DNA from: Candidatus Poribacteria bacterium
GTDB lineage: Bacteria > Poribacteria > WGA-4E > WGA-3G
Reading direction: 5' to 3'
NCBI GenBank assembly: GCA_965214095.1
Contig: OZ243938.1
Coordinates: 5,024,001 to 5,088,000, forward strand
Length of the DNA: 64,000 bases
The notes beneath the pieces are model-generated. The model worked only from the letters and a program-made list of their open reading frames with translations. It was not told the origin of the DNA and did no database searches. How positions within the stretch are numbered: position 1 is the stretch's first letter; each line of letters begins with the position of its first letter. Positions 1 through 64,000 of this stretch are shown here, piece after piece. Both the position numbers and the translations under genes were made by a program.

Positions 1-357
1 TCCTAACCGAAGTGTTGTCAATGCAGTCAGACCTTTAAAGATGCCATCTGGTAAACTGCTGAGTTCGTTGTTGTATAAATTAAGATTCGTTAGTCCGGTC
101 ATCCCAGAAAAATCTCCGGATTTCAAGCTTGTTATACCTTTAGCTCGAAGATTTAGACTGGTTATCGCAGCCAACCGAGTATCTGTAACATCCGCAGCAG
201 AATTCACATCCGCTGCAGCGATTATCGCACTTTGTATCTGTGTAGTCCGTTCACTAACTGGTGTAATATCTGCAGAACATATTACACTTATGCTAAGAAT
301 AGTGATAGACAAAAATATGGATAGGACATATCTGCATACTCCAAGTTTCATGTTCAT
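1..357 (-). CDS. Secreted leucine-rich-repeat protein, N-terminal part (runs off window start; not in ORF track)
   Basis: Manual translation from ATG at 357 (RBS GAAAGGGGAG): MNMKLGVCRYVLSIFLSITILSISVMCSADITPVSERTTQIQSAII...LAAITSLNLRAKGITSLKSGDFSGMTGLTNLNLYNNELSSLPDGIFKGLTALTTLRLG. Signal peptide plus typical-class LRR (LxxLxLxxNxLxxLPxxxFxxL). Confidence 0.9.
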   Translation of the reverse strand, partial: MNMKLGVCRYVLSIFLSITILSISVICSADITPVSERTTQIQSAIIAAADVNSAADVTDTRLAAITSLNLRAKGITSLKSGDFSGMTGLTNLNLYNNELSSLPDGIFKGLTALTTLRLG

Positions 358-517
358 AAACTCCCCTTTCATAAACATGTATATGATTTAATTATGTTAA
401 GACTATTTGAGAAAGATTATACTATATTCATTGTTATATCGTAAGATGCCGTTATCCAACTATTGACAATAACTGCATCTAGATTTTCATTTTAAATACT
501 CCTTTATCTGTTATCTG

Positions 518-614
518 TATATTATGACAAAGAGTTAACTCTTTACCATTTCAATCTTCTATATTATGACAAAATACATCTTAAATTCTATATTATGACT
601 AAAAACATCTTAAT
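518..614. repeat. Three copies of TATATTATGAC (518, 560, 589); the last two form a ~29-bp tandem repeat
   Basis: ttctatattatgacaaaatacatcttaa / ttctatattatgactaaaaacatcttaa. Confidence 0.75.
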
Positions 615-686
615 TGGTAACGCAACTATGAAGAAACGGTTACCTTTTTGCTGATTAATTCAGGGTCTCTTAGTTTTAAGGTTTCG

Positions 687-933
687 TAATTATTGAGGTT
701 AACGGACTGTTAAAACCCCGCATCGGTTCCATCACTGAATTTATTGAATATATTGATTCTTGTCTGAACCAGGATTTTCAGGATAAGAGACAGAAATATC
801 AAAATGGCATTCAAAAAATAAACGTCCCTTTGAATAGGAGCGTTGTAGGCTCAAACTCCCAATCCTGCAAATCTACTAATCCTGCAAATCCTGGTTCAGA
901 CAAATAGAAATACAAACCCATAATGAATCTAAC
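687..933. repeat. 247-bp direct repeat, copy 1 (contains a 142-bp element with TIR TGTCTGAACCAGGATTT at 761-902)
   Basis: Near-identical to 1362-1608 (offset 675). Confidence 0.95.
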
Positions 934-1363
934 TATAGTTTGGACAATTTCTCTCGGTTGCATACTGATATTTCTAACATTTTCAATATTTTGTGAGTTT
1001 TCAATAGGATAAAACTTGACGAAAAAGTGTTAGAATAACCCAAGTTGCCACCTATGTAGCATAATCTGCTAGATTGTGCCTGTGAATACGCAAACTAGCA
1101 GTGGACGCTACAAAATTTCGAGAATAATGCCTTATTATTGAATAATACGGTATCCACATGTCTAAAATCTTGTAGGTAGCAACTTAGGTTAGAATATCAA
1201 AATGAGCAGCCCCAGCGGGGCGAAATGTGTATAGCACATCGTCAACAAACGATTTATAGCCCCAGCGGGGCGACAGGTGTATCATTGAAGAAATAGGTAT
1301 GATGACTGTGATTCTCCTTGTCCAGACTATTATTCAAGTCTATAAAAAACTGTCCAAACTATA
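934..1363. mobile_element. ~430-bp MITE-like element with TIR TATAGTTTGGACA, containing REP-like palindromes
   Basis: tatagtttggaca (934-946) / tgtccaaactata (1351-1363); internal IR taacccaagttgccaccta / taggtagcaacttaggtta; AGCCCCAGCGGGGCGA at 1208 and 1258. Confidence 0.75.
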
Positions 1364-1608
1364 ATTATTGAGGGTAACTTACTGTTAAGACCCTGCATCG
1401 GTCCCATCACTGAATTTATTGAATATATTGATTCTTGTCTGAACCAGGATTTTCAGGATAAGAGACAGAAATATCAAAGTGGCATTCAAAAAATAAACGT
1501 CCCTTTGAATAGGAGCGTTGTAGGCTCAAACTCCCAATCCTGCAAATCTACTAATCCTGCAAATCCTGGTTCAGACAAATAGAAATACAAACCCATAATG
1601 AATCTAAC
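1362..1608. repeat. 247-bp direct repeat, copy 2 (TIR element at 1436-1577)
   Basis: Near-identical to 687-933. Confidence 0.95.
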
Positions 1609-1679
1609 GTTTGTGAATATTACTGATCGAAAGTCCTAAAACTAAATAACCCTGTGATTAATTGAATTAGGTAGACAAG

Positions 1680-1708
1680 AAAAAAGGCGGATGTGCAGTC
1701 CGCCTTTT
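1680..1708 (-). terminator. Rho-independent (likely bidirectional) terminator after the prenyltransferase-repeat gene
   Basis: aaaaggcgga-tgtgcag-tccgcctttt hairpin with A/T tracts on both sides, ~28 bp past the stop codon. Confidence 0.8.
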
Positions 1709-1735
1709 GAGGTGAAATATAGGTGAAATATAATT

Positions 1736-2866
1736 TTATTTCGGGTAGGCTGTATCAAGAGAGAGAATTGCGTAACTGGTTGCGAGAACAGGAAGTGCTT
1801 CCATCCAACGGCTATTTTCATTCATCCAAGAACCGTTAGGTTTCTGCACCGATATTAGTTTCGCAGCAAGTTCTTTATACCAGTCGTGTGAGACACCTTT
1901 GGCATCAACTAAGGTAACTTTTCCGTATAGTCGCAAAGCTTTTGCCATCGTATGATAGTTGTAGTATAGACCTTGTGCACCCATACCGTAGTTCTCTTCT
2001 ACGGTAAAGTGCTTTTCAATCCATTGGACAGCAGCTTTGACGCGATCATCATTTTTATCAACCTTTGCGTAGATGAAACTCAACAATCCGGCATAAGTCA
2101 TGCTGGCGTATGACCTCGGACTTCCTGCTTCATCCGTTCCTGCCTTGCTTTCTCCATCTGGCGTATAGATAAACCCGCCATCGTTGCCCGACCACGGTTG
2201 ATCGTTGCTTTCACTGCGGTTTTGCGTGCGTTCAAGGAATTTTATCGCCTTATTCCAGACTTCATCATCATCGGAACCGCTCTCTTTTAGTGCTTGGATA
2301 GCAAGATTGAGGTTTGAAAGGTCATGCACTGACTCGCGACTACCGTAACCGATTCCACCGTAATAGACACTCTCTTCATCTTGGATTTGGAGGCTTTTTA
2401 AGAAACCTTGTGCTTTATTGATGACTTTCTCATATTTCTTTGGGTTTGCAGTTGATGAAAGTGCCATCACGGATATTGCGGTGTTGTAGTTCGGTAAAGC
2501 AGGTTGTTTTGCAGCATCGTATATGGCCCCGTTTGCCTGCTGCATCGCGATTAGGCGATCAATTGCTTTTTGAATAAACGGATGTTTTTCCTCTGAGTAT
2601 TTTTTCTGTGGGTGACGTAAAAAGGCAGTGATAGCGAGCGCAGTGATACCGGGGTGTCCTTCACCTGGTGCCATTTCAAACAAGCCATCTTTTCCTTGCT
2701 GCGTTTTCAACCATTCTAATCCTTTGTCAATGCTTGCGATGACGCGTTCGTTTAATGCCTCGTATTTGTTCGATTTTGCCTCGTCGTGCGAGTCCGCACT
2801 CACATGTAGGTTGATACAGACCATTGCCAATATCAACATTATTCCGAGTATGTTTTTCAGTTTCAT
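1736..2866 (-). CDS. Secreted prenyltransferase/squalene-oxidase repeat (QW-motif alpha/alpha barrel) protein
   Basis: Start reassigned to MKLKNIL (RBS AAGAGGAG); signal peptide; repeats WLKTQQGKDG, LIAMQQANGA, LISVQKPNGSW; no DXDD cyclase motif. Confidence 0.8.
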   Translation of the reverse strand: MKLKNILGIMLILAMVCINLHVSADSHDEAKSNKYEALNERVIASIDKGLEWLKTQQGKDGLFEMAPGEGHPGITALAITAFLRHPQKKYSEEKHPFIQKAIDRLIAMQQANGAIYDAAKQPALPNYNTAISVMALSSTANPKKYEKVINKAQGFLKSLQIQDEESVYYGGIGYGSRESVHDLSNLNLAIQALKESGSDDDEVWNKAIKFLERTQNRSESNDQPWSGNDGGFIYTPDGESKAGTDEAGSPRSYASMTYAGLLSFIYAKVDKNDDRVKAAVQWIEKHFTVEENYGMGAQGLYYNYHTMAKALRLYGKVTLVDAKGVSHDWYKELAAKLISVQKPNGSWMNENSRWMEALPVLATSYAILSLDTAYPK

Positions 2867-2899
2867 GTGTTTCTCCTCTTGATATAGTGAATATAGATG

Positions 2900-2916
2900 T
2901 GCAAATTGTATGCCAA
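2900..2916 (-). promoter_or_regulatory. sigma54 (-24/-12) promoter
   Basis: TTGGCATACAATTTGCA matches TGGCAC-N5-TTGCW; ~34 bp upstream of ATG 2866. Confidence 0.8.
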
Positions 2917-2976
2917 TTACTGATAATTGTGTAAGTGTGGTGTTACTGAGTTCTATACATCTGATGCTTGGATTAT

Positions 2977-3014
2977 CTGTCACAATTTGGACAGTGATGT
3001 TCATAATTTGGACA
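2977..3014. promoter_or_regulatory. Candidate tandem enhancer-binding-protein sites (UAS)
   Basis: ctgtcacaatttggaca-gtga-tgttcataatttggaca; TGTNCA-N5-TGGACA-type palindromes 65-100 bp upstream of the -24 box. Confidence 0.55.
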
Positions 3015-3037
3015 ATTTTCCTATAGGATGAATATCC

Positions 3038-3064
3038 GAGGCGCAATGAATTGCGCGACTACGA
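3038..3064 (-). repeat. GTAG-type REP-like palindrome (GTAGTCGCGCAATTCATTGCGC family)
   Basis: Exact reverse complement of 8223-8249; degenerate copy at ~25172-25197. Confidence 0.85.
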
Positions 3065-3112
3065 ACGGTTTTCTTGCACAGTCGGGGTTGGAAACCCTTC
3101 AACAAAGGTTTA

Positions 3113-5908
3113 TCAGTATGATGAGATATCCCACAGCAGCACAGTGCCATCCAAACTTCCGCTTGCCAATGTTTTGCCATCATAACTGAACGTAACAGAG
3201 TTAATTTGAGATGCATGTCCTTTGAATTTTGCTTTTTGCGTTCCAGTTGCGATGTCCCAAAGATATACACTAAGGTCTGTAACACCTGTGACTGCGGCAA
3301 TTTTGCTACCATCCGGACTAAAGGCAACGTCCAAAATCGTTCCCCTCTCAACAGGTTTTGATCTAGTTAATGTTCCTTTTTGCTTTCTTGTGGCAACATC
3401 CCATAGATGTACTTCTTTATCAATGCCAATAGCAAGTGTGCCTTCATCTGGACTAAATGCAACACCATGTATCCATTCTTTCTTATCAGGGAATTTTGTT
3501 ATTTGAGCTGCAGTGGCAACATCCCAAAGATACATACCGTCATATCCGACACTGACAAGCATTTTTCCATCAGGACTGAAGTCTACACGTTTCACACTGT
3601 CTTGATGTCCTATGAGTGTTGCTTTTTTCTCTCCTGTTGCAACATCCCACAGAATCACTGTACCGTTTCTACAACCGCTTGCGATCATTTTTCCATCAGT
3701 ACTGAATGTTGCACTTTCTACACAATTTGAACCTTTACCTTCTGTCCTTGAATCGTGTCCCTTATATCGTGCCTTTTCCTCCCCAGTCATTGCATCAAAC
3801 AGAAATACATTTGGATGAAAACCTCCGATAACAAATGTACTTCCATCCGGGCTGAATTCAATACTTAAGGGTCTGGGAAGAGTCTTCCTGTAGACAGTCT
3901 TGTAATTATTATTCGTTTCATCCCAAGTATATAACGACCAATTATCACCACCGTGGGCAAAAGACTTTCCATCTGAACTGAACGCAACACTCCAAACTAC
4001 TCCTATATATCCAGAAATTTGTGCAGAATGTTTTCCACCGCTACTATCCCAAAGTCGAACTGTGGAATCAATGCTTCCCGATGCTATTGTATTACCATCT
4101 GGACTAAATGCAACACTTAGGACCTGTGATGTATGTCCTATAAAGGTTGCAGTGTTTTTTCCAGTTGCAATATCGTACAGAAGCAATCCTTTCCAATATC
4201 CCACTGCTATTTTTTTAGCATCTGGACTGAAAGCGAGACTGCTGAGAAATAGTGCTTCCTGGCTCCCGGCAAAGGTCAACTTTTCTTCACTTGTGCTAAC
4301 ATCCCATAGTATCACTTTACCTTTAGCATCACCACTTGCGAGGTTTTTACCATCTGGACTGAAAGTTACACTTGTAACATTACGGGCATGCCCTTCGAGT
4401 TTAGAGAGTTGGACTCCCGTTCTCACATCACATAAACAAATTAAACCGTCCCTGCCTCCGCTTGCTAAGACTACACCGTCTGGACTGATAGCAACACTTT
4501 TGACTTGGTCTGTATGTTCTTGGAGTACAAATTTGTGTGTCCCAGTACTAAGATTCCATACAATCACTATGCCATCCTCACCACCACTTACAAGGGTTTC
4601 GCCATCAGAAGTGAACGCAAGACTAAAGATTGGTCCTGTATGTCCAGTGAGGGTTGCTTCTAATGCAGTGCTGTCAACATTCCAGATATAAATGAAACCC
4701 TCCGCACCACATGCAAGGGTTTTACCGTCCGGGGTAAATGCAACAGTGTACACTGTACTTGGCTGCATAGGAAATGTTTTAATAGGGAGACCTGTTGCAA
4801 TGTCCCATAGAATTGCAGTGCCATCATTACCCCCACTTGCAAGTGTGCGTCCATCCGGACTAAATGTAACACCATTAACTGGAATCTTATGTCCCTTGAG
4901 TGCTGCCTTTGATTTTGCACCAGCAATATCCCAGAAATCGATCTTATCCTCTGTGACACTGACCAAAATGCTTCCATTTGGATTGAAAGCAATGCATTTA
5001 ACATAGTTGGGAAACCCGAATTGTCGTTCTGCTATTCTCTTGCGTGTGTTTACATCCCACAACTGCATCTCCTCATTACTCGCAAATGCAAGTGTTTCAC
5101 CATCTGGACTGAAGACTACACTGGAAACGCTCCGTGTTTTGACCTCAAGTGAGTCAATGAATGTTGTATCAAGATCGAATAACCATAATATACCACGACC
5201 TTCTTCGTTCCATCCAGCAATTGCAAGTAATTTCTTATTCGTAGGATGAAACGCAAGATCTCCTATTTTTCCTGTATATTGGGTGAGAACTTTTTTCTGT
5301 TTACCAGTATCAACATCCCAGAGATGGATGGGTCCGTTGTAATTACAACTGGCAAGTGTCTTACCATCTGAACTGAAAACGACATAATTGATTCCTTGTG
5401 TATGTCCGGTGAGAACATCCTTTTGCTTGGATTTATCAGTGTCCCATAGGATAATGTTTCCTCCCCGTGTGCTACCTGCTAATGTAGTACCATCAGGACT
5501 ATACGCAATACTCACAATATAATCCTTTTTGGTGGGGAATGTTGCTTTTTGTGTGCCATCAGCAACGTTCCATAGCACGACTTGTCCTCCGTCTGCAGAA
5601 GCAAGAGTACTACCATCCGGACTGTAAGCCATGTTTCGGATGCTTTTCTTATTTGCAGAGAGTAAAACCCGTTCTTGATGTGTATGTGCATCATATAGCC
5701 AGATGCCGATATCTGTTGCCACAGCATAAGTATTACCGTCTGGTGAATAGGCAACATTGTGGATATTACCTTTCCCGAATCGAGCTTTTGCTCCTTCGGG
5801 CAAATTCCATTGCAATGAATCTTGAGAATAAGCGTTTGGCAAACATAACGAAAAGATGAAAAGTAGTATTAGGAGATGAAAGAAATGGGGTTTCATTGGT
5901 TGCCTCAT
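3113..5908 (-). CDS. Secreted WD40-repeat protein (~20 repeats, multiple beta-propellers)
   Basis: Signal peptide followed by repeated GH...V.SVAFSPDG..LASG..DG...LWD; start may be 5896. Confidence 0.95.
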   Translation of the reverse strand: MRQPMKPHFFHLLILLFIFSLCLPNAYSQDSLQWNLPEGAKARFGKGNIHNVAYSPDGNTYAVATDIGIWLYDAHTHQERVLLSANKKSIRNMAYSPDGSTLASADGGQVVLWNVADGTQKATFPTKKDYIVSIAYSPDGTTLAGSTRGGNIILWDTDKSKQKDVLTGHTQGINYVVFSSDGKTLASCNYNGPIHLWDVDTGKQKKVLTQYTGKIGDLAFHPTNKKLLAIAGWNEEGRGILWLFDLDTTFIDSLEVKTRSVSSVVFSPDGETLAFASNEEMQLWDVNTRKRIAERQFGFPNYVKCIAFNPNGSILVSVTEDKIDFWDIAGAKSKAALKGHKIPVNGVTFSPDGRTLASGGNDGTAILWDIATGLPIKTFPMQPSTVYTVAFTPDGKTLACGAEGFIYIWNVDSTALEATLTGHTGPIFSLAFTSDGETLVSGGEDGIVIVWNLSTGTHKFVLQEHTDQVKSVAISPDGVVLASGGRDGLICLCDVRTGVQLSKLEGHARNVTSVTFSPDGKNLASGDAKGKVILWDVSTSEEKLTFAGSQEALFLSSLAFSPDAKKIAVGYWKGLLLYDIATGKNTATFIGHTSQVLSVAFSPDGNTIASGSIDSTVRLWDSSGGKHSAQISGYIGVVWSVAFSSDGKSFAHGGDNWSLYTWDETNNNYKTVYRKTLPRPLSIEFSPDGSTFVIGGFHPNVFLFDAMTGEEKARYKGHDSRTEGKGSNCVESATFSTDGKMIASGCRNGTVILWDVATGEKKATLIGHQDSVKRVDFSPDGKMLVSVGYDGMYLWDVATAAQITKFPDKKEWIHGVAFSPDEGTLAIGIDKEVHLWDVATRKQKGTLTRSKPVERGTILDVAFSPDGSKIAAVTGVTDLSVYLWDIATGTQKAKFKGHASQINSVTFSYDGKTLASGSLDGTVLLWDISSY

Positions 5909-6074
5909 TAGGTTAAAGTTGATTTGTCTAAGTTATACCATATCTATAACGTCCCATTAATTCAACAGTTTACTATAAATTCAAAATCTCATAATGAACT
6001 ATTCTCTGTTAGAAATGGTATTATCTGAGAAGTCTTATCCTGCCAATCTACTAATGTTCTGTCTACACTAATCT

Positions 6075-6158
6075 TGTAGGTCGGGTAGAGGCACGAAACC
6101 CGACATGCAGCCATTTATCATCAATAAAGTCGGGTGTCGTGCCTCTACCCGACCTACA
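6075..6158. repeat. Inverted REP doublet (GTAGGTCGGGTAGAGGCACGA family) inside a remnant of the TGTCTGAACC element
   Basis: tgtaggtcgggtagaggcacga ... tcgtgcctctacccgacctaca. Confidence 0.85.
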
Positions 6159-6242
6159 ATGTCCGAATGGACACTCCACTAATCCTGCAAATCCTGGTTC
6201 AGACATTAGCGTAGCACGGAAACCTTCCAACAAGATAATTCG

Positions 6243-7277
6243 CTAAAATTGGACTGTTTGTCCAGTTTCAGCGGATTGCATTGCTGCATCATAAACCTGC
6301 ATGACTTTTCGCATCTCTTCTGGTTTAACGACTAACTCCGCGCCTTTGTTTAGCACATCGGCAATGTTTTGGTAATAGGATTTCCAAGTGCCACGCACAC
6401 TCTCAATCACAAGTTCTCGGTTTTCACCACCTACTGCTGTCCAGACTTTTGCATAGTTTGCCGGGTCTTGTTCGGCAGCATCAATATCTCCATCACGCAT
6501 AGGTCCTTCTTGTGGATCCAAGCCGTATTTGATTAACCCACCTTCGTCTCCGACGACATACCAACGCGGTTTTTCCGCTTTAGATAGATTGCCAATCTCA
6601 ATTTGATAGCGGACATCGTCTTCAAACTTTATGATGAGGTTTGCATAGTTGCCTATGTCTGTGTCCCATTTCGTGTTGTAGTGGATGTCGCAGAAGACAG
6701 ATTCCACAGGTGCTTGTCCAAACTGCAGTGCCTGATCTACGAAATGTGCGGGCCAATCGTATAGGATACCACCACTTTGACTTTTTACACCTCGCCAACC
6801 ACCGGGTGCACCGTAACGCATTATTGCAACTTGAAAGAGATAAGGTGTTCCTAACAGACCATCGGCGATAACCTTTTTGACGGTGAGGTAATCCCAATCC
6901 CATCGGCGGTTATGGAATACACTGAGCATCACGTCATTACGTTCACTTGCTTCAATCATGGCATCGGCTTCAGCGGTGTTCATCGCCATAATTTTGTCTG
7001 TGACGAGGTTTTTGCCTGCAGAAATTGCTTTGATAGCGAGTTCTTTGTGCGTATCGTGTGGAGTTGCTAAGACAACGAGATCCACATTGTCATCAGCGAT
7101 AACTTCATCAATCGTTTGATATATCTGTGCATCTGGGTATGTCTCGCGTGCTGCCTCGCGACGTTCATCATTCCGGGTTGCAATGGCATATAGGTTTAAC
7201 CCATCTGCTAAACCGACGAGATAGGTGTGAAATGCCCGTCCTGCATATCCGTAACCAACAACTGCGGTATTTATCAT
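6243..7277 (-). CDS. Gfo/Idh/MocA family oxidoreductase
   Basis: VVGYGYAG Rossmann motif, ATPHDTH, TDKIMA, VFHNRRWD, GGILYDWPAH; start reassigned to MINTAV. Confidence 0.9.
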   Translation of the reverse strand: MINTAVVGYGYAGRAFHTYLVGLADGLNLYAIATRNDERREAARETYPDAQIYQTIDEVIADDNVDLVVLATPHDTHKELAIKAISAGKNLVTDKIMAMNTAEADAMIEASERNDVMLSVFHNRRWDWDYLTVKKVIADGLLGTPYLFQVAIMRYGAPGGWRGVKSQSGGILYDWPAHFVDQALQFGQAPVESVFCDIHYNTKWDTDIGNYANLIIKFEDDVRYQIEIGNLSKAEKPRWYVVGDEGGLIKYGLDPQEGPMRDGDIDAAEQDPANYAKVWTAVGGENRELVIESVRGTWKSYYQNIADVLNKGAELVVKPEEMRKVMQVYDAAMQSAETGQTVQF

Positions 7278-7321
7278 AAGTTCTTTTCCTGTTGGTAATA
7301 GATTATCACCAACAAATCCTT

Positions 7322-8116
7322 TCATTTTATATCGTTCAAATTCCAGTCATAATCTAAATAATGAAACTCAACATTTTCTGTTAACACAAACTCTGCATCA
7401 TCTGGTGATAGATAATCTGAGAGAAAGTCTGCAACTCCCTCATAGCCTTCTGTAAAGTCTTTTTTATACCACTTGAAGATTTTTGAAAGATAGACTCTGC
7501 GTTTATCTCGGTCTAACCTTACCTTCTCAGGGTCGGTGACAAATTTGAGTGTGACTGCATCTAATCGTTCTTCAACTGTTTCAGGTAGATAAACCGTGCT
7601 TTCAATAGGAGGACAACTAATTGATGCACACACAAGTGCGAAATGAATTCTCGGGTCAACAAATTCTTTGCGGATGATGTCGTGTTCTATATGATCAAGC
7701 GAGTATGTTTCCCCTGCTACATGAAACTTTAGACGTGAGAAAAAGCCGTTAAACAACTTCACCTTTTTCACACTCTTTATTGGATACCGGTCTATTACGC
7801 CTTTGATGATAAGGGCATTATATGCATTTATCCAAAAAGCCATTTGTGTGTTGTAGGACATTTTATCTGGTTTTGCTGTTGCTAATTGGTCTAAATACTT
7901 CTCAAATTGTTCTGGGTTTGCTTTGAGTTTTGCGTAGTCTACCCGTCCATCTTCAACGTGTTCTTGTAGAACTTGATTACATAGGTCATGAGAAAAAGGG
8001 GAGTTGGGTAGATCGGTGTTCTCACGAGAATCTACTTCAACGCGGTAGTGGTATTGAAAGATTACACTAAGTATGGATAGAAGTATTAGACTGATGATTA
8101 GAATTCGGTATTTCAT
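7322..8116 (-). CDS. DUF547 domain protein (N-terminal membrane anchor/signal)
   Basis: AFWINAYNA, DPRIHFALVCASISCP, LSKIFKWY, YDWNLN. Confidence 0.9.
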   Translation of the reverse strand: MKYRILIISLILLSILSVIFQYHYRVEVDSRENTDLPNSPFSHDLCNQVLQEHVEDGRVDYAKLKANPEQFEKYLDQLATAKPDKMSYNTQMAFWINAYNALIIKGVIDRYPIKSVKKVKLFNGFFSRLKFHVAGETYSLDHIEHDIIRKEFVDPRIHFALVCASISCPPIESTVYLPETVEERLDAVTLKFVTDPEKVRLDRDKRRVYLSKIFKWYKKDFTEGYEGVADFLSDYLSPDDAEFVLTENVEFHYLDYDWNLNDIK

Positions 8117-8222
8117 TGTAGTTTGTCCTCGTTTTCATTTTAGCATATCTTTGCATTTATTGCAGGGAAAATCCATCTGATACCACTTCTAAATAAAAAC
8201 TACTCATTATCAAAACAGACGC

Positions 8223-8249
8223 TCGTAGTCGCGCAATTCATTGCGCCTC
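8223..8249 (+). repeat. GTAG-type REP-like palindrome
   Basis: tcgtagtcgcgcaattcattgcgcctc; identical to 3038-3064 (inverted). Confidence 0.85.
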
Positions 8250-8299
8250 TTACATTCAGCAAATTGAGGATAAATCTACAAATTCCCAATGATACCTTA

Positions 8300-8503
8300 T
8301 CTATTAGAAATGGTATAATCTTTGAAACAAAGGGACAACACCTTGAAGGCAACAGCGACACTACATACAAACAAGAACTTATCAAGACATTAGAGTCAGC
8401 GTATAAAAACGCTACAGAATATGGGATGATGGAAGCTACTGATCCTAATGGCTAACCGATGTCTTTTCGCATGTTGCTCAAAGACACTTGGCGCGAGACA
8501 GTG
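8300..8503 (+). pseudogene. C-terminal fragment of a type III restriction (Res-like) endonuclease
   Basis: IIFETKGQHLEGNSDTTYKQEL (ETKG of PD-(D/E)xK domain); in-frame TAA at 8453; no N-terminus. Confidence 0.5.
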
Positions 8504-8670
8504 AGGGAGTGCTGTATTGATGCGAAGTTTGTTCCAGCGAAGAAAGGTGGTGGGTGTGTAGGTCCGACAAAATGTTGTAAAGAGACCAAACTGGTAGCGA
8601 TTACAGAAAAACGTGGTAGGTCTGTGAATATTTTAATCACAAGTGCTTCCTATCATGAAATGCGCCTTAG
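8504..8670 (+). pseudogene. IS5-family transposase fragment
   Basis: ECCIDAKFVPAKKGGGCVGPTKCCKETKLVAITEKRGRSVNILITSASYHE resembles the IS5 pattern IDG.F..AKKGG..VG.TK.GKGTK....D..G.P......AS.HE. Confidence 0.7.
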
Positions 8671-8852
8671 CAACACAGCCAGATCAGCAATAACCTCTTG
8701 TGACAACCGCATTCAACCCTCATTTTTCGCGAAGGTTTTTATTGTCATTTTTTCCAAAAACACCAAATTATAATGCAATTAATGCAAAATGTTTTTAAGG
8801 ATACTATATTTTCAACCTAACTCATAAATCGTAGACGGGCTTTCTTGCATGG

Positions 8853-8966
8853 GCACCATAGACATCAATTTAGGGGATTTACGCTATAATCTCAGACCGG
8901 TTGGTTCGGTTAGGAAACACCGAACCTACCAGCACGGGAAGGACGCTAAATTGACACCTATGGTGC
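8853..8966. mobile_element. Short MITE-like element with ~21-bp TIR enclosing a REP palindrome
   Basis: gcaccatagacatcaatttag / ctaaattgacacctatggtgc (18/21); internal ggttcggttaggaaacaccgaacctacc. Confidence 0.7.
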
Positions 8967-9095
8967 GATATAATAACCCACTGAGCATGCCCAATCCATT
9001 TTAACCTACCAATAAATTTCATTTCAAGTCAACGAAATTCTATTTTTATCGTTTCATAATGCGTAATAAACTAATACAGGAGTTATTGCACTTAA

Positions 9096-11549
9096 ATGAA
9101 AAAACACATTTTAATATATCTATTACTGTTAACTATCACACCGTTACCAGTTTTTGCACAGACAGGCACAATTGAAGGCACAGTCTATAATCAAACAACC
9201 GGAAAACAACTAAAGAATGCAGAAGTACACATCCTTGAAACCGATGAACGTCAGAAAAGTGATGCTGAAGGTAAGGTCTGGTTCACAGGAGTTACACCCG
9301 GAACTTATGCACTCACAATCACACACCCCGATTTTACTACGCCAACAAAAACGACCGTAACAGTAACCGCAGGACATACAACACAGATAAAAATGTCACT
9401 CGGTGAAGTGCTTGAATTAGAAACAGTTGTTGTAGAAGGGGAACGGGTGCCACCAACGGTAAGCCGAAAAGACATTCGTGGGAGTGAACTGCTGCGTATT
9501 GCAGGCGCAGGTACGGATGCCCTCAAAGGATTGACGACACTTCCAAGTATCGGTATTCCAAACGATTTTTTTGGTGTGCTGTATATCCGTGGGAGTGAAC
9601 CAGGTTCTAACCTCTACTACCTTGACCGGACACCACTCGGCTATCCATTTCACTGGGGTGGGTTGCTATCAACGATTAGTTCAGAAACGATTGATACAAT
9701 TGACATCTATGCGGGTGGATATGGAGCACAATTTGGATTAGATTCGCAAGCGGTACTTGACATCCATGCACGTGATAGTATAGGTGAATTGTTTGATGGA
9801 AAGTTTAACATTAATATATGGTATTCAGAAGGTCTACTTGAAGGGAGTATCGGTGACAAGGGATATATGTCGGTTTCTGGTCGTAGGAGTTATCTTGACC
9901 TTATTGTTGGACCGTTACTTGAACAGGAATCAGGATCAGATCAGCAATTCCCATTTTTTTCCGACTATCAACTTAAATTTGCCTACTCGCTAACAGAGAA
10001 GCATCACCTAACAGTCAATGCATTCGCAGCGACAGATCACTTTCACTTTACCTCTGAAGAGTCAACTGATGAAATTGAGATTCCTGATTCAGAATTGGAT
10101 GAAAGTGAGCCCCCTGTTACAGAATCCGAGCCCTTTACATCTACAATCTTTTTCAAAAACGGTTTTAGTGGTCAAGGCATCCATCTCCGTTCAAACTTCA
10201 GTGAGAATCTCAAATCACATCTATCGCTGACACGATCACTTAATTACCTTGATATTAACTTATACGCTACAATTTCGCAAGCTACTACTTATAATGAAGA
10301 TGGCATGTTAATTGATAGTTCTACAGAATCGGCTGAATATCAATTAAAAGTGGACGTTCCGGTTTATACCCTCCGTGAAGACCTGTCATATAAATTGACA
10401 CCTACACTTCAACTTGAACCGGGATTTCTGTTTGCATTCAGTCCTGCCGATAGTACTGAACACTCCAGTTATCCTGCATTTGAAGAACTCTTTGAAGAAG
10501 ATAGAATTGAACAGGTACAACGGACGACTCCATCCGATATAGAGTATGACGAAGATGGTAAAGCTTTTCTACGGACGACGAAAACAAGTGATTATGAATT
10601 TGGACATGACTTGCAACGCACTGAAGGTTATCTCCAAGCACGATACGACGCATCCGAGATACTTTCATTTGCATTTGGACTCAGACTGGATTATCTCAAT
10701 CTGATTGATCAAGTTTCTGTTCAGCCACGTGGTAGTGTGAGTTTCAAACTGCCGATTGGTTCTAATCTGCGTTTCGCTTACGGACATTATGAACAGAGTC
10801 CGCTTCTTTCTCAGCTGCTATCGGAGAATGGAAACCCTGCATTAAAATCAAGTCTCAACCAACACTATATTATGGAGATAGAGCATGAACTCTCATCTCA
10901 AACTGAAGTCAAGTTTGCGACATATTACAAAGATGTCCGAAAGTTAATAACTGAGGATGCAGTTGACAACTATCTTAATCAAGGCTATGGATATGTTGGG
11001 GGTATAGAAGGATTTCTACGGTATAGGGTGCCAGATAAATTCTTCGGTTGGATTTCCTATGCATACACGCACGCAGAACGTAAGGACAAGCCTGATGTCT
11101 CATATCAACCGTATCTTTTTGATAACACCCACATCGTTAGCATTGTGGCGAACTATAGTTTCAGTTCAGATTTTGAAGTGGGCGCGAAATGGCAATACTT
11201 AAGTGGAACATCTGAAGCACCAATTAGCACAATTGTTCTTATTCAAGACCCTGTGACACGTGGGTTAAATCCACTGTTTGCCGATTTTGACAAAGCACTG
11301 AGCGCAAAACTTAACCCATACCATAGATTAGATTTTCGTGTTAGCAGAAAGTGGAACATTTTTGGTATGAAGGTCGGAGGCTTTCTTGAACTGTTGAATG
11401 TCTACAATCGAGAAAACACGTTTGAGTTTATTCTTGAAGAGGGTACATTTGAGATACAGGGTGAGGAAATCGAAATTGAAGAACAAGAAGTCGGTGAAAG
11501 TGGTCAAATACCACGTCTGATATATTTCGGTTTGACATTAGATTTTTGA
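9096..11549 (+). CDS. TonB-dependent receptor (N-terminal carboxypeptidase-regulatory-like domain)
   Basis: Signal peptide, GTIEGTVY...LKNAEV, LETVVV TonB box, LYIRGS plug, GGYGAQFG, ELLNVYN, C-terminal F. Confidence 0.9.
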   Translation: MKKHILIYLLLLTITPLPVFAQTGTIEGTVYNQTTGKQLKNAEVHILETDERQKSDAEGKVWFTGVTPGTYALTITHPDFTTPTKTTVTVTAGHTTQIKMSLGEVLELETVVVEGERVPPTVSRKDIRGSELLRIAGAGTDALKGLTTLPSIGIPNDFFGVLYIRGSEPGSNLYYLDRTPLGYPFHWGGLLSTISSETIDTIDIYAGGYGAQFGLDSQAVLDIHARDSIGELFDGKFNINIWYSEGLLEGSIGDKGYMSVSGRRSYLDLIVGPLLEQESGSDQQFPFFSDYQLKFAYSLTEKHHLTVNAFAATDHFHFTSEESTDEIEIPDSELDESEPPVTESEPFTSTIFFKNGFSGQGIHLRSNFSENLKSHLSLTRSLNYLDINLYATISQATTYNEDGMLIDSSTESAEYQLKVDVPVYTLREDLSYKLTPTLQLEPGFLFAFSPADSTEHSSYPAFEELFEEDRIEQVQRTTPSDIEYDEDGKAFLRTTKTSDYEFGHDLQRTEGYLQARYDASEILSFAFGLRLDYLNLIDQVSVQPRGSVSFKLPIGSNLRFAYGHYEQSPLLSQLLSENGNPALKSSLNQHYIMEIEHELSSQTEVKFATYYKDVRKLITEDAVDNYLNQGYGYVGGIEGFLRYRVPDKFFGWISYAYTHAERKDKPDVSYQPYLFDNTHIVSIVANYSFSSDFEVGAKWQYLSGTSEAPISTIVLIQDPVTRGLNPLFADFDKALSAKLNPYHRLDFRVSRKWNIFGMKVGGFLELLNVYNRENTFEFILEEGTFEIQGEEIEIEEQEVGESGQIPRLIYFGLTLDF

Positions 11550-11642
11550 TAGGCGCATGTTTGACAATATTTGTGGCATTTATCGCATTAGAAATTGTAT
11601 AATTCAACTATAATGACATATTGAGAATAGGAGTTACATATC

Positions 11643-13868
11643 ATGAAGGAGTTTTTCTGTCTACTGATGGTTCTGCTAATTCCAGCAGTTGCCTTTTCTA
11701 ATATAGGTGTGATCAATGGTACTGTCTATAGTCGTGAAACAGATGAACCGTTAGCAGGAGCAGAGGTACAAATCATTGGAATTGAGGGAAGCAAAACAAC
11801 CGACGAAACAGGTTCGTTCTCGTTCATGGATATACCCAAGGGAGAATATACTCTATCAATAACTTTTCCTGGTACTGAAATAGAAGAAAAGATAACTATA
11901 ATCGTTCAGGAAGGGAAAAATCTTACACCTACAATCTACATTGATGCTGTTGCGTACGATCTTGAGGGTGTAGAAATCAAAACGAAACGCGAACCGAAAC
12001 CGGTCATCAAGAGAAGTCTTCAAGCCAAGGAAATCACACGTATTCCTGGCACAGCGGGAGATGCCCTACGCGCATTGCCGGCAATTCCAGGTATCGGTGT
12101 AGCGAACGATTTTAGTGGGGCACTTTATATCCGTGGTGGTTCAGATGAGGATAATCTCTATTACTTTGACCGCGTTCCTGTTGGCTATCCTTACCATTTT
12201 GGTGGACTTGTTTCGTCATTAAGTTCCGAGATTATTGAAAGAATTGATGTTTATGCAGGTGGTTATGGTGCCGAATTTGGCGTAGATTCTCAAGCGGTGA
12301 TAGACATCTATTCTCAAAACAGCAGCCCAGAAAACCTACGTGGAAAGTTCAATCTCAACCTATTATATTCAGAAGGATTACTCCAAGGAAAAATCGGAGA
12401 AAAAGGATATTGGTATGCTGCTGGACGTAGAAGTTATATTGACCTTTTCATTGGCTCTCTATCTTTTGCAACAGGTGCAATCACTGCGTTTCCACGATTT
12501 TGGGATTACCAATTGAAAGCTGGATACGACTTGAATGAGAAACATCAACTGTTTTTTAATCTGTTCGCTTCAGGAGATAGGTTTGCCGTTCGATTAGATG
12601 GGGCAAATGTAGACGAAGATTTCAGAGGAAATACCAGTTTTGAAAGTGGATTTGAAGGTGCGGGAATACATTTCCGTTCCTCACTTACGGATAGACTTAC
12701 CTCCTATCTATCCTTTACACGTTCAAATTTCTTATTTGATGTCAACTTTGGACCTTTGATCTCGCTTAATATTGATGCCCCAAATTATACGCTCAGAGAA
12801 GACCTTACCTATGAGTTAAACGAGAAAAATCGGTTGGAAACAGGACTGATTGTCGGTCTTGAACCGGGAGAAGTTTCTGGTACTTTCACACGAATACCGG
12901 ATGAAGGTGAAATTGAGTATGATATCCGGTTTGAAGCAAAGAGGACAATAGACGAGAAAGTTCGAGGGCAACGCATAGAAAGTTACTTACAGAACAGGTA
13001 TAATGTGTTGCCATTTTTATCTGTTGTGTATGGGTTAAGAGTTGACTATTTTAACCGGATAGACGAACTTACAATACAACCACGCGGGAGTTTAAGACTT
13101 GAATTACCCAACAGTTCGGAACTCCAATTTGCTTACGGCATATATAATCAAACACCTATTCCGGCGCAACTTTCGGATAGCGTTGGTAATCCAAATTTAA
13201 AATCCAGTCAGGCGAGTCATTATATCCTTGAGCTTAAACGTGAGTTGTCTCCTGATACAGAAATCAAGATAGCTGCCTATTACAAAGATCTGATTAACTT
13301 AGTGACATCTGACGACATTGCTGTTTTTCTAAATCAAGGTGAGGGTTATGCACAAGGCACAGAAGTATTTCTAAGACATCAAAGTGGGGACAAGTTTTTC
13401 GGTTGGATATCTTATGCTTATGCACTTTCAAAACGACGTGACCGCGATGGCGAACCCTATCGTTACTATTCGTTTGATCAAACACACGTGGCTACTATTG
13501 CAGGAAGTTATAATCTGACACCGACGTGGGAATTCGGCGCGAAATGGCAGTATCGCACGGGTAATCCATATACACCTGTTGAAAGTGCAAAACGGGTGCC
13601 CGATCCAAGATTGAACGGCAAATGGATCTATCTTCCAGAATATGGAGAGACGAACTCAGGAAGATTACCACCTTATCATCGGTTGGACTTGCGGGTGAGT
13701 AAATCCTTCAGATTCAACAGTTGGGGATTTGGCATCTTTTTGGAACTACTCAACGCCTATAACCGTAAAAATCTGCTGGATTATCAATATGAAGATGATT
13801 ATTCCGATAAAAGCGCAATTAATCAATTGCCTATTATTCCTTATTTAGGCATTACAGCCGAATTCTAA
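11643..13868 (+). CDS. TonB-dependent receptor (paralog 2)
   Basis: LYIRGG, GGYGAEFG, RLPPYHRLDLR, ELLNAYN, terminal AEF. Confidence 0.9.
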   Translation: MKEFFCLLMVLLIPAVAFSNIGVINGTVYSRETDEPLAGAEVQIIGIEGSKTTDETGSFSFMDIPKGEYTLSITFPGTEIEEKITIIVQEGKNLTPTIYIDAVAYDLEGVEIKTKREPKPVIKRSLQAKEITRIPGTAGDALRALPAIPGIGVANDFSGALYIRGGSDEDNLYYFDRVPVGYPYHFGGLVSSLSSEIIERIDVYAGGYGAEFGVDSQAVIDIYSQNSSPENLRGKFNLNLLYSEGLLQGKIGEKGYWYAAGRRSYIDLFIGSLSFATGAITAFPRFWDYQLKAGYDLNEKHQLFFNLFASGDRFAVRLDGANVDEDFRGNTSFESGFEGAGIHFRSSLTDRLTSYLSFTRSNFLFDVNFGPLISLNIDAPNYTLREDLTYELNEKNRLETGLIVGLEPGEVSGTFTRIPDEGEIEYDIRFEAKRTIDEKVRGQRIESYLQNRYNVLPFLSVVYGLRVDYFNRIDELTIQPRGSLRLELPNSSELQFAYGIYNQTPIPAQLSDSVGNPNLKSSQASHYILELKRELSPDTEIKIAAYYKDLINLVTSDDIAVFLNQGEGYAQGTEVFLRHQSGDKFFGWISYAYALSKRRDRDGEPYRYYSFDQTHVATIAGSYNLTPTWEFGAKWQYRTGNPYTPVESAKRVPDPRLNGKWIYLPEYGETNSGRLPPYHRLDLRVSKSFRFNSWGFGIFLELLNAYNRKNLLDYQYEDDYSDKSAINQLPIIPYLGITAEF

Positions 13869-15967
13869 TGTATTTTCTTGAGACTAAAACAGTGAAATTA
13901 AGCCTCATCTTATTACTTCTTATTCTTCCAATCACTGTTTTAGCACAAGAAGATGACCCAGTACAAGATGAAATATCGGAAGATATTATCACACTCCCAC
14001 CTGTAGTCAAGATAGAAGAGCGGATTGAAAGGAAACAACGGCACACACTTGGCGGCAAATCAATTACAAGTGCTGTAGGAAGTGGTGGTGATCCGCTGCG
14101 CGCCTTAAATCAACTCCCCAGTGTCGGCACACTCAATGATTTTGTAGGTATCCTATCCGTACGTGGTGGCGACCCTGAAGATAATATCTACTATTTTGAT
14201 CGGTTGCCTTTAGGATATCCCTATCATCTATACGGCATCGTCTCCACAGTGAATGCTGATGTGCTACAAAAAATAGATGTATATCCTGGTGGATACGGTG
14301 TGCAGTATGGTGCCGACTCTCAAGCAGTGATTGATATACATTCGCGCGGTAATACTGATAAACGTGTAGCTGGAAAACTCAATCTGAATCCTGTCTACTC
14401 TCAATCGTTTCTTGAAGGGAGTATAGGAGGAAACCGTGGATATTGGTATGTATTTGGTCGTCGGAGTTTTATGGGACCACTTTTTGAACTATTACCGATA
14501 TTGCTGGAGGTTGATGATGATCTGGTTACAGAAGTGCCAAGATTCTGGAGTTATCAAGGAAAGGTAGTCTACCAATTAAGTAAGTACAATAGATTGGTTG
14601 TGAATGCTATTGCAGCAGACGATTCTGCCAAATTTCGTTTTACTGAAGATGAGGTCTCTGATAGCGATCTACGAGGTCCACTGAATTCAGAAAACCCTTT
14701 TGATTCCCAAGGCATCCATTTCCATTCTGAAAAAGAAGAGACATTCAGTTCCGTTGTTTCTCTAACACGGTCATTTTCGCGCACACAACTTGAATATGGC
14801 GATGGCTACTTCTATAAAGATTCGGATAGTGTGTATTCGCTCCGAGGGGATCTTCAGTATTGGGTAGAATTTCCGAAGACACTCATAGAATCAGGTTTTG
14901 ATATTGCCAGTGTGCCATCAAATCTTACAAGTATTGGTGCACGACCACTTGAAGAAGGTGATTGGGATTTTGACTTCAGGTTGAAACAGGATGGCGAAAA
15001 GGTGCATACCACATCGTCTCAAGTCTTGCATCGGCTTGAAGGATATTTGCAAGGAACGCAAGATCTGTTTTCAGCTCGTTATGTTGACTTATTTGGCACC
15101 GTAGGGTTGCGGACAACCTACTATAACCTGATTGATAGTTTTTATATTCAACCACGCGGTCAATTCGGCTTAACTCTCGGTCCTGATAATACAAGTGCTT
15201 ACGGATTATCGCTTCTACCTGTTGACCTCCGTTTTATGTATGGTAAATATGTTCAGAACCCGCAACTTTATCAAGTTGTTTTTGGCAATGACAATCCGGA
15301 TATTGCACCGAGCCATGCCACACATTATGTTGTTGCAATAGAGAAAAGATTGACTGCTGAAACGAGGATTGAGGTTGCAGGATATTACAAAAATCTACAG
15401 GACATGATTACCTTCAACCTTGCTGAAAAACGTTATGAAAATCAGCGGACAGGTTCTGTGAGAGGCATTGAATTCTCGTTGGAACACGAAATAGGGGATG
15501 TGTTTCGCGGATGGTTGGCGTATTCCTATACTTTGTCAAGAAGACGTGATTCCCATAAAGAAAAAGAAAGAGATTTTATGTATAGTACCCCGCACGTTAT
15601 GTCTGTTGGGTTGAACTACACATATTCTACTTTGGAATTCGGTGCTAATTGGCAATACAAAAGCGGTATATTATATGCACCCTTGGCAGACAGAGAACGT
15701 TATACAAACCCCTTTACCAAAAATGAGACATGGATTCCTGTCTATGGCGAACTACAACGCGCAGAAGCCTATCACCGTTTAGATCTGCGTATTCATTGGT
15801 CTGTCTTGAGAATAAATAGATTCAAGTGCGGATTTACAGCAGAAATCTGGAATGCATATAATCGCACAAACATTCTTCAAGTGCGTTATAATGCTAACTA
15901 TACGAAAGAGGTCCCTGTTGCACAACTACCCTTGATTCCCTTCCTTGCGTTTACAGTGGAATACTGA
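13868..15967 (+). CDS. TonB-dependent receptor (paralog 3, lacks N-terminal extension)
   Basis: LSVRGG, GGYGVQYG, YHRLDLR, terminal VEY; start overlaps previous stop. Confidence 0.9.
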   Translation: MYFLETKTVKLSLILLLLILPITVLAQEDDPVQDEISEDIITLPPVVKIEERIERKQRHTLGGKSITSAVGSGGDPLRALNQLPSVGTLNDFVGILSVRGGDPEDNIYYFDRLPLGYPYHLYGIVSTVNADVLQKIDVYPGGYGVQYGADSQAVIDIHSRGNTDKRVAGKLNLNPVYSQSFLEGSIGGNRGYWYVFGRRSFMGPLFELLPILLEVDDDLVTEVPRFWSYQGKVVYQLSKYNRLVVNAIAADDSAKFRFTEDEVSDSDLRGPLNSENPFDSQGIHFHSEKEETFSSVVSLTRSFSRTQLEYGDGYFYKDSDSVYSLRGDLQYWVEFPKTLIESGFDIASVPSNLTSIGARPLEEGDWDFDFRLKQDGEKVHTTSSQVLHRLEGYLQGTQDLFSARYVDLFGTVGLRTTYYNLIDSFYIQPRGQFGLTLGPDNTSAYGLSLLPVDLRFMYGKYVQNPQLYQVVFGNDNPDIAPSHATHYVVAIEKRLTAETRIEVAGYYKNLQDMITFNLAEKRYENQRTGSVRGIEFSLEHEIGDVFRGWLAYSYTLSRRRDSHKEKERDFMYSTPHVMSVGLNYTYSTLEFGANWQYKSGILYAPLADRERYTNPFTKNETWIPVYGELQRAEAYHRLDLRIHWSVLRINRFKCGFTAEIWNAYNRTNILQVRYNANYTKEVPVAQLPLIPFLAFTVEY

Positions 15968-16058
15968 TATTCTACCAACTCATTTTCTATAATCCAATTT
16001 CCCACCAATTGCGTCATATACTTTATAAAGACTCTCTATATTCAAGGAGGCAGCGCAT

Positions 16059-18290
16059 TTGGTCAAATCTTTATTTTCTTTCCAACATTTTTTAATTATC
16101 AGAACTTTCCTTTTTCTCTCCATTTATTCCTTACTTTCTATTTCTATTGTATTTGCCGAATCAACGGACTACCAGATTAAAGCATACCGCACTTATGAGA
16201 GTGTTGAAATTGACGGTGAACTCAACGAAGCGGATTGGCAGAAAGCAGATGCTATCAAACAGTTTGTGCAAATAGAACCTTTTGAAGGTGAAAGCAGTTC
16301 TGAACCGATGGAGGTACGGATTCTTTACGACGATGAGAATATCTATATCGGATTTATCTGTTATGATTCACAGATGTCAAAACTGATTGCCAATGAGATG
16401 CGTAGAGATGCGCGCGACATACACGAAAATGACAATGTCTTTATTTTGATGGATACATACAACGATAAACGGAGTGGTTTCTTCTTCCGTGCTAACGCAT
16501 TAGGAGCCATACAGGATAGGGTGATAACGAATAACGGAGATACGCTCAACAATGACTGGGATGCTGTTGTGGCATGTAAGTCCAAAATCCATGAGACATC
16601 ATGGACGACTGAGTTGAGCATTCCATTTAGCCAGTTACGTTTCAAAAAAAGCGACCCAATGCAGTGGGGTCTTAATGTGGGACGCGAGTTGATACGGAAT
16701 CAAGAGGAATCCGTATGGGCTCCTGTGCCTGCCTCCTACGGTGGTTTAGCCAAGTATCGAACTACAAACTTGGGGACACTTGTCGGTTTAGATGGTATTT
16801 CTCCCGCACGGAATATAGAATTATTGCCTTATGTCCTACCCGGCATAACACAGAATACCGATGATAATGCCGTGTATGAGACGACTCGTCAATTCAAACT
16901 CGGATTTGATGCGAAGTATGCTATTACACCAAACCTTATCAGCGATATTACCTATAACACAGATTTTGCACAGGTTGAAGCAGATCAGGAACAGGTTAAC
17001 CTAACACGTTTCAATCTCTTTTTTCCCGAAAAACGCACCTTCTTTTTGGAAGGTGCAGGACTTTTTGATTTTGGCATACCGAGGCAGAGTTTTCGTCGTC
17101 CACCCCCAATGCTTCTGTTTTACAGTAGACGTATTGGGTTGGAAGAAGGTAACGCCATTCCGATTATCTTCGGTGGTAAAGCAAGCGGCAAGGTGGGTTC
17201 TTATGGTATCGGATTTTTGAATGTGCTTACCGATGAATTCTATACGGAAGTGGATGATGAAGATCCGATTGATATACCCTACAACAATTATTCTGTCCTG
17301 CGTATAACAAAAGATGGTGCTGCGGGGTCACGGTTCGGTTTTATTGCAGTGAACAAGGATGAAGTTGGAGACTACAACCGCGCAGGTGGATTTGATTTTG
17401 AGTTTCGTCCGAACGATAGTATTGATGTACGGGGTATGTGGGCACGAACATTTACACCTAATATGTCGGGACGGAATAATGCTTGGTATTTAGGGACAAA
17501 ATGGCGAAATGATGTCTTTAGATTCGGCGCGTCATACACGGATATTGACGAAGATTTTGATCCTGCTGTCGGTTTTGTCAGAGACCCAGGTGTTCGGAAT
17601 ATGAGAGCTGATCTTCGGTGGGCACCCCGACCAAATAAATACGGAATTCGTGAAATGTGGTCAGGACCTGAAGTCAATTACATCCTCACTCAAGAAAATG
17701 AATTAGACCGTTGGAATCTCTCATACACACATTGGACATCGTTCACAACTAACGATTCAATCATGATTAATGTAAGAAGTAGATTTGAACGGCTTGATGA
17801 AGATTTTGAAATTCGTGAGGATGTGATTATCCCAATTGGAGAATACCGATTCAGCACAATCGGAGGACGTTTTTCAACGAGCGATAGTCGAATAGTCAGT
17901 TCCACAGTTGGTTTTGAATTAGGGAATTTTTATAATGGACAAATTCGTAAATTTTTTGTTGATGGAAATCTAAAACCGAATGGACAGATCAGTATAAATG
18001 TGGACTACGAATTTAATCGCGTCAATCTACCCAATAATTCTTTTGATGCGAACCTTTTTTCTGGTAGATTCAACTATTCCTTTTCAACCACACTGTTTGC
18101 CAAGTTATTTGCACAGTGGAATACTGAAGCACAAGTTATTTCAACCAACCTTCTGATTAACTATATCTATCGTCCGGGGAGTGATTTCTATTTTGTTTTC
18201 AATCAATCTTATGACACAGACCCGGCTACGAAGGCAGTGCTACGGAGTTCTACGGTAGTGGCAAAAATGACGTTTTGGTGGAATCCTTAG
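16059..18290 (+). CDS. CBM9-like sugar-binding / DUF5916 outer-membrane protein
   Basis: IDGELNEADW, ELSIPFSQLRF, NTDFAQVEAD, NLTRFNLFFPEKRTFFLEG, LFYSRRIG. Confidence 0.85.
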   Translation: MVKSLFSFQHFLIIRTFLFLSIYSLLSISIVFAESTDYQIKAYRTYESVEIDGELNEADWQKADAIKQFVQIEPFEGESSSEPMEVRILYDDENIYIGFICYDSQMSKLIANEMRRDARDIHENDNVFILMDTYNDKRSGFFFRANALGAIQDRVITNNGDTLNNDWDAVVACKSKIHETSWTTELSIPFSQLRFKKSDPMQWGLNVGRELIRNQEESVWAPVPASYGGLAKYRTTNLGTLVGLDGISPARNIELLPYVLPGITQNTDDNAVYETTRQFKLGFDAKYAITPNLISDITYNTDFAQVEADQEQVNLTRFNLFFPEKRTFFLEGAGLFDFGIPRQSFRRPPPMLLFYSRRIGLEEGNAIPIIFGGKASGKVGSYGIGFLNVLTDEFYTEVDDEDPIDIPYNNYSVLRITKDGAAGSRFGFIAVNKDEVGDYNRAGGFDFEFRPNDSIDVRGMWARTFTPNMSGRNNAWYLGTKWRNDVFRFGASYTDIDEDFDPAVGFVRDPGVRNMRADLRWAPRPNKYGIREMWSGPEVNYILTQENELDRWNLSYTHWTSFTTNDSIMINVRSRFERLDEDFEIREDVIIPIGEYRFSTIGGRFSTSDSRIVSSTVGFELGNFYNGQIRKFFVDGNLKPNGQISINVDYEFNRVNLPNNSFDANLFSGRFNYSFSTTLFAKLFAQWNTEAQVISTNLLINYIYRPGSDFYFVFNQSYDTDPATKAVLRSSTVVAKMTFWWNP

Positions 18291-18306
18291 TAAGAAAATT
18301 AAATAG

Positions 18307-18335
18307 TTGACATATCAATTTATTAATGATATAAT
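18307..18335 (+). promoter_or_regulatory. Consensus sigma70 promoter upstream of tonB
   Basis: TTGACA-17bp-TATAAT. Confidence 0.8.
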
Positions 18336-18484
18336 TGTATCTTAAACAGAATTATGATATAATTCCATGTGAAAAGCTTATTTCCAATAACGATTGATTT
18401 TACGAACTATCTCATAAACTCCGGTAAGTGTGTTCGTTGAAAGCGCGCTATCGACATCACGAGATAACTGTAAGGAGAAAAGAG

Positions 18485-19435
18485 ATGAGTAGAAGTTCCG
18501 ATATCGTATCACAAATCCACAAACGCAGAGCTGATCGGAAAAAACCAAAAGTCAACGCGAAGTTGAAAACGGTCAGCATTGCTGAGAGTCAGGCAAGTGG
18601 ACTTGCAACTGCAAGCGAGAATAAACCACCGCCGATTACTCTTCAGAAAACAGGCGGCCGAAACTCTGCTGCGTTAACATTTTCTATTGGATTGCATGTC
18701 CTGATAGCAGTTGTTTTAGGGATTATTGTTATCAAGGATCAAGTAGCAACGGGGACAGAAGAGTTAGCAGCAGCTTTAATCCCTCAAGATCTACCGCAGA
18801 AAAAACGGGTTATTGCCACGAATCGTCCAAAAGTAACATTTAAAGCACAAGATAATGTTGTTGAGACACCAATTAAACGTGCAGTCCCAACAAATCCAAG
18901 AATCCCGAATCCATTGGGAGGTCCCACACTTCCCAGTGCTCCTGACGCAACTTTCGCTCCTGTTGGACCTTCGTTGAATGAAGGGCCTAAACTTATAGGA
19001 CCTTCTACTGGATTGAGACGACCGATTCAACCCACACAAACTAATGTAAAACCTACATTGGATAGACCAACCTCACAGGGTGGTCCAATTATTGACCTTG
19101 ATATCCCAGAATCCGCTGATGGACCCACCTTAAAAGTACCTGAAATTACCGTGACAGAACAAGGAATGACTGCCCCGAGACCCAAAAACCAAGTGAAACC
19201 AACCTATCCTAAAAATGCCAGACGCGCACAGAAGGAAGGGAAAGTCGTGCTACAGGCAACTATCGGATTAGATGGGATTCCGAAAGATATTGTTGCTTTA
19301 ACTACACTCGGTTTCGGTTTTGAACAGGCTGCAATTGCTGCGTTGAAAAAGACAAGATATTTTCCAGCAGAGAAAAACGGGAAAAAAGTTGAAGGCAGGT
19401 TCAATATTCCTTTTGAATTCGAATTAGAAGACTAA
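18485..19435 (+). CDS. tonB: Energy transducer TonB
   Basis: TM helix with S..LH motif (FSIGLHV), Pro-rich linker, TonB_C (PTYPKNARRAQKEGKVVL...FPAEKNGKKV); start reassigned to MSRSS (RBS AAGGAG). Confidence 0.9.
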   Translation: MSRSSDIVSQIHKRRADRKKPKVNAKLKTVSIAESQASGLATASENKPPPITLQKTGGRNSAALTFSIGLHVLIAVVLGIIVIKDQVATGTEELAAALIPQDLPQKKRVIATNRPKVTFKAQDNVVETPIKRAVPTNPRIPNPLGGPTLPSAPDATFAPVGPSLNEGPKLIGPSTGLRRPIQPTQTNVKPTLDRPTSQGGPIIDLDIPESADGPTLKVPEITVTEQGMTAPRPKNQVKPTYPKNARRAQKEGKVVLQATIGLDGIPKDIVALTTLGFGFEQAAIAALKKTRYFPAEKNGKKVEGRFNIPFEFELED

Positions 19436-19439
19436 GGTC

Positions 19440-20237
19440 TTATTGAATTTTCAACATACCTTTCGCAGCAAAATTGCGTACTAAACTAACAACAGATTGC
19501 TGGGCAGTCTCACTTATTTGCCTCTGTTCAAAAGTGAGCTGCTCAGTTGCTGTTTCTATCATTTCCACTTTTTCTGATGACATATTATCAAAAAATCTAT
19601 CCTGAATTTCAGTAGACGTATTGTACAAAGCAAGTGCTAAGGTGTTTGTCTCTAATACTTGTAGCAGCGTTATGATCGCATCATCAGGTAAATACACAAT
19701 GTCATCAAAGGTGAACAAACTATCAGAGATTGTGTCAACTAAGTGCGGTTGATTTTTCTCCAAGGCTTCCATCAGTTGATTCTGACGTTCCATATCAACT
19801 TTTGCAAGAAATTTCGCAACGTTTTTTGCCCTGTTTCCGAAGAATAATGTAGTTTCCAGTGAGTCTTTCATTTTCGTGATAAAGTCAGTCCATATCTGTT
19901 CTGCTTGCTGTGTGTCTACCATCTCCGTGACTGCTAATTGTTCTGCAATACGAAGTTGTTTCTGAAAGGGAAACTGCGCGAACATTTGTTGTGCATAAGC
20001 AGTAAGTGTACCTTCCGGTTCCTCTTTAGATGAATCACCCCTAACCAATGTCCTCCGTATTTCTTCAGAATTATCTGTCACTCCTTTGTTCGTAGCAACA
20101 TCAAGCAGCAATAAAAACACTGCGATGTCTGTATCTTCTGCCTCCTCAAACGCTCTCATCACCACAGGCATCGGTGTCTTTTCAAATATGTCAGTCAGTT
20201 CTTGAAGAGAATCTTCATTTAAGAAGGATGCGGTCAT
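19440..20237 (-). CDS. FliG C-terminal domain-containing protein (orphan)
   Basis: LFTFDDIVYLPDDAIITLLQVLETNTLALAL...IQDRFFDNMS...SETAQQSVVSLVRNFAAKG matches the FliG_C pattern. Confidence 0.75.
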   Translation of the reverse strand: MTASFLNEDSLQELTDIFEKTPMPVVMRAFEEAEDTDIAVFLLLLDVATNKGVTDNSEEIRRTLVRGDSSKEEPEGTLTAYAQQMFAQFPFQKQLRIAEQLAVTEMVDTQQAEQIWTDFITKMKDSLETTLFFGNRAKNVAKFLAKVDMERQNQLMEALEKNQPHLVDTISDSLFTFDDIVYLPDDAIITLLQVLETNTLALALYNTSTEIQDRFFDNMSSEKVEMIETATEQLTFEQRQISETAQQSVVSLVRNFAAKGMLKIQ

Positions 20238-21265
20238 AACACAACTCCTTTGTTCCCTGAAACAATCTCTCCCAATACAAACGCAGACTCATCCGATCCA
20301 TTGAGTGATTTCAGGACTGCTGAAACTGAATCGGGGGCAATCACTATGACAATGCCGATTCCCATATTGAAAACTCTATACATTTCTTCTTCCTCAACAT
20401 TACCTTCTCGTTGGAGTAGGTTGAATATTGCAGGGACCTCCCAACTTTGCTTATGGATACTGGCTTGACATCCATCAGGTAAAATCCGTACTATGTTACC
20501 GGGCAATCCGCCACCAGTGATATGTGCTATTCCTTTAACTTCACACACCTCACGAAGTTTTAAGACAGATTTGACATAACTCTTATGTGGTCTTAGCAGT
20601 TCTTCTCCGACGGTTGTTGAGATTTCAGGGAGATATGTATCAACATCATATTTGCATCGATCAAACAGGATTTTACGTGCCAGAGAATATCCATTTGTAT
20701 GCAAACCAGATGATTTTAGTGCGATTATTTTGTCTCCCGGTGAAATATTCTCTCCCGTTATTAAAGCGTCTCTTTCCACAACACCTACGATTGTTCCAAC
20801 TAAATCGTATTCTCCCGGTGTATATAAGCCGCTAAGCTCTGCTGTTTCTCCGCTGATTAAAGCACATCCTATATCTTGACATCCGGATGTAAGTCCAATC
20901 ATCAACTGCTCAATTACCTCAGGTTCCATTTTACCGATGCCGATGTAATCTAAAAAGAAAAGCGGTTCAGCACCTTGAACGACAATATCATTGCCGCAAT
21001 GTGCGACAATATCGTACCCGACGGTATCGTGCTTATCAGCCTTAAATGCCACCATCAACTTCGTGCCGACACTGTCTGTGCTCGAGACAAGAATAGGATG
21101 CTGATATGAACCCAATGCAAACAAACCACCGAAAGTTCCGACATCACTCAGGACTTCCGGTCTATAGGTAGATGTCACTAATCCTTTTATCCGCTGCATT
21201 GCTTTTGATTCTGCCTCAAATGAAACACCAGCATCTGCATAATTTAAAGGTTTATTGTTTTCCAT
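20234..21265 (-). CDS. purM: Phosphoribosylformylglycinamidine cyclo-ligase (AIR synthetase)
   Basis: YADAGV, DSVGTK, GAEPLFFLDY, GETAE, SSGLHTNGYSL, HITGGG, FNMGIG. Confidence 0.97.
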   Translation of the reverse strand: MENNKPLNYADAGVSFEAESKAMQRIKGLVTSTYRPEVLSDVGTFGGLFALGSYQHPILVSSTDSVGTKLMVAFKADKHDTVGYDIVAHCGNDIVVQGAEPLFFLDYIGIGKMEPEVIEQLMIGLTSGCQDIGCALISGETAELSGLYTPGEYDLVGTIVGVVERDALITGENISPGDKIIALKSSGLHTNGYSLARKILFDRCKYDVDTYLPEISTTVGEELLRPHKSYVKSVLKLREVCEVKGIAHITGGGLPGNIVRILPDGCQASIHKQSWEVPAIFNLLQREGNVEEEEMYRVFNMGIGIVIVIAPDSVSAVLKSLNGSDESAFVLGEIVSGNKGVVL

Positions 21266-21686
21266 CCAACAGTCCTTTATTTTCGGCCTTTTTAGTATTA
21301 ATTTGTTGAACGTTAGGATGTTGTTCTTGTTGTGATTTTCTGTTTCGTTGAATAAGTCCTTTGAGTAGACTAATCAGCAGAAAGAAACCTGTTATACAAA
21401 TTGCCCAAAGCATTCCATAGTATTTTGCATCGTCTTCCATCATTTCTGGGTTCAACTTTTGTAATATACCTGGTAGAATCCAATTCAGAACCATACCCAG
21501 CACAGAGAATATCAGGACAAGTTTTAACGTTGACATACCTTGTGTTGTGCTCAACTGATTCCGCGTCCTCTTGCTTAGACTTGGTTTATCCTGTAATCTT
21601 CTGTTTCGTAACTTCTGCTCTCTTCTCACAGAATCCTTCCACTGTTCTTGTTTTGATTTTGGTGGATCTGGTGGTACATACATCAT
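21252..21686 (-). CDS. Hypothetical two-TM membrane protein
   Basis: Two hydrophobic helices; lies between purF and purM; start at MMYVPP with RBS AAGGA. Confidence 0.7.
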   Translation of the reverse strand: MMYVPPDPPKSKQEQWKDSVRREQKLRNRRLQDKPSLSKRTRNQLSTTQGMSTLKLVLIFSVLGMVLNWILPGILQKLNPEMMEDDAKYYGMLWAICITGFFLLISLLKGLIQRNRKSQQEQHPNVQQINTKKAENKGLLDGKQ

Positions 21687-21820
21687 AGCGTTTTCCTTAT
21701 CCTCGGTGAGTAGTTTTGTGAGGTGGGTAACATCTTTCTCACCCGATGACTGCAATCAACTGAAGTGCCAACGTACTTACAAAGCCAAAGCGTACTCCTG
21801 ATTTTGTAAAACAGGTATAG

Positions 21821-23227
21821 TTAATCCGCGATTAATGGCAATTGTCGCGGTATACCATCGTTTGCAGTAATACGATATTTCCCATCAAAACAGGCAGTGC
21901 AAAAGTCATTCGGTTTGTTCATAGACTGTAGCATGCCTTCAATACTAACATAACCTAAACTATCCGCACGAATGTATTTTCGTATTTCATCAATAGAATG
22001 TTTACTTGCAATGAGTTCTGCACGCGTCGGTGTATCAACCCCATAGAAACAAGGAAATTTATTCGGTGGAGAGGCAATTCGGAGATGCACTGCAGTTGCA
22101 CCACCTTGCCGCACAATTTTGACGAGTTTACGACTATTTGTCCCTCGCATAATTGAATCGTCTACCATGACAACGCGTTTCCCTTTAAGAACTTCGCGAA
22201 TCGGATTCAATTTGACCTTTACCATGAGTTCTCGTATGTCTTGTGTCGGATTCATAAACGAGCGACCAACAAAGGCGTTTCTTGATAAGCCGAGGTCAAA
22301 AGGAATACCAGACTCTTCTGCATAACCAAGAGCAGCGATCGTTGCAGAATCAGGGACAGGGATTACTACATCTGCTTTTACAGGATGTTCCCGTGCAAGT
22401 TGACGTCCAAACTCACGGCGTGTACTATGTACACCTTGACCAAACATCATGCCATCCGGACGTGCAAGATAAATATATTCAAATATGCATTGAGATAATC
22501 TTGGTCGTTTCGGAGAGAAACGGAAAGATTCCACGCCGAGATGTTTTGAACGTAATGCTACTAATTCGCCTGGTTCGACTTCACGTATCGGTTCAGCTTC
22601 AATGACATCAAGTGCCCCTGTTTCAGAGGCTAAAACATACGCCTCTCCGAGTTTTCCAATCCACAACGGACGGAAACCGTGTGGGTCACGTGCCCCCATC
22701 AGTGTTGTCTTATCCAACACAACAAAGGAATACGCACCCTCAACTGCTCGGAACGCATCAAACATTTTATCTTCTAAATTAGCTTGACGTGATAATGCAA
22801 TCAGATGGAAAACGACTTCCGTATCTAAACTGGTACTAAAGATAGATCCACTATTTTCGAGATGGTTTCGTATGTTTTGTGCGTTGATTAAGTTGCCGTT
22901 GTGTCCAAGGGCAAGGATTCCCTGTTTGTAATTCCTGACTAAAGGCTGTGCATTTTCAAGCGTACTTTCACCGGCAGTTGAATATCTGTTGTGTCCGATG
23001 GCAATATGCCCTTTTAGTTCTCCTAAAATATCAGTGTTAAAAACAGCATCAACCAAACCCATTCCATGATGGGATGTAAATCTTTCACCATCAGAAGCGA
23101 CAATCCCACTGCTCTCTTGGCCGCGATGTTGAAGAGCACGCAATCCGAGATAGGTTAATTCAACTGCTCTCGGGTGTCCAAAGACACCGAAAACACCGCA
23201 TTCATCCTTCGGTTTATCATACTGCAT
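21821..23227 (-). CDS. purF: Amidophosphoribosyltransferase (propeptide, 4Fe-4S type)
   Basis: ECGVFG, LQHRGQE, HNRYST, CIFEYIY, VDDSIMRG, FCTAC. Confidence 0.97.
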   Translation of the reverse strand: MQYDKPKDECGVFGVFGHPRAVELTYLGLRALQHRGQESSGIVASDGERFTSHHGMGLVDAVFNTDILGELKGHIAIGHNRYSTAGESTLENAQPLVRNYKQGILALGHNGNLINAQNIRNHLENSGSIFSTSLDTEVVFHLIALSRQANLEDKMFDAFRAVEGAYSFVVLDKTTLMGARDPHGFRPLWIGKLGEAYVLASETGALDVIEAEPIREVEPGELVALRSKHLGVESFRFSPKRPRLSQCIFEYIYLARPDGMMFGQGVHSTRREFGRQLAREHPVKADVVIPVPDSATIAALGYAEESGIPFDLGLSRNAFVGRSFMNPTQDIRELMVKVKLNPIREVLKGKRVVMVDDSIMRGTNSRKLVKIVRQGGATAVHLRIASPPNKFPCFYGVDTPTRAELIASKHSIDEIRKYIRADSLGYVSIEGMLQSMNKPNDFCTACFDGKYRITANDGIPRQLPLIAD

Positions 23228-23346
23228 AGGTCAGCGATACCTCCGGTATGTGCGTGAACCCAAGTAATTCACAGGGCAATACCTCAGTTAATGAAAACCT
23301 TCGTAATACTAATAAGTAGAACGAGACTTTGTGAAACATTAGATTC

Positions 23347-23892
23347 TTATGTCTCTTGTGCGTTGACTTCTATTTTATCAATGTCAGCTAATCTATATCC
23401 CAAAATAGCACCTATCGGGATAGCCAAAACATATAACATCAACACTGGGAGTCCGAGCATTAACCATACTCTAATAGGTAGCGACAAAAGGAAAGCAATA
23501 GTTTGAAAAATTGGAAGAATTATGGTAAGAATTATATTTTGTGTGCCAAAAATTTCCCAAGGCACATTTCGGAGTGCAAGTAACCCAACGATTGCGGGTG
23601 CACCCAAGAATGCTCCAGAACAGACAGGTTTGAAAGGAATACTATATCCGAAATACCGTCCAACATGACGGGTCCCTTCAGTCACACAAACTATGATTAG
23701 ACCGTAGGATAGCGATATTGAGATTAGCAAGAGCAGTCCTACCCAAAACCCGTGTGTAATCCTGTCATTGATGAGTATTTGCCAGATCAATTTGTTAAAA
23801 ATAAGAAAATATACAATACAACCGATTAGCGTTATAAAAACACCAACAGCGATTTGTATTAGCGTTAACAGGATACTATCTTTTTGGGACAT
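23347..23892 (-). CDS. Hypothetical multi-TM membrane protein
   Basis: 4-5 hydrophobic helices. Confidence 0.75.
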   Translation of the reverse strand: MSQKDSILLTLIQIAVGVFITLIGCIVYFLIFNKLIWQILINDRITHGFWVGLLLLISISLSYGLIIVCVTEGTRHVGRYFGYSIPFKPVCSGAFLGAPAIVGLLALRNVPWEIFGTQNIILTIILPIFQTIAFLLSLPIRVWLMLGLPVLMLYVLAIPIGAILGYRLADIDKIEVNAQET

Positions 23893-23975
23893 CTCATTTC
23901 CTGATTCCTAAAGTTAATATGAATTAAGTATAGCATGATGTCATAAATATGTCAAGATTTTTAAAGAGATTCCAT

Positions 23976-24189
23976 GGTTATTTAGTTTTCGGTTTTTCTT
24001 GTCCTTTTTTCACAAATGCTAAATGCCCAAGCCGGTAGGTGCGGTTTCCTAACCGCACCGAATTTGTGAGAAGACCTATTATGAAAGGCGTTTGATAACA
24101 ATCCGGTGCGGTTTGGAAACCGCACTACCGTCAGGGAAATTTGCGCGTATGTGAAAGAAAATACAAGAAAAACCGAAAACTAAATAACC
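23976..24189. mobile_element. MITE-like element (TIR GGTTATTTAGTTTTCGGTTTTTCTTGT) enclosing an inverted GTAG REP doublet
   Basis: 27-bp perfect TIR; internal ggtaggtgcggtttcctaaccgcaccg ... cggtgcggtttggaaaccgcactacc. Confidence 0.85.
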
Positions 24190-24310
24190 CGGAAAATTAT
24201 ATTGCATAGATGAGATTCTTAATGATAGTATAATAAAGTATGTCAACATTCATAGATGGAATAGCGTTGTACACTAATATAAATAAATATTTCTAAACTG
24301 GAGAATATAA

Positions 24311-25114
24311 ATGTTAAAAAGATTAAAAGAAATCACAGCACTATTTCTGTGTGTAATCCTCGTAGTAACGCTATTCGGGTGTTATATTGATGTGGACGAT
24401 GATGACGAAACAGATCGTGAACCTCCCGCGATTCCTCGCGGTGTCAGAACAATCACAGGTGATGGGTACGTTATAGTTGAGTGGTATCCAAATGGTGAAT
24501 TTGATTTGGATGGTTACACTGTTTGGCGTAGTGAAAATAACAACGACTTTGACTCAATTGCTGAACTTTCGGTTGACTCAACCGTCTACACCGACAGAAA
24601 CGTGCGAAACGGTAGAACGTATTACTATGCCGTTTCTGCTATTGATAACGATGGCAACGAAAGTGAACTCAGTCCAGAAAATGCGTGGGATACACCTCGT
24701 CCTGAAGGCAGAAATATCATATTAGATGATTACGTTCTCGAACCTGAGCGGAGCGGCTTTGACTTTTCAAATCCACGTAGAGGTGCTATCCCTTGGGACG
24801 ATAGATCAGCGGATGTCTATTTTGGGTTAGATGAGGAAGTTTTTGTCAGATATCTTTATTCAGATAACGAAACAGTGATGCAGGATTTGGGGTATCACGA
24901 AAACTTTGATGGCGTTGATGTCGTGCCAGAATACGGATACACAACACTGTTTGTGGAACTCGTTGAGGGGCACATCTATGCACTATATACGCCGGATGGG
25001 AACTTCGCTAAAATCCATATTCGCAGACTTACAGATGACGATGTGGAATTTGATTGGGCATATCAAACTGATCCTGAAAATATACAATTAGCTCCAGCAC
25101 AACCCAATAAGTGA
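24311..25114 (+). CDS. Lipoprotein with fibronectin type III domain
   Basis: Lipobox LFGC; PPAIPRGV...VEW...DLDGYTVWRS...YTDRNVRNGRTYYYAVSAID..GNESELS. Confidence 0.85.
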   Translation: MLKRLKEITALFLCVILVVTLFGCYIDVDDDDETDREPPAIPRGVRTITGDGYVIVEWYPNGEFDLDGYTVWRSENNNDFDSIAELSVDSTVYTDRNVRNGRTYYYAVSAIDNDGNESELSPENAWDTPRPEGRNIILDDYVLEPERSGFDFSNPRRGAIPWDDRSADVYFGLDEEVFVRYLYSDNETVMQDLGYHENFDGVDVVPEYGYTTLFVELVEGHIYALYTPDGNFAKIHIRRLTDDDVEFDWAYQTDPENIQLAPAQPNK

Positions 25115-25133
25115 AAATTACATTAACTGAAAC

Positions 25134-25286
25134 GAGGCTTTATACTGCCATCATCATCTAATAGTCTGGTTTGTCATCTCGCAATTCATTGCGTCTCTTA
25201 CATTCAACGGAGAAAGAGGCATCATGAGTTGCACTCCTACAAACCAACTTTTTTTACAGTAAGGCATTTAATGTCTGTATAGCCTC
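25134..25286. repeat. Degenerate TIR-bounded REP doublet
   Basis: gaggctttatac ... gtatagcctc flanking tcgcaattcattgcgtctc ... gaggcatcatgagttgcactcctac. Confidence 0.55.
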
Positions 25287-25513
25287 AAGCGAAAAACTTT
25301 TCCACACTTCGAAATTAGTCTTGTTGATTTATCACACGCAATTATGTATAATATACAGATAGATTAACGGTGAGAGCATTTATTAGAGTAAAAGTGGAGA
25401 GTTTGCCTTATCATCAGTACGATAAGATTGGATTGTTCTGGGAATCTTGATACTTTTCGTATTGAGCAGTTGTCTATACCGTCATTATTCTATTAGATGA
25501 GAAAGGAGAGATA

Positions 25514-26122
25514 GTGAATAAATATATTATACTTCTGTTTTTTGTCTTCTGTACTGTTGTACTTCCGCAATTGGAAGCGTTGTCAGCAGAGCAAAATCCG
25601 ACAGATACGAAGCCAATTTCAAGGTTTCAGGGATCGCGCCCCTCGCAAGATGTTGATATAGAACCTGTTTATCCACTCTACCGTCAACATTCCACACAAT
25701 ATTATTCCATGCGTAGTTCTCGAAAAGCATCACTATTATCGGCATCTATGCCTGGTTTGGGACAGGCGTATGCAGACAGTTATTTAAAAGCAACACTGTT
25801 TCTGACTGCTGAAATAGGTGTCTTTGCATTGGCGAGTTATAATATTGCACGTGCCTTACATTATCGAAGTCATGACACATTCAGGACAGGCTTTTTAGAT
25901 GAGCGGACAAACACTTTCTTAGACAAAGACCAAGTCCGTTCAAGAATGACTGACCACAGTATACGTGGCACACTTTTCCTAATCACAGGCATCGGATTGC
26001 ACGTATGGAATATCGTTGATGCTTCAAAAACTGCAATAGAATATAATAATCGAAGAATTTCCGTTCAAATGCAACAAACTAATCATAACATGCACGCCCT
26101 CATTTTTACGCATCGGTTCTAA
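25514..26122 (+). CDS. Secreted/membrane hypothetical protein (DUF5683-like)
   Basis: KASLLSASMPGLGQAY...WNIVDA motif. Confidence 0.7.
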   Translation: MNKYIILLFFVFCTVVLPQLEALSAEQNPTDTKPISRFQGSRPSQDVDIEPVYPLYRQHSTQYYSMRSSRKASLLSASMPGLGQAYADSYLKATLFLTAEIGVFALASYNIARALHYRSHDTFRTGFLDERTNTFLDKDQVRSRMTDHSIRGTLFLITGIGLHVWNIVDASKTAIEYNNRRISVQMQQTNHNMHALIFTHRF

Positions 26123-26202
26123 GCGTGCAGTTATTCAGATGATTTTTCTTCGGTTTTTCTGTGCAGTTAGTTTCTATATTAGAAGTCTATGGAGTTGATA
26201 GT

Positions 26203-27036
26203 GTGAATTATGTCAAGTGCTTGTCACTCATTATTTTGTTATTAGGAGTAAGTTTCCCACTATCTCAAGTTGCATCGGATGAATTGGAATCCTCCGAAAG
26301 CACTGCTAACGACCCTGCACAATTAGAAATTCCGCTTGCAAATGTTGAGAATGTAGCTGCACAACCGTTAATAGTTGGAGAGAAAATAACATATAACATC
26401 AAAGTTTCTTGGATTCCGGTAACCGCTGGCAAACGCGTGGACCATATAGAGAAGAGAATACCGTTAGACAGGAAAAGTGCATACCATATTACCTCAGAAG
26501 CAAAAACAAGTTCTGTAGCTGCAAGAATATATCGGTTTCAAAACCGTCAATCCACTTTTCTGGACACAAAAAGTTTCTACCCGATTAGTTTCAGGAATCA
26601 ACTTCAGGATAAAAAATATACTGCTAAAGTTGAGATCAATTTTAAGGATGGGAAAGCAGATTATGAAAAAATCTCACAGAAGAAACCGACTGAACCGGAA
26701 AAAAGTGATAAAAAAGAATTAGAAGTTCCAGTGGGAACACAAGATGAACTTTCTATGATCTATTTCCTGCGTAGTAAAAAATTGGAACCAGGTAAAACTT
26801 ATTTCTTTCCATTGATTATCAAATCAAAGGTTGTGAAAGCTACCATCAGTGTAGAACGCGGAGAAGTGATAAAGGTAAAAGGTTTAGGGCGCGTTAAAAC
26901 ACTTGTGGTGACCACTTCACACGGGTATCGTCTTTGGTTAACAGATAACCGTCGACATATCCCTGTCAGAATTGAAGCTAATGTAAAAATGGGTAAGATG
27001 AAAGCCAACTTAGAGAAGATTGAATTTGTAAAATAA
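26203..27036 (+). CDS. DUF3108 domain protein
   Basis: GEKITYNI, QDELSMIYFLR, LWLTDNRRHIPVRIE; GTG start with GGAG RBS. Confidence 0.8.
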   Translation: MNYVKCLSLIILLLGVSFPLSQVASDELESSESTANDPAQLEIPLANVENVAAQPLIVGEKITYNIKVSWIPVTAGKRVDHIEKRIPLDRKSAYHITSEAKTSSVAARIYRFQNRQSTFLDTKSFYPISFRNQLQDKKYTAKVEINFKDGKADYEKISQKKPTEPEKSDKKELEVPVGTQDELSMIYFLRSKKLEPGKTYFFPLIIKSKVVKATISVERGEVIKVKGLGRVKTLVVTTSHGYRLWLTDNRRHIPVRIEANVKMGKMKANLEKIEFVK

Positions 27037-27065
27037 AACATTCTTCGGTAGGTGTCTTTCTTCTT

Positions 27066-27290
27066 TATAGTAGATTTTTGAATTATGGTGAAGCATAGAA
27101 TTATATCTACACTTTCTATCAACGGTAGGCGAGGTTTCCTAACCTCGCTAAAGCAATGTGTAGAATTATTTCAATAATTTACCATAATATAGTGAATTAT
27201 AAATATAAGTTCACACTTTCGCCCCACGGTAGGCGAGGTTTCCTAACCTCGCCGAGGCAGAGTGTTCAAGTAATTTCAAAATCTACTATA
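27066..27290. mobile_element. MITE-like element (TIR TATAGTAGATTTT) with a nested second element (ATTATGGT TIR, 27082-27188); each contains a CGGTAGGCGAGGTTTCCTAACCTCGC REP
   Basis: tatagtagatttttgaatt / aatttcaaaatctactata; REP copies at ~27123 and ~27227. Confidence 0.75.
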
Positions 27291-27369
27291 TATATTTTGG
27301 ATAAGTAGAGGGAACTCCGATTCCTGATTATCACTGATTTAAGTCCTACCGAACGATAAGGAACAGTTT

Positions 27370-30300
27370 GTGTTAGAGTCTTTACGAAGAACGAAGAGTT
27401 ATAAAAATGTTGTTGAATGCCTGAAGCACGGTGCAAACCCTCCGTCGCTAATAGGGATGCGTAACGCATCAACTTCCTATTTCCTCGCAACTATAATTGA
27501 CGATGTGCCGGATAAATCTTTTCTCGTCGTGTTTCCCTCACATCGTGAGGCGGAACAAGCGTTAGAAGAAGTGCGCGCATTTCGTAACCACAACATTGAA
27601 CAAGATACAGAGCAGGGAAATCGCCAAGACAATCTATACCTATTCCCTTCTTGGCAAAATACACTTTTTGAAGGCATTTCTCCAACAAATAATATATCTG
27701 TTGATCGGATGCGATGCCTGCATGACCTGATTACGAAAAATGGCAAACCTATCTCTGAAAACACATCAGAGACAACACAAAATGGTGTGGTCTTTACTAC
27801 TGTTCGAGCGTTATCTTACAAATTGCCACCGCGCGACACGTTAACTTCTGCTTGTCGCAGACTTGAAATCGGTGATGAAGTAGAGTACCATGATCTGATA
27901 ACTTTCCTGAATCGTAGTGGGTACCGACAAGTTGAGTTGGTGGAAGTGAAAGGGGAATTTGCACATAGAGGGGATATAATAGATGTTTTTCCTCTCACAT
28001 CCGACACACCTGTTCGCCTTGATTTCTTTGGTGATGAACTTGATGAAATTCGCCTGTTTGATGCAACATCACAAGTTACAATTGAACATGATGACTCTGT
28101 TGTGGTTACACCTATGTCTGAAGTATGTCTGGCTGACATCTCAATTTCACATTGGAAATCACAAACAGAAAGACTGATGAAGACATCACCAAATACACCG
28201 GATTATATCAACTCAATACGGGAGATGACACGGGGATTAGAAGACTTTATTACAAGGAGACAAACGAATAATCCAAATATCGTTGATGAGATTCCGCAGG
28301 ATATTGACGGTGTTGAAGCATTTTTACCAATGTTGTTTCCTGAAACTGGCATGCTGTCTGATTATTTACCAGACGAAACAGTGGTCTTGATGGTGGAACC
28401 GCGTTGGCAAATGCATGAAGCAGAACAGATACGTGAACAATTGCAGGAGATATACGAAAGAAGGATGGCAGAAGGAAAACTAATGCCGACTCTTGATAAT
28501 ATACTCGTGCCAACTGAAACGATTGAAACTGAATTAGGTCAATATCCAAACATACCGGTCTCTTTAGCAACTGCTGCATCCGATGAAAATACTGAAAATG
28601 GACCTGCTAATGTCAATCAAGAGGAGGATGATTTAGAACCGTATTTTGACTTTAAGCCACTCGGACTCGGTAGAGGCAACTATCAGATGGTAATTGATTA
28701 CATCAATAGATGGATAAATAAAGACTACCTTGTCAATGTTTTTTGTGAGACACGGCAACAAGCCAAACGCGTATTAGAGATGTTGATTGAACGAGAACTG
28801 CCGTCTGAGAAATTATCCGTATCTGTTGGTTTTATCTCTGAAGGCTTCATCAGCGATTCACTCAAACTTGTTTTCATCTCTGAAAATGAGATATTTGGCA
28901 ATCCGCAGAAACGGGTTGCTTCTCGAAAACGACACAAGAGTGGTGCACCAATATTAAGTCTAATTGACATGCAAGTTGGCGACCATGTTGTCCATATTTC
29001 TCACGGGATAGCGGTTTACGAAGGTATACGCCGCATGGATATTGATGGACAATCACAAGATTTCTTGATCCTTAAATATAGGGAAGAAGATAGGCTGTAT
29101 GTACCAACCTACCAAGTAGACATTGTGCAGAAGTATATTGGGAACAAAGATGAGTCCTACGAACCACGAATAGACCATCTCGGTGGAAAATCTTGGCAAA
29201 ACAAAAAACAACGTGCAAAAGCTGCTGTGGAGGAGATGGCAGAGGAATTACTTAAACTTTATGCGGCACGACAAGCAAATGAAGGATATAGTTTTCCGAC
29301 AGAAGTGCCGTGGGAAAGCGAATTTGAGGCTCTCTTTCCATTCCAAGAAACAGACGATCAACTCCAAGCTATTGAAGACGTTAAGGCAGATATGGAGATT
29401 GATAAACCCATGGATCGACTTGTCTGTGGTGATGTTGGATATGGTAAAACAGAGGTGGCATTACGTGCTGCGTTCAAAGCTGTTATGGCAGAAAAACAGG
29501 TCGCGCTCCTTGTTCCGACAACCATTTTGGCACTTCAGCATTACGACACTTTTGAAAAAAGATTCAAACCGTTTCCGATACAAGTTGAGATGCTGAATCG
29601 TTTTCGTAGCAGGAAGGAGATACAATCGGTCAAGAAGAAACTTACAGAAGGCACAGTTGACATTGTAATCGGCACGCACTCCTTGCTTTCTGATAGTGTT
29701 ACTTTTGACAATCTCGGTTTACTAATCGTTGATGAAGAACATCGCTTTGGTGTGAAACATAAAGAGAAAATCAAACAATTTAAAGAGACAGTAGATGTGT
29801 TAACACTAACAGCGACCCCAATTCCACGTACCTTACACATGTCACTTGTCGGTATTAGAGACTTTAGTATTATAAACACACCACCCGCTAATCGGTTACC
29901 GATTCAGACACAGGTGATGCCGTATAACACAAAAGTGATCCGTGATGCTATAATGAACGAGTTGTCGCGAGATGGACAGGTTTTCTTTGTCCACAACCGA
30001 GTTCAAGATATCGCTGTTATTGCTAAAAATATACAAGAACTCGCACCACATGCACGGGTTGCTATTGCACACGGACAGATGCCGGAACGTGAACTGGAAA
30101 ACGTGATGTTGGAATTTGTGCGACACAAACACGATATCTTGGTCTGTACGATGATTATTGAATCTGGCTTGGACATCCCAAATGTGAATACCATCATGAT
30201 CAATCGGGCTGATGCTTTCGGTTTAGCACAGTTGTATCAACTCCGGGGTCGCGTTGGACGTGCTGATGAGCAAGCCTATGGATACCTATTTTATCCACCA

Positions 30301-30972
30301 GACAAATCCATGACTGAACGCGCACAGAAACGTCTACAAGTTATTGAGGAATTTACTGACCTCGGTTCAGGATTTAAAATTGCTCTGAGAGACTTGGAGA
30401 TCCGTGGCGCGGGAAATATACTTGGTTCACAACAACATGGACATATTACGAATGTTGGATATGAACTCTATTGTAAACTCCTTGATGATGCAGTACGTAG
30501 GTTAAAAGGTGAAAAGGTAGAGGAAGAAATTGAGACTAACATCAATTTACCGATTGAAGCATTTCTACCTGATGACTACATTCCAGACAGCCGACAGAAA
30601 ATTTCTATCTATAAAAAAATATCTGCTCTGAAAAATGAAACACAGAAGGATGACCTGACCAAAGAACTCAAAGACCGATATGGGGACCTGCCGGAACCCG
30701 TTGAGATGTTATTGGAAATTACAACCATTAAACAACTATCACAAAAGTTAGGAATATCAGCAATTGTTGCTGGTGGAAATCGCATTAAAGTGACATTTGA
30801 TGAAAGAAATCCGAAGATTGATGTGACTCAGTTGGTAGAAGCAATTCATGAAAACCCACAACTTGAATTACGTCCACCTGCCCAACTTTTGATTAGTATT
30901 GAAGAGATAACTGGCAAAGAATTATTAACCGAATTGCAACAAATATTGACTATGTTTGTTGTTTCTGACTAA
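27370..30972 (+). CDS. mfd: Transcription-repair coupling factor
   Basis: GEFAHRGDIID, VHISHGIA, CGDVGYGKTEVA, DEEHRFG, TATPIPRT, QLRGRVGR, DLEIRGAGNILG. Confidence 0.98.
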   Translation: MLESLRRTKSYKNVVECLKHGANPPSLIGMRNASTSYFLATIIDDVPDKSFLVVFPSHREAEQALEEVRAFRNHNIEQDTEQGNRQDNLYLFPSWQNTLFEGISPTNNISVDRMRCLHDLITKNGKPISENTSETTQNGVVFTTVRALSYKLPPRDTLTSACRRLEIGDEVEYHDLITFLNRSGYRQVELVEVKGEFAHRGDIIDVFPLTSDTPVRLDFFGDELDEIRLFDATSQVTIEHDDSVVVTPMSEVCLADISISHWKSQTERLMKTSPNTPDYINSIREMTRGLEDFITRRQTNNPNIVDEIPQDIDGVEAFLPMLFPETGMLSDYLPDETVVLMVEPRWQMHEAEQIREQLQEIYERRMAEGKLMPTLDNILVPTETIETELGQYPNIPVSLATAASDENTENGPANVNQEEDDLEPYFDFKPLGLGRGNYQMVIDYINRWINKDYLVNVFCETRQQAKRVLEMLIERELPSEKLSVSVGFISEGFISDSLKLVFISENEIFGNPQKRVASRKRHKSGAPILSLIDMQVGDHVVHISHGIAVYEGIRRMDIDGQSQDFLILKYREEDRLYVPTYQVDIVQKYIGNKDESYEPRIDHLGGKSWQNKKQRAKAAVEEMAEELLKLYAARQANEGYSFPTEVPWESEFEALFPFQETDDQLQAIEDVKADMEIDKPMDRLVCGDVGYGKTEVALRAAFKAVMAEKQVALLVPTTILALQHYDTFEKRFKPFPIQVEMLNRFRSRKEIQSVKKKLTEGTVDIVIGTHSLLSDSVTFDNLGLLIVDEEHRFGVKHKEKIKQFKETVDVLTLTATPIPRTLHMSLVGIRDFSIINTPPANRLPIQTQVMPYNTKVIRDAIMNELSRDGQVFFVHNRVQDIAVIAKNIQELAPHARVAIAHGQMPERELENVMLEFVRHKHDILVCTMIIESGLDIPNVNTIMINRADAFGLAQLYQLRGRVGRADEQAYGYLFYPPDKSMTERAQKRLQVIEEFTDLGSGFKIALRDLEIRGAGNILGSQQHGHITNVGYELYCKLLDDAVRRLKGEKVEEEIETNINLPIEAFLPDDYIPDSRQKISIYKKISALKNETQKDDLTKELKDRYGDLPEPVEMLLEITTIKQLSQKLGISAIVAGGNRIKVTFDERNPKIDVTQLVEAIHENPQLELRPPAQLLISIEEITGKELLTELQQILTMFVVSD

Positions 30973-31029
30973 AATATAGGTATATACAAGGCAATATAGC
31001 CTGATTATTACTGAAAGGAGATTTTTAAA

Positions 31030-32001
31030 GTGAAAAAAATATTTTTTGTTGTTACTGCAGTTGTAGCAACCTGCCTTCTCACCTGGTCTTTTGTCCGTTC
31101 AGACAACCACGGGGTTTCCGAAGAAGAAGTGGACAAAAGTCAAATAATATTGGCAGAGATGAAGTGGAACGGAGAACTAATACAGATTTCTCTTGATGAA
31201 CTTGACGCAGCAATTGCAGAATTACCATCCTATCGTCAGCGAAATTATGCCGATAAGGAAGGAAAAGCAGAATTTTTAGAAGATTACATTGACAAAAAAC
31301 TCAAATTGCTTCAAGCAACTGAACACGGTTTCGATAAACTTCAAGACCACCTTGATAAGTTAGAGGACTATACGCATCAACTCATGGTTGAAAAACTTAC
31401 GGAAGTGGAAGTTGATGCAAAGGTTTCATATACCGAGGAAGACTTGAAAGCATACTATGAGGAAAACAAGGCTAATTATGTTGAAGCCGCAAAGGTGCGT
31501 GCAATATGTATTCCCCTTGATGATGAAGACTTGGCGAATGAAACATTAGACGAGATATTAGCTGGGACAGATATCGTTGAGATGGCTGTGAAACTCACGG
31601 AACAAGATAAGTTCGCAAATGGTCCTGGTAAAAGCGAAGAGGAGCCGGGCAATACAGGTTTCTTCAGTCAATCTGCTTCTCCGAGTTGGTCTGAATTCAT
31701 TGAAGCTGCCTTTGAGATGGAAATCGGTGAAATGACGGATACAGTATTTGAAACCGATGTTAATGACGAAACTTTTTATCTCATTTTCCGCAAAGAGGAA
31801 CACCAATCGGAACGGCAAAAGGAATTAGATGAGGTGCTGTCTGATGTAAGACGGAAAGTTGAACGGGCGGCAAAACGGGCACGGATCATTGAATGGGTAG
31901 AAGAAATCTCACAACAGGGAAAACTGAAACTGTATCCAGAAAACATCCCCACGCCTGAACCCGAAATACCCGAAGAAGAATCAGAGACACCCGATAAGTA
32001 A
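31030..32001 (+). CDS. Parvulin-type peptidyl-prolyl isomerase (PrsA/PpiC-like), exported
   Basis: EEDLKAYYEENK, GNTGFF, FIEAAFEMEIGE; SurA_N-like helical region. Confidence 0.8.
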   Translation: MKKIFFVVTAVVATCLLTWSFVRSDNHGVSEEEVDKSQIILAEMKWNGELIQISLDELDAAIAELPSYRQRNYADKEGKAEFLEDYIDKKLKLLQATEHGFDKLQDHLDKLEDYTHQLMVEKLTEVEVDAKVSYTEEDLKAYYEENKANYVEAAKVRAICIPLDDEDLANETLDEILAGTDIVEMAVKLTEQDKFANGPGKSEEEPGNTGFFSQSASPSWSEFIEAAFEMEIGEMTDTVFETDVNDETFYLIFRKEEHQSERQKELDEVLSDVRRKVERAAKRARIIEWVEEISQQGKLKLYPENIPTPEPEIPEEESETPDK

Positions 32002-32034
32002 CTATAATAAATTTAATGTCAAGGAGGAAGAATA

Positions 32035-33030
32035 ATGTCCAAATATCGAAATATTACCTTTATACTATTTATTGCCATTCTTGCAACGCTTCCCTTCGTC
32101 TACAGTTGTGGCGACAAGGCTATCGGTGCAGATGGCACTATCATCGCTGAGTTTGAATGGGATGGAAAACACAAGATCACACTTGAAGAAATGATGCAAG
32201 AAATCAGCGAACTCCCAGAGTACAAACAACGTCAATACAAAGATAAAGCAGGTCTTGAAGAATACATGACGCTTATGGCGGAAAGCCGAATGATTCTATG
32301 TCTTGCAAAAGACAAAAACCTAAATGAAGATCAGGAAATTCTCAAGAAAGTTCAAGATTACCTTCAGGATCTAATGATTGAAAGGATTACTACACAAGAG
32401 GTAGAAAGCAAACTGATCTTGGGTGAGGCGGATTATCAAGCCTATTACGAGGCACATAAAGAAGATTATGTTCGTCCTGAACAGGTCAAACTGATGTGCA
32501 TCACATTGATGAACAAAGAACGCGCCGATGAAGTCTTTGCTGAACTTAATGCGGGGAAAGATATTGCTGTTGCTGCACAAGAACTGTCTGACAGAGGTGA
32601 GTTGGTCGGACCGGGAGCGAATCCTGCTGCACCCGGCGATACTGACTTCATAAGCAGAAACTCGTATCCACCCGGCACGGAACCTTTTCTGGATGCTGCT
32701 TACAACGCTGAAATCGATGTGCTTCATCCTTCTGTTATTGAAGTGGAAGTTCAAGGCGAGAAATATTTCATGATGTTCGTGAAGAAAGAAGCAAGAGATG
32801 AATTTCAGCGACCTTTCAATGAAGAAGATGTCCGTAAAGATGTTATCAGAAGTTCCGAACGTCAAAAGCGCGAGACTTTGATGAAAGATTGGATTACACA
32901 ACTCCGACAACGGGCAGAAGTCAAAACCTTCATTGACCGGATACCGGAAGATAAGAAACCTGAAGAAGAAGGAACTGAAACACCTCCAGAACAAACTTCA
33001 CCTTCAGAAGAAACCACTCCAGAGGAATAG
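32035..33030 (+). CDS. Parvulin-type peptidyl-prolyl isomerase lipoprotein (paralog of upstream gene)
   Basis: Lipobox VYSC; ELPEYKQRQY vs ELPSYRQRNY in the paralog; PEQVKLMCI, GDTDFI. Confidence 0.8.
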   Translation: MSKYRNITFILFIAILATLPFVYSCGDKAIGADGTIIAEFEWDGKHKITLEEMMQEISELPEYKQRQYKDKAGLEEYMTLMAESRMILCLAKDKNLNEDQEILKKVQDYLQDLMIERITTQEVESKLILGEADYQAYYEAHKEDYVRPEQVKLMCITLMNKERADEVFAELNAGKDIAVAAQELSDRGELVGPGANPAAPGDTDFISRNSYPPGTEPFLDAAYNAEIDVLHPSVIEVEVQGEKYFMMFVKKEARDEFQRPFNEEDVRKDVIRSSERQKRETLMKDWITQLRQRAEVKTFIDRIPEDKKPEEEGTETPPEQTSPSEETTPEE

Positions 33031-33117
33031 CGGTACACTTTACAACGTTTGTATGGTGGAGTCTACGGCTCCACCTACATTCACCCTACGCACAAAACCA
33101 ACAACTGAGGTGCACTT

Positions 33118-34449
33118 ATGAAACCCAATACATTCATGCCTGTACTGTTAATTGTGATCGCAATCTGTTGTATCGTAACACCAAGTTCAGCACGGATATT
33201 TGATAGAATCATTGCTTATGTCAACGATGATGTCATAACCAAACGTCGTCTTGATCTACTTGTCAATCAACGTGCCTATGAACTTCAACAGATTGAAGGA
33301 TACAGTGAACGTGAAGCACTAAATACAGCAGAAAAAGAACGAGGCGAACTACTTGATAGACTCATACGGCAAAAGTTGTTGTTAGAGGCTGCATTAACAC
33401 TAAAAATTCAGATAACCGATGCTGAAATAGAGGAACAGATTCAGAAATTTAAAACACAATACCGAATACCATCCGATGAAGAGTTCAAAAAAGTATTAAA
33501 CCGCGATGGACTTACTTTTGAAGCATTCCGAGAGCAACTTCAAAGAAACCTTATGACTGAGAAATTAGTTATAGGAAGAATACTCTCACGTTTACAAGTT
33601 CGCGAAAGTGACGTTCAAACATTTTATGAAGAAAATAGGGATCAACTTCCAACTAAAGCAGATAGAGTGAGTTTGCGGCACATATATATCGCTTATAAGC
33701 CGAGTGACCAAGCAAAAGAGGCAGCAGCTGATGTTGTCAATCAGGCAATTGAAGAGGTCAAAGCGGATAAATCCCAATTTCAATCTGTTGCACAACGTGT
33801 CACTGCAAAACAGAATCCAAGTTCTAAAGCAGGAGCATTAATTGAGACAACACCTGCTGAAATACTTTCTTATCCCGAAATATTTCTGACTGTTCTCGCC
33901 AAACTCAAAGCAGGAGAAATCAGCGAACCAATTAAAGCAGATGATGGTATCCATGTTTTCATGGTTGAAACACGCACCGACGAAAAAATAACGTTGAGAC
34001 ATTTCACCGTGCAATATGAAATTAGTGATGAAGTCAAAAAGGCTGCAAGTGAAAAAACTGACGAGATATTCAAAAAATTGGAAGCTGGAGAAGATTACAT
34101 TGCTCTTGCTAAAGAACATTCCGATGATACCGAAACCCGCGAGAAAGGCGGCGATCTCGGCACGCACATCCTCACTACGTTAAATCCGAAAATACAGGAA
34201 GTCGTAAAATCTATTGAAATCGGAAAGTATAGTAAACCAATTGAAACAAATATAGGTCTATACATCTACAAAATTGATGAGCGCATTACACCTGAATTGA
34301 CGCAACAGGAAAAGCAACAAATTATGGCAATTCTACGCCAACAACTCTTTGAAAAAGAATGGATCGCATATACCGATACACTGATGGAAAACGCATTTAT
34401 CAAAATTAAACCGGATGCAATACCAACATCTGAAGTAAAAGAAAACTAA
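33118..34449 (+). CDS. surA: SurA-like chaperone/PPIase (SurA_N plus two parvulin domains)
   Basis: DRIIAYVNDDVIT, LDRLIRQKLL, LRHI, LAKEHSDD..TREKGGDLG, SKPIETNIG. Confidence 0.8.
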   Translation: MKPNTFMPVLLIVIAICCIVTPSSARIFDRIIAYVNDDVITKRRLDLLVNQRAYELQQIEGYSEREALNTAEKERGELLDRLIRQKLLLEAALTLKIQITDAEIEEQIQKFKTQYRIPSDEEFKKVLNRDGLTFEAFREQLQRNLMTEKLVIGRILSRLQVRESDVQTFYEENRDQLPTKADRVSLRHIYIAYKPSDQAKEAAADVVNQAIEEVKADKSQFQSVAQRVTAKQNPSSKAGALIETTPAEILSYPEIFLTVLAKLKAGEISEPIKADDGIHVFMVETRTDEKITLRHFTVQYEISDEVKKAASEKTDEIFKKLEAGEDYIALAKEHSDDTETREKGGDLGTHILTTLNPKIQEVVKSIEIGKYSKPIETNIGLYIYKIDERITPELTQQEKQQIMAILRQQLFEKEWIAYTDTLMENAFIKIKPDAIPTSEVKEN

Positions 34450-34455
34450 TACTGT

Positions 34456-37400
34456 TTGAGTAAAAAAACTGTGCAGAAAAACGAAGATTATCCACCTATA
34501 TCCAAAAATCATCCTTCAAAATACAAGTTGTGTCATCTGTGTTATCCAGTAACAAAGTCAATTGAGAATACACATCGTCTTAATTGGTATATACGTGTCC
34601 TACTCTTGGCAGTAATGACATTAACTTTTCTTTTACTGCCAATACACTCCGTTCCTGCTCAGGAACAACAGACACCAGACGAACAGACTCCAATACAGGA
34701 ACCCTCTGAAAATCAATCACAACCTACAACTCCAACTGCAGCTAAAGAAGGTTTAGATATTGAGAAGATGTCACCTGAAGATGATACTGTGATTGGTGAT
34801 GGGGACGAGGTGATTTTGCAGGATAACCTCGTTCAGATACACGGCAATGCTCTCATCAAATTTGATAATGTAGTATTACGGGCTGACCATGTGTGGGCAG
34901 ACTTCAACGATAATATAATGCGTGCTGCTGGCAATGTTTATCTTAAAGTCGGCATCGAAGAAACATATTCAGACGAACTTGTTTTCAACCTTGAAACAAA
35001 GAAAGGAATTGCACGCAATGGTTACACATTTAGCGACCCGTGGTACTTCGGTGGTAGTGAAATTTTCAAAATAGAGGATAAGAAATCTTATATCCGAGGT
35101 GGTTCTCTCACAACTTGTTCCCTCAAACACCCACACTACCATTTCAGTGTATCTGAAGTAATCATCAAAATGAATCAGGAGATGATAGCAAAGAACATTG
35201 TCTTACGTATCGGTGGCATCCCTCTGTTCTATTTTCCCGCCATCCGCAGAGACTTACGCAAAGATAAAGTTGCCAAGATTATTGTTAGAGTTGGAACAGA
35301 TAGTTACCAAGGTCCAAACATCGGCATCATTCTACCCATAGCACGTAAAAGACGTTATGATGGCGCACTGCTCTATGATAGAAGTGCACGTAGAGGACAA
35401 GGTTACGGTTTTGAAGGAAAATATCGGTTCAGAGATACACAGTTTCAAGAGATACATATACCTATTCCACCTGATGCAACACAAGCACAACGCACAAAAC
35501 TTGAAGAGAAGGCAAAGGAGATATATGATCGTCTTGAAGGAGATTATGACCGATATTGGCTCAAGCAACTCTTTCTTGAATACAAAATTACTGAAGAAGA
35601 TGCTGACCGCGCACAGGAAGAAGCCGATGCGATCCTCAAACGTCTTACGGAAGAAGATGCTGACTTTTCGCAAATTGCACAGACAGAATCTAATCATACA
35701 GATACACGATACGACGGCGGAGATATGGGTTTCATCGCTCAAGGAGAAAAAGACAAGGATGGTAATCCATTACTTGCCCCAATCTTAGAAGAAGTCGCAT
35801 TTGCCCTCAAAGAAGGTGAAGTTAGCACTCTCTTACGAACAGAATCCGTTTTCCATATCCTCAAAGTTGAGCGCGTGCTTGAGATCTACGGTGAAAAAGA
35901 GATAAGACTAAGACGCATAGATATTGCTATAGAAGCAAGCGATGAGACTCAACAAACAACCCGAACGTTAGCTGATAAAATACATGAACGCGCACTTGCA
36001 GGAGAAACCTTTGAAGAACTTGCCGCTGAATTTCCAGAAGCAAAGTTGTCTGAAATAAATGAAGGAAACGGACTCCCGCTTAATGAGATGAATTCCGGAT
36101 GGCAATTCTCTGTTAGACGTATGAAAGAACCCGGAGATATTACAGAACGTAGTCCAGTATTTTCACCAGAAGGTCTTTATATTTTTCAATTAATCAAGAA
36201 AAATGAAACACCTGAATTTGAAGCACTTGCAGAACAGTTTAAAGCAGAATGGGAAATCTTTGAAGCGGAGGTGCTATCAACACCCAGCGAAGAAGAAAAA
36301 CCCACTACAACTGACGATAATGACACGTCCTCTGAAGAAGATACTACGCCACCACCTGTACCGACAGAAGAACCAAATGAACTTACTGAAGAGGATACAT
36401 CCACACAACCTTCAACGATAAAAGTTGGTGAGAGTGAAAACGGTGAAGAAGAGGAAGAAGAGGAAGAAGAGGCAACCTTTGAGGTATATCGTAAACACGG
36501 TTTTCGTGGAAGATGGGAAGACCCACGACAGGTCGCTTCCGATGCACAGAGTCTATATGCCGGAGAATACAGTCGCGTCATAAAAACCAAAGAATCGTTT
36601 CGTCTCATCAAAGTTGACAAGAAACGAAGTTACTATGGCGATATCTATCTCTACGGGGCAGACGAATATTCCTTTAGCAGACAGGATGCCTCGCGTATCG
36701 GTAGACGTTGGAATATGCGATGGGGACACAGGCAATCCTTCTATACACCTTGGGATAGCCGTCAAGAGGGGCGCCGTCCGTTGAGTTTTGTCGGAAGAAC
36801 TGCATGGCGGGCATTACATTATAAAGAAGATTTAGGACTCATCAACGAATCTTCTCTAAACTCTTTTGGTATTCTTACCTACGGCACTGCATTCTCAACA
36901 GCCAGTGATAAAGACATGGATGAAGACGGCAACCTAAGATACTCCAGGGAAACCATCGGGGACTTCACCAGTAGGCTGGAAATACGGCATATCCACGATT
37001 TCTCTGAAGAAGATAATACCGCACTCCAGAAATTGCCACAATTGTCTGTGAACTTTTCTCGGATGCGATTTAGTAGACTACCTGTTTTTGAAACTATAAA
37101 CAACGGGATGGTATACGTTTCAGAAAAACTAAAAACTGATCTACCGATTCTATCACTCCTTGCTTTCCCAACACTGGAAGACACCAGTTTTGATATGGAT
37201 GTTGAATTCGGAAACTTCTATAGACAGACATATCGTGGTAAACATGGCGAAGAGAGGAACGTATTCCTTCAGACTTTGGATTTAGGGTTCGACTTACGCA
37301 AACAAGCAAACGTATTCATTACACCATTGCGAGAATTAAAACTAAGTGCTAATCTCAATACAAATGCAATTTGGCACGCCAAAGACCAAGACAAAAATAG

Positions 37401-38307
37401 GAACATTATAAGAGGTGTCTACAATGTTAGAGCCCAAGCAACAAACACTTTATTCCGTATCTACAACACAAGATTAATACCCACAGTTAGAAAGTTACGG
37501 CATGAAATTCAATCTTCACTTACCTTTGATTATCAACCGCCTATTGATGCAGATAACAGTCTTTATCCATTTGGTCCCAGCACCTATTTTTATGAGCGTA
37601 AAAGGTTAACATACAACTTCAATACCAACATAGAAATCAAAACGCGCCGCAGTCAATCCGCACATCGCATCTTCTATTTTGATACGCGATTCACAGCCGA
37701 TTTCACGGAATTTGAATCGCTTTATAGACGTAAATACGAACCGATTGATAGCGATTTCACAATCGTCCCCCTACCCAGTCGCAACCTAAACATGACTGTG
37801 CGTCTGACACATGATCCAAATCCACATCCTGATGATGGAAAACAATTCAAGATGGTTGGTATTCGGACGAACATCAGGTACACCCGTCAACAATGGTATG
37901 TAAGCATCGGTAATTCCTTCAGCAAACGGCACACATCTATACGTGCATCACGTTCAATTACAGCTAATGGCAGATACCGTTTTAGCAAGGATCTGGAGTT
38001 TGATTTCAATCTCATCTACTATCCAATTGAAGGGCAATTTTACTCGCAACGTGTCAGTATAAACCGCAACTTACACGATTGGAACTTGCGTATCTCTTGG
38101 AGTAGGGTCGGTATTAAACGGGATCCTCCGTTTGACACTGTGCGACAAGATTTCACATTTCAGGTTAACTTGATTGGTGAACCGGCAGTATCTATGGGTG
38201 TCGGTTATGATGCGACAACCGATACGTGGGGAATGCACACCTTACCTGCGGGTGTTCCGTATAACGCGTTCGGATCGGGCAATTCACTGGGTCGTTCCTT
38301 CTTCTAA
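34456..38307 (+). CDS. lptD: LPS-assembly protein LptD with internal parvulin (PPIase) domains
   Basis: OstA-like jellyroll (LRADHV, AAGNV), TTC..KHPHY...LRIGGIPLFYFP, QKLPQLS, RNLHDW barrel end; insert with GGDMGF, AFALKEGEVS, GETFEELA. Confidence 0.8.
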   Translation: MSKKTVQKNEDYPPISKNHPSKYKLCHLCYPVTKSIENTHRLNWYIRVLLLAVMTLTFLLLPIHSVPAQEQQTPDEQTPIQEPSENQSQPTTPTAAKEGLDIEKMSPEDDTVIGDGDEVILQDNLVQIHGNALIKFDNVVLRADHVWADFNDNIMRAAGNVYLKVGIEETYSDELVFNLETKKGIARNGYTFSDPWYFGGSEIFKIEDKKSYIRGGSLTTCSLKHPHYHFSVSEVIIKMNQEMIAKNIVLRIGGIPLFYFPAIRRDLRKDKVAKIIVRVGTDSYQGPNIGIILPIARKRRYDGALLYDRSARRGQGYGFEGKYRFRDTQFQEIHIPIPPDATQAQRTKLEEKAKEIYDRLEGDYDRYWLKQLFLEYKITEEDADRAQEEADAILKRLTEEDADFSQIAQTESNHTDTRYDGGDMGFIAQGEKDKDGNPLLAPILEEVAFALKEGEVSTLLRTESVFHILKVERVLEIYGEKEIRLRRIDIAIEASDETQQTTRTLADKIHERALAGETFEELAAEFPEAKLSEINEGNGLPLNEMNSGWQFSVRRMKEPGDITERSPVFSPEGLYIFQLIKKNETPEFEALAEQFKAEWEIFEAEVLSTPSEEEKPTTTDDNDTSSEEDTTPPPVPTEEPNELTEEDTSTQPSTIKVGESENGEEEEEEEEEATFEVYRKHGFRGRWEDPRQVASDAQSLYAGEYSRVIKTKESFRLIKVDKKRSYYGDIYLYGADEYSFSRQDASRIGRRWNMRWGHRQSFYTPWDSRQEGRRPLSFVGRTAWRALHYKEDLGLINESSLNSFGILTYGTAFSTASDKDMDEDGNLRYSRETIGDFTSRLEIRHIHDFSEEDNTALQKLPQLSVNFSRMRFSRLPVFETINNGMVYVSEKLKTDLPILSLLAFPTLEDTSFDMDVEFGNFYRQTYRGKHGEERNVFLQTLDLGFDLRKQANVFITPLRELKLSANLNTNAIWHAKDQDKNRNIIRGVYNVRAQATNTLFRIYNTRLIPTVRKLRHEIQSSLTFDYQPPIDADNSLYPFGPSTYFYERKRLTYNFNTNIEIKTRRSQSAHRIFYFDTRFTADFTEFESLYRRKYEPIDSDFTIVPLPSRNLNMTVRLTHDPNPHPDDGKQFKMVGIRTNIRYTRQQWYVSIGNSFSKRHTSIRASRSITANGRYRFSKDLEFDFNLIYYPIEGQFYSQRVSINRNLHDWNLRISWSRVGIKRDPPFDTVRQDFTFQVNLIGEPAVSMGVGYDATTDTWGMHTLPAGVPYNAFGSGNSLGRSFF

Positions 38308-38411
38308 GTCAATAACTTCAAGTAAAAACCACACGCGTGTTTCACCAAAAGCAATTGACAAGTACAACCGTGAAGATGTATAATATCAACAAGGCAATGA
38401 GGAGGACACCA

Positions 38412-38624
38412 ATGCTCAAAATCAACCCGCAATATCTTGTTGATGACAAAGGCGAAAAAACCGCTGCGTCCCTGACAATCAAAGAATTCCAACTGATCAT
38501 GCAGCGTCTTGAAGATTTAGAAGATATTTCAGAGATGAATGCTGCAGTCGAAACCGAAACCAAGCAGAACTTATGGAATATGCCGAGACACAACTTTGAA
38601 AGTTATGTGCCTCGCGCAAGTTGA
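38412..38624 (+). CDS. Small antitoxin-like protein, possibly truncated
   Basis: PQYLVDDKGEKTAASLTIKEFQLIMQRLEDLEDI; RBS GGAGGA; promoter TTGACA-18-TATAAT at 38355-38384; no partner toxin follows. Confidence 0.55.
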   Translation: MLKINPQYLVDDKGEKTAASLTIKEFQLIMQRLEDLEDISEMNAAVETETKQNLWNMPRHNFESYVPRAS

Positions 38625-38687
38625 ATTGGGATAAGATGGACGAGGCGGAGCATGAAACTTTTGTTAATTACCTCATCCATGAGGATC

Positions 38688-38925
38688 TTCAGGCACCCAA
38701 GCCTAAAGGCATGGGATTGTGTTAATCTTCTGCCAGGCTTGATGTTCTTCGGTCTTGGCTCGTAACTTTACCTGTATGCCACCGAGGGGTCCCAGCGACC
38801 CACGATACAGAACCTCAGACACTTCCGACTTTGGAAGTTGTTCAAGCGAACTATCGTCTTCGAGTTACTTGGACACGGATATAATCAACGTGCCCCGATA
38901 TGCAAGACACTTCCGACTTGCTTGG
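38688..38925 (-). ncRNA. Putative structured ncRNA transcribed inside element A
   Basis: Downstream of TTGACA-17-TATTAT; helices gcaag/cttgc, gggcacg/cgtgtcc, gtaact/agttac, ctgtat/atacag, gggtc/gaccc. Confidence 0.55.
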
Positions 38926-38929
38926 GCAT

Positions 38930-38958
38930 ATAATAACAGACTTGACGTTTTCTGTCAA
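38930..38958 (-). promoter_or_regulatory. sigma70 promoter inside element A
   Basis: TTGACA-17bp-TATTAT. Confidence 0.75.
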
Positions 38959-39040
38959 GCAAAATATAGGAACAGGCATTCCTCCCACACCTAAAGAAGT
39001 GGGCTTCCTGCCTGAAACGTTGGTGAGTGAGAGATATATT

Positions 39041-39391
39041 ATGGAAAAGCAGAACCCTGTGGAACTTGAAAATATGTTTGACTTTATAAATCCAACGGCA
39101 ATCCGAATAAAAGGGACACGCGTCGGTATCGAAATTGTCATTGAGCAATTTCTTAAAGGGGCAGACCCAAGGGAAATTCAACGGCTCTATCCGAATCTGA
39201 CGTTGGGGCAGATTTATGTTACGATTACCTATTATCTGTTCAATAAGGAGAAAATTGATGCCTATATTGCAAAGGGCATCAAACAAGCTGAGGCTGCTTA
39301 TGAGGAACAACTAAAAAACCCGTCTCCTGGTGTCAAACGCCTCATGAAAATTAAAGCGGAACTTGAAGCACAAGGACATTATTCAGCGTAA
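39041..39391 (+). CDS. DUF433 family antitoxin
   Basis: IRIKGTRVGIEIVI...GADPREI...YPNLTLGQIYVTITYY; true start MEKQ (the upstream ORF extension is IS sequence). Confidence 0.85.
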   Translation: MEKQNPVELENMFDFINPTAIRIKGTRVGIEIVIEQFLKGADPREIQRLYPNLTLGQIYVTITYYLFNKEKIDAYIAKGIKQAEAAYEEQLKNPSPGVKRLMKIKAELEAQGHYSA

Positions 39392-39393
39392 TA

Positions 39394-39762
39394 ATGAATA
39401 AATACCAAATTCGCTTTCTGCTTGATGAAAACACCTCGCATGTTATCCAAGATGGACTCAAGCGAAAACAACCAGAAGTTGAGGTTCGGGTCATTGGAAG
39501 TGAAGGTGTACCACCACTCAGCACAAAAGATGAGGATATTCTTGAATTTCTGGAACGTGAGGGATACATCCTCGTCTCATCAAACCGAAGTACAATGCCG
39601 GTACATTTGCGTGAACATCTTCAAAAAGGCAGACATATTCCCGGTATTTTACTATTACGTCCTCGTGCCTCTTACCAGCAAATTATTGATACGCTTGAAT
39701 TGATATGTCTAGCAAGTGTGCTAGAAGATTTCCGAGATCAGATAACATATATTCCGTACTGA
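39394..39762 (+). CDS. DUF5615 PIN-like toxin
   Basis: RFLLDEN, DEDIL, ILVSSNR, HIPGIL; coupled to DUF433. Confidence 0.85.
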   Translation: MNKYQIRFLLDENTSHVIQDGLKRKQPEVEVRVIGSEGVPPLSTKDEDILEFLEREGYILVSSNRSTMPVHLREHLQKGRHIPGILLLRPRASYQQIIDTLELICLASVLEDFRDQITYIPY

Positions 39763-39774
39763 TATTCAGTGATT

Positions 39775-40025
39775 ATGCAAAACCCCTACAGTGAAAACCA
39801 ACTTGTAGAACAACCCGCAATCGCGCTTCTTAAAGAAATAGGGTGGTATACCCAGGATTGTTCAAACGAATTTGAGGACAATAGCGAAATTAGAACTGGC
39901 AGAGAAGCAAAATTGGAAGTGCTACTAACAGATAGACCCCGCGCAATGTTAGAACGGTTCAACCCCGATGCACCTGAACACGCTATTGAGTCCGCTATTG
40001 AAGAATTGATGCAATCACGTAAAGT
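39775..40025 (+). pseudogene. hsdR: Type I restriction enzyme R subunit, N-terminal fragment
   Basis: YSENQLVEQPAIALLKEIGW...GRE...VLL..R....LERFNPDAP..AIESAIEEL; truncated after ~85 aa. Confidence 0.75.
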
Positions 40026-40040
40026 AAGGAAATGCTATTT

Positions 40041-40814
40041 ATGCTACTCAAAGACCGTATCAGCATCATAACAGGCGGGAGTTCAGGTATAGGACGTGGA
40101 ATCGCGCTTGAATTCGCACGTGAAGGTGCAAACGTGGTCATTGCCGATAAACAAGAATCCCCACTACAAGGCAAATTTCACGAAAAAGACACAACAACCC
40201 CCACCGTCCAAGAAATAGAGAAATTAGGTTCTCAAGGGATATTCGTCCAAACTGATGTCTCCGATGAATCTCAGGTTACCCGACTGGTCCAGCAAACCGT
40301 TGATCATTTCGGTGGAGTAGATATCCTCGTCAACAATGCAGGTATCCATATTCCCGGTGGTTCACAAGACATATCTATTGCTGAGTGGGACAAAGTTGTG
40401 GGAGTAAATCTGAGAGGTGTTTTCCTAACTACTAAACTGACTATCCCGCACCTAAAAAAGTCTGATTTTGGTAGGATAATCCAAATTGCATCTATACATG
40501 CCTATGGTGGTGGTGCAGGTCCTGCTTATGCTTCTGCAAAAGCCGCTGTCGTCAATATGGTTAAGGACACTGCATTAGAGGTGGGGAAATATGGAATCAC
40601 AGTCAACGCAATCTCACCAGGATACATTGAGACTGCAATACAAGATTACCTTACTCTTGAACAGATTGAGTCGTCATTGGAAAAGACACCGATGCAGCGT
40701 TTAGGTCTGCCGAAAGACATCGGACGTGCAGCAGTATTCTTCGCATCTGATGATGCTGAATGGATAACTGGCACCTCACTTCTTGTTGATGGCGGAGCCA
40801 GTGCAAAAACGTAG
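40041..40814 (+). CDS. SDR family oxidoreductase
   Basis: TGGSSGIG, NNAG, YASAK, VNAISPG, VDGG. Confidence 0.95.
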   Translation: MLLKDRISIITGGSSGIGRGIALEFAREGANVVIADKQESPLQGKFHEKDTTTPTVQEIEKLGSQGIFVQTDVSDESQVTRLVQQTVDHFGGVDILVNNAGIHIPGGSQDISIAEWDKVVGVNLRGVFLTTKLTIPHLKKSDFGRIIQIASIHAYGGGAGPAYASAKAAVVNMVKDTALEVGKYGITVNAISPGYIETAIQDYLTLEQIESSLEKTPMQRLGLPKDIGRAAVFFASDDAEWITGTSLLVDGGASAKT

Positions 40815-40878
40815 CAGGAAAGTTTCAAACATAAGAATATCGTAGGAGGGGTTTCAACCCCGATTGTCTGATAGCCAA

Positions 40879-41424
40879 ATGCCAAACAAAACACATACCA
40901 CAGCCGTTGTCCTCATCCCACCGCAAGAAATACAACCCCCTATCCAAGCCATACGTGAAGTGCATGATCGCAACTATGTGCGATGGATGCCGCACATAAC
41001 ATTGCTCTATCCATTTGCACCACAGCAAGAATTCCAAGATATAATCCCATCACTTGCAGAAGCTGCACAACAGACAGATTCGTTTTCTATATCATTTGAA
41101 TCATTTGATGCATTTAAACATCGTAAATCGAGTACACTTTTCCTTGTCCCCGAACCAAAAGACGCAATCGTGGATTTGCACAGAACATTGACACAACAAC
41201 TGCCTGACTACGACGACACCGCAAGGTTCCCAAGTGGATTCAATCCTCATCTATCTGTTGGGCAATTTGCACACGGATTACTTGACCATGCACAACAGAA
41301 ATTACAGAATGAGTGGAAACCAATACAATACCAAGTTGAATCCCTATCACTTATCTATAGGTCAGCAGAAACGAATGATAGGTTTGTCGTAGCCGAAACC
41401 TTTACCTTCAGCAAAGGAGTTTAG
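40879..41424 (+). CDS. 2H phosphoesterase (2'-5' RNA ligase family)
   Basis: Two HxT/S motifs: PHITL, PHLSV. Confidence 0.85.
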   Translation: MPNKTHTTAVVLIPPQEIQPPIQAIREVHDRNYVRWMPHITLLYPFAPQQEFQDIIPSLAEAAQQTDSFSISFESFDAFKHRKSSTLFLVPEPKDAIVDLHRTLTQQLPDYDDTARFPSGFNPHLSVGQFAHGLLDHAQQKLQNEWKPIQYQVESLSLIYRSAETNDRFVVAETFTFSKGV

Positions 41425-41426
41425 AA

Positions 41427-42596
41427 ATGAACAAAAAATATATGATCTTTTCCATCTTAACCTCAATTTTAGTCTTAGGTTTTTCTCTATCAGGTTGCGA
41501 AAGGCTCAAACAGGTAACTACACCTGAAACTACTCCTACGATTAAAATTGGTATCATCCAACCATCAGGTTACTACACCAGTTTTGCCAAGGGTGCACAA
41601 CTTGCTCAAACCCAAATCAATAATAGCGAAGGCATTTTGGGAATGGAGATTGAATTACTCATCAAGGATAATCAAGAAGCACGTCCAGTTCCAAATGCTG
41701 AAGAGAGTGTCAAGATTGCAAAAACATTGATTCAACAGGAAGATGTTCTTGCCATACTCGGTCCCATTTTCTCGAACAATTCCATCCAAGTTGCCCCTGT
41801 AGTACAACAACTTGAACGGCCTATGATTTCCGGTTCTGCTGGTAATGATGTGACCTCAGCAGGCGATTTTATCTTTCTCGTCGTTCCACCAACTTCCGTT
41901 CAAGCCGGAGCAACTGCTGAATTCGCTTATGATATATCCGAACTCGGCGCGAAAACTGCAGCGACCATATTTCATAGCGACAGTGAATATACCGAGACAC
42001 TTGCACAAGCCTTTGAAACTCACTTCCAAGAACTCGGTGGGAAAATCGTAGCAAGCGAAACCTATCAAATTGGCGATCAGAAATTTGACACACAATTAAC
42101 AAATGTCCAAGCTGCATCGCCTGATGTTCTATATATAGCAGGTGTGTTACCGGATGTTCTCTTTGTAACCGCACAAGCCAGAGAAATGGGTATTGAAGCG
42201 ACCTTCCTTGGAACCGGTAGTTGGGACGAACCTCAGAAACTATTCTCCATTTTAGATAACAATGAACCTTTAGAAGGAAGTTACTTCGCATCTAATTTTA
42301 GTCCAGAATTACAACATACTGAAAAGTTTGTTAATGCTTATGAGAGTATGTTTAACGAAAAACCCGACAGTACTGCAGCGTCAGGATACGACGCTATGTC
42401 AATTTTAGCGAATGCAATTGAAAAAGCACAAACGCTCAATCCCATAGCAATTCGTGATGCATTAGCAAATATTACTGACTATCAAGGTGCATCCACCATA
42501 TTACACTTTGATGAGAACAGACATCCGGTCAAAAGCCTGTCGCTCCACACAATACGCGATGAACAGATCGTTCTCTATAAAGTGATTGATCCGTAG
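41427..42596 (+). CDS. Branched-chain amino-acid-type ABC substrate-binding lipoprotein (LivJ/K family)
   Basis: Lipobox LSGC; ILGPIFS, DFDTQLT-like, AASGYDA; no permease genes nearby. Confidence 0.9.
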   Translation: MNKKYMIFSILTSILVLGFSLSGCERLKQVTTPETTPTIKIGIIQPSGYYTSFAKGAQLAQTQINNSEGILGMEIELLIKDNQEARPVPNAEESVKIAKTLIQQEDVLAILGPIFSNNSIQVAPVVQQLERPMISGSAGNDVTSAGDFIFLVVPPTSVQAGATAEFAYDISELGAKTAATIFHSDSEYTETLAQAFETHFQELGGKIVASETYQIGDQKFDTQLTNVQAASPDVLYIAGVLPDVLFVTAQAREMGIEATFLGTGSWDEPQKLFSILDNNEPLEGSYFASNFSPELQHTEKFVNAYESMFNEKPDSTAASGYDAMSILANAIEKAQTLNPIAIRDALANITDYQGASTILHFDENRHPVKSLSLHTIRDEQIVLYKVIDP

Positions 42597-42749
42597 TCCT
42601 ACGTATCTTCTCCGCATCAAATAGACCTAAATTGTCCAGTTACTTAGTTAATCTACAAGGTGCTCTACCCCAATAGACCAGAGATTTTACTTGACGCACA
42701 TCTAACTCTCCATTAGAATTGAGAAAAAACACATCTCTACCAGCTTAAC

Positions 42750-44249
42750 ATGTCAAGTTCTACACATATACTCTCAATAGATCAAGGAACAACAGGATCA
42801 ACCATACTCCTTGTAGATACACAAGGCAACATCGTATCACAATCATATCAGGTATTCACTCAACATTATCCGAAACCAGGATGGGTAGAACATGACCCTG
42901 ATGAGATTTGGAGTGCTACACAAAGTGCTATCGTTGAAGTGCTAAATTCCTTGGAAAATAAGAAGAGTATTGCCGCAATTGGTATCACTAATCAACGTGA
43001 AACCACTGTCGTATGGAATCGAAAGACAGGGAAACCTATTCACCCAGCAATTGTGTGGCAATGCAGAAGGACAGCAGATGTCTGTGAAAATCTCAATGCT
43101 CAAAAGGGTGTTGCATCACAAGTAAAAGCAAAAACTGGACTTGTGATTGATCCTTATTTTTCAGGCACAAAGGTAGCGTGGATCCTTGACAACATCAGTG
43201 GTGCGAGAGAAAAAGCAGAACGTGGTGAACTCGCTTTCGGAACTATTGATACTTGGTTGCTATGGAAGCTGACAAATGGCACCGTCCATAAAACTGATTA
43301 CACAAACGCATCACGAACGTTACTATTTAACATAGAAACCCTTGCTTGGGATGAAGATCTTTTAGATATTTTTAATGTTCCGAAGCCTATTTTACCTGAA
43401 GTTAAGCCATCGGCATGCAACTTTGGAAATGCTAAAATCGCACTATTAGACGGAATTCCCATTGCTGGGATTGCGGGTGATCAACAATCTGCGTTGTTCG
43501 GTCAATTATGTTGGCAACCTGGGATGGTGAAAAACACTTATGGCACAGGGTGTTTCCTGATGCTAAATACCGGTACAGATAGAGTTGAATCCAATTCAGG
43601 TCTATTAACGACATTAGCTTGTAGTTTAGATGAGAAACCAGTCTATGCATTGGAAGGTAGTGTGTTTATTGCTGGGGCAGCAATACAGTGGCTCAGAGAT
43701 GAACTACAAATAATAGAATCTGCTGATGAGACAGAAGGGATTGCGAACCGTGTGAACGATTCAGCAGGTGTCATCGTTGTACCAGCATTTACTGGACTCG
43801 GTGCCCCATATTGGGACGCTGAGGTACGAGGTGCTATCTTTGGATTAACACGAGGGACAAACCGTGAACATATCGTTCGTGCTACACTGGAATCCATTGC
43901 ATATCAGACTGCTGATGTAGTCTCTGCTATGGCAGTAGATGCGGGGACTCCGCTCAAGAAGTTACGTGTAGACGGTGGTGCTGTGGCTAACAATTTCTTG
44001 ATGCAGTTTCAAGCGGATATATTAGGTATAGACGTGGAACGACCTACACAAATTGAGACAACGGGTCTCGGTGCTGCTTACCTTGCTGGAATCACTGCGG
44101 GTGTATGGCAAGACATTGATAAGCTTGAGTTACACCGAGAAATTGATCGTGTGTTTTCACCTCAGATGGATCCTACACAACGTCAAGAGAAACTTGCACA
44201 CTGGTGTAACACAATACAAAGGTTGAGCAATGCTGCACACGGAGAATAG
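42750..44249 (+). CDS. glpK: Glycerol kinase
   Basis: [48 protein letters not shown]. Confidence 0.97.
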
Positions 44250-44251
44250 CG

Positions 44252-46075
44252 ATGCGTCTCCAGTGGAAATACTCTTTGATAATAAACTTGACAGTTATTG
44301 CTGTCCTTGTCGCTTTCTATTTCTTTGACAGTTATAGGTTGCGGAAAGAGATGAGTGCACTTCACGCAGTCGGAGTAGAACAAGGTACAGCCATAAAACT
44401 AATTGCTGAGAACACTATTCTCAATCCAATTGTTGATGAAATTACTGCGTCACAAGCATTTAATCCAGACCGTATTGATCAAGTGATCAATAGACTCAAA
44501 GATGAAAACCCAGATATGAAGGATGTATTGAATGTGGAAGTCACATTAGGTGATTCGCGTGTGCGTGCCAGTTTATTATCACGCGTAATCCCAACACATA
44601 TACATTTAGGAGAGGAACACTTTCTTGAGATTGATACAAAAGGAGCAATCACCGATACGATTGAGGAGAAAAACGTTACATATATCATTTTACCATATAC
44701 AATTCCACCGAAGAAGTTAGAACCTACGCATCTGGAAGCTCAAAAATCGATGAAAGTTGAAGACATTCCGATGGAATTCTGGCAAATGTTTTTGTCTCAA
44801 GATGTTGTTTTGCCACCTGATACATCCGTACAAATTGAGGGAATCCAATCTGAATTACAAGACCAAATTGATCTTCTTAATCAAGGCAAGTTCTCATTCA
44901 AACTATGGCGGATGTTCTTCGCAAACCAGATATATTTATCTCCTGATGCTTCGGTGAATATAGATCTGAAAAACAACCGATGGCAAATTTCAGATTCAGT
45001 GAATAAGCACATGTATGATTTTTGGCTTGAGGATGACACCTTCTGGATTCACATGTCAAACGTCAATACTGGCTATATACGAGTGCTATACGATGTGCCA
45101 TCTATTGCAAAATCTATACGTTCATCCCTGTTAATGCACGCAATTTTCATCGTCATTGTCGGTATATTGTTGGTGGTACTGTTTGATTTGATGACGAATA
45201 AACTGATTATTAAACCGCTTGCACGCATGACAGAAATCATCCAAAATGCTGAAACTGGAAATCTTTCATCCTACTTAAGACGAAATTATGCATCAGACGA
45301 GATTAGCAAGGCTACTCGTAATTTAGTGCGAATGTTTATCCAACTGAAAACATCTCATTCAAGAAAAATAGCAGCACTGGGACAATTCGCCGGGGGTGTC
45401 GCACATGAAATACGGAATCCGCTTAATTCTATCGGAATGACCGCACAACATCTTAAATCAATTTTTTCACAACCCGATGTCAAACCAGAAGATATTGAGG
45501 AAGCCAGAGAATTATTAGACATTGTTGATGAGAAAATAGGAGAATTAAAGCAAACTTCAGAACAATTTTTGACGCTCAATCGTCCACGAAAACTTGATCT
45601 AACAACGGTAAATCTAAATCAACTCTTAGATTCCGTCTTATCCGAATTCACACTGATTTCGGAAGGGTCTAACGTCCAAATCAACAAGATATACAACGAT
45701 GAACTCCCAGATTTGCAATTAGATGAAATGTTGATGCGTCAGACGATATTTAACTTCGTGCAAAACTGCATTCAGGCAATGCCGAAAGGTGGAAGTATTT
45801 ATCTCACCACATCCGTTGAAGAGATAAATGGAGCGACTTATGTTTCACTTGAAATACGAGATACAGGTATCGGCATTCCAGAAGAGTATCAGGAACGGAT
45901 TTACGATGCGTATTTCACCACTAAAGACGAAGACGGCGGAATAGGTCTTGGACTTGCAATTTCACATCAGATAATCACCGCTCATCAAGGTAAGGTTGAA
46001 CTCAGGAGCAAAATCGGTATGGGAACTGCGTTTAAAATAACTTTTCCTGTCAAAAAAACAGCGATTGAACAATAA
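44252..46075 (+). CDS. Membrane sensor histidine kinase (HAMP-HisKA-HATPase)
   Basis: Two TMs, AHEIRNPL, NCIQAM, DTGIGI, FTTK, GIGLGL. Confidence 0.95.
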   Translation: MRLQWKYSLIINLTVIAVLVAFYFFDSYRLRKEMSALHAVGVEQGTAIKLIAENTILNPIVDEITASQAFNPDRIDQVINRLKDENPDMKDVLNVEVTLGDSRVRASLLSRVIPTHIHLGEEHFLEIDTKGAITDTIEEKNVTYIILPYTIPPKKLEPTHLEAQKSMKVEDIPMEFWQMFLSQDVVLPPDTSVQIEGIQSELQDQIDLLNQGKFSFKLWRMFFANQIYLSPDASVNIDLKNNRWQISDSVNKHMYDFWLEDDTFWIHMSNVNTGYIRVLYDVPSIAKSIRSSLLMHAIFIVIVGILLVVLFDLMTNKLIIKPLARMTEIIQNAETGNLSSYLRRNYASDEISKATRNLVRMFIQLKTSHSRKIAALGQFAGGVAHEIRNPLNSIGMTAQHLKSIFSQPDVKPEDIEEARELLDIVDEKIGELKQTSEQFLTLNRPRKLDLTTVNLNQLLDSVLSEFTLISEGSNVQINKIYNDELPDLQLDEMLMRQTIFNFVQNCIQAMPKGGSIYLTTSVEEINGATYVSLEIRDTGIGIPEEYQERIYDAYFTTKDEDGGIGLGLAISHQIITAHQGKVELRSKIGMGTAFKITFPVKKTAIEQ

Positions 46076-46092
46076 ATTTGGAGATAATAGAC

Positions 46093-47487
46093 ATGCCATC
46101 AATACTGATTGTAGACGATGACAAAGCACAACTCACCATTCTGCAACGAATCTTACAACGCGAAGGGTACGATGTTGATACGGTAGAAGATAGCACATCA
46201 GCACTTGAAAAAATAAAGGAACAGATGTTTGATGTCGTCATCAGCGACATGTGGATGTCCTCACGATTTGAGGGACGCGACCTGCTACGAGAAATAAAAA
46301 AGGTTGATCCTGCGTTACCTGTCTTGATTATCACGGCTTATGCAGAATTGAACGATGCAGTCAATCTCGTCGCTCATGAAGGGGCATTCTACTACCTCGA
46401 AAAACCGATTGATGATATTAATGTGTTGAAACGTGAGGTTAATCGCGCCTTGCAAACTCGCGGTGCCTTTGCTGAAGGTGAACCTAATACGGATGACAAG
46501 ATATCAGTGATTGATGTAGACTATATTGTAGGGGAAAGCGATAAGATGCAACAACTCTTCAAGAATATGTCTCGTGTCATTCACCGAGGGGTTAGACAAG
46601 TGCTCATCACAGGTGAGACAGGTAGTGGGAAAAGCCTTGTTGCGCGCGCACTTCACGAATTTGGAAATCGCAAAGATAAACCTTTTGTGTCTATTAATTG
46701 TGGTGCCATTGCAGAAACCTTAATTGAGAGTGAACTATTTGGACATGAAAAAGGAGCATTTACTGATGCAGTTCAGCAGAAGAAAGGTATCTTTGAAATT
46801 GCGGATACTGGCACGTTATTCCTTGATGAAATCGGAGATATTTCCGTTCAAATGCAAAGCACACTGCTGCATGTATTAGAAAAACATGAGATACGGAGAA
46901 TTGGTGGTAGTCAGACTATAAATGTTGATGTGTGCGTCATCGCCGCAACCAATAAAAACCTTGTGGAAGCAGTGAAAGACGGCACTTTTCGTTCTGATCT
47001 CTACTTCAGATTGAACGTTATTCCGCTTCATCTGTCACCGCTTCGTGAACGCGTTGAGGACATTCCGATTCTCGTGAATTACTTAATACAAAAGTTTAGC
47101 AATGAGTATGTGGATGCAGAACCGAAACAGGTCTCACAACGTGCAATGTCTGCTCTATGCCGATATGATTGGCCAGGAAACGTGCGACAATTGGAAAACT
47201 ATCTGCATCGTATCTATGTTCTCTCCGAAAACGCTTCTATTGACTTAGATCAACTCCCTCCTGAAATAATAGATACTTCGCTTCCCACCACAGATTTTGA
47301 CATTGACATTCCAGAGAGTGGTGTTTCCTTGGAAGAGATTATCAAGGAATATGTGAGTGCTGCCTTGACAAAAACGAATGGCACACAAACCAAAGCAGCG
47401 GAATTGTTAGGTATCTCGCGCCGTCAACTTCAGCATCGTATGCAGAGTTATGGATTGCAGAGTCAAGATTTTAAAGGTGAGGAATAG
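46093..47487 (+). CDS. sigma54-dependent response regulator (NtrC family: REC-AAA+-Fis HTH)
   Basis: VDDD, GETGSGKS, ESELFGHEKGAFTDA, LFLDEIG, WPGNVRQL, AAELLGISRR. Confidence 0.95.
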   Translation: MPSILIVDDDKAQLTILQRILQREGYDVDTVEDSTSALEKIKEQMFDVVISDMWMSSRFEGRDLLREIKKVDPALPVLIITAYAELNDAVNLVAHEGAFYYLEKPIDDINVLKREVNRALQTRGAFAEGEPNTDDKISVIDVDYIVGESDKMQQLFKNMSRVIHRGVRQVLITGETGSGKSLVARALHEFGNRKDKPFVSINCGAIAETLIESELFGHEKGAFTDAVQQKKGIFEIADTGTLFLDEIGDISVQMQSTLLHVLEKHEIRRIGGSQTINVDVCVIAATNKNLVEAVKDGTFRSDLYFRLNVIPLHLSPLRERVEDIPILVNYLIQKFSNEYVDAEPKQVSQRAMSALCRYDWPGNVRQLENYLHRIYVLSENASIDLDQLPPEIIDTSLPTTDFDIDIPESGVSLEEIIKEYVSAALTKTNGTQTKAAELLGISRRQLQHRMQSYGLQSQDFKGEE

Positions 47488-47493
47488 GTTTAG

Positions 47494-47937
47494 TTAGTAA
47501 CGCTGTAGGTTTTGATCAATCTCATTTGCCCACCGATCAATTCCACCGACAACACTCAGCACAGACTTGAATCCAAGTTGTTGTAGCAGATATGCGGCAT
47601 CCAAACTCCGCATGCCGTGATGACAATAAACAACGATTCCATCTATTGGTGAGAGTTCACCAAACCGCTTCGGTAGTTCTCCGAGAGGAATAGACACTGC
47701 ACCCTCAATATGCACGAGTTGATACTCCCATTCTTCCCTGACATCAAGTAACACAAAATCCCTGCCTGAATCAATCATATATTTTAACTCATTGGGGTGA
47801 ATGGTGTATTCTTCAGGATCGTAGGGAAAGATAGCCTCTTCTACGCTGGGTGCTGCTTTCGGCAATGCTCCGTTACGTGAGGCAATGCGGAGGGAATCCC
47901 AGATTTTATACAACATTTCTCTGATACGTCTAAACAT
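47494..47937 (-). CDS. Rhodanese-domain protein
   Basis: LLDVRE..E, CHHGMRS, GGIDRW. Confidence 0.9.
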   Translation of the reverse strand: MFRRIREMLYKIWDSLRIASRNGALPKAAPSVEEAIFPYDPEEYTIHPNELKYMIDSGRDFVLLDVREEWEYQLVHIEGAVSIPLGELPKRFGELSPIDGIVVYCHHGMRSLDAAYLLQQLGFKSVLSVVGGIDRWANEIDQNLQRY

Positions 47938-47965
47938 GTCCTGTTCTCATCCAAAATGCAAATAC

Positions 47966-49990
47966 CTAAAATGTAACTGTTATACCTAAAGTTGGAACGA
48001 TAGGAAATAGCGGTTCTTCTTCAATAACACAATCTGTAATGGTATCTGTTTCCTCATCTCGCTCTTCACCGAAAGCGTATTGATCAACATTGGTGTGATT
48101 ATATAAATTCAAGACTTGAAAATACCATGTGAGTGTCCATCGTCTATAGGGACTCCGTTTTGTTATCCGAAAATCAAGACTGTGATAAGATGGTAATCGT
48201 TCCGTATGTGTTTCACCAAATAGTCGGTTACAAGCAATAATGGTATTGCCATCATCTGAAAGCACATTCTTGTGTTCCAAAGGTGTTCTTGGATCCCCTG
48301 TATGGAAACGCCAACTGAAATAGAGATGCCACGTTGAGGTGATCTGTTGACTGCAGCTCAAAAAGATGGAGTGCCTTCGATCATACTGTCGATAGATGGT
48401 CTGGTCTTCAGATGTTTCTTCTGCAATACCGTAAGCATATCCAAGTCCCCATGTCAACCGAGATGAGACTGCTTGTGTAGCGAAGATGTCAAATCCTTTT
48501 GCCTCCGCTGATTCAGCGGGGGTAAAAATCTGCAATTGTCGTCCGAATTCTCTTAATCTGCCTACCAGGTTGTCATATTTCTTGTAGTAGCCTTCAAGTC
48601 GAATGAGGAAATTGTTTTTGAGACTATATTCCCCACCGAGAATGTAATGAGTTGCTTGTTCTGCACGTCCAACGGTCTGAATATCATCTTCCACAGGAAT
48701 AGACATCATGTCAACAGGTTGGTGATAAAGACCCCACGCTGCTCGTAGGATAAGGTTATCCATTGGACGGAATGCGAGTGCAACGCGTGGACCAATCTCG
48801 TAGTTTTGAATATCCGAATCCCTATAGTTTTGAACAACATAACGTCCACCTAAGTTGACAGCAAGTTTCGGATGAATCTGCCACTCATCTTGTAGAAACA
48901 ACTTGACATCACTCCCACTATCGTCAATGTCAGCGAGTATTGGGTCGCTATAGTTGTTAATTCCCGCCCTTCTCTCTCGGACAAAGTAATCGTATTGTGC
49001 TGCTAACCAACGCCACTCTATACCGCTACGGAATGTATGTTTATCCCAAACGTTTGCGGTTAGTTCTGCTTTTGTTCCAACAAAACGGAAATCACGGATA
49101 TCACGATTTGCTTCACCAGACATCCTGTCTCGACTTGAAGTACCACCGAATACATAAACATCTGTCAGGTATGAAGTTCCAAATGCATGCCGCCACTTCA
49201 ACCACACCGTTGAATTGTTATACAGCGAATCCAAGTTGTTATCAACATCATCAATGCGTATCAGATTCTTATCCCATCCGTATATACCGTTTAACGTGAG
49301 TGTATCTGCTTCTGATAACTGATAAGTCATTTTTCCGTAGACATCAGCATATTGCGGTTTGTAGTTTTCGTCAATATCCATCAGTGCGAGAATTATGTCA
49401 ATGTATCCACGTCTTGCTGAGAGTAGCCATCCACCTTTATCTGTAAGAGGACCTTCCATCATTGCAGTTGCGTTTATTAGGTCTATGCCAAAGTTCGCAG
49501 ATACCTTTTTGGAATTTGGCATCTTTGTTGTAATATCAAACACACCGGACATTTTCTGTCCGTATTCTGCTGGGAATCCGCCCATCAGTAGATCTGCGCG
49601 GTGGATTAGGCCGAGTCCAATCAACGAAATAGCACCCCCGAAATCCTGCAGATGATACGGATCATAGAGTTCCATGCCATCCAACCTAACAGCGACACCG
49701 TCCTTTTCACCGCCTCTCACGCTGAAACGCGCGCTATAATCGCTTGCCATCACTCCCGGTAAATTATGTCCTGACCGCATTATATCGTTGTCAACTAACG
49801 GGAATCTTTCTATTTCTTGTTTTGAAAGAGAGAGTTGTGGTGTGGGACCGTCATATATCGTAAAACGTCCCGGCGTGACAACAATTGGATCCAGTTCAAT
49901 CGGTTTCTGGTTCTCTTGGGCATGCACCCAAAGAAAACTTGTGATATGTATAAAGAGGATAAGGAAAACGAGACATTTGATGGTGGACAT
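47966..49990 (-). CDS. TonB-dependent receptor
   Basis: LDPIVVT, FSVRGG, GGFPAEYG, RLPSYHSLD, LNLYN, terminal VTF. Confidence 0.9.
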   Translation of the reverse strand: MSTIKCLVFLILFIHITSFLWVHAQENQKPIELDPIVVTPGRFTIYDGPTPQLSLSKQEIERFPLVDNDIMRSGHNLPGVMASDYSARFSVRGGEKDGVAVRLDGMELYDPYHLQDFGGAISLIGLGLIHRADLLMGGFPAEYGQKMSGVFDITTKMPNSKKVSANFGIDLINATAMMEGPLTDKGGWLLSARRGYIDIILALMDIDENYKPQYADVYGKMTYQLSEADTLTLNGIYGWDKNLIRIDDVDNNLDSLYNNSTVWLKWRHAFGTSYLTDVYVFGGTSSRDRMSGEANRDIRDFRFVGTKAELTANVWDKHTFRSGIEWRWLAAQYDYFVRERRAGINNYSDPILADIDDSGSDVKLFLQDEWQIHPKLAVNLGGRYVVQNYRDSDIQNYEIGPRVALAFRPMDNLILRAAWGLYHQPVDMMSIPVEDDIQTVGRAEQATHYILGGEYSLKNNFLIRLEGYYKKYDNLVGRLREFGRQLQIFTPAESAEAKGFDIFATQAVSSRLTWGLGYAYGIAEETSEDQTIYRQYDRRHSIFLSCSQQITSTWHLYFSWRFHTGDPRTPLEHKNVLSDDGNTIIACNRLFGETHTERLPSYHSLDFRITKRSPYRRWTLTWYFQVLNLYNHTNVDQYAFGEERDEETDTITDCVIEEEPLFPIVPTLGITVTF

Positions 49991-50138
49991 CTTGTAACCT
50001 AACTATCAGAAATGAAGACATGCGAATTATAACATTCTTTTGAGTGAGAGTCAATGAATTAGGTGTTAGGACTGGCTATTTAGTTTTAGGATTTTGGTGG
50101 TTCAGACAAAAGGGAACAAAAGTACCCACATACAATAA

Positions 50139-50252
50139 TCAGTCGGTAGATTTTGTCAAAAACTCAACACATTCCATGTCAACTTTATGGTCTGCATTGT
50201 CAATCTCAGTCCCAACGAGTCTATCTTCTGCATCATAATCAAGTAGGATACC
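50139..50252 (-). pseudogene. DUF2283-like C-terminal fragment
   Basis: Manual translation GILLDYDAEDRLVGTEIDNADHKVD...; preceded in frame by TAG, no start codon. Confidence 0.55.
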
Positions 50253-50312
50253 CTAACCAGCTGGAAACAGGAAGCGGGACCATGTGTCTCCATGATTGAA
50301 GCATACCGTGAA

Positions 50313-50642
50313 CTAAACAGCAACCACCCGCTGCTGTCCTTCTCTATTCTCTGAAGGAATAATCCGGATCTCAATATCGCGATTCAACTGATTAAGAAAC
50401 CTCATCAATTGCTCAACGTTGTAGTCAGAAAGTTTAGCGGCTTTAAGGCGAGAAACTTCAGTGTTTTTAATGCCAAGGAGTTTCGCAGCCTCGACCTGAG
50501 TGAGTTTTCGTTCCTTCAGAATTCGGAAAATCTCAGCTCCCAACTGAGCTTTTAGCAGTTCTTTCTCCGAGACCTCATCAGAAAAACCCAAATCCTTGAA
50601 GATATTCCCGCTGCCTTCTTCAACTTTAATGTTACTGCTCAT
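50313..50642 (-). CDS. XRE-family HTH antitoxin (HigA-like)
   Basis: GSGNIFKDLG, LTQVEAAKLLG...VSRL; downstream of toxin. Confidence 0.9.
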   Translation of the reverse strand: MSSNIKVEEGSGNIFKDLGFSDEVSEKELLKAQLGAEIFRILKERKLTQVEAAKLLGIKNTEVSRLKAAKLSDYNVEQLMRFLNQLNRDIEIRIIPSENREGQQRVVAV

Positions 50643-51001
50643 AATTCTTTCTCCATCTCCTTAGCTCGTCTTAATCTTCGTTTAATCAAGTCAATATCCT
50701 TCTTTGGGGTTCTAATTCCACGTTTTGATTTCTTTTGAAAACAGTGCAGTACATACATGCTTCGACCAATTTTAACCGAGTAAACGACTCGGTAAGTATC
50801 CGTAGCGTAGGTATCGACAAGTTCAAACACTCCAGATTCTATACCCTTCATGGGTTTTGCCGATGGCGGGGTCTCGCCAATTTGTACACGATACAAAGCG
50901 TGTCCAATATCCTTACGCACCTGCTCCGGGAAAGCCTGTAACCTTTCTTTTGAATCACCAACCCACTGAACGTTTCTGGGGGTTGTTATCTCATGTTCCA
51001 T
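50639..51001 (-). CDS. RelE/HigB-like (Gp49-type) toxin
   Basis: AKPMKG...GVFEL...TYRVVY...YVLHCFQKKS...TPK.DIDLIK.R. Confidence 0.9.
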   Translation of the reverse strand: MEHEITTPRNVQWVGDSKERLQAFPEQVRKDIGHALYRVQIGETPPSAKPMKGIESGVFELVDTYATDTYRVVYSVKIGRSMYVLHCFQKKSKRGIRTPKKDIDLIKRRLRRAKEMEKEL

Positions 51002-51063
51002 ATCCTATTGTAACGCATTAACTTATATTTTTGCAAGTCCAAAGTTATCAAATGGTTAATAGG

Positions 51064-51211
51064 GTGTGTATAGTTTTTGGCTAATATCTCGTTATCCATT
51101 GTTGTACAAGGTCTCTGTGTCCTACCATCTGACAATTACACAACAACGGCAGGGCACAGAGCCCCTGCACTATAATAAGTAGTCCGAAATTAATGCCAAA
51201 ACTATACACAC
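51064..51211. mobile_element. MITE-like element (TIR GTGTGTATAGTTTT(T)GGC) enclosing a degenerate REP doublet
   Basis: gtgtgtatagtttttggc / gccaaaactatacacac; internal gtacaaggtctctgtgtcctacc ... ggcagggcacagagcccctgcac. Confidence 0.7.
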
Positions 51212-51216
51212 TATCT

Positions 51217-52530
<1,314 letters not shown>

Positions 52531-52640
52531 TCAAGCGGGTAGACACTGTTTATTGTTGAAAGAAATAATCTCCGTTATTTCTGATATTTAAGAATATAAA
52601 TCGGGTTGGAAACCCCTGCTACAATAGACAGGGCATGGAT

Positions 52641-53786
52641 TTAATACTCGCGTTTATGCCAATCGTCTTCCCACAAGTTGAATGAACCTTCGCGATAGGG
52701 GTGTTGTGCGATGAGTTCCTCATTCAGTTTCATCCCAAGCCCCGGACCATCGGGTAGACTAAAGTATCCATCAATGACTTCGGGACAACCCGTTGCTGCT
52801 TCTTTTACCCATGCCTCAGAGAAATCGTTGAAATGCTCCTGAATTTTGAAGTTCGTGGTGCATGCGGCGAAGTGCAATGCAGTAGCAGTTGAGACTGGAC
52901 CACCAACATTGTGTGGTGCTACTGTCATATAACACATGTCCCCCATTGCAGCGATTTTCTTCGTTTCTAAGAATCCTCCCGTCTGTGTAATATCGGGTTG
53001 TAGGATATCTGCAGCTTGAAGGTTAATCAATTCGCGATACTCGTATTTATTGTGGAGACGTTCACCTGTGGCAACTGGTAGGTTGATACTATCGGATGCT
53101 TTTGCGAGTGCTGCGATGTTATCGGGAGGTACAGGTTCTTCAACCCAACTCGGTTTGAATTGTTCCAATTCTGCTGCGATTTCTATGGCTGTGTATGGAC
53201 TAAATCGACCATGCATCTCTACCAGTATTTCAACATCTGGTCCCACTGCACCACGCACAGCTTCTACAAGAGAAACGGATTTCAGTTTCTCCTCATAAGA
53301 GAGTTCATAGTAACCCGCTCCGAATGGATCAAATTTGAGTGCTTTATATCCTTTTTCAATCACTTTTTTGGCGGCATCGTGAAACTCCTCTGGTGTGCGT
53401 TCAACACGATACCAACCGTTGGCGTATGCTTTGATTTTATCACGGCAAGCACCCCCAAGCAGGCGATATACCGGTTGATTCAATGCTTTACCGATAATAT
53501 CCCAACATGCAATTTCAATGACGCTTATGCCAGTAGCGACGATTTCACCCGCGCGTCCATAGTCGTCACGAAACATGCGTTGATAAAGGTCTTCTGTATT
53601 AAACGGGTCACTTCCAATGACGTGCCTGCGTTTTGCACCGTCGATATAAGCCACAAGTGCGTCTGTGCGGTTATTCATACGCACTTCACTGATACCTGTT
53701 AAACCTTCATCGGTTTCAACTTTTACGAAGGTCAAATTCCGCCAACTTGTTCCCATGACAAGGGTAATAACATCTGTGATTTTCAT
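52641..53786 (-). CDS. Mandelate racemase/galactonate dehydratase-like enolase-superfamily enzyme
   Basis: LLGG..RDKIKAYANGW, KFD, EMH, EEP, GER, APHN, PGLG. Confidence 0.85.
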   Translation of the reverse strand: MKITDVITLVMGTSWRNLTFVKVETDEGLTGISEVRMNNRTDALVAYIDGAKRRHVIGSDPFNTEDLYQRMFRDDYGRAGEIVATGISVIEIACWDIIGKALNQPVYRLLGGACRDKIKAYANGWYRVERTPEEFHDAAKKVIEKGYKALKFDPFGAGYYELSYEEKLKSVSLVEAVRGAVGPDVEILVEMHGRFSPYTAIEIAAELEQFKPSWVEEPVPPDNIAALAKASDSINLPVATGERLHNKYEYRELINLQAADILQPDITQTGGFLETKKIAAMGDMCYMTVAPHNVGGPVSTATALHFAACTTNFKIQEHFNDFSEAWVKEAATGCPEVIDGYFSLPDGPGLGMKLNEELIAQHPYREGSFNLWEDDWHKREY

Positions 53787-55145
53787 CTAATTTCTCACTT
53801 CTCCTTCCGTAACTCTGCGTTGTCCACTGCCCTGTTGTGGTACGGGTTCAATCGTCGGTGCATCTTCTCCTGCTTCAACCATTCTACGTATCAATCTTTC
53901 ACGCATTGCCTCCGATACTGTTTCATGTGAACGCAATCCGATAAGATTTCGTAACTCGTACGGATCGGCTTGCAGGTCATAGAGGTATTGTTCAACATAT
54001 ACATCAGAACCACCACCACTACCACTTCCTTTAGGTGCATCTACGCAGTATTTCCATCGTTGTGTTCGCACCGACCGTCCGATTTGTGCTTCACTAATTT
54101 GGACAAACACCTCCTCTTGCCAATCCTCAGTCTCACCACGTGTAAGTGGAAGAATGGATCTTCCTTGCATCTCATCAGGAACTTCTAATCCTGCTGCATC
54201 CAGCAGTGTCGGGGGAAGGTCTACAAGACTTACAAGTTGTTGTATCTGTCCACCTCCTGTGAAATCTGCACCGTGAAATGCAGTCGGAACGCGTATAGAA
54301 CTTTCGTGACATGAACGTTTATATTCACTATTGCGAGTCTTGAAATGGCACCCGTGGTCTGAAGTGAACAGAATAATTGTATTATCTAAGAGATCAAGGC
54401 TTTTCAACGCATCCAATAGTCTTCCGAGTGCTTCATCAAGCCTTTTCACCATGCCATAGTAGCCACCTAAATGCTGGTGTGTTGATCCACCCAGCGCGGC
54501 AAGGTCAGGTGGTATCCATTTCCCCGTGTATCTTTCTCTATATCCATCTGGCGGTGGGTAATCGTCAAGATGGTTTTGGTGATGTGGTTCAATATAGGAT
54601 GTAAATAGATAGAAAGGATCGTCTTTGTTCTGGTCCACATACCTTATCACAGCATCGGTTAACGCATCTACACGGTAACCGGGTAAGTCAACAGGTTCAC
54701 CGTCATTATCAAATAGTCTTGTTTGGTATGCATCAGAAGTCATTTCCAAGACATTGGAGGCTAACCAATAATCGTATCCACCACGATTTTCTTGTGGAAC
54801 TGCACCAGTGCTACCTGTATGGAGGTGCCACTTGCCTATGTATCCAGTATTGTAGCCTGCATCTCCGAAGTGATGTGCGAGTGTTTTTAGGTCTGGCGAT
54901 AGTGGAATTCCGTTTCGGTGACATCCAGTTGTGGTCGCGTATAACCCTGTCTGCAAACATGATCGGGCAGGTCCACAGACGGGTTGGCATGTAAAGGATC
55001 GGCGGACATGTGTGCCTTGTTGTGCCATTCGGTCAAAGTTCGGCATCAAGTCAAGCGGATTACCGTGCAATCCTGATGTGTCCCACCGTTGTTGGTCAGT
55101 GAAAAAGACAATGACATTCGGTTGATTTTTGTCGGTTTGTGGCAT
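53787..55145 (-). CDS. Sulfatase (Cys-type, formylglycine-dependent)
   Basis: DQQR, CGPAR (CxPxR), GKWH, SDHG; upstream promoter TTGACA-17-TAAAAT. Confidence 0.93.
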   Translation of the reverse strand: MPQTDKNQPNVIVFFTDQQRWDTSGLHGNPLDLMPNFDRMAQQGTHVRRSFTCQPVCGPARSCLQTGLYATTTGCHRNGIPLSPDLKTLAHHFGDAGYNTGYIGKWHLHTGSTGAVPQENRGGYDYWLASNVLEMTSDAYQTRLFDNDGEPVDLPGYRVDALTDAVIRYVDQNKDDPFYLFTSYIEPHHQNHLDDYPPPDGYRERYTGKWIPPDLAALGGSTHQHLGGYYGMVKRLDEALGRLLDALKSLDLLDNTIILFTSDHGCHFKTRNSEYKRSCHESSIRVPTAFHGADFTGGGQIQQLVSLVDLPPTLLDAAGLEVPDEMQGRSILPLTRGETEDWQEEVFVQISEAQIGRSVRTQRWKYCVDAPKGSGSGGGSDVYVEQYLYDLQADPYELRNLIGLRSHETVSEAMRERLIRRMVEAGEDAPTIEPVPQQGSGQRRVTEGEVRN

Positions 55146-55297
55146 ATCTCTGTTTTCCTCTCTATTCAGTTTGGCTTATGTTATTTTAATGATTTGTATA
55201 ATGGATGTCAAGTAGAAAGTGGAAGTAATCTTAGGGATACAGATGTAGGTGAAAAATGCAGTAAACAGTGATATAATTCCCAATTAGGTATAGATAG

Positions 55298-55957
55298 ATG
55301 AAAAACCTTTTGTTTGATTATCCCAGAAAAGACACTATAATTCAGATAGGTGATAGACAAATCAAACTCACGATTGTTGATGATCCAGATCGATTCTTGG
55401 ATACATTGAGTCGTGAGGATTGTGATGGGAGACTGTATCTACCGTACTGGACATACCTCTGGGAATCTTCTATAGGACTGGCACGTCACGCATCTGAGTT
55501 GGGTAATACAATTGCCGGACAACATATCCTTGAGATCGGTTGTGGTTTTGGACTTGCAGGAATAGTTGCCAGCCAAGTGGGAGCAGAGGTGATTTTTTCA
55601 GATTTTGAATATGATGCTCTTCTATTTGCACAACACAATGCACAGCAAAATGGTATTCGTTCTGTAGATTATGTTCAGGTGGATTGGAATACGCCGTGCT
55701 TTCAATGTCAATTTGATGTCATACTTGCATCTGATGTGATATATGAGGAACAGAATTGGCACCCCATAGTTCAATTACTAAAGAACTATCTAAAACCTGA
55801 TGGCATTGCTATTTTTTCTGAACCGAATCGCAAAAACGCAGGTGGATTTTTCAAAGATATTCGTAAAAACGGATTTACCTTTGAAAAATTCACTTGCTTT
55901 GTCACGTTAGACAATAAGGAAAGACAGGTTAACCTATACACAATTCAAAGGAATTAG
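55298..55957 (+). CDS. Class I SAM methyltransferase (Methyltransf_16/METTL21-like)
   Basis: LPYWTYLWESS, LEIGCGFG, SDFE, DW, ASDVIYE. Confidence 0.85.
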   Translation: MKNLLFDYPRKDTIIQIGDRQIKLTIVDDPDRFLDTLSREDCDGRLYLPYWTYLWESSIGLARHASELGNTIAGQHILEIGCGFGLAGIVASQVGAEVIFSDFEYDALLFAQHNAQQNGIRSVDYVQVDWNTPCFQCQFDVILASDVIYEEQNWHPIVQLLKNYLKPDGIAIFSEPNRKNAGGFFKDIRKNGFTFEKFTCFVTLDNKERQVNLYTIQRN

Positions 55958-58161
55958 TCAGAATTCTCATCCTCAGGTTGTTTTGCTGGATGAATTTCAT
56001 AAGTGGTTCCCTTGTAAGAAACAATCACATGTTTTCCTATTGAAAGATATTGTGAGATATCAGGTTCTTTCTTTAGCAGATCAAAATATGCATCGGTACC
56101 AAATTCAATCTTCTTGGTCTTTGTCTCAGATTTATATGTGGTATCAACCCAAACACCATCTTTAAGATGGAAGGTTTTATTTTTCACCTGCTTAATTGTA
56201 ATTGCCGTTTCTGCTAACTGCTCACCTTTCTGGAGTTTTTGTAACTCTATACTTTCTAGAACCACCATTTCTCTTGCGCTTGGTGCAGTTACAGGTTGTA
56301 CCAAATCAACATTAACTCTCGATTCACTGACCTTTGGAGCATGGGTACTAACAGATCGTGCCATTTTTGCATAAAGATCTGATCTCCCTCTTTGTGAGCG
56401 ACTTAAAACTGGATTCTGTTTCTGTTCTTCTGTTACAAGAAATGACGTGTAAGGCGTCATGATCCCGTACTTTTCGCTGAGTCGCACAATTTCCTCTTCC
56501 AATTCCTTATTTTCTCCGTTTAGCCTAACTTCGTCAACAAGATATGCAACCTTACGTTGTGCCCACAACCTTGGGAGAAATTGGTGATCGGACTCATTCT
56601 TTGGGAACTTTGCATTATTGGAGAATTCCTTTCTTTCTCCGTTGATGTCTCCATGCAAAATCAATTCAGATTTCCCGCTGCCTACATATCTGCCAAGTAC
56701 AGTCAACTGGGAACCGCGAAATAGATGTGGTAACTTCCGCGGATAGAGATTTTTTGTTTTTATGTTCTCTATTTCCAAATCCAAATTGACGAGAATAGGT
56801 TCGCTCACCTTTGTGTAGAAAGATGAAACAACGACCTCTAAATCTTCTTGCGGTTTGACATACTGACGTGTGCCACCGTTTTGTTCAGCCATTTTGTCAA
56901 GTAGATTGACGTTTACATCGTATCCGACACCGAAAACGAATATACGCGATTTATCCCCATTTCTTCCAGAGACATTCTTGAGAATTTGCGTGGCATCTGT
57001 TACACCGACAGTTGCTTCTCCATCAGTGAGAAAGACTACGATGCGCGGTCGTTTTGGGTCTGGTGTGTCGGATATAGCAGCAAGTAGTGCGTCATTGATA
57101 TTTGTGCCGCCAGTCCCTGTAATATCATCAATAAACTCAATTGCATTTTTGCGTTCCTTTTTGACAGAAACTAATTCTTTAGAAAACGGTTCAACATCTG
57201 TATTGAAAAGGATGAGGTTAAATCGGTCTCCATCGTTTAGATTTTCTACACAAAAACGGAGTGCCTTTTTCGCTTGCTCTATTTTAGGTCCTTTCATGCT
57301 TCCAGAACGGTCAAGAATAAAGATAAAGTCTTTTTCAATTATCTTTTTCTTATCAATCTCATATTTTGGAGAGATAAGGAGCATAAAAAAGCCATCTTCA
57401 TCTGGATCATCGCGATGGGTTATTAGGTCAATCCCGAAATCTTTGTCGGATAGGGAATAGTAGCAGGCAAAATCTCGTACAACATTAACATTATTTCCCT
57501 CATAACTGATTGTCGCACGATGATCATCTTTGCGATTAACTGCAACTTCATGTGAGGGGGAATAGATTGTCTTGAGTTCATGCTTGCTCTTTAGGTCAAT
57601 TGAAACGGAGAGACTACCAACAGGAAAATTCGTGAATTTGTCGGTTTTTAGTGGATATGTATATCTTGCTAATGCCGAATCTACACCTATAACCTGAGAG
57701 TATTCCAATTGGATACGTCTTTCTCCGTTTGGAGGAATTGGGAACACTCTTGCCTGAAATGCACGAGTGCCGACATACTCCAACAGTGCGGGGTCTTGCA
57801 TGGAACGGACAATCCCTTCATAGATACTCTTTGCTTTTGCTTTCGCGAGTAGTTCTGCTTTTACAGGTTGTCCATCTATGTATAGCACAAAATTTGAAAT
57901 GGCAACTTCATCTTGTAATGGAAAGAGATATGTGCCTTCAAGTTGCATGTTGTTTGGATTAGCGAATACCTGATCAATTTTCGTTGTTGCGAGCTGGTTG
58001 TCAATAGAAACGTTCACATGGTGTTTTTCAATTCTTAGGTTTTGGATTTGCGGTGCACGTCGTCCAGTCGTCCTGATTATTATGCCTTGTGCCTCAGCAA
58101 ATTGGACTACTCCCGCGAGGAGTAGTATTAATATGGTCGTGAGGAAATTTAATTTTCTCAT
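55954..58161 (-). CDS. Secreted VIT + VWA domain protein (inter-alpha-trypsin inhibitor-like)
   Basis: Signal peptide, VIT (QVFANP..EGTYLFP...DPALLE), MIDAS DRSGS, TNI, LTDG, WAQRKV, TPYTSFL. Confidence 0.92.
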   Translation of the reverse strand: MRKLNFLTTILILLLAGVVQFAEAQGIIIRTTGRRAPQIQNLRIEKHHVNVSIDNQLATTKIDQVFANPNNMQLEGTYLFPLQDEVAISNFVLYIDGQPVKAELLAKAKAKSIYEGIVRSMQDPALLEYVGTRAFQARVFPIPPNGERRIQLEYSQVIGVDSALARYTYPLKTDKFTNFPVGSLSVSIDLKSKHELKTIYSPSHEVAVNRKDDHRATISYEGNNVNVVRDFACYYSLSDKDFGIDLITHRDDPDEDGFFMLLISPKYEIDKKKIIEKDFIFILDRSGSMKGPKIEQAKKALRFCVENLNDGDRFNLILFNTDVEPFSKELVSVKKERKNAIEFIDDITGTGGTNINDALLAAISDTPDPKRPRIVVFLTDGEATVGVTDATQILKNVSGRNGDKSRIFVFGVGYDVNVNLLDKMAEQNGGTRQYVKPQEDLEVVVSSFYTKVSEPILVNLDLEIENIKTKNLYPRKLPHLFRGSQLTVLGRYVGSGKSELILHGDINGERKEFSNNAKFPKNESDHQFLPRLWAQRKVAYLVDEVRLNGENKELEEEIVRLSEKYGIMTPYTSFLVTEEQKQNPVLSRSQRGRSDLYAKMARSVSTHAPKVSESRVNVDLVQPVTAPSAREMVVLESIELQKLQKGEQLAETAITIKQVKNKTFHLKDGVWVDTTYKSETKTKKIEFGTDAYFDLLKKEPDISQYLSIGKHVIVSYKGTTYEIHPAKQPEDENSD

Positions 58162-58566
58162 CTAATCTTCGGGCAGGAGACCCAATCCTTTAGGTTTGGG
58201 AGGAATGCCCGCTCCTATGTTTTTCTTGACAATAAATGTCAAACTTGCTAAAATATATTCGGAAAGTTCAATCACACGTAGTCGTGTGTGAGGTTGTCCG
58301 CAGTCTTTGGTGCTATATGTTGCGGAGCATAAAACTGAAAAACATATACGCTCTCACTACCATAGACACATAACAATTGAGTGGTAGGGACATGGGAGGT
58401 AAAAAACCCAGTCCGAAAACACACTCTCAAATAATAAGTTGCTCTTTTAGAGCAAGTGAGGTTGCTTAGAACCCACTGTGGAGACGAAATAAGACGGATG
58501 ATCCTTTTGGTGAAACGCAACGTCTATGAAGCACAAGTCCAACCCTTTAGGTTTGGGTACTATGAC
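58162..58566 (+). mobile_element. Non-autonomous IS200/IS605-family element B (405 bp, no ORF) with internal promoter and omegaRNA-like cargo
   Basis: Target TCAT, guide GAGA at +16..+19, hairpin CCCAATCCT-TT-AGGTTTGGG; RE guide CAAG, hairpin, end TGAC; empty site rebuilds GGAGG-6nt-ATG. Confidence 0.88.
58226..58254 (+). promoter_or_regulatory. sigma70 promoter inside element B
   Basis: TTGACA-17bp-TAAAAT. Confidence 0.75.
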
Positions 58567-58582
58567 TGGAGACCTCCATCGT
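58260..58582 (+). ncRNA. Putative standalone TnpB-type omegaRNA/reRNA with long structured 5' part; 3' guide from flanking DNA
   Basis: 3' module ctgtggagacg...cgtctatgaagcacaag plus RE hairpin resembles tnpB 3' ends; hairpins cacacg/cgtgtg, ccgcag/ttgcgg, ttgctc/gagcaa. Confidence 0.6.
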
Positions 58583-58627
58583 AATGTAAGGTTTGTCAGA
58601 AAGACTTTGTCAATTTTAAGAACAGAA

Positions 58628-60955
58628 TTAACTTGTCTGCATCGCTTCTAAATCCATCAAACGACGTGCCTTCCGTACAAGCTTGAACAATTCTTTTTCC
58701 TGCTCTTCACTTTCGGAATTCTTAGACTGTAGTTGAGGTAGAATGCCTTTGAGAATTCGCTGCACTGCACCTAAACTACCATCCTTTGCCCAATAACTTT
58801 CGCGTAGGATTTCAGCGAATTGTGCGACTGAGGCAGCAACCTGAAAATCCGGTGTAGTATCTTCAAATGAATCTTTCAGGTCTTCAACGCTGATTTTTTC
58901 ATTGACTTCCGTCACCTCTGCTGTGTCAGGATCTTCATGCCGAATAAAGACAGTGGCAAGTTTCTCTTTATCCACATTCTTGCAGAGTTTGACTTCATAG
59001 AGTGCGGTAACACTGTGTCCCGAACCGATTTCACCCGCATCTGCTTCATCGTTACGGAAATCTTCGTGTTCCATCTGACGGTTCTCGTACCCTAACAATC
59101 GGAACCGACTGACTGTATCCTCGTTGAATTCCACCTGAATTTTCGCATCCTTTGCAATAACCTGAAGCGTGCCTGTCAGATTTTGCACAAAGATTCGTTT
59201 CGCTTCTCTGAGGCTGTCAACGTAGGCATAATTTCCGTTGCCTTTCTTGGCAAGTTCTTCCATTAGGACATCGTTGAAATTGCCCATGCCGAACCCGACT
59301 GTAGTGAGGTAAATATCATCTTGATCCACATAATCACGGATTTCTTTGAGTAGCATAGCGGGATCTGTTACCCCTTGGTTTGCCACGCCATCTGAGCATA
59401 AGATAACACGATTGATACAACCTTTTTCCGCATTCTTACTGGCAAGTTCATATCCTTTGTGTATCCCGTCTTCAACATTGGTTACACCTTCAGGACATAG
59501 AGCATCAATTGCATTCAAAATATGTTTTCGGTTCACTGCACTTGTATGTGGCAGAACAACCCGTGCATCTGTGCCGTAGACAACAATGCCGATCTTATCA
59601 TTCGGACCAAGTTGCTCTACTAAGAGACGTAACGCTTTCTTCACAAGACCTAATCGATTTTCCATACCCATTGAACCGGATACATCTATGACAAATGTTA
59701 GATTTGCATCCTTTCGGTCAGTATCTTCTATGATTTTTCCTTGAATACCGATACGGACTAATTGGAGTCTTTTACCGTTTCCAAATTTTGAGGGTGCCCC
59801 TTCAATGTGAACGGCAAATGCATCTTCTGTTGGCGGTGTGTAGTTGTAATCAAACGCATTGATAAATTCCTCAACTCTGACAGACTCTGGTTGTGGGAGA
59901 TTGCCATCGTGGAGAAAACGACGCATGACTGCGTAAGATGCAGAATCTGTGTCCATAGCAAAGGTAGAAAACTTGTCATCTTCTGTGTCAATGAAAGGAT
60001 TGGTGCCATGTCCTTTGAAGAATACATCGTGATATGCAGTTCCGTTTGGTGGGGTTAATCCCAATCTTGACACGGACTGTCTGCGTAACACAGATTGCTC
60101 CATGAGCCTTTCAGTACCTCTCACATTCAGAGGTATAGACCTTGATAGTCGCTGTTCCATTAGCTCTGGAGAAGAATTCGCCTTAACGAGAGAATCCATT
60201 GCAACACCAACACGTCCGCTGCGGAATTCTAGTTCAGATACTTCTGACAATCCAAAATCTTCTTCAAATGAGAGGAGTTCTGCAGCTGTACGTGGACGTT
60301 CAACCAAGGAATATGAACATACAAAGTTTTTGTCTAACTGGACATCGTTGCTTTGGTAGGTCAGTTTCGCAAGCCCTTCAGATTCTTGGTCAATCTTGAC
60401 AGCGTGTGAAGGGGAATTGACAGTTTTTATCCCAATTCCATTATCTATAACTATGGACATCTCAAAATTACCAACAGATTGGTTGCTTTTTAATGGATGC
60501 GTGTAGGTGATATTTTCATCAGTAAAATTTAGACGTTCATCATACCTTATCTGAACACTACACGCGCCTCTAGCAGGAATCTTTAACACCTTCGTCTGTA
60601 AGTGTGAAGATGTAATCGACTCTAAAATGTCAGCATCTGAAGTCTGGAAGGCATCCCCATATATCTCTTTTAATTTTTTCTTATTTGCCAGTTTAATAGG
60701 AATTACCTTTTTATCAATACGGACTTCATATCCCTTGTTTCTTTCCTGTTTAGGTTGTGGAATAATGAACACACCCTCAACTGGCGAATTATTTGGATTT
60801 CTGAAAACGACTTCAACATCCGTCTGAGTAATTGCGTTTTGAATTCGGACATTCAAAAGGTAGTGTTCAATAAGCAGCTTTTCAAACTTGCGGGTTTCAT
60901 CTGGACGTTGAAGAAATAAAGTTTGTGCTAATGCACGAAGTTCTGATTTTTTCAT
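58628..60955 (-). CDS. VIT-like + YfbK-type VWA (DUF3520) protein
   Basis: FSTFAMDTDSASY, VRVEEFINAFDY, MIDAS DVSGS, SDGVAN, IAKDAKIQVEFN, RLLGYENR. Confidence 0.9.
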   Translation of the reverse strand: MKKSELRALAQTLFLQRPDETRKFEKLLIEHYLLNVRIQNAITQTDVEVVFRNPNNSPVEGVFIIPQPKQERNKGYEVRIDKKVIPIKLANKKKLKEIYGDAFQTSDADILESITSSHLQTKVLKIPARGACSVQIRYDERLNFTDENITYTHPLKSNQSVGNFEMSIVIDNGIGIKTVNSPSHAVKIDQESEGLAKLTYQSNDVQLDKNFVCSYSLVERPRTAAELLSFEEDFGLSEVSELEFRSGRVGVAMDSLVKANSSPELMEQRLSRSIPLNVRGTERLMEQSVLRRQSVSRLGLTPPNGTAYHDVFFKGHGTNPFIDTEDDKFSTFAMDTDSASYAVMRRFLHDGNLPQPESVRVEEFINAFDYNYTPPTEDAFAVHIEGAPSKFGNGKRLQLVRIGIQGKIIEDTDRKDANLTFVIDVSGSMGMENRLGLVKKALRLLVEQLGPNDKIGIVVYGTDARVVLPHTSAVNRKHILNAIDALCPEGVTNVEDGIHKGYELASKNAEKGCINRVILCSDGVANQGVTDPAMLLKEIRDYVDQDDIYLTTVGFGMGNFNDVLMEELAKKGNGNYAYVDSLREAKRIFVQNLTGTLQVIAKDAKIQVEFNEDTVSRFRLLGYENRQMEHEDFRNDEADAGEIGSGHSVTALYEVKLCKNVDKEKLATVFIRHEDPDTAEVTEVNEKISVEDLKDSFEDTTPDFQVAASVAQFAEILRESYWAKDGSLGAVQRILKGILPQLQSKNSESEEQEKELFKLVRKARRLMDLEAMQTS

Positions 60956-61211
60956 CGTGATCTCCTTTATTGTATTTTTGGGTTTGTGATTTGTGTGACT
61001 TAGTTGTAAATGGAAGAGTTGTTTTGCATTTAGTTGGAATATATCTTAAACGCAATATGGGAAGAGAAAAGGTATCTCAACTCTACAATTACGCTAAGAC
61101 GTTTTAGTGGCAAAAAGGTTTAATATATTTGGAAGTAAATCATGGTATCAGACAGAACATAGGGCGGGCACAAGGTCCGCCCTATAATCTACAAGGAACT
61201 AAGCAGAAAGA

Positions 61212-63050
61212 TTAACCCTCTTCCTGTTCTTTCAACTGACGTGCCTTTTGCACAAGCTCAAGCAACTCCTCTTTCCGCTCTTCTTGCTGAGGTGTTTTTG
61301 ACTCAATCTCCTGAAGAACGCCTTCAATTGTCTCTTGAACAGTAGTTAAAGAACCTTTTTTTGCTCAAAAACTTCCCCGAAGGATTTCAGCGAACTCCGC
61401 AATTGCACCGACAAGTTGAAACTCAGCAGATGCATCTTGATATGAACCTTTCAATTGTTCTGAGGAGATAGTTTCGCTAACCTCTGTAACCTTTTGTGTG
61501 TCGGGGTTTTCATGCCGAATAAAGACAGTTGCAAGTTTGCCAATCGCATCTTCATGAAGTTTAATCTCATAGAGTGCGGTTACGCTATGTCCAGATCCAA
61601 CTTCCCCTGCGTCTACATCGTCTTTGCGGAAATCTTCATGTGCAAGTGCACGATTTTCATATCCGAGTAGGCGGAAACGACTGACTGTGTCGGGGTTGAA
61701 CTCAACCTGTATCTTTGCATCTTTTGCGATGACTTGTAGTGTGCCAGTAAGATTCTCTACGAACACCCGTTTTGCTTCTTTAAAGGTGTCAACATAAGCA
61801 TAACTACCGTTCCCTTTATTGGCAAGTCGTTCCATCAAAACATCGTTGTAGTTACCCATGCCAAAGCCGACTGTAGTAAGCGTTACACCTTCCTTAACAT
61901 AGTTCCCTATTGTATTAAGGATAGCATCAGGACCTGTATTCCCAACGTTTGCTACACCATCTGAACAGAGGATTACACGGTTGATGCAATTTGACTTTGA
62001 GTTCTTTAGTGCAAGTTTGTATCCCATCCGAAGTCCTGCTTCCGCATTCGTTGACCCTTCTGAACGAAGTTGATTAATTGCCTCTGTGATATATTCACGG
62101 TTCTCTATACCAGTATGTTCAAGAACAACCCGTGAATCAGAACCATAAACTACGATCCCAACCTTATCAGTAGGACGAAGTTGATCAACAAGAAGTGTCA
62201 ATGCTCTTTTCACTAAACCTAACCGATTTTCCATGTTCATTGAACCAGAGACATCAACCACAAAGGTAAGTATAGCGTCTTTTCGGTCTGTATCTGGAAT
62301 GACGCGACCTTGAATACCGACACGGAGTAACTGAAGTCGTTTACCTTCTCCAAATTTAGAAGGAGCACCTTCTACGTGAACTGCAAATGCATCATCTTTG
62401 GGAGGCGTATAGTTGTAATCAAACGCATTAACAAATTCTTCAGCGCGGATAGCGTCTGTAGGCGGAAGGTTTCCATCTCGGAGATAACGACGCATTACAG
62501 AATATGAAGCAGTGTCTACATCCATCGCAAATGTAGAGAAGTTGTCATCTTCTGTATCAATGAAAGGGTTGGTGCCATGGTCTTTATAGAAAACATCTTG
62601 ATACGCTGCACCGTTTGGTGGGTTTAATTGCGGTGCTTGTAGTTGTAATGATGCTACTTGATTTGGTTGGCTCGCTGCACGCGAATAAGCCAATTGTGGT
62701 GTACTATTTACTACACTCAGGTTGGAGTGGATACTCGCTTTAGGCACAGGTACATTGGAAGCAATTGACTCTGACGATTTCATCATCCTTTGGGAAATTG
62801 GTTTAGATAGTCTTTTGGTGTGTGCAACCGTCTCTTGCACCGTAACATTCTGCGGACTAACTATACCTCTCACAATTGGTCTACTAAGTCTTGGTTTCGG
62901 TGGATCCGGTGGTTCAAACGTCTCTACTGCGACGACATCTTTGATTTGCTGGGTTTCTTGGTTATCTAAACGAAGGTTGATGATAGTTACAACGATGAGG
63001 AGGAGCGCAAGTGAAATAAAAAACGCCCCTGCGATTCTTTTGATACGCAT
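61212..63050 (-). CDS. YfbK-type VWA (DUF3520) membrane-anchored protein with a premature in-frame TGA at 61365-61367 (possible pseudogene)
   Basis: DVSGS MIDAS; paralog reads EILRESYWAKDGSL, this gene reads EILRGSF*AKKGSL and the frame stays open 50 more codons to TAA at 61212. Confidence 0.85.
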
Positions 63051-63096
63051 TGCTTTTTACCTCCAAAAGTAAAAACAGGTGATTTAGATTGTTAAT

Positions 63097-63113
63097 AGCA
63101 AATTGTATGCCAA
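63097..63113 (-). promoter_or_regulatory. sigma54 (-24/-12) promoter of the VWA cluster
   Basis: TTGGCATACAATTTGCT; 16-nt core identical to the promoter at 2901-2916. Confidence 0.8.
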
Positions 63114-63172
63114 TACAAGAACGCAAAATTTAGGTCTTTTTGCAGGACTCTCGGCAGAATCCTGCACTAACC

Positions 63173-63209
63173 TGTGCATTTTCTATACAGTGCTGCACGA
63201 AAATGGACA
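63173..63209. promoter_or_regulatory. Candidate tandem UAS for a sigma54 activator
   Basis: tgtgcattttctataca-gtg-ctgcacgaaaatggaca; same spacing to promoter as 2977-3014 within 1-2 bp. Confidence 0.5.
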
Positions 63210-63210
63210 A

Positions 63211-64000
63211 TCATCTTTCATTTTTTGTCTGAGTCTGTTGCAAGTATTCTGATATCTGTTTTGTTAATCTTTTTTCAATAGTCTTCATTTTCGGTACCCC
63301 CGCGAGATTGTTTGTTTCATTTGGGTCATCATGCACATTAAACAGCAGATAAGGGGTTCCTTCTCTATTTAATACCATTTTCCACTCTTGATTCAGCAGC
63401 ATAATTTCACGAGATATTTCGGAAATAGCGAATTCACGGTGTGGTGCTTCTGTGTCATCAAGAACAGGAGACAAGGACTTTCCGAACTGTCTATGCTTCA
63501 ACTCCCCTCCCGCCATTTCAACGAGTGTGGGTCCGATATCAATCCATTCAACAGGACTATCACAAGTGCGATCAGTGGTTGTGTCTTTTAAGGTATCAGG
63601 TGTACGCACAAGAAATGGAATTCGGACTGCTCCATTTAGGAGGTTACTTTTGTAAATCAACCCATAATCTCCGTTCATCTCACCATGGTCAGAACAGAAA
63701 ACGATGACAGTATTATCCAGTTCTCCGCGTTGCTCAATTGCACCCAAGATTTCGCCAATTTGATCATCAATGAGGGTAACATTTCCAGCATAATCCGCAC
63801 GCATTTTTGCCACATCACCTGCGTCAAATTTAGGACTTTTCTTCTTATTTTTCATAAGGTTGTCTAAACTTCCACGAGGACGGTTTTCTGCAGCTTGACG
63901 AGGTACGGGTTGTGGCATATCATCCGGATTATACATACTTGAATAAGGTTTTGGACAATCCCAAGGTTCGTGAGGTCCACCGAAACTCACCCAGCAAAAC
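63211..64000 (-). CDS. Sulfatase, C-terminal part (begins beyond window end)
   Basis: SFGGPHEPWD, DDQIG, SDHGEM.GD, K, DP.E..NL. Confidence 0.9.
   Translation of the reverse strand, partial: FCWVSFGGPHEPWDCPKPYSSMYNPDDMPQPVPRQAAENRPRGSLDNLMKNKKKSPKFDAGDVAKMRADYAGNVTLIDDQIGEILGAIEQRGELDNTVIVFCSDHGEMNGDYGLIYKSNLLNGAVRIPFLVRTPDTLKDTTTDRTCDSPVEWIDIGPTLVEMAGGELKHRQFGKSLSPVLDDTEAPHREFAISEISREIMLLNQEWKMVLNREGTPYLLFNVHDDPNETNNLAGVPKMKTIEKRLTKQISEYLQQTQTKNER

What the first reader, a model, noticed from the sequence alone, without database searches (positions are those of the whole stretch)
38688..39022. Second protein-free IS200/IS605 element with the same chassis but a different structured RNA cargo
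Seen: LE, promoter position (TTGACA-17-TATTAT) and RE architecture match element B, but the ~240-nt interior is unrelated. It has nested helices (gcaag/cttgc; gggcacg/cgtgtcc; gtaact...agttac enclosing ctgtat...atacag and gggtc/gaccc) and a 15-nt internal direct repeat AAGTCGGAAGTGTCT (plus strand 38817-38831 and 38905-38919). I cannot recognise it as a canonical TnpB or IscB omegaRNA. Inference: a possibly undescribed ncRNA class mobilised by TnpA, or the guide scaffold of a different OMEGA-type effector.
Basis: partly seen in the sequence, partly recalled or inferred. Interest (0 to 1): 0.75.

Follow-up and report, generated by a model that had tools for sequence, protein, structure and literature searches.

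The report
Gene-less transposon carrying TnpB guide RNA
This 335-base stretch is a protein-free jumping element of a sponge-symbiont bacterium that carries its own promoter and a folded guide-RNA scaffold of the TnpB type; such elements are already described, and this is a well-conserved local variety.

Summary
Window 38688-39022 is a real, recently mobile, protein-free IS200/IS605 element. The genome holds five copies at 96-100% identity, and a related genome has a scarless empty site joining 38687 to 39023. The left end (39022 side) holds a sigma-70 promoter (TTGACA-17-TATTAT, with TG). It would drive a ~235-nt RNA that ends at the right-end boundary (38688) and reads into the flank.

The RNA fold is conserved in Candidatus Poribacteria: 95.7% of cells pair, 23 of 43 pairs show compensatory changes, and one helix forms a pseudoknot. 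It has the hallmarks of a TnpB omegaRNA:
- a first hairpin whose loop covaries with the last bases before the guide;
- a terminal hairpin with a UUUA loop at -20..-17, as in ISDra2;
- a 3' part shared with RNAs at the ends of tnpB genes.

The 5' two-thirds match no tnpB-linked RNA. No copy examined carries tnpB. Transcription and TnpB binding are not shown.

Verdict: a stand-alone omegaRNA (PATE-like) element served in trans by TnpA and TnpB. The kind is known. This scan found similar elements before on other DNA. Interest is modest.

The parts
39023..39027 (-). Target / TAM-like motif YTCAC, directly 5' of the left end. It is flank, not part of the element.
   Evidence: All 5 copies have C/T then TCAC before the element. 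The full TnpA+TnpB IS copies have TTCAC. The motif is kept once in the empty site of G032.
38960..39022 (-). Left end (LE) with a subterminal hairpin (38984-39003, CCCAC..CTTTAG..GTGGG).
   Evidence: Conserved in all 5 copies. It is 79-88% like the LE of a tnpB-only IS at G000:C1:325905-325994 and of element B.
38930..38958 (-). Sigma-70-type promoter: TTGACA, 17 nt, TG-TATTAT. The inferred start of the RNA is near 38923.
   Evidence: 11 of 12 matches. A promoter-like site of at least 9 of 12 sits at the same relative place in 14 of 20 family members that have upstream sequence. The start site itself is inferred.
38869..38923 (-). 5' add-on of the RNA, made of two hairpins. The loop of the first holds copy 1 of the 15-nt repeat (38905-38919).
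   Evidence: Present in members from genera g1 and g5 and absent in family f3. Compensatory changes were seen by eye and not counted.
38688..38868 (-). Conserved RNA body (181 nt). Helices: H1 38864-38856 with 38820-38814; H2 38851-38848 with 38843-38840; H3 38838-38833 with 38826-38821; pseudoknot 1 38810-38805 with 38777-38772; first omegaRNA-type hairpin H6 38800-38788 (loop 38796-38792); H7 38786-38778 with 38759-38748; invariant GUAAAGUUACGAG 38771-38759.
   Evidence: Alignment A1, pair counts, coordinates.
38817..38831 (-). Copy 2 of the 15-nt direct repeat. It forms the 3' strand of H3 and the start of the 3' strand of H1.
38688..38715 (-). Right end (RE): hairpin CCCAUGCC-UUUA-GGCUUGGG (38715-38696) and tail UGCCUGAA (38695-38688). 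Tail bases -6..-2 pair with the H6 loop to form pseudoknot 2.
   Evidence: Near-identical to the RE of the 4 TnpA+TnpB(420 aa) IS copies. Pseudoknot 2 was counted. The UUUA loop lies at -20..-17 from the boundary.
38668..38687 (-). Inferred guide: the flank that the RNA would read into (GAUCCUCAUGGAUGAGG...).
   Evidence: Inference from the anatomy. The empty allele in G032 has YTCAC followed by the same 17-18 bases. That would make it the target of this guide.

Best explanation
This is a non-autonomous, protein-free IS200/IS605 element (PATE-like) lying on the window's minus strand. It is essentially a mobile gene for a stand-alone TnpB-type omegaRNA.

Shown:
- exact boundaries, five near-identical copies and a scarless empty site in a relative;
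- insertion right after YTCAC with no target duplication;
- hairpin ends related to those of the resident TnpA+TnpB and tnpB-only IS elements;
- a strong promoter motif inside the left end that points at the right end;
- a conserved, doubly pseudoknotted RNA fold that ends exactly at the right-end boundary.

Inferred:
- The promoter fires near 38923, and the RNA runs through the right end into the flank. Its last ~16-20 nt would then be a guide that matches the locus's own empty site.
- The single Y1 transposase type of the genome (TnpA, 4 full copies) excises and inserts the element as single-stranded DNA.
- A TnpB made elsewhere loads the RNA and cuts the emptied site (YTCAC plus guide). Recombination then restores the element. 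The most likely TnpB is the 420-aa one linked to TnpA.

On this reading the element exploits both enzymes in trans.
For: 1. Mobility and boundaries. There are 5 full copies among the 13 matches, and their flanks diverge at the same bases. G032 joins window 38687 to 39023.

2. IS200/IS605 setting. The genome has 5 Y1_Tnp matches and 22 TnpB zinc-ribbon matches. The element's RE hairpin and tail match those of the four TnpA+TnpB IS copies. Its LE matches that of a tnpB-only IS.

3. Real RNA structure. On 20 sequences from 16 genomes, 95.7% of 839 cells pair and 23 of 43 pairs have changes on both sides. None of 500 shuffles reaches this, and slid controls pair at 26-51%. G-U pairs fix the strand: pair 8-112 is G-U in 19 of 20 sequences and would be A-C on the other strand.

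4. omegaRNA hallmarks.
- The H6 loop pairs with the tail next to the boundary. Pair 181-300 is GC in 12, CG in 7 and UG in 1, with none unpaired. Overall 86.7% pair, against 8-47% when slid.
- Read by eye, the same loop/tail complementarity is present in the 3' regions of 10 of the 11 tnpB genes printed (the nine of 323-420 aa there), with different sequences, and in L103. I did not read the two large (527-549 aa) ones.
- This matches the ISDra2 structure, where -5..-3 pair with -103..-105 and the UUUA loop lies at -20..-17 (PMC10097598, passages read). Here UUUA also lies at -20..-17.

5. Link to tnpB.
- Covariance model R1 of the 3' 119 positions scores the 5 copies at 105-108 bits. The next best hits in the 5.2-Mb genome are the 3' ends of all 4 TnpA+TnpB IS copies (30.7-23.5 bits, E 8e-4 to 0.05).
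- In relatives, 5 of 20 sampled intermediate hits lie on the 3' end of 408-430-aa TnpB ORFs (open-frame lengths). Another 2 of 20 are mini-elements of LE, promoter and that omegaRNA.
- With the RE removed, family-f3 members still match those tnpB-linked RNAs (z up to 14).
- Those TnpBs are closest to the 420-aa TnpB of this genome (243 against 157 bits for the next).

6. The promoter is conserved in place in 14 of 20 members. No strong terminator lies between the RNA and the RE: the two terminator-like sites lie at the promoter and in the 5' add-on.

7. The kind is described: PATEs 'often encode omegaRNAs' acted on in trans (PMC10055086, passage), and stand-alone omegaRNAs work in trans (PMC10691335, passage).
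Against: - The 5' domain and the core inside H7 (the invariant GUAAAGUUACGAG and pseudoknot 1) are absent from the tnpB-linked omegaRNAs I aligned or read (7 tnpB-linked sequences and 2 gene-less minis; 11 own 3' regions printed).
- Alignment columns 1-200 have no significant similarity to tnpB-linked regions (z at most 3.3). There is no blastx match to TnpB (all E above 1).
- This genome's own copy has no significant direct similarity to tnpB-linked RNAs once the RE is removed (z at most 1.2). Its link therefore runs through the family.
- On the resident TnpB IS, the covariance model aligned only H6 and the 3' part and skipped H7.
- I found no copy with this core next to tnpB in any set I examined: 0 of 5 here, 0 of 12, 0 of 13 and 0 of the 40 copies fetched out of 47 in G087. 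The cognate TnpB is therefore a guess.
- Transcription, RNA ends and binding are not shown. Single-sequence folding does not favour the minus strand (z -1.9, against -4.1 for the plus strand).
- One pseudoknot-2 pair is U-U in 8 of 20 sequences.
Confidence: 0.75

Rival explanations
1. The RNA is an exapted or independent cargo. It keeps an omegaRNA-derived 3' end only because that end doubles as the TnpA-recognised right end. Its conserved 5' domain and core serve something other than guiding TnpB: another effector, a regulatory or antisense RNA, or a decoy that competes for TnpB.
For: - The most conserved parts (GUCUGAGGUU, GUAAAGUUACGAG, pseudoknot 1) have no counterpart in tnpB-linked RNAs.
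- The same core is joined to at least two different right-end hairpin types (L115, L116, L120).
- No copy examined carries tnpB.
- The RNA reads antisense into the neighbouring small gene at 38413-38624.
Against: - The guide-proximal pseudoknot between H6 loop and tail covaries. It is needed for a guide RNA, not for TnpA recognition.
- The scaffold ends exactly at the boundary in the ISDra2 register.
- Neighbours differ at every copy, so no common antisense target exists.
- TnpB genes are abundant wherever the family is abundant: 101 matches in G087 and 84 in G092.
Confidence: 0.13
2. It is a decaying deletion remnant of a tnpB IS that is still moved by TnpA. The RNA has no present function, and its conservation only reflects recent spread.
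For: - The copies in this genome are 96-100% identical, which needs no selection.
- Some relatives have lost the promoter (G003, G020).
Against: - Members from two families of the order are only ~72-85% identical, yet 95.7% of pairs are kept, with many compensatory changes.
- Motifs are invariant across 20 sequences.
- The promoter is kept in place in 14 of 20.

This is the signature of purifying selection on the RNA.
Confidence: 0.07
3. It is an IscB/IsrB-type omegaRNA (HEARO-like) or another known RNA family or ribozyme.
Against: - No Rfam family matches, even at E up to 10.
- IscB/IsrB guides lie at the 5' end of the RNA, outside the element's end. Here the promoter is inside the element and points to the other end.
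- Caveat: Rfam is also silent on the true tnpB 3' regions here, so its silence alone is weak evidence.
Confidence: 0.02

Closest known systems
PATE-like protein-less IS200/IS605 elements that encode omegaRNAs (Geobacillus stearothermophilus ISGst families; Meers et al. 2023, PMC10055086, passages read)
   Same: - Transposon ends without any protein gene.
- An omegaRNA that must use TnpB from another element.
- Mobilisation by TnpA in trans.
   Different: - Different phylum (Candidatus Poribacteria).
- A strong promoter of its own in the left end.
- An RNA with an extra conserved 5' domain, a second pseudoknot and a remodelled core that I found in no tnpB-linked copy.
Stand-alone omegaRNAs of OMEGA systems (Altae-Tran et al. 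2021, as summarised in PMC10691335; passage read; the original paper not seen)
   Same: Guide RNA loci that are evidently mobilised, lack an effector or transposase, and sit in genomes that hold effector-containing loci.
   Different: Those were shown to work in trans experimentally. Here nothing is shown beyond sequence.
ISDra2 TnpB omegaRNA (Deinococcus radiodurans; cryo-EM, PMC10097598, passages read)
   Same: - The scaffold ends at the RE boundary with the guide in the flank.
- The terminal hairpin has a UUUA loop at -20..-17.
- A pseudoknot joins the bases just before the guide to the loop of a hairpin about 105 nt upstream.
   Different: - No detectable sequence similarity was tested (I held no ISDra2 sequence).
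- The middle of the scaffold differs: a single helix, H7, whose loop forms a further pseudoknot with a 5' domain.
- It does not overlap a tnpB gene.
The resident TnpA + TnpB(420 aa) IS of the same genome (G000:C1 about 4229950-4231713 and 3 more copies)
   Same: - Right-end hairpin and tail (...GCCTTTAGGCTTGGGT..TGAA).
- Target TTCAC.
- First hairpin with a GCUGN loop.
- It is the best non-self covariance-model hit.
   Different: - It encodes both proteins.
- Its left end differs.
- The RNA between the first hairpin and the 3' part is longer and unlike this element's.

Membership tests
IS200/IS605 non-autonomous (PATE-like) element | Subterminal hairpins at both ends and no terminal inverted repeats | tested here: met
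   LE hairpin at 38984-39003 and RE hairpin at 38696-38715, both of the form CCC..CTTTAG..GGG. The two ends are not inverted repeats of each other.
IS200/IS605 non-autonomous (PATE-like) element | Insertion 3' of a short conserved target, no target duplication, and a scarless empty site | tested here: met
   YTCAC lies before all 5 copies. The empty site in G032 joins 38687 to 39023 with one copy of the motif.
IS200/IS605 non-autonomous (PATE-like) element | No protein-coding gene inside | tested here: met
   The only internal ORF (79 aa, plus strand, TTG start) is not kept open in relatives such as G003a, G020 and G043a.
IS200/IS605 non-autonomous (PATE-like) element | A Y1 transposase with related ends in the same genome | tested here: met
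   5 PF01797 matches, 4 of them full-length and next to TnpB. Their IS has a near-identical right end.
IS200/IS605 non-autonomous (PATE-like) element | Excision and insertion catalysed by TnpA | not testable with these tools
   Only inferred, from the copy number and the empty site.
TnpB-type omegaRNA (reRNA) | The scaffold ends at the RE boundary on the LE-to-RE strand, so the guide comes from the flank | tested here: met
   The conserved fold ends at 38688. The promoter points that way, and G-U pairs fix the strand. Read-through into the flank is inferred.
TnpB-type omegaRNA (reRNA) | A pseudoknot between the bases just 5' of the guide and an upstream hairpin loop (ISDra2: -5..-3 with -103..-105) | tested here: met
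   H6 loop (-108..-104) pairs with the tail (-6..-2). Pair 181-300 is GC 12, CG 7, UG 1. Overall 86.7% pair against 8-47% when slid. The same complementarity is read by eye in the tnpB-linked RNAs of 323-420 aa.
TnpB-type omegaRNA (reRNA) | Terminal hairpin with its tetraloop about 17-20 nt before the guide | tested here: met
   UUUA at -20..-17, against the passage in PMC10097598.
TnpB-type omegaRNA (reRNA) | Homology to an RNA encoded at the 3' end of a tnpB gene | tested here: inconclusive
   - For: covariance-model hits on 4 of 4 TnpA+TnpB IS copies; 5 of 20 sampled relatives lie on tnpB 3' ends; the 3' part gives z up to 14 for family-f3 members.
- Against: no similarity for the 5' two-thirds, and none directly for this genome's copy.
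TnpB-type omegaRNA (reRNA) | Transcribed, bound by TnpB, and directs TAM-dependent DNA cleavage | not testable with these tools
   The RNA-library contigs gave no verdict.
IscB/IsrB omegaRNA (HEARO) or any Rfam family | Match to the family's covariance model | tested here: not met
   0 matches at gathering score over the whole window. Only a chance miRNA match (E 2.1) in 38550-39150.

The most novel reading that the evidence does not exclude
The RNA is an orphan guide-RNA lineage that has evolved as a replicator of its own across Candidatus Poribacteria. It reaches 47 copies in one genome, and no examined copy carries tnpB.

In this reading it has replaced the inner stems of its ancestral omegaRNA with a new 5' domain and a second pseudoknot. 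The remodelled scaffold might let it load into several TnpB clades. Alternatively it might act as a switchable or competing RNA: the conserved 15-nt repeat offers two alternative partners for ACUUCC. That would make it a hyperparasite of both TnpA and TnpB rather than a mere deletion remnant.
Probability: 0.15. Interest if true: 0.6.

Novelty: new member of a known kind. Interest (0 to 1): 0.3.

Why it matters
This finding gives a cleanly delimited natural example of a stand-alone omegaRNA gene. It has its own promoter, a covariation-supported fold, a confirmed empty site, and a guide and TAM that can be read off the insertion site.

It also defines an RNA family that Rfam lacks. The family is widespread in sponge-symbiont Poribacteria: model R1 matched 66 of 141 genomes, but those matches include the tnpB-linked omegaRNAs and gene-less minis as well as this family, so the family's own share was not counted.

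If the remodelled scaffold still works with TnpB, it shows which parts of an omegaRNA are dispensable or replaceable. That is useful for engineering compact guide RNAs. As a principle it adds nothing new, because PATE-like elements that encode omegaRNAs are known.

Tried and rejected
- **Rfam.** Searches at gathering score and at E up to 10 found nothing. True tnpB 3' regions of these genomes are equally silent, so this says little.
- **nhmmer.** A profile of the RNA body against the genome found only the 5 copies, plus E~1 hits on the element B family.
- **Direct similarity to tnpB regions.** Smith-Waterman of the interior against 20 tnpB 3' regions of this genome gave z of at most 3.9. My impression of tnpB coding remnants (ACGCTGCG and similar) in the 5' domain did not survive shuffling controls or blastx, so I dropped it.
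- **Models and alignments.** Alignment A2 misplaced the 5' motif and I discarded it.
- **Public collections.** A core 23-mer in genome contigs gave only 12 Poribacteria loci. A core 20-mer in metagenome contigs gave 0. The second metagenome scan that is allowed after an empty first one was not run.
- **RNA-seq.** Only assembled contigs were available. Three of the four sponge metatranscriptome runs I laid hold pieces 88-95% like parts of 38695-38922, from relatives. Nothing lay on 38932-39027. One 95-nt contig on the core has word depth 6854. These data cannot show transcription, strand or ends, so they give no verdict.
- **Single-sequence folding.** It does not tell the strand.
- **Ribozyme idea.** A hammerhead-like reading of CUGAGG...GAAAC was considered by eye and dropped, since no Rfam ribozyme model matches.
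- **Earlier notes.** A look-up of the scan's notes by sequence found no look-alike.
- **Literature.** No paper in the library holds both 'Poribacteria' and 'TnpB'.

Full report
**What is there.** Window 38688-39022 (335 nt) is one of five copies of the same element in this genome. The copies are 96-100% identical. Aligned with 60-nt flanks, they lose all similarity at the same two bases. A related genome, G032, has the same locus without the element: window 38687 joins directly to 39023, with nothing added or lost. The organism is a Candidatus Poribacteria, judged from the record titles of related loci.

**Orientation and ends.** All copies are preceded by C/T+TCAC on the 39022 side and end in ...GGGTGCCTGAA on the 38688 side.
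- The genome has four full IS200/IS605 copies with a 141-aa Y1 transposase (open-frame length) and a 420-aa TnpB.
- These sit after TTCAC and end in ...GCCTTTAGGCTTGGGTAGTTGAA. That is almost the same right end as the 38688 end of this element, read on the minus strand.
- The 39022 end resembles the left end of a tnpB-only IS (C1:325900-327287) and of element B.

**Promoter.** The promoter TTGACA-17-TG-TATTAT (38958..38930, 11 of 12 matches) sits inside the left end and points at the right end. A comparable site lies at the same relative place in 14 of 20 family members.

**The RNA is real and structured.** DNA and covariance-model searches found relatives in 43 of 101 genomes and 66 of 141 genomes. 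By family, model R1 hit f1 in 43 of 84, f3 in 22 of 29, and the seven other families in 0 of 27. These R1 matches include tnpB-linked omegaRNAs and gene-less minis as well as this family. One genome holds 47 copies of the core motif.

I aligned 20 sequences from 16 genomes (A1) and counted a fold of 43 pairs:
- 95.7% of 839 cells are paired.
- 23 pairs have changes on both sides.
- 0 of 500 shuffles reach this.
- Slid controls pair at 26-51%.

The helix ctgtat/atacag crosses helix H7, which makes a pseudoknot. Frequent G-U pairs fix the RNA strand as the window's minus strand: pair 8-112 is G-U in 19 of 20 and would be A-C on the other strand. Single-sequence folding could not tell the strand.

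**Why it is a TnpB-type omegaRNA.**
1. The conserved fold ends exactly at the right-end boundary, so a read-through transcript would take its 3' end from the flank.
2. The last hairpin has a UUUA loop at -20..-17 from the boundary. The ISDra2 omegaRNA has the same loop in the same register (PMC10097598, passages read).
3. The loop of hairpin H6 (-108..-104) is complementary to the tail (-6..-2), and the two covary. One pair is GC in 12, CG in 7 and UG in 1 of 20 sequences. A second pair is paired in 12 and U-U in 8. In ISDra2 the guide-proximal pseudoknot joins -5..-3 to -103..-105.
4. Read by eye, the same loop/tail complementarity, with other sequences, is present at the 3' ends of the tnpB genes of 323-420 aa printed (10 of the 11 printed; the two large 527-549-aa ones were not read).
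5. Covariance model R1 of the 3' 119 positions scores the five copies at 105-108 bits. Its next best hits in the whole genome are the 3' ends of all four TnpA+TnpB IS copies (30.7-23.5 bits).
6. Of 20 intermediate hits sampled in relatives:
   - 5 lie on the 3' end of 408-430-aa TnpB ORFs (open-frame lengths);
   - 2 are mini-elements made of LE, promoter and that omegaRNA;
   - 13 are protein-free elements with this family's core.
7. With the right end removed, family-f3 members still match those tnpB-linked RNAs (z up to 14). Those TnpBs are closest to this genome's 420-aa TnpB.

**What does not fit.**
- The 5' domain and the invariant core GUAAAGUUACGAG inside H7 have no counterpart in the tnpB-linked RNAs I aligned or read.
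- Columns 1-200 of A1 show no significant similarity to those regions (z at most 3.3).
- blastx finds no TnpB remnant.
- This genome's own copy shows no significant direct similarity once the right end is removed.
- On the resident IS, the model aligned only H6 and the 3' part.
- No copy with this core was next to tnpB in any set examined: 0 of 5 here, 0 of 12 (I judged ORFs by size and strand and ran no family search), 0 of 13, and 0 of the 40 copies fetched out of 47 in G087.

The partner TnpB is therefore inferred. Transcription is not shown, because the RNA-library data were contigs only and gave no verdict.

**How it most likely works.**
- TnpA made by the full IS copies excises and inserts the element after YTCAC.
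- The internal promoter makes the RNA.
- A TnpB made elsewhere loads the RNA and cuts the emptied locus.
- That locus carries YTCAC followed by the same 17-18 bases as the flank, as seen in the empty allele of G032.
- Repair from a sister copy then restores the element.

This is the model published for IS200/IS605 (PMC10055086). That paper also notes that PATE elements often encode omegaRNAs acted on in trans. PMC10691335 states that stand-alone omegaRNAs work in trans with compatible effectors. I read passages of both papers.

**Comparison and novelty.** This is a new member of a known kind.
- Notes from this scan report similar promoter-plus-omegaRNA mini-elements in other genomes. I did not check those notes.
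- No paper in the library holds both 'Poribacteria' and 'TnpB', and Rfam has no such family.
- The particular points here are the remodelled scaffold, the extra 5' add-on with a conserved 15-nt repeat, and the absence of tnpB next to every examined copy.

These leave a modest chance (about 0.15) that the RNA has become more than a passive guide.

Noticed in passing
window 58157-58566 (+): Element B is another protein-free element with a similar left end. Its RNA has an H6 loop GCUUAG and a tail UAUGAC, like the omegaRNAs of the 370/373-aa TnpBs of this genome. It therefore looks like a stand-alone omegaRNA of a second TnpB clade.
   Followed up: partly
loci L092, L095, L101, L102 (relatives), at the left end: In relatives the target TTCAT is the reverse complement of ATGAA. 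Elements therefore sit directly 5' of the start codons of unrelated genes, and the reading frames all begin ...NLM at the LE.
   Followed up: partly
window 38905-38919 and 38817-38831 (-): The conserved 15-nt repeat puts the same GGAAGU in the loop of the 5' hairpin and in the 3' strand of H3. Both can pair with ACUUCC (38838-38833), so an alternative fold is possible. I have no explanation for it.
   Followed up: no
alignment (flank columns): Target and right-end tip change together. Copies in G000, G019 and G031 have YTCAC...TGAA, while other members have TTCAT(C)...TGAC/T. The first pattern is the same as in the resident TnpA+TnpB IS.
   Followed up: no
loci L115, L116, L120: The same RNA core is joined to a second type of right-end hairpin (CCTCACGA-TTTAT-CGTGAGG, then TGGCACTTGAC). 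This suggests modular exchange of ends.
   Followed up: no
window 38739-38772: One sponge metatranscriptome run (X4) holds a 95-nt contig with word depth 6854 on the invariant core. The contig continues unlike the window on the 3' side of the RNA. Contigs on the flanking genes had depths of 45-100. It may be an abundant small RNA of a relative, but contig depth is not a reliable measure.
   Followed up: no
G000:C1:2068043-2068374: One copy of the element lies 45 nt beyond the right end of a 370-aa tnpB IS, in the opposite orientation.
   Followed up: partly
window 3164-5632; 6074-6159; 24033, 27123, 27227: Three other repeat features:
- a long run of ~126-nt periodic repeats that looks like a repeat-protein gene;
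- a 31-nt near-perfect palindrome;
- a three-copy 48-nt repeat with a GCGGTTTCCTAACCGC hairpin.
   Followed up: no
window 38413-38624 and 39042-39391: The element sits between a small gene and a second small gene, and G032 has the same arrangement at its empty site. I took them by eye, with no family search, for an antitoxin-like gene and a DUF433-like gene. The RNA would read antisense into the first gene.
   Followed up: no

Follow-up and report, generated by a model that had tools for sequence, protein, structure and literature searches.

A Protein-free IS200/IS605 Derivative of Poribacteria Predicted to Supply an omegaRNA-like RNA to TnpB in trans

Work on TnpB guide RNAs usually treats them as by-products of tnpB mRNA. 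An element of 405 bp in a Candidatus Poribacteria genome (G000; 5.25 Mb, 41% G+C) has IS200/IS605-type terminal hairpins, a promoter of its own and no recognizable protein gene, which raises the question of what such an element would express, and for which partner. It lies within a stretch of 64,000 nucleotides (contig OZ243938.1, positions 5,024,001–5,088,000, forward strand; hereafter the window), in which coordinates are counted unless stated otherwise. We consider it likely that this is a non-autonomous, protein-free IS200/IS605 derivative of a TTCAT-targeting lineage, carrying an omegaRNA-like RNA for a TnpB acting in trans, with binding and cleavage as predictions of this reading.

Boundaries, Coding Content and Mobility of the Element

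The element is a PATE (palindrome-associated transposable element, a term reportedly due to Dyall-Smith et al. in 2011), here assigned to family A. It starts directly after ...TTTTCTCAT and terminates in ...GGGTACTATGAC. Of the span 58162–58582 given in a preliminary description made from the sequence, the part up to 58566 is the element and the last 16 nt, which that description called the guide, are flanking DNA. The principal features of the locus are:

55954–58161, minus strand: VIT-VWA gene (735 aa), parted from its ribosome-binding site by the insertion
58157–58161, plus strand: target or transposon-adjacent motif (TAM) CTCAT (TTCAT in the other three copies), the complement of which holds the VIT-VWA ATG
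58162–58566, plus strand: whole PATE, delimited by four copies of 98–100% identity and by an empty site in G051
58170–58211, plus strand: extended palindrome of the left end (LE), with its core at 58181–58200 and compensatory hairpin variants in G006 and G022

The LE core hairpin (CCCAATCC-TTTA-GGTTTGGG, 58181–58200) is imperfect and starts 19 nt from the cut site; the right-end (RE) hairpin at 58538–58557 is near-identical to it and is followed by a 9-nt tail. Both ends thus carry subterminal imperfect hairpins on one strand, the pairing of which is kept through double changes in G006 and G022. Four full copies are present in G000 (98–100% identity), each following TTCAT or CTCAT and each ending in ...TACTATGAC, together with an LE-only fragment and an LE/RE fusion of approximately 50 nt. 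In the sister genome G051 (locus L069), the flank of which is 98% identical to that of the window, the site is empty: TTTTCTCAT abuts TGGAGACCTCC directly, with nothing duplicated. Seamless insertion next to a motif is a hallmark of the IS200/IS605 family, and the hairpins, copies and empty site agree with the family assignment proposed previously. Near-identical copies and presence or absence between sister genomes demonstrate that the element has been recently mobile.

A hairpin scan of the genome returned 33 sites belonging to several protein-free families. Y1 tnpA is matched five times (four full-length genes and one partial), the full-length genes residing in IS605 copies of approximately 1.8 kb that also encode a 421-aa TnpB. 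The hairpins of these IS605 copies have the same CCCAA..TTTAG..TTGGG form as those of the element, but the flanking motif is TTCAC rather than TTCAT, such that mobilization by their TnpA is only a candidate route.

Seven open reading frames (ORFs) of 30–82 aa overlap the element; the two that were searched, which are the longest (82 aa on the minus and 45 aa on the plus strand), have no Pfam match at E ≤ 0.01, and indels in homologues from two other genomes, not being multiples of three, break the frames. When the interior was compared with the TnpB ORFs of the genome and with the closest TnpB element, T1, using blastx and sensitive blastn, no similarity was found at element positions 96–298. 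We therefore reject a decayed tnpB as the origin of these positions, and the proposal that the element contains no credible ORF holds.

TnpB Relatives, Promoter and Transcription

The closest protein-coding relative, T1 (G000:C1:325905-327290), likewise follows TTCAT. Its LE and promoter are 84% identical to element positions 7–95, and its last 111 nt are 77% identical to element positions 299–405 (107 nt). T1 encodes a TnpB of 373 aa that matches the Pfam families OrfB_IS605 and TNB and aligns with ISDra2 TnpB chains at E 3.7e-38. In a single alignment to the related chain 9yyg, of known structure, the GIDFG, AAETLN and HDRDINAA motifs line up, implying that the RuvC D/E/D motifs are kept and that a TldR-like partner is not needed. 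Of the two types of partner encoded elsewhere that had been suggested, a TnpB is thus favored by T1, a tnpB locus with matching ends in the same genome, and a TldR-like protein is not required, given the intact RuvC motifs of T1. There are 22 TNB-domain matches in G000, and a 370-aa TnpB element, T2, is present in three copies. Among the matches listed, TnpBs at least 70% identical to that of T1 occur in numerous genomes of the genus, such as G051, G022, G042, G015 and G047, all five of which also carry family-A-type PATEs; G006 has a family-A PATE, and its best T1-like TnpB among the matches listed is 57% identical.

The promoter shared with T1, where it serves tnpB, is as follows:

58226–58254, plus strand: sigma-70-type promoter TTGACA-17-TAAAAT with a TG extension, located by promoter scan and present in T1

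The sigma-70 promoter noted earlier just inside LE is confirmed, with 11 of 12 consensus matches and a predicted start near 58261. Promoter-like sites in 57900–58900 number three, versus 2.1 ± 1.2 in shuffled sequences; the count is therefore unremarkable, and the single site is notable by its quality alone. By eye, equivalent hexamers are present in relatives from the same genus, and in a second genus a clear TTGACA/TATAAT pair occurs at the same place in 1 of 15 fetched copies (L134).

Sequencing runs recorded as RNA contain part of the stretch. In three RNA libraries, analyzed as assembled contigs, the element has a depth of 9–28 and both flanks a depth of 0, with the reservation that such contigs carry neither strand nor true ends and that their uncovered parts are no evidence of silence. 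A DNA-type run has a depth of 96–117 on the flanks and 470 inside the element. The RNA-library contigs cover the following segments (no strand):

58206–58567: contig from library X1
58214–58500: contig from library X3
58261–58557: contig from library X6

The first nucleotide of one contig is 58261, 7 nt downstream of the −10 hexamer, and another extends approximately 25 nt beyond RE into the flank of copy c959; two of the three, beginning at 58206 and 58214, take in sequence that precedes the predicted start, their first nucleotides lying in or ahead of the promoter. Each of the three contains an extra A at 58415 and hence derives from other copies or strains, and the two studies concerned may be one data set filed twice. 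We infer transcription of the top strand through RE into the flank; the contigs support transcription, without respect to strand.

An omegaRNA-like Scaffold Preceded by a Structured Leader

The last ~110 nt of the element are homologous to the 3′ end of T1. Alignment of the element with T1, T2 and a further TnpB element, T3, delimits a shared stretch from ...GCTTAG... to the element end, which takes in the decayed last ~11 codons of tnpB, the element having TAG where T1 has TAT; upstream of it lies coding sequence in the TnpB elements, to which the PATE is not similar. The homology begins at stem 1, i.e. at the 5′ limit of the functional ISDra2 scaffold, for which the text of PMC10097598 describes 116 nt with stems 1–4, a dispensable stem 3b, a UUUA loop at −20 to −17 and a pseudoknot in which the stem 1 loop pairs with nucleotides directly 5′ of the guide. 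The corresponding features in the window, assigned from homology to TnpB right ends, pair counts and that description of the architecture, are:

58458–58566, plus strand: omegaRNA-like scaffold
58458–58463 with 58470–58474, plus strand: stem 1
58467–58469 (UAG loop) with 58560–58562 (CUA), plus strand: pseudoknot
58477–58480 (UGUG) with 58532–58535 (CACA, positions −35 to −32), plus strand: stem 2
58482–58486 with 58521–58525, plus strand: stem 3a, enclosing the variable stem 3b (58487–58520)
58538–58557, plus strand: stem 4, which is the RE hairpin, with its UUUA loop at −21 to −18
58567–58582, plus strand: flank and putative guide, antisense to the VIT-VWA 5′ UTR, with the complement of the Shine-Dalgarno GGAGG at 58573–58577

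Across the right ends of PATEs and TnpB elements (29 distinct sequences), an ISDra2-like structure pairs 95.4% of cells, versus 28–43% with slid partners, and 9 of its 25 pairs change on both sides. Four pseudoknot classes occur among 30 sequences (UAG:CUA, 16; UGG:CCU, 10; CGG:CCG, 3; UGG:UCU, 1). These comparisons support an ISDra2-type omegaRNA architecture for the 3′ module, in line with its original description as omegaRNA-like.

Insofar as PMC10097598 describes ISDra2, the two resemble each other in having a scaffold of ~110–116 nt that extends to the right end of the transposon, the flank beyond serving as guide, a pseudoknot from the stem 1 loop to a site 5′ of the guide, stem 2 at about −35 to −32, stem 3a with a variable, dispensable 3b, and a last stem closed by UUUA about 18–21 nt from the end. 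They differ in TAM (TTCAT here, TTGAT for ISDra2) and in origin, the RNA here coming from a protein-free element and that of ISDra2 from tnpB mRNA; the scaffolds were compared by description only, and we claim no detectable sequence similarity.

Alignment of the whole RNA (30 sequences from two genera, including that of the window) gave 69 pairs in 15 helices with 94.3% of cells paired. Both partners change in 38 of the 69 pairs, and none of 500 shuffles reached the observed values. The interior covaries and does not align to tnpB. Slid controls are 28–46% paired, a contrast inflated by the structure having been drawn from the same sequences. Frequent G-U pairs (28 of 30 sequences at columns 38/83; 27 of 30 at columns 139/196) fit the plus strand. 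Folding of the single sequence is uninformative: the plus-strand fold exceeds shuffled sequences by a modest margin (z = −1.74; matched by 3 of 100 shuffles), and the minus-strand value (z = −3.2) comes mostly from the LE palindrome. A search with Rfam 15 covariance models, which the preliminary description had suggested as a check, returned no match at E ≤ 1, for omegaRNA or otherwise, in 56000–61000 of the window, and on six related loci tRNA was the sole match.

The element might nevertheless be an inert deletion remnant of a TnpB element, its promoter and folds being functionless leftovers. Its ends and promoter are indeed those of T1, its scaffold retains the decayed last tnpB codons with TAG for TAT, and degenerate relatives exist, namely the LE-only fragment, the ~50-nt LE/RE fusion and a copy interrupted by a further IS. 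However, the lack of tnpB similarity in the interior implies that it did not arise by a simple deletion, and mobility in multiple copies, helices still maintained by double changes across genera, and RNA-library contigs over the element with none over its flanks make this explanation very unlikely.

Transposition of IS200/IS605 elements involves single-stranded DNA of the top strand, the end hairpins of which are recognized by TnpA as DNA. The conserved folds could thus operate as single-stranded DNA during transposition rather than as RNA: the top strand is the one that carries the covarying helices, stem 4 coincides with the RE hairpin, and the mode of movement agrees with the Figure 2 legend of Meers et al. 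(2023). This we regard as extremely improbable, given that the internal helices match a solved RNA architecture, as PMC10097598 describes it, that many pairs are G-U, that within the genus a conserved promoter faces the helices, and that TnpB elements transpose with a 1.1-kb gene in place of the sequence that precedes the scaffold in the PATE.

That sequence, the 5′ ~190 nt of the RNA, is a conserved, covarying, multi-helix leader specific to such PATEs, and as such seems to be new. Its parts in the window, the helices of domain II having been placed by pair counts, are:

58261–58375, plus strand: leader domain I, family-A version, common only to G006 and without covariation support
58379–58428, plus strand: leader domain II, a three-tier stem
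58379–58384 with 58423–58428, plus strand: outer tier of domain II
58388–58391 with 58411–58414, plus strand: middle tier of domain II
58393–58398 with 58406–58410, plus strand: inner tier of domain II
58442–58455, plus strand: hairpin H, just 5′ of the omegaRNA core, the weakest helix (78–85% of cells paired)

For domain II and hairpin H (17 sequences, including the window), 12 of the 16 predicted pairs show compensatory changes. The widespread version of domain I (21 sequences) is predicted to be pseudoknotted, with 98.6% of cells paired and double changes in 12 of 24 pairs; its pseudoknot helix has 98.4% of cells paired and 4 of 6 pairs changed on both sides. An alternative closing helix for domain I, joining the 5′ end to a downstream arm, was rejected (84% paired, no double changes in six pairs). 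Domain I of the window cannot be aligned with the widespread version and has a single diverged relative, in G006. The ~190-nt 5′ part, left unexplained in the preliminary description, can therefore be described as a conserved leader with respect to domain II and hairpin H, and its domain I is without such covariation support. By eye, the first ~25 nt of domain I resemble the tnpB 5′ UTRs of T1 and of T4, a TnpB element encoding 391 aa.

The interior at 58250–58470 recurs in 4 of 40 genomes of the genus, with the profile reaching further PATE families, and the leader common to most relatives is present in 18 of the 40 (up to 16 matches per genome). When the phylum was searched with the whole RNA, 93 of 176 genomes gave matches, part of which cover the scaffold alone. 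The matched genomes belong to 5 of 31 genera, and within the same family 90 of 111 genomes are matched. At none of 30 loci does the leader lie inside a TnpB element, and at one a TnpB element is nearby; the one candidate for a leader within a TnpB element, L089, resolved into three adjacent units, namely a short PATE, a tRNA gene and a separate T2-like element. Likewise, nhmmer searches of the genome with leader profiles matched other PATE copies and no TnpB genes or 5′ UTRs. Across two genera, the leader is joined to the scaffolds of three TnpB lineages:

T1-type scaffold: family A PATEs, motif TTCAT
T2-type scaffold: family F PATEs, motif TTAAC
T4-type scaffold: family E PATEs (439 bp), the last ~115 nt of which align to the T4 right end

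This distribution also suits an explanation in which the leader is the real payload and the RNA acts mainly independently of TnpB (e.g. in a regulatory or protective role, or by acting as a TnpB decoy), the core being idle or kept for retention alone. Conservation of domains I and II and hairpin H with covariation across two genera, attachment to the scaffolds of three lineages, absence of the leader from the inside of TnpB elements at the 30 loci, and the dispensability for ISDra2 TnpB of RNA 5′ of the 116-nt scaffold, as stated in the text of PMC10097598, all point in this direction. We nonetheless find it unlikely: conservation of the scaffold equals that of the leader, and the pseudoknot to the guide-proximal tail covaries, which speaks for use of the core; neither a target nor a partner of the leader was found, Rfam included; and a domain I in the window unlike the common one would be odd for a payload. 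Under the preferred reading, in which the RNA serves a TnpB in trans, the leader may stabilize or mature the guide, or compete for its loading.

Insertion at Start Codons and a Proposed Two-Part System

In the window, the insertion point lies exactly between the Shine-Dalgarno motif (GGAGG) and the ATG of the VIT-VWA gene, and the empty site in G051 bears out the earlier claim that TCAT plus the flank reconstitutes the ribosome-binding site and start codon of that gene. Parted from its Shine-Dalgarno motif, the gene is probably silenced; the promoter scan revealed no outward promoter. All four full copies in G000 lie 3′ of TTCAT or CTCAT, and each separates a Shine-Dalgarno motif from the ATG of an ORF on the opposite strand (735, 253, 704 and 996 codons). 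TTCAT is the complement of ATGAA, a sequence that opens an ORF of 150 codons or more in 12.2% of its occurrences in the genome. Such ORFs start at 12 of 18 evaluable sites of other elements with the same LE type, and at 7 of 14 evaluable sites of T1-type TnpB elements, a count that omits two loci with flanks too short and four in which no LE was found. For 19 of 31 sites, a count that precedes the addition of a miss at L113, p = 0.122 gives a binomial tail of 1.4e-10 and p = 0.30 one of 3e-4. No start-codon pattern was seen in the TTCAC-flanked family. The TTCAT-targeting family is therefore found at start codons far above chance expectation, an observation that appears to be new.

The mechanism that we propose begins with a left-end promoter inherited from a TnpB-bearing relative, which faces a ~300-nt conserved, structured, non-coding region and would direct an RNA from ~58261 through RE into the flank. 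T1 TnpB, with its RuvC motifs intact and encoded 4.7 Mb away, would load this RNA in trans. Should a Y1 TnpA from one of the four genomic IS605 copies excise the element, the TnpB-RNA complex would recognize TCAT plus the flank at the emptied site and cut it, and recombination with a sister copy would then restore the element, which would thereby parasitize both the transposase and the nuclease of other elements.

Location of the TTCAT lineage between the Shine-Dalgarno motif and the ATG of ATGAA genes, combined with seamless excision, implies that these insertions could be reversible off-switches. A broader reading, possible although rather doubtful when taken as a whole, is accordingly that the leader is an accessory module which makes a TnpB scaffold an autonomous, promoter-driven trans guide and can be recombined across lineages, that TTCAT PATEs are reversible, RNA-guarded off-switches, many of the switched genes encoding secreted proteins, and that PATEs are hyperparasites of TnpA and TnpB.

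Part of this logic is established. PATEs have been described for the ISGst families of Geobacillus stearothermophilus and often encode omegaRNAs that need TnpB in trans, and the homing logic of cut and repair is set out in the same text (Meers et al., 2023; 10.1101/2023.03.14.532601); the general idea of PATE omegaRNAs for a trans-acting TnpB is thus already in print. As there described, the ISGst PATEs are similar to the element reported here in having the ends of TnpB/TnpA elements with hairpins, no protein gene, multiple copies and presumed mobilization in trans. In contrast, the present element has an RNA of ~300 nt with a conserved leader of ~190 nt that is absent from TnpB elements, has an identifiable promoter of its own, and shares its leader across three TnpB lineages.

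IStrons (IS605 or IS607 elements with a group I intron) also have a structured RNA on the left and an omegaRNA on the right, and protein-free PATE versions exist, according to the text of 10.1101/2023.11.20.567912, whereas the element here has no group I intron or other Rfam match; it is, moreover, antisense to the interrupted gene, such that IStron-type splicing could not rescue the VIT-VWA gene. TldRs, nuclease-dead repressors derived from TnpB, similarly use a TnpB-type guide RNA encoded apart from the protein (PMC10705468); in contrast, the candidate partner here, T1 TnpB, keeps its RuvC motifs, and it is the insertion site that determines the guide, which matches the emptied site alone. 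Literature searches found no paper treating Poribacteria and TnpB together, and nothing on stand-alone or trans guides beyond the papers cited, although bioRxiv supplements, which lay outside the searches, may hold PATE details. Within the text passages of these papers, as distinct from their figures and supplements, we found no description of a conserved leader, of its reuse across TnpB lineages or of a start-codon bias, all of which appear to be new.

The natural element described here would express a guide alone, from its own promoter and with a conserved structured leader. Loading of this RNA by TnpB in trans, if it occurs, would make the pair a natural RNA-guided system in two parts, and the element a clear example of a parasite that exploits another parasite. 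The start-codon bias poses the question of how recognition of approximately five bases results in landing at ribosome-binding sites, and with what consequences for host genes. The leader could reveal what a stand-alone omegaRNA needs, e.g. with respect to stability, maturation and competition for protein, and may be of practical interest for compact TnpB genome editors.

Insertion sites and surroundings of the 405-bp element

The lineage that targets TTCAT comprises the 405-bp protein-free element (PATE, family A) and the T1-type elements that are its closest TnpB-bearing relatives. At 19 of the 32 sites that could be evaluated, compared with a background of 12%, these elements lie exactly in the gap that separates the Shine-Dalgarno sequence of an opposite-strand gene from its ATG. 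The sites were judged from the flank to the left of family-A and T1-type elements; in the window this flank is 58157–58161. Several of the genes hit have signal-peptide-like MKK or MKR starts.

To the right of the insertion in the window (58588 onward), identity to the empty site of the sister genome (G051, locus L069) extends for only 21 nt, beyond which the sequences are unrelated. One of these genomes has therefore undergone a rearrangement upstream of the VIT-VWA gene. The upstream neighbor of this gene is:

58628–60955, minus strand, 775-aa protein, a second one of VIT/VWA type, carrying a YfbK C-terminal domain

The 405-bp element is thus inserted between two same-strand, paralogous-looking VIT/VWA genes.

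Other protein-free elements

The window holds a second such IS200/IS605 derivative:

38688–39022, minus strand, family B protein-free element, 335 bp

It is directly preceded by CTCAC, has its own promoter (TTGACA-17-TATTAT) and an RE similar to that of IS605 copies carrying tnpA and tnpB, and is present in about four full copies in the genome. Elsewhere in the same genome, a copy of another PATE family, E (G000:C1:4996832-4998273), is interrupted by a ~1-kb insertion with DDE-transposase-like ORFs. At locus L089 (G017), a stretch of 700 bp brings together three neighbors: a short variant of a PATE, a tRNA gene and a TnpB element of the T2 type.

Promoter and LE hairpin variation among copies

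By eye, most copies in the second genus (L128–L142) lack an obvious −35/−10 pair at the position of the TTGACA-17-TATAMT promoter of the first genus, and among these loci such a pair is visible only in L134. Adjoining the LE hairpin is a 6-nt mismatched internal loop (AGGAGA opposite AGGAAT), which is replaced by a perfect complement in some copies, namely two other copies of the 405-bp element (G000:C1:959174-959579 and 3279134-3279539), the G051 copy L063, and T1-type loci L104 and L117. The converted side varies, being one side of the loop in some copies and the opposite side in others. The conversion looks like the outcome of intra-hairpin template switching or mismatch correction.
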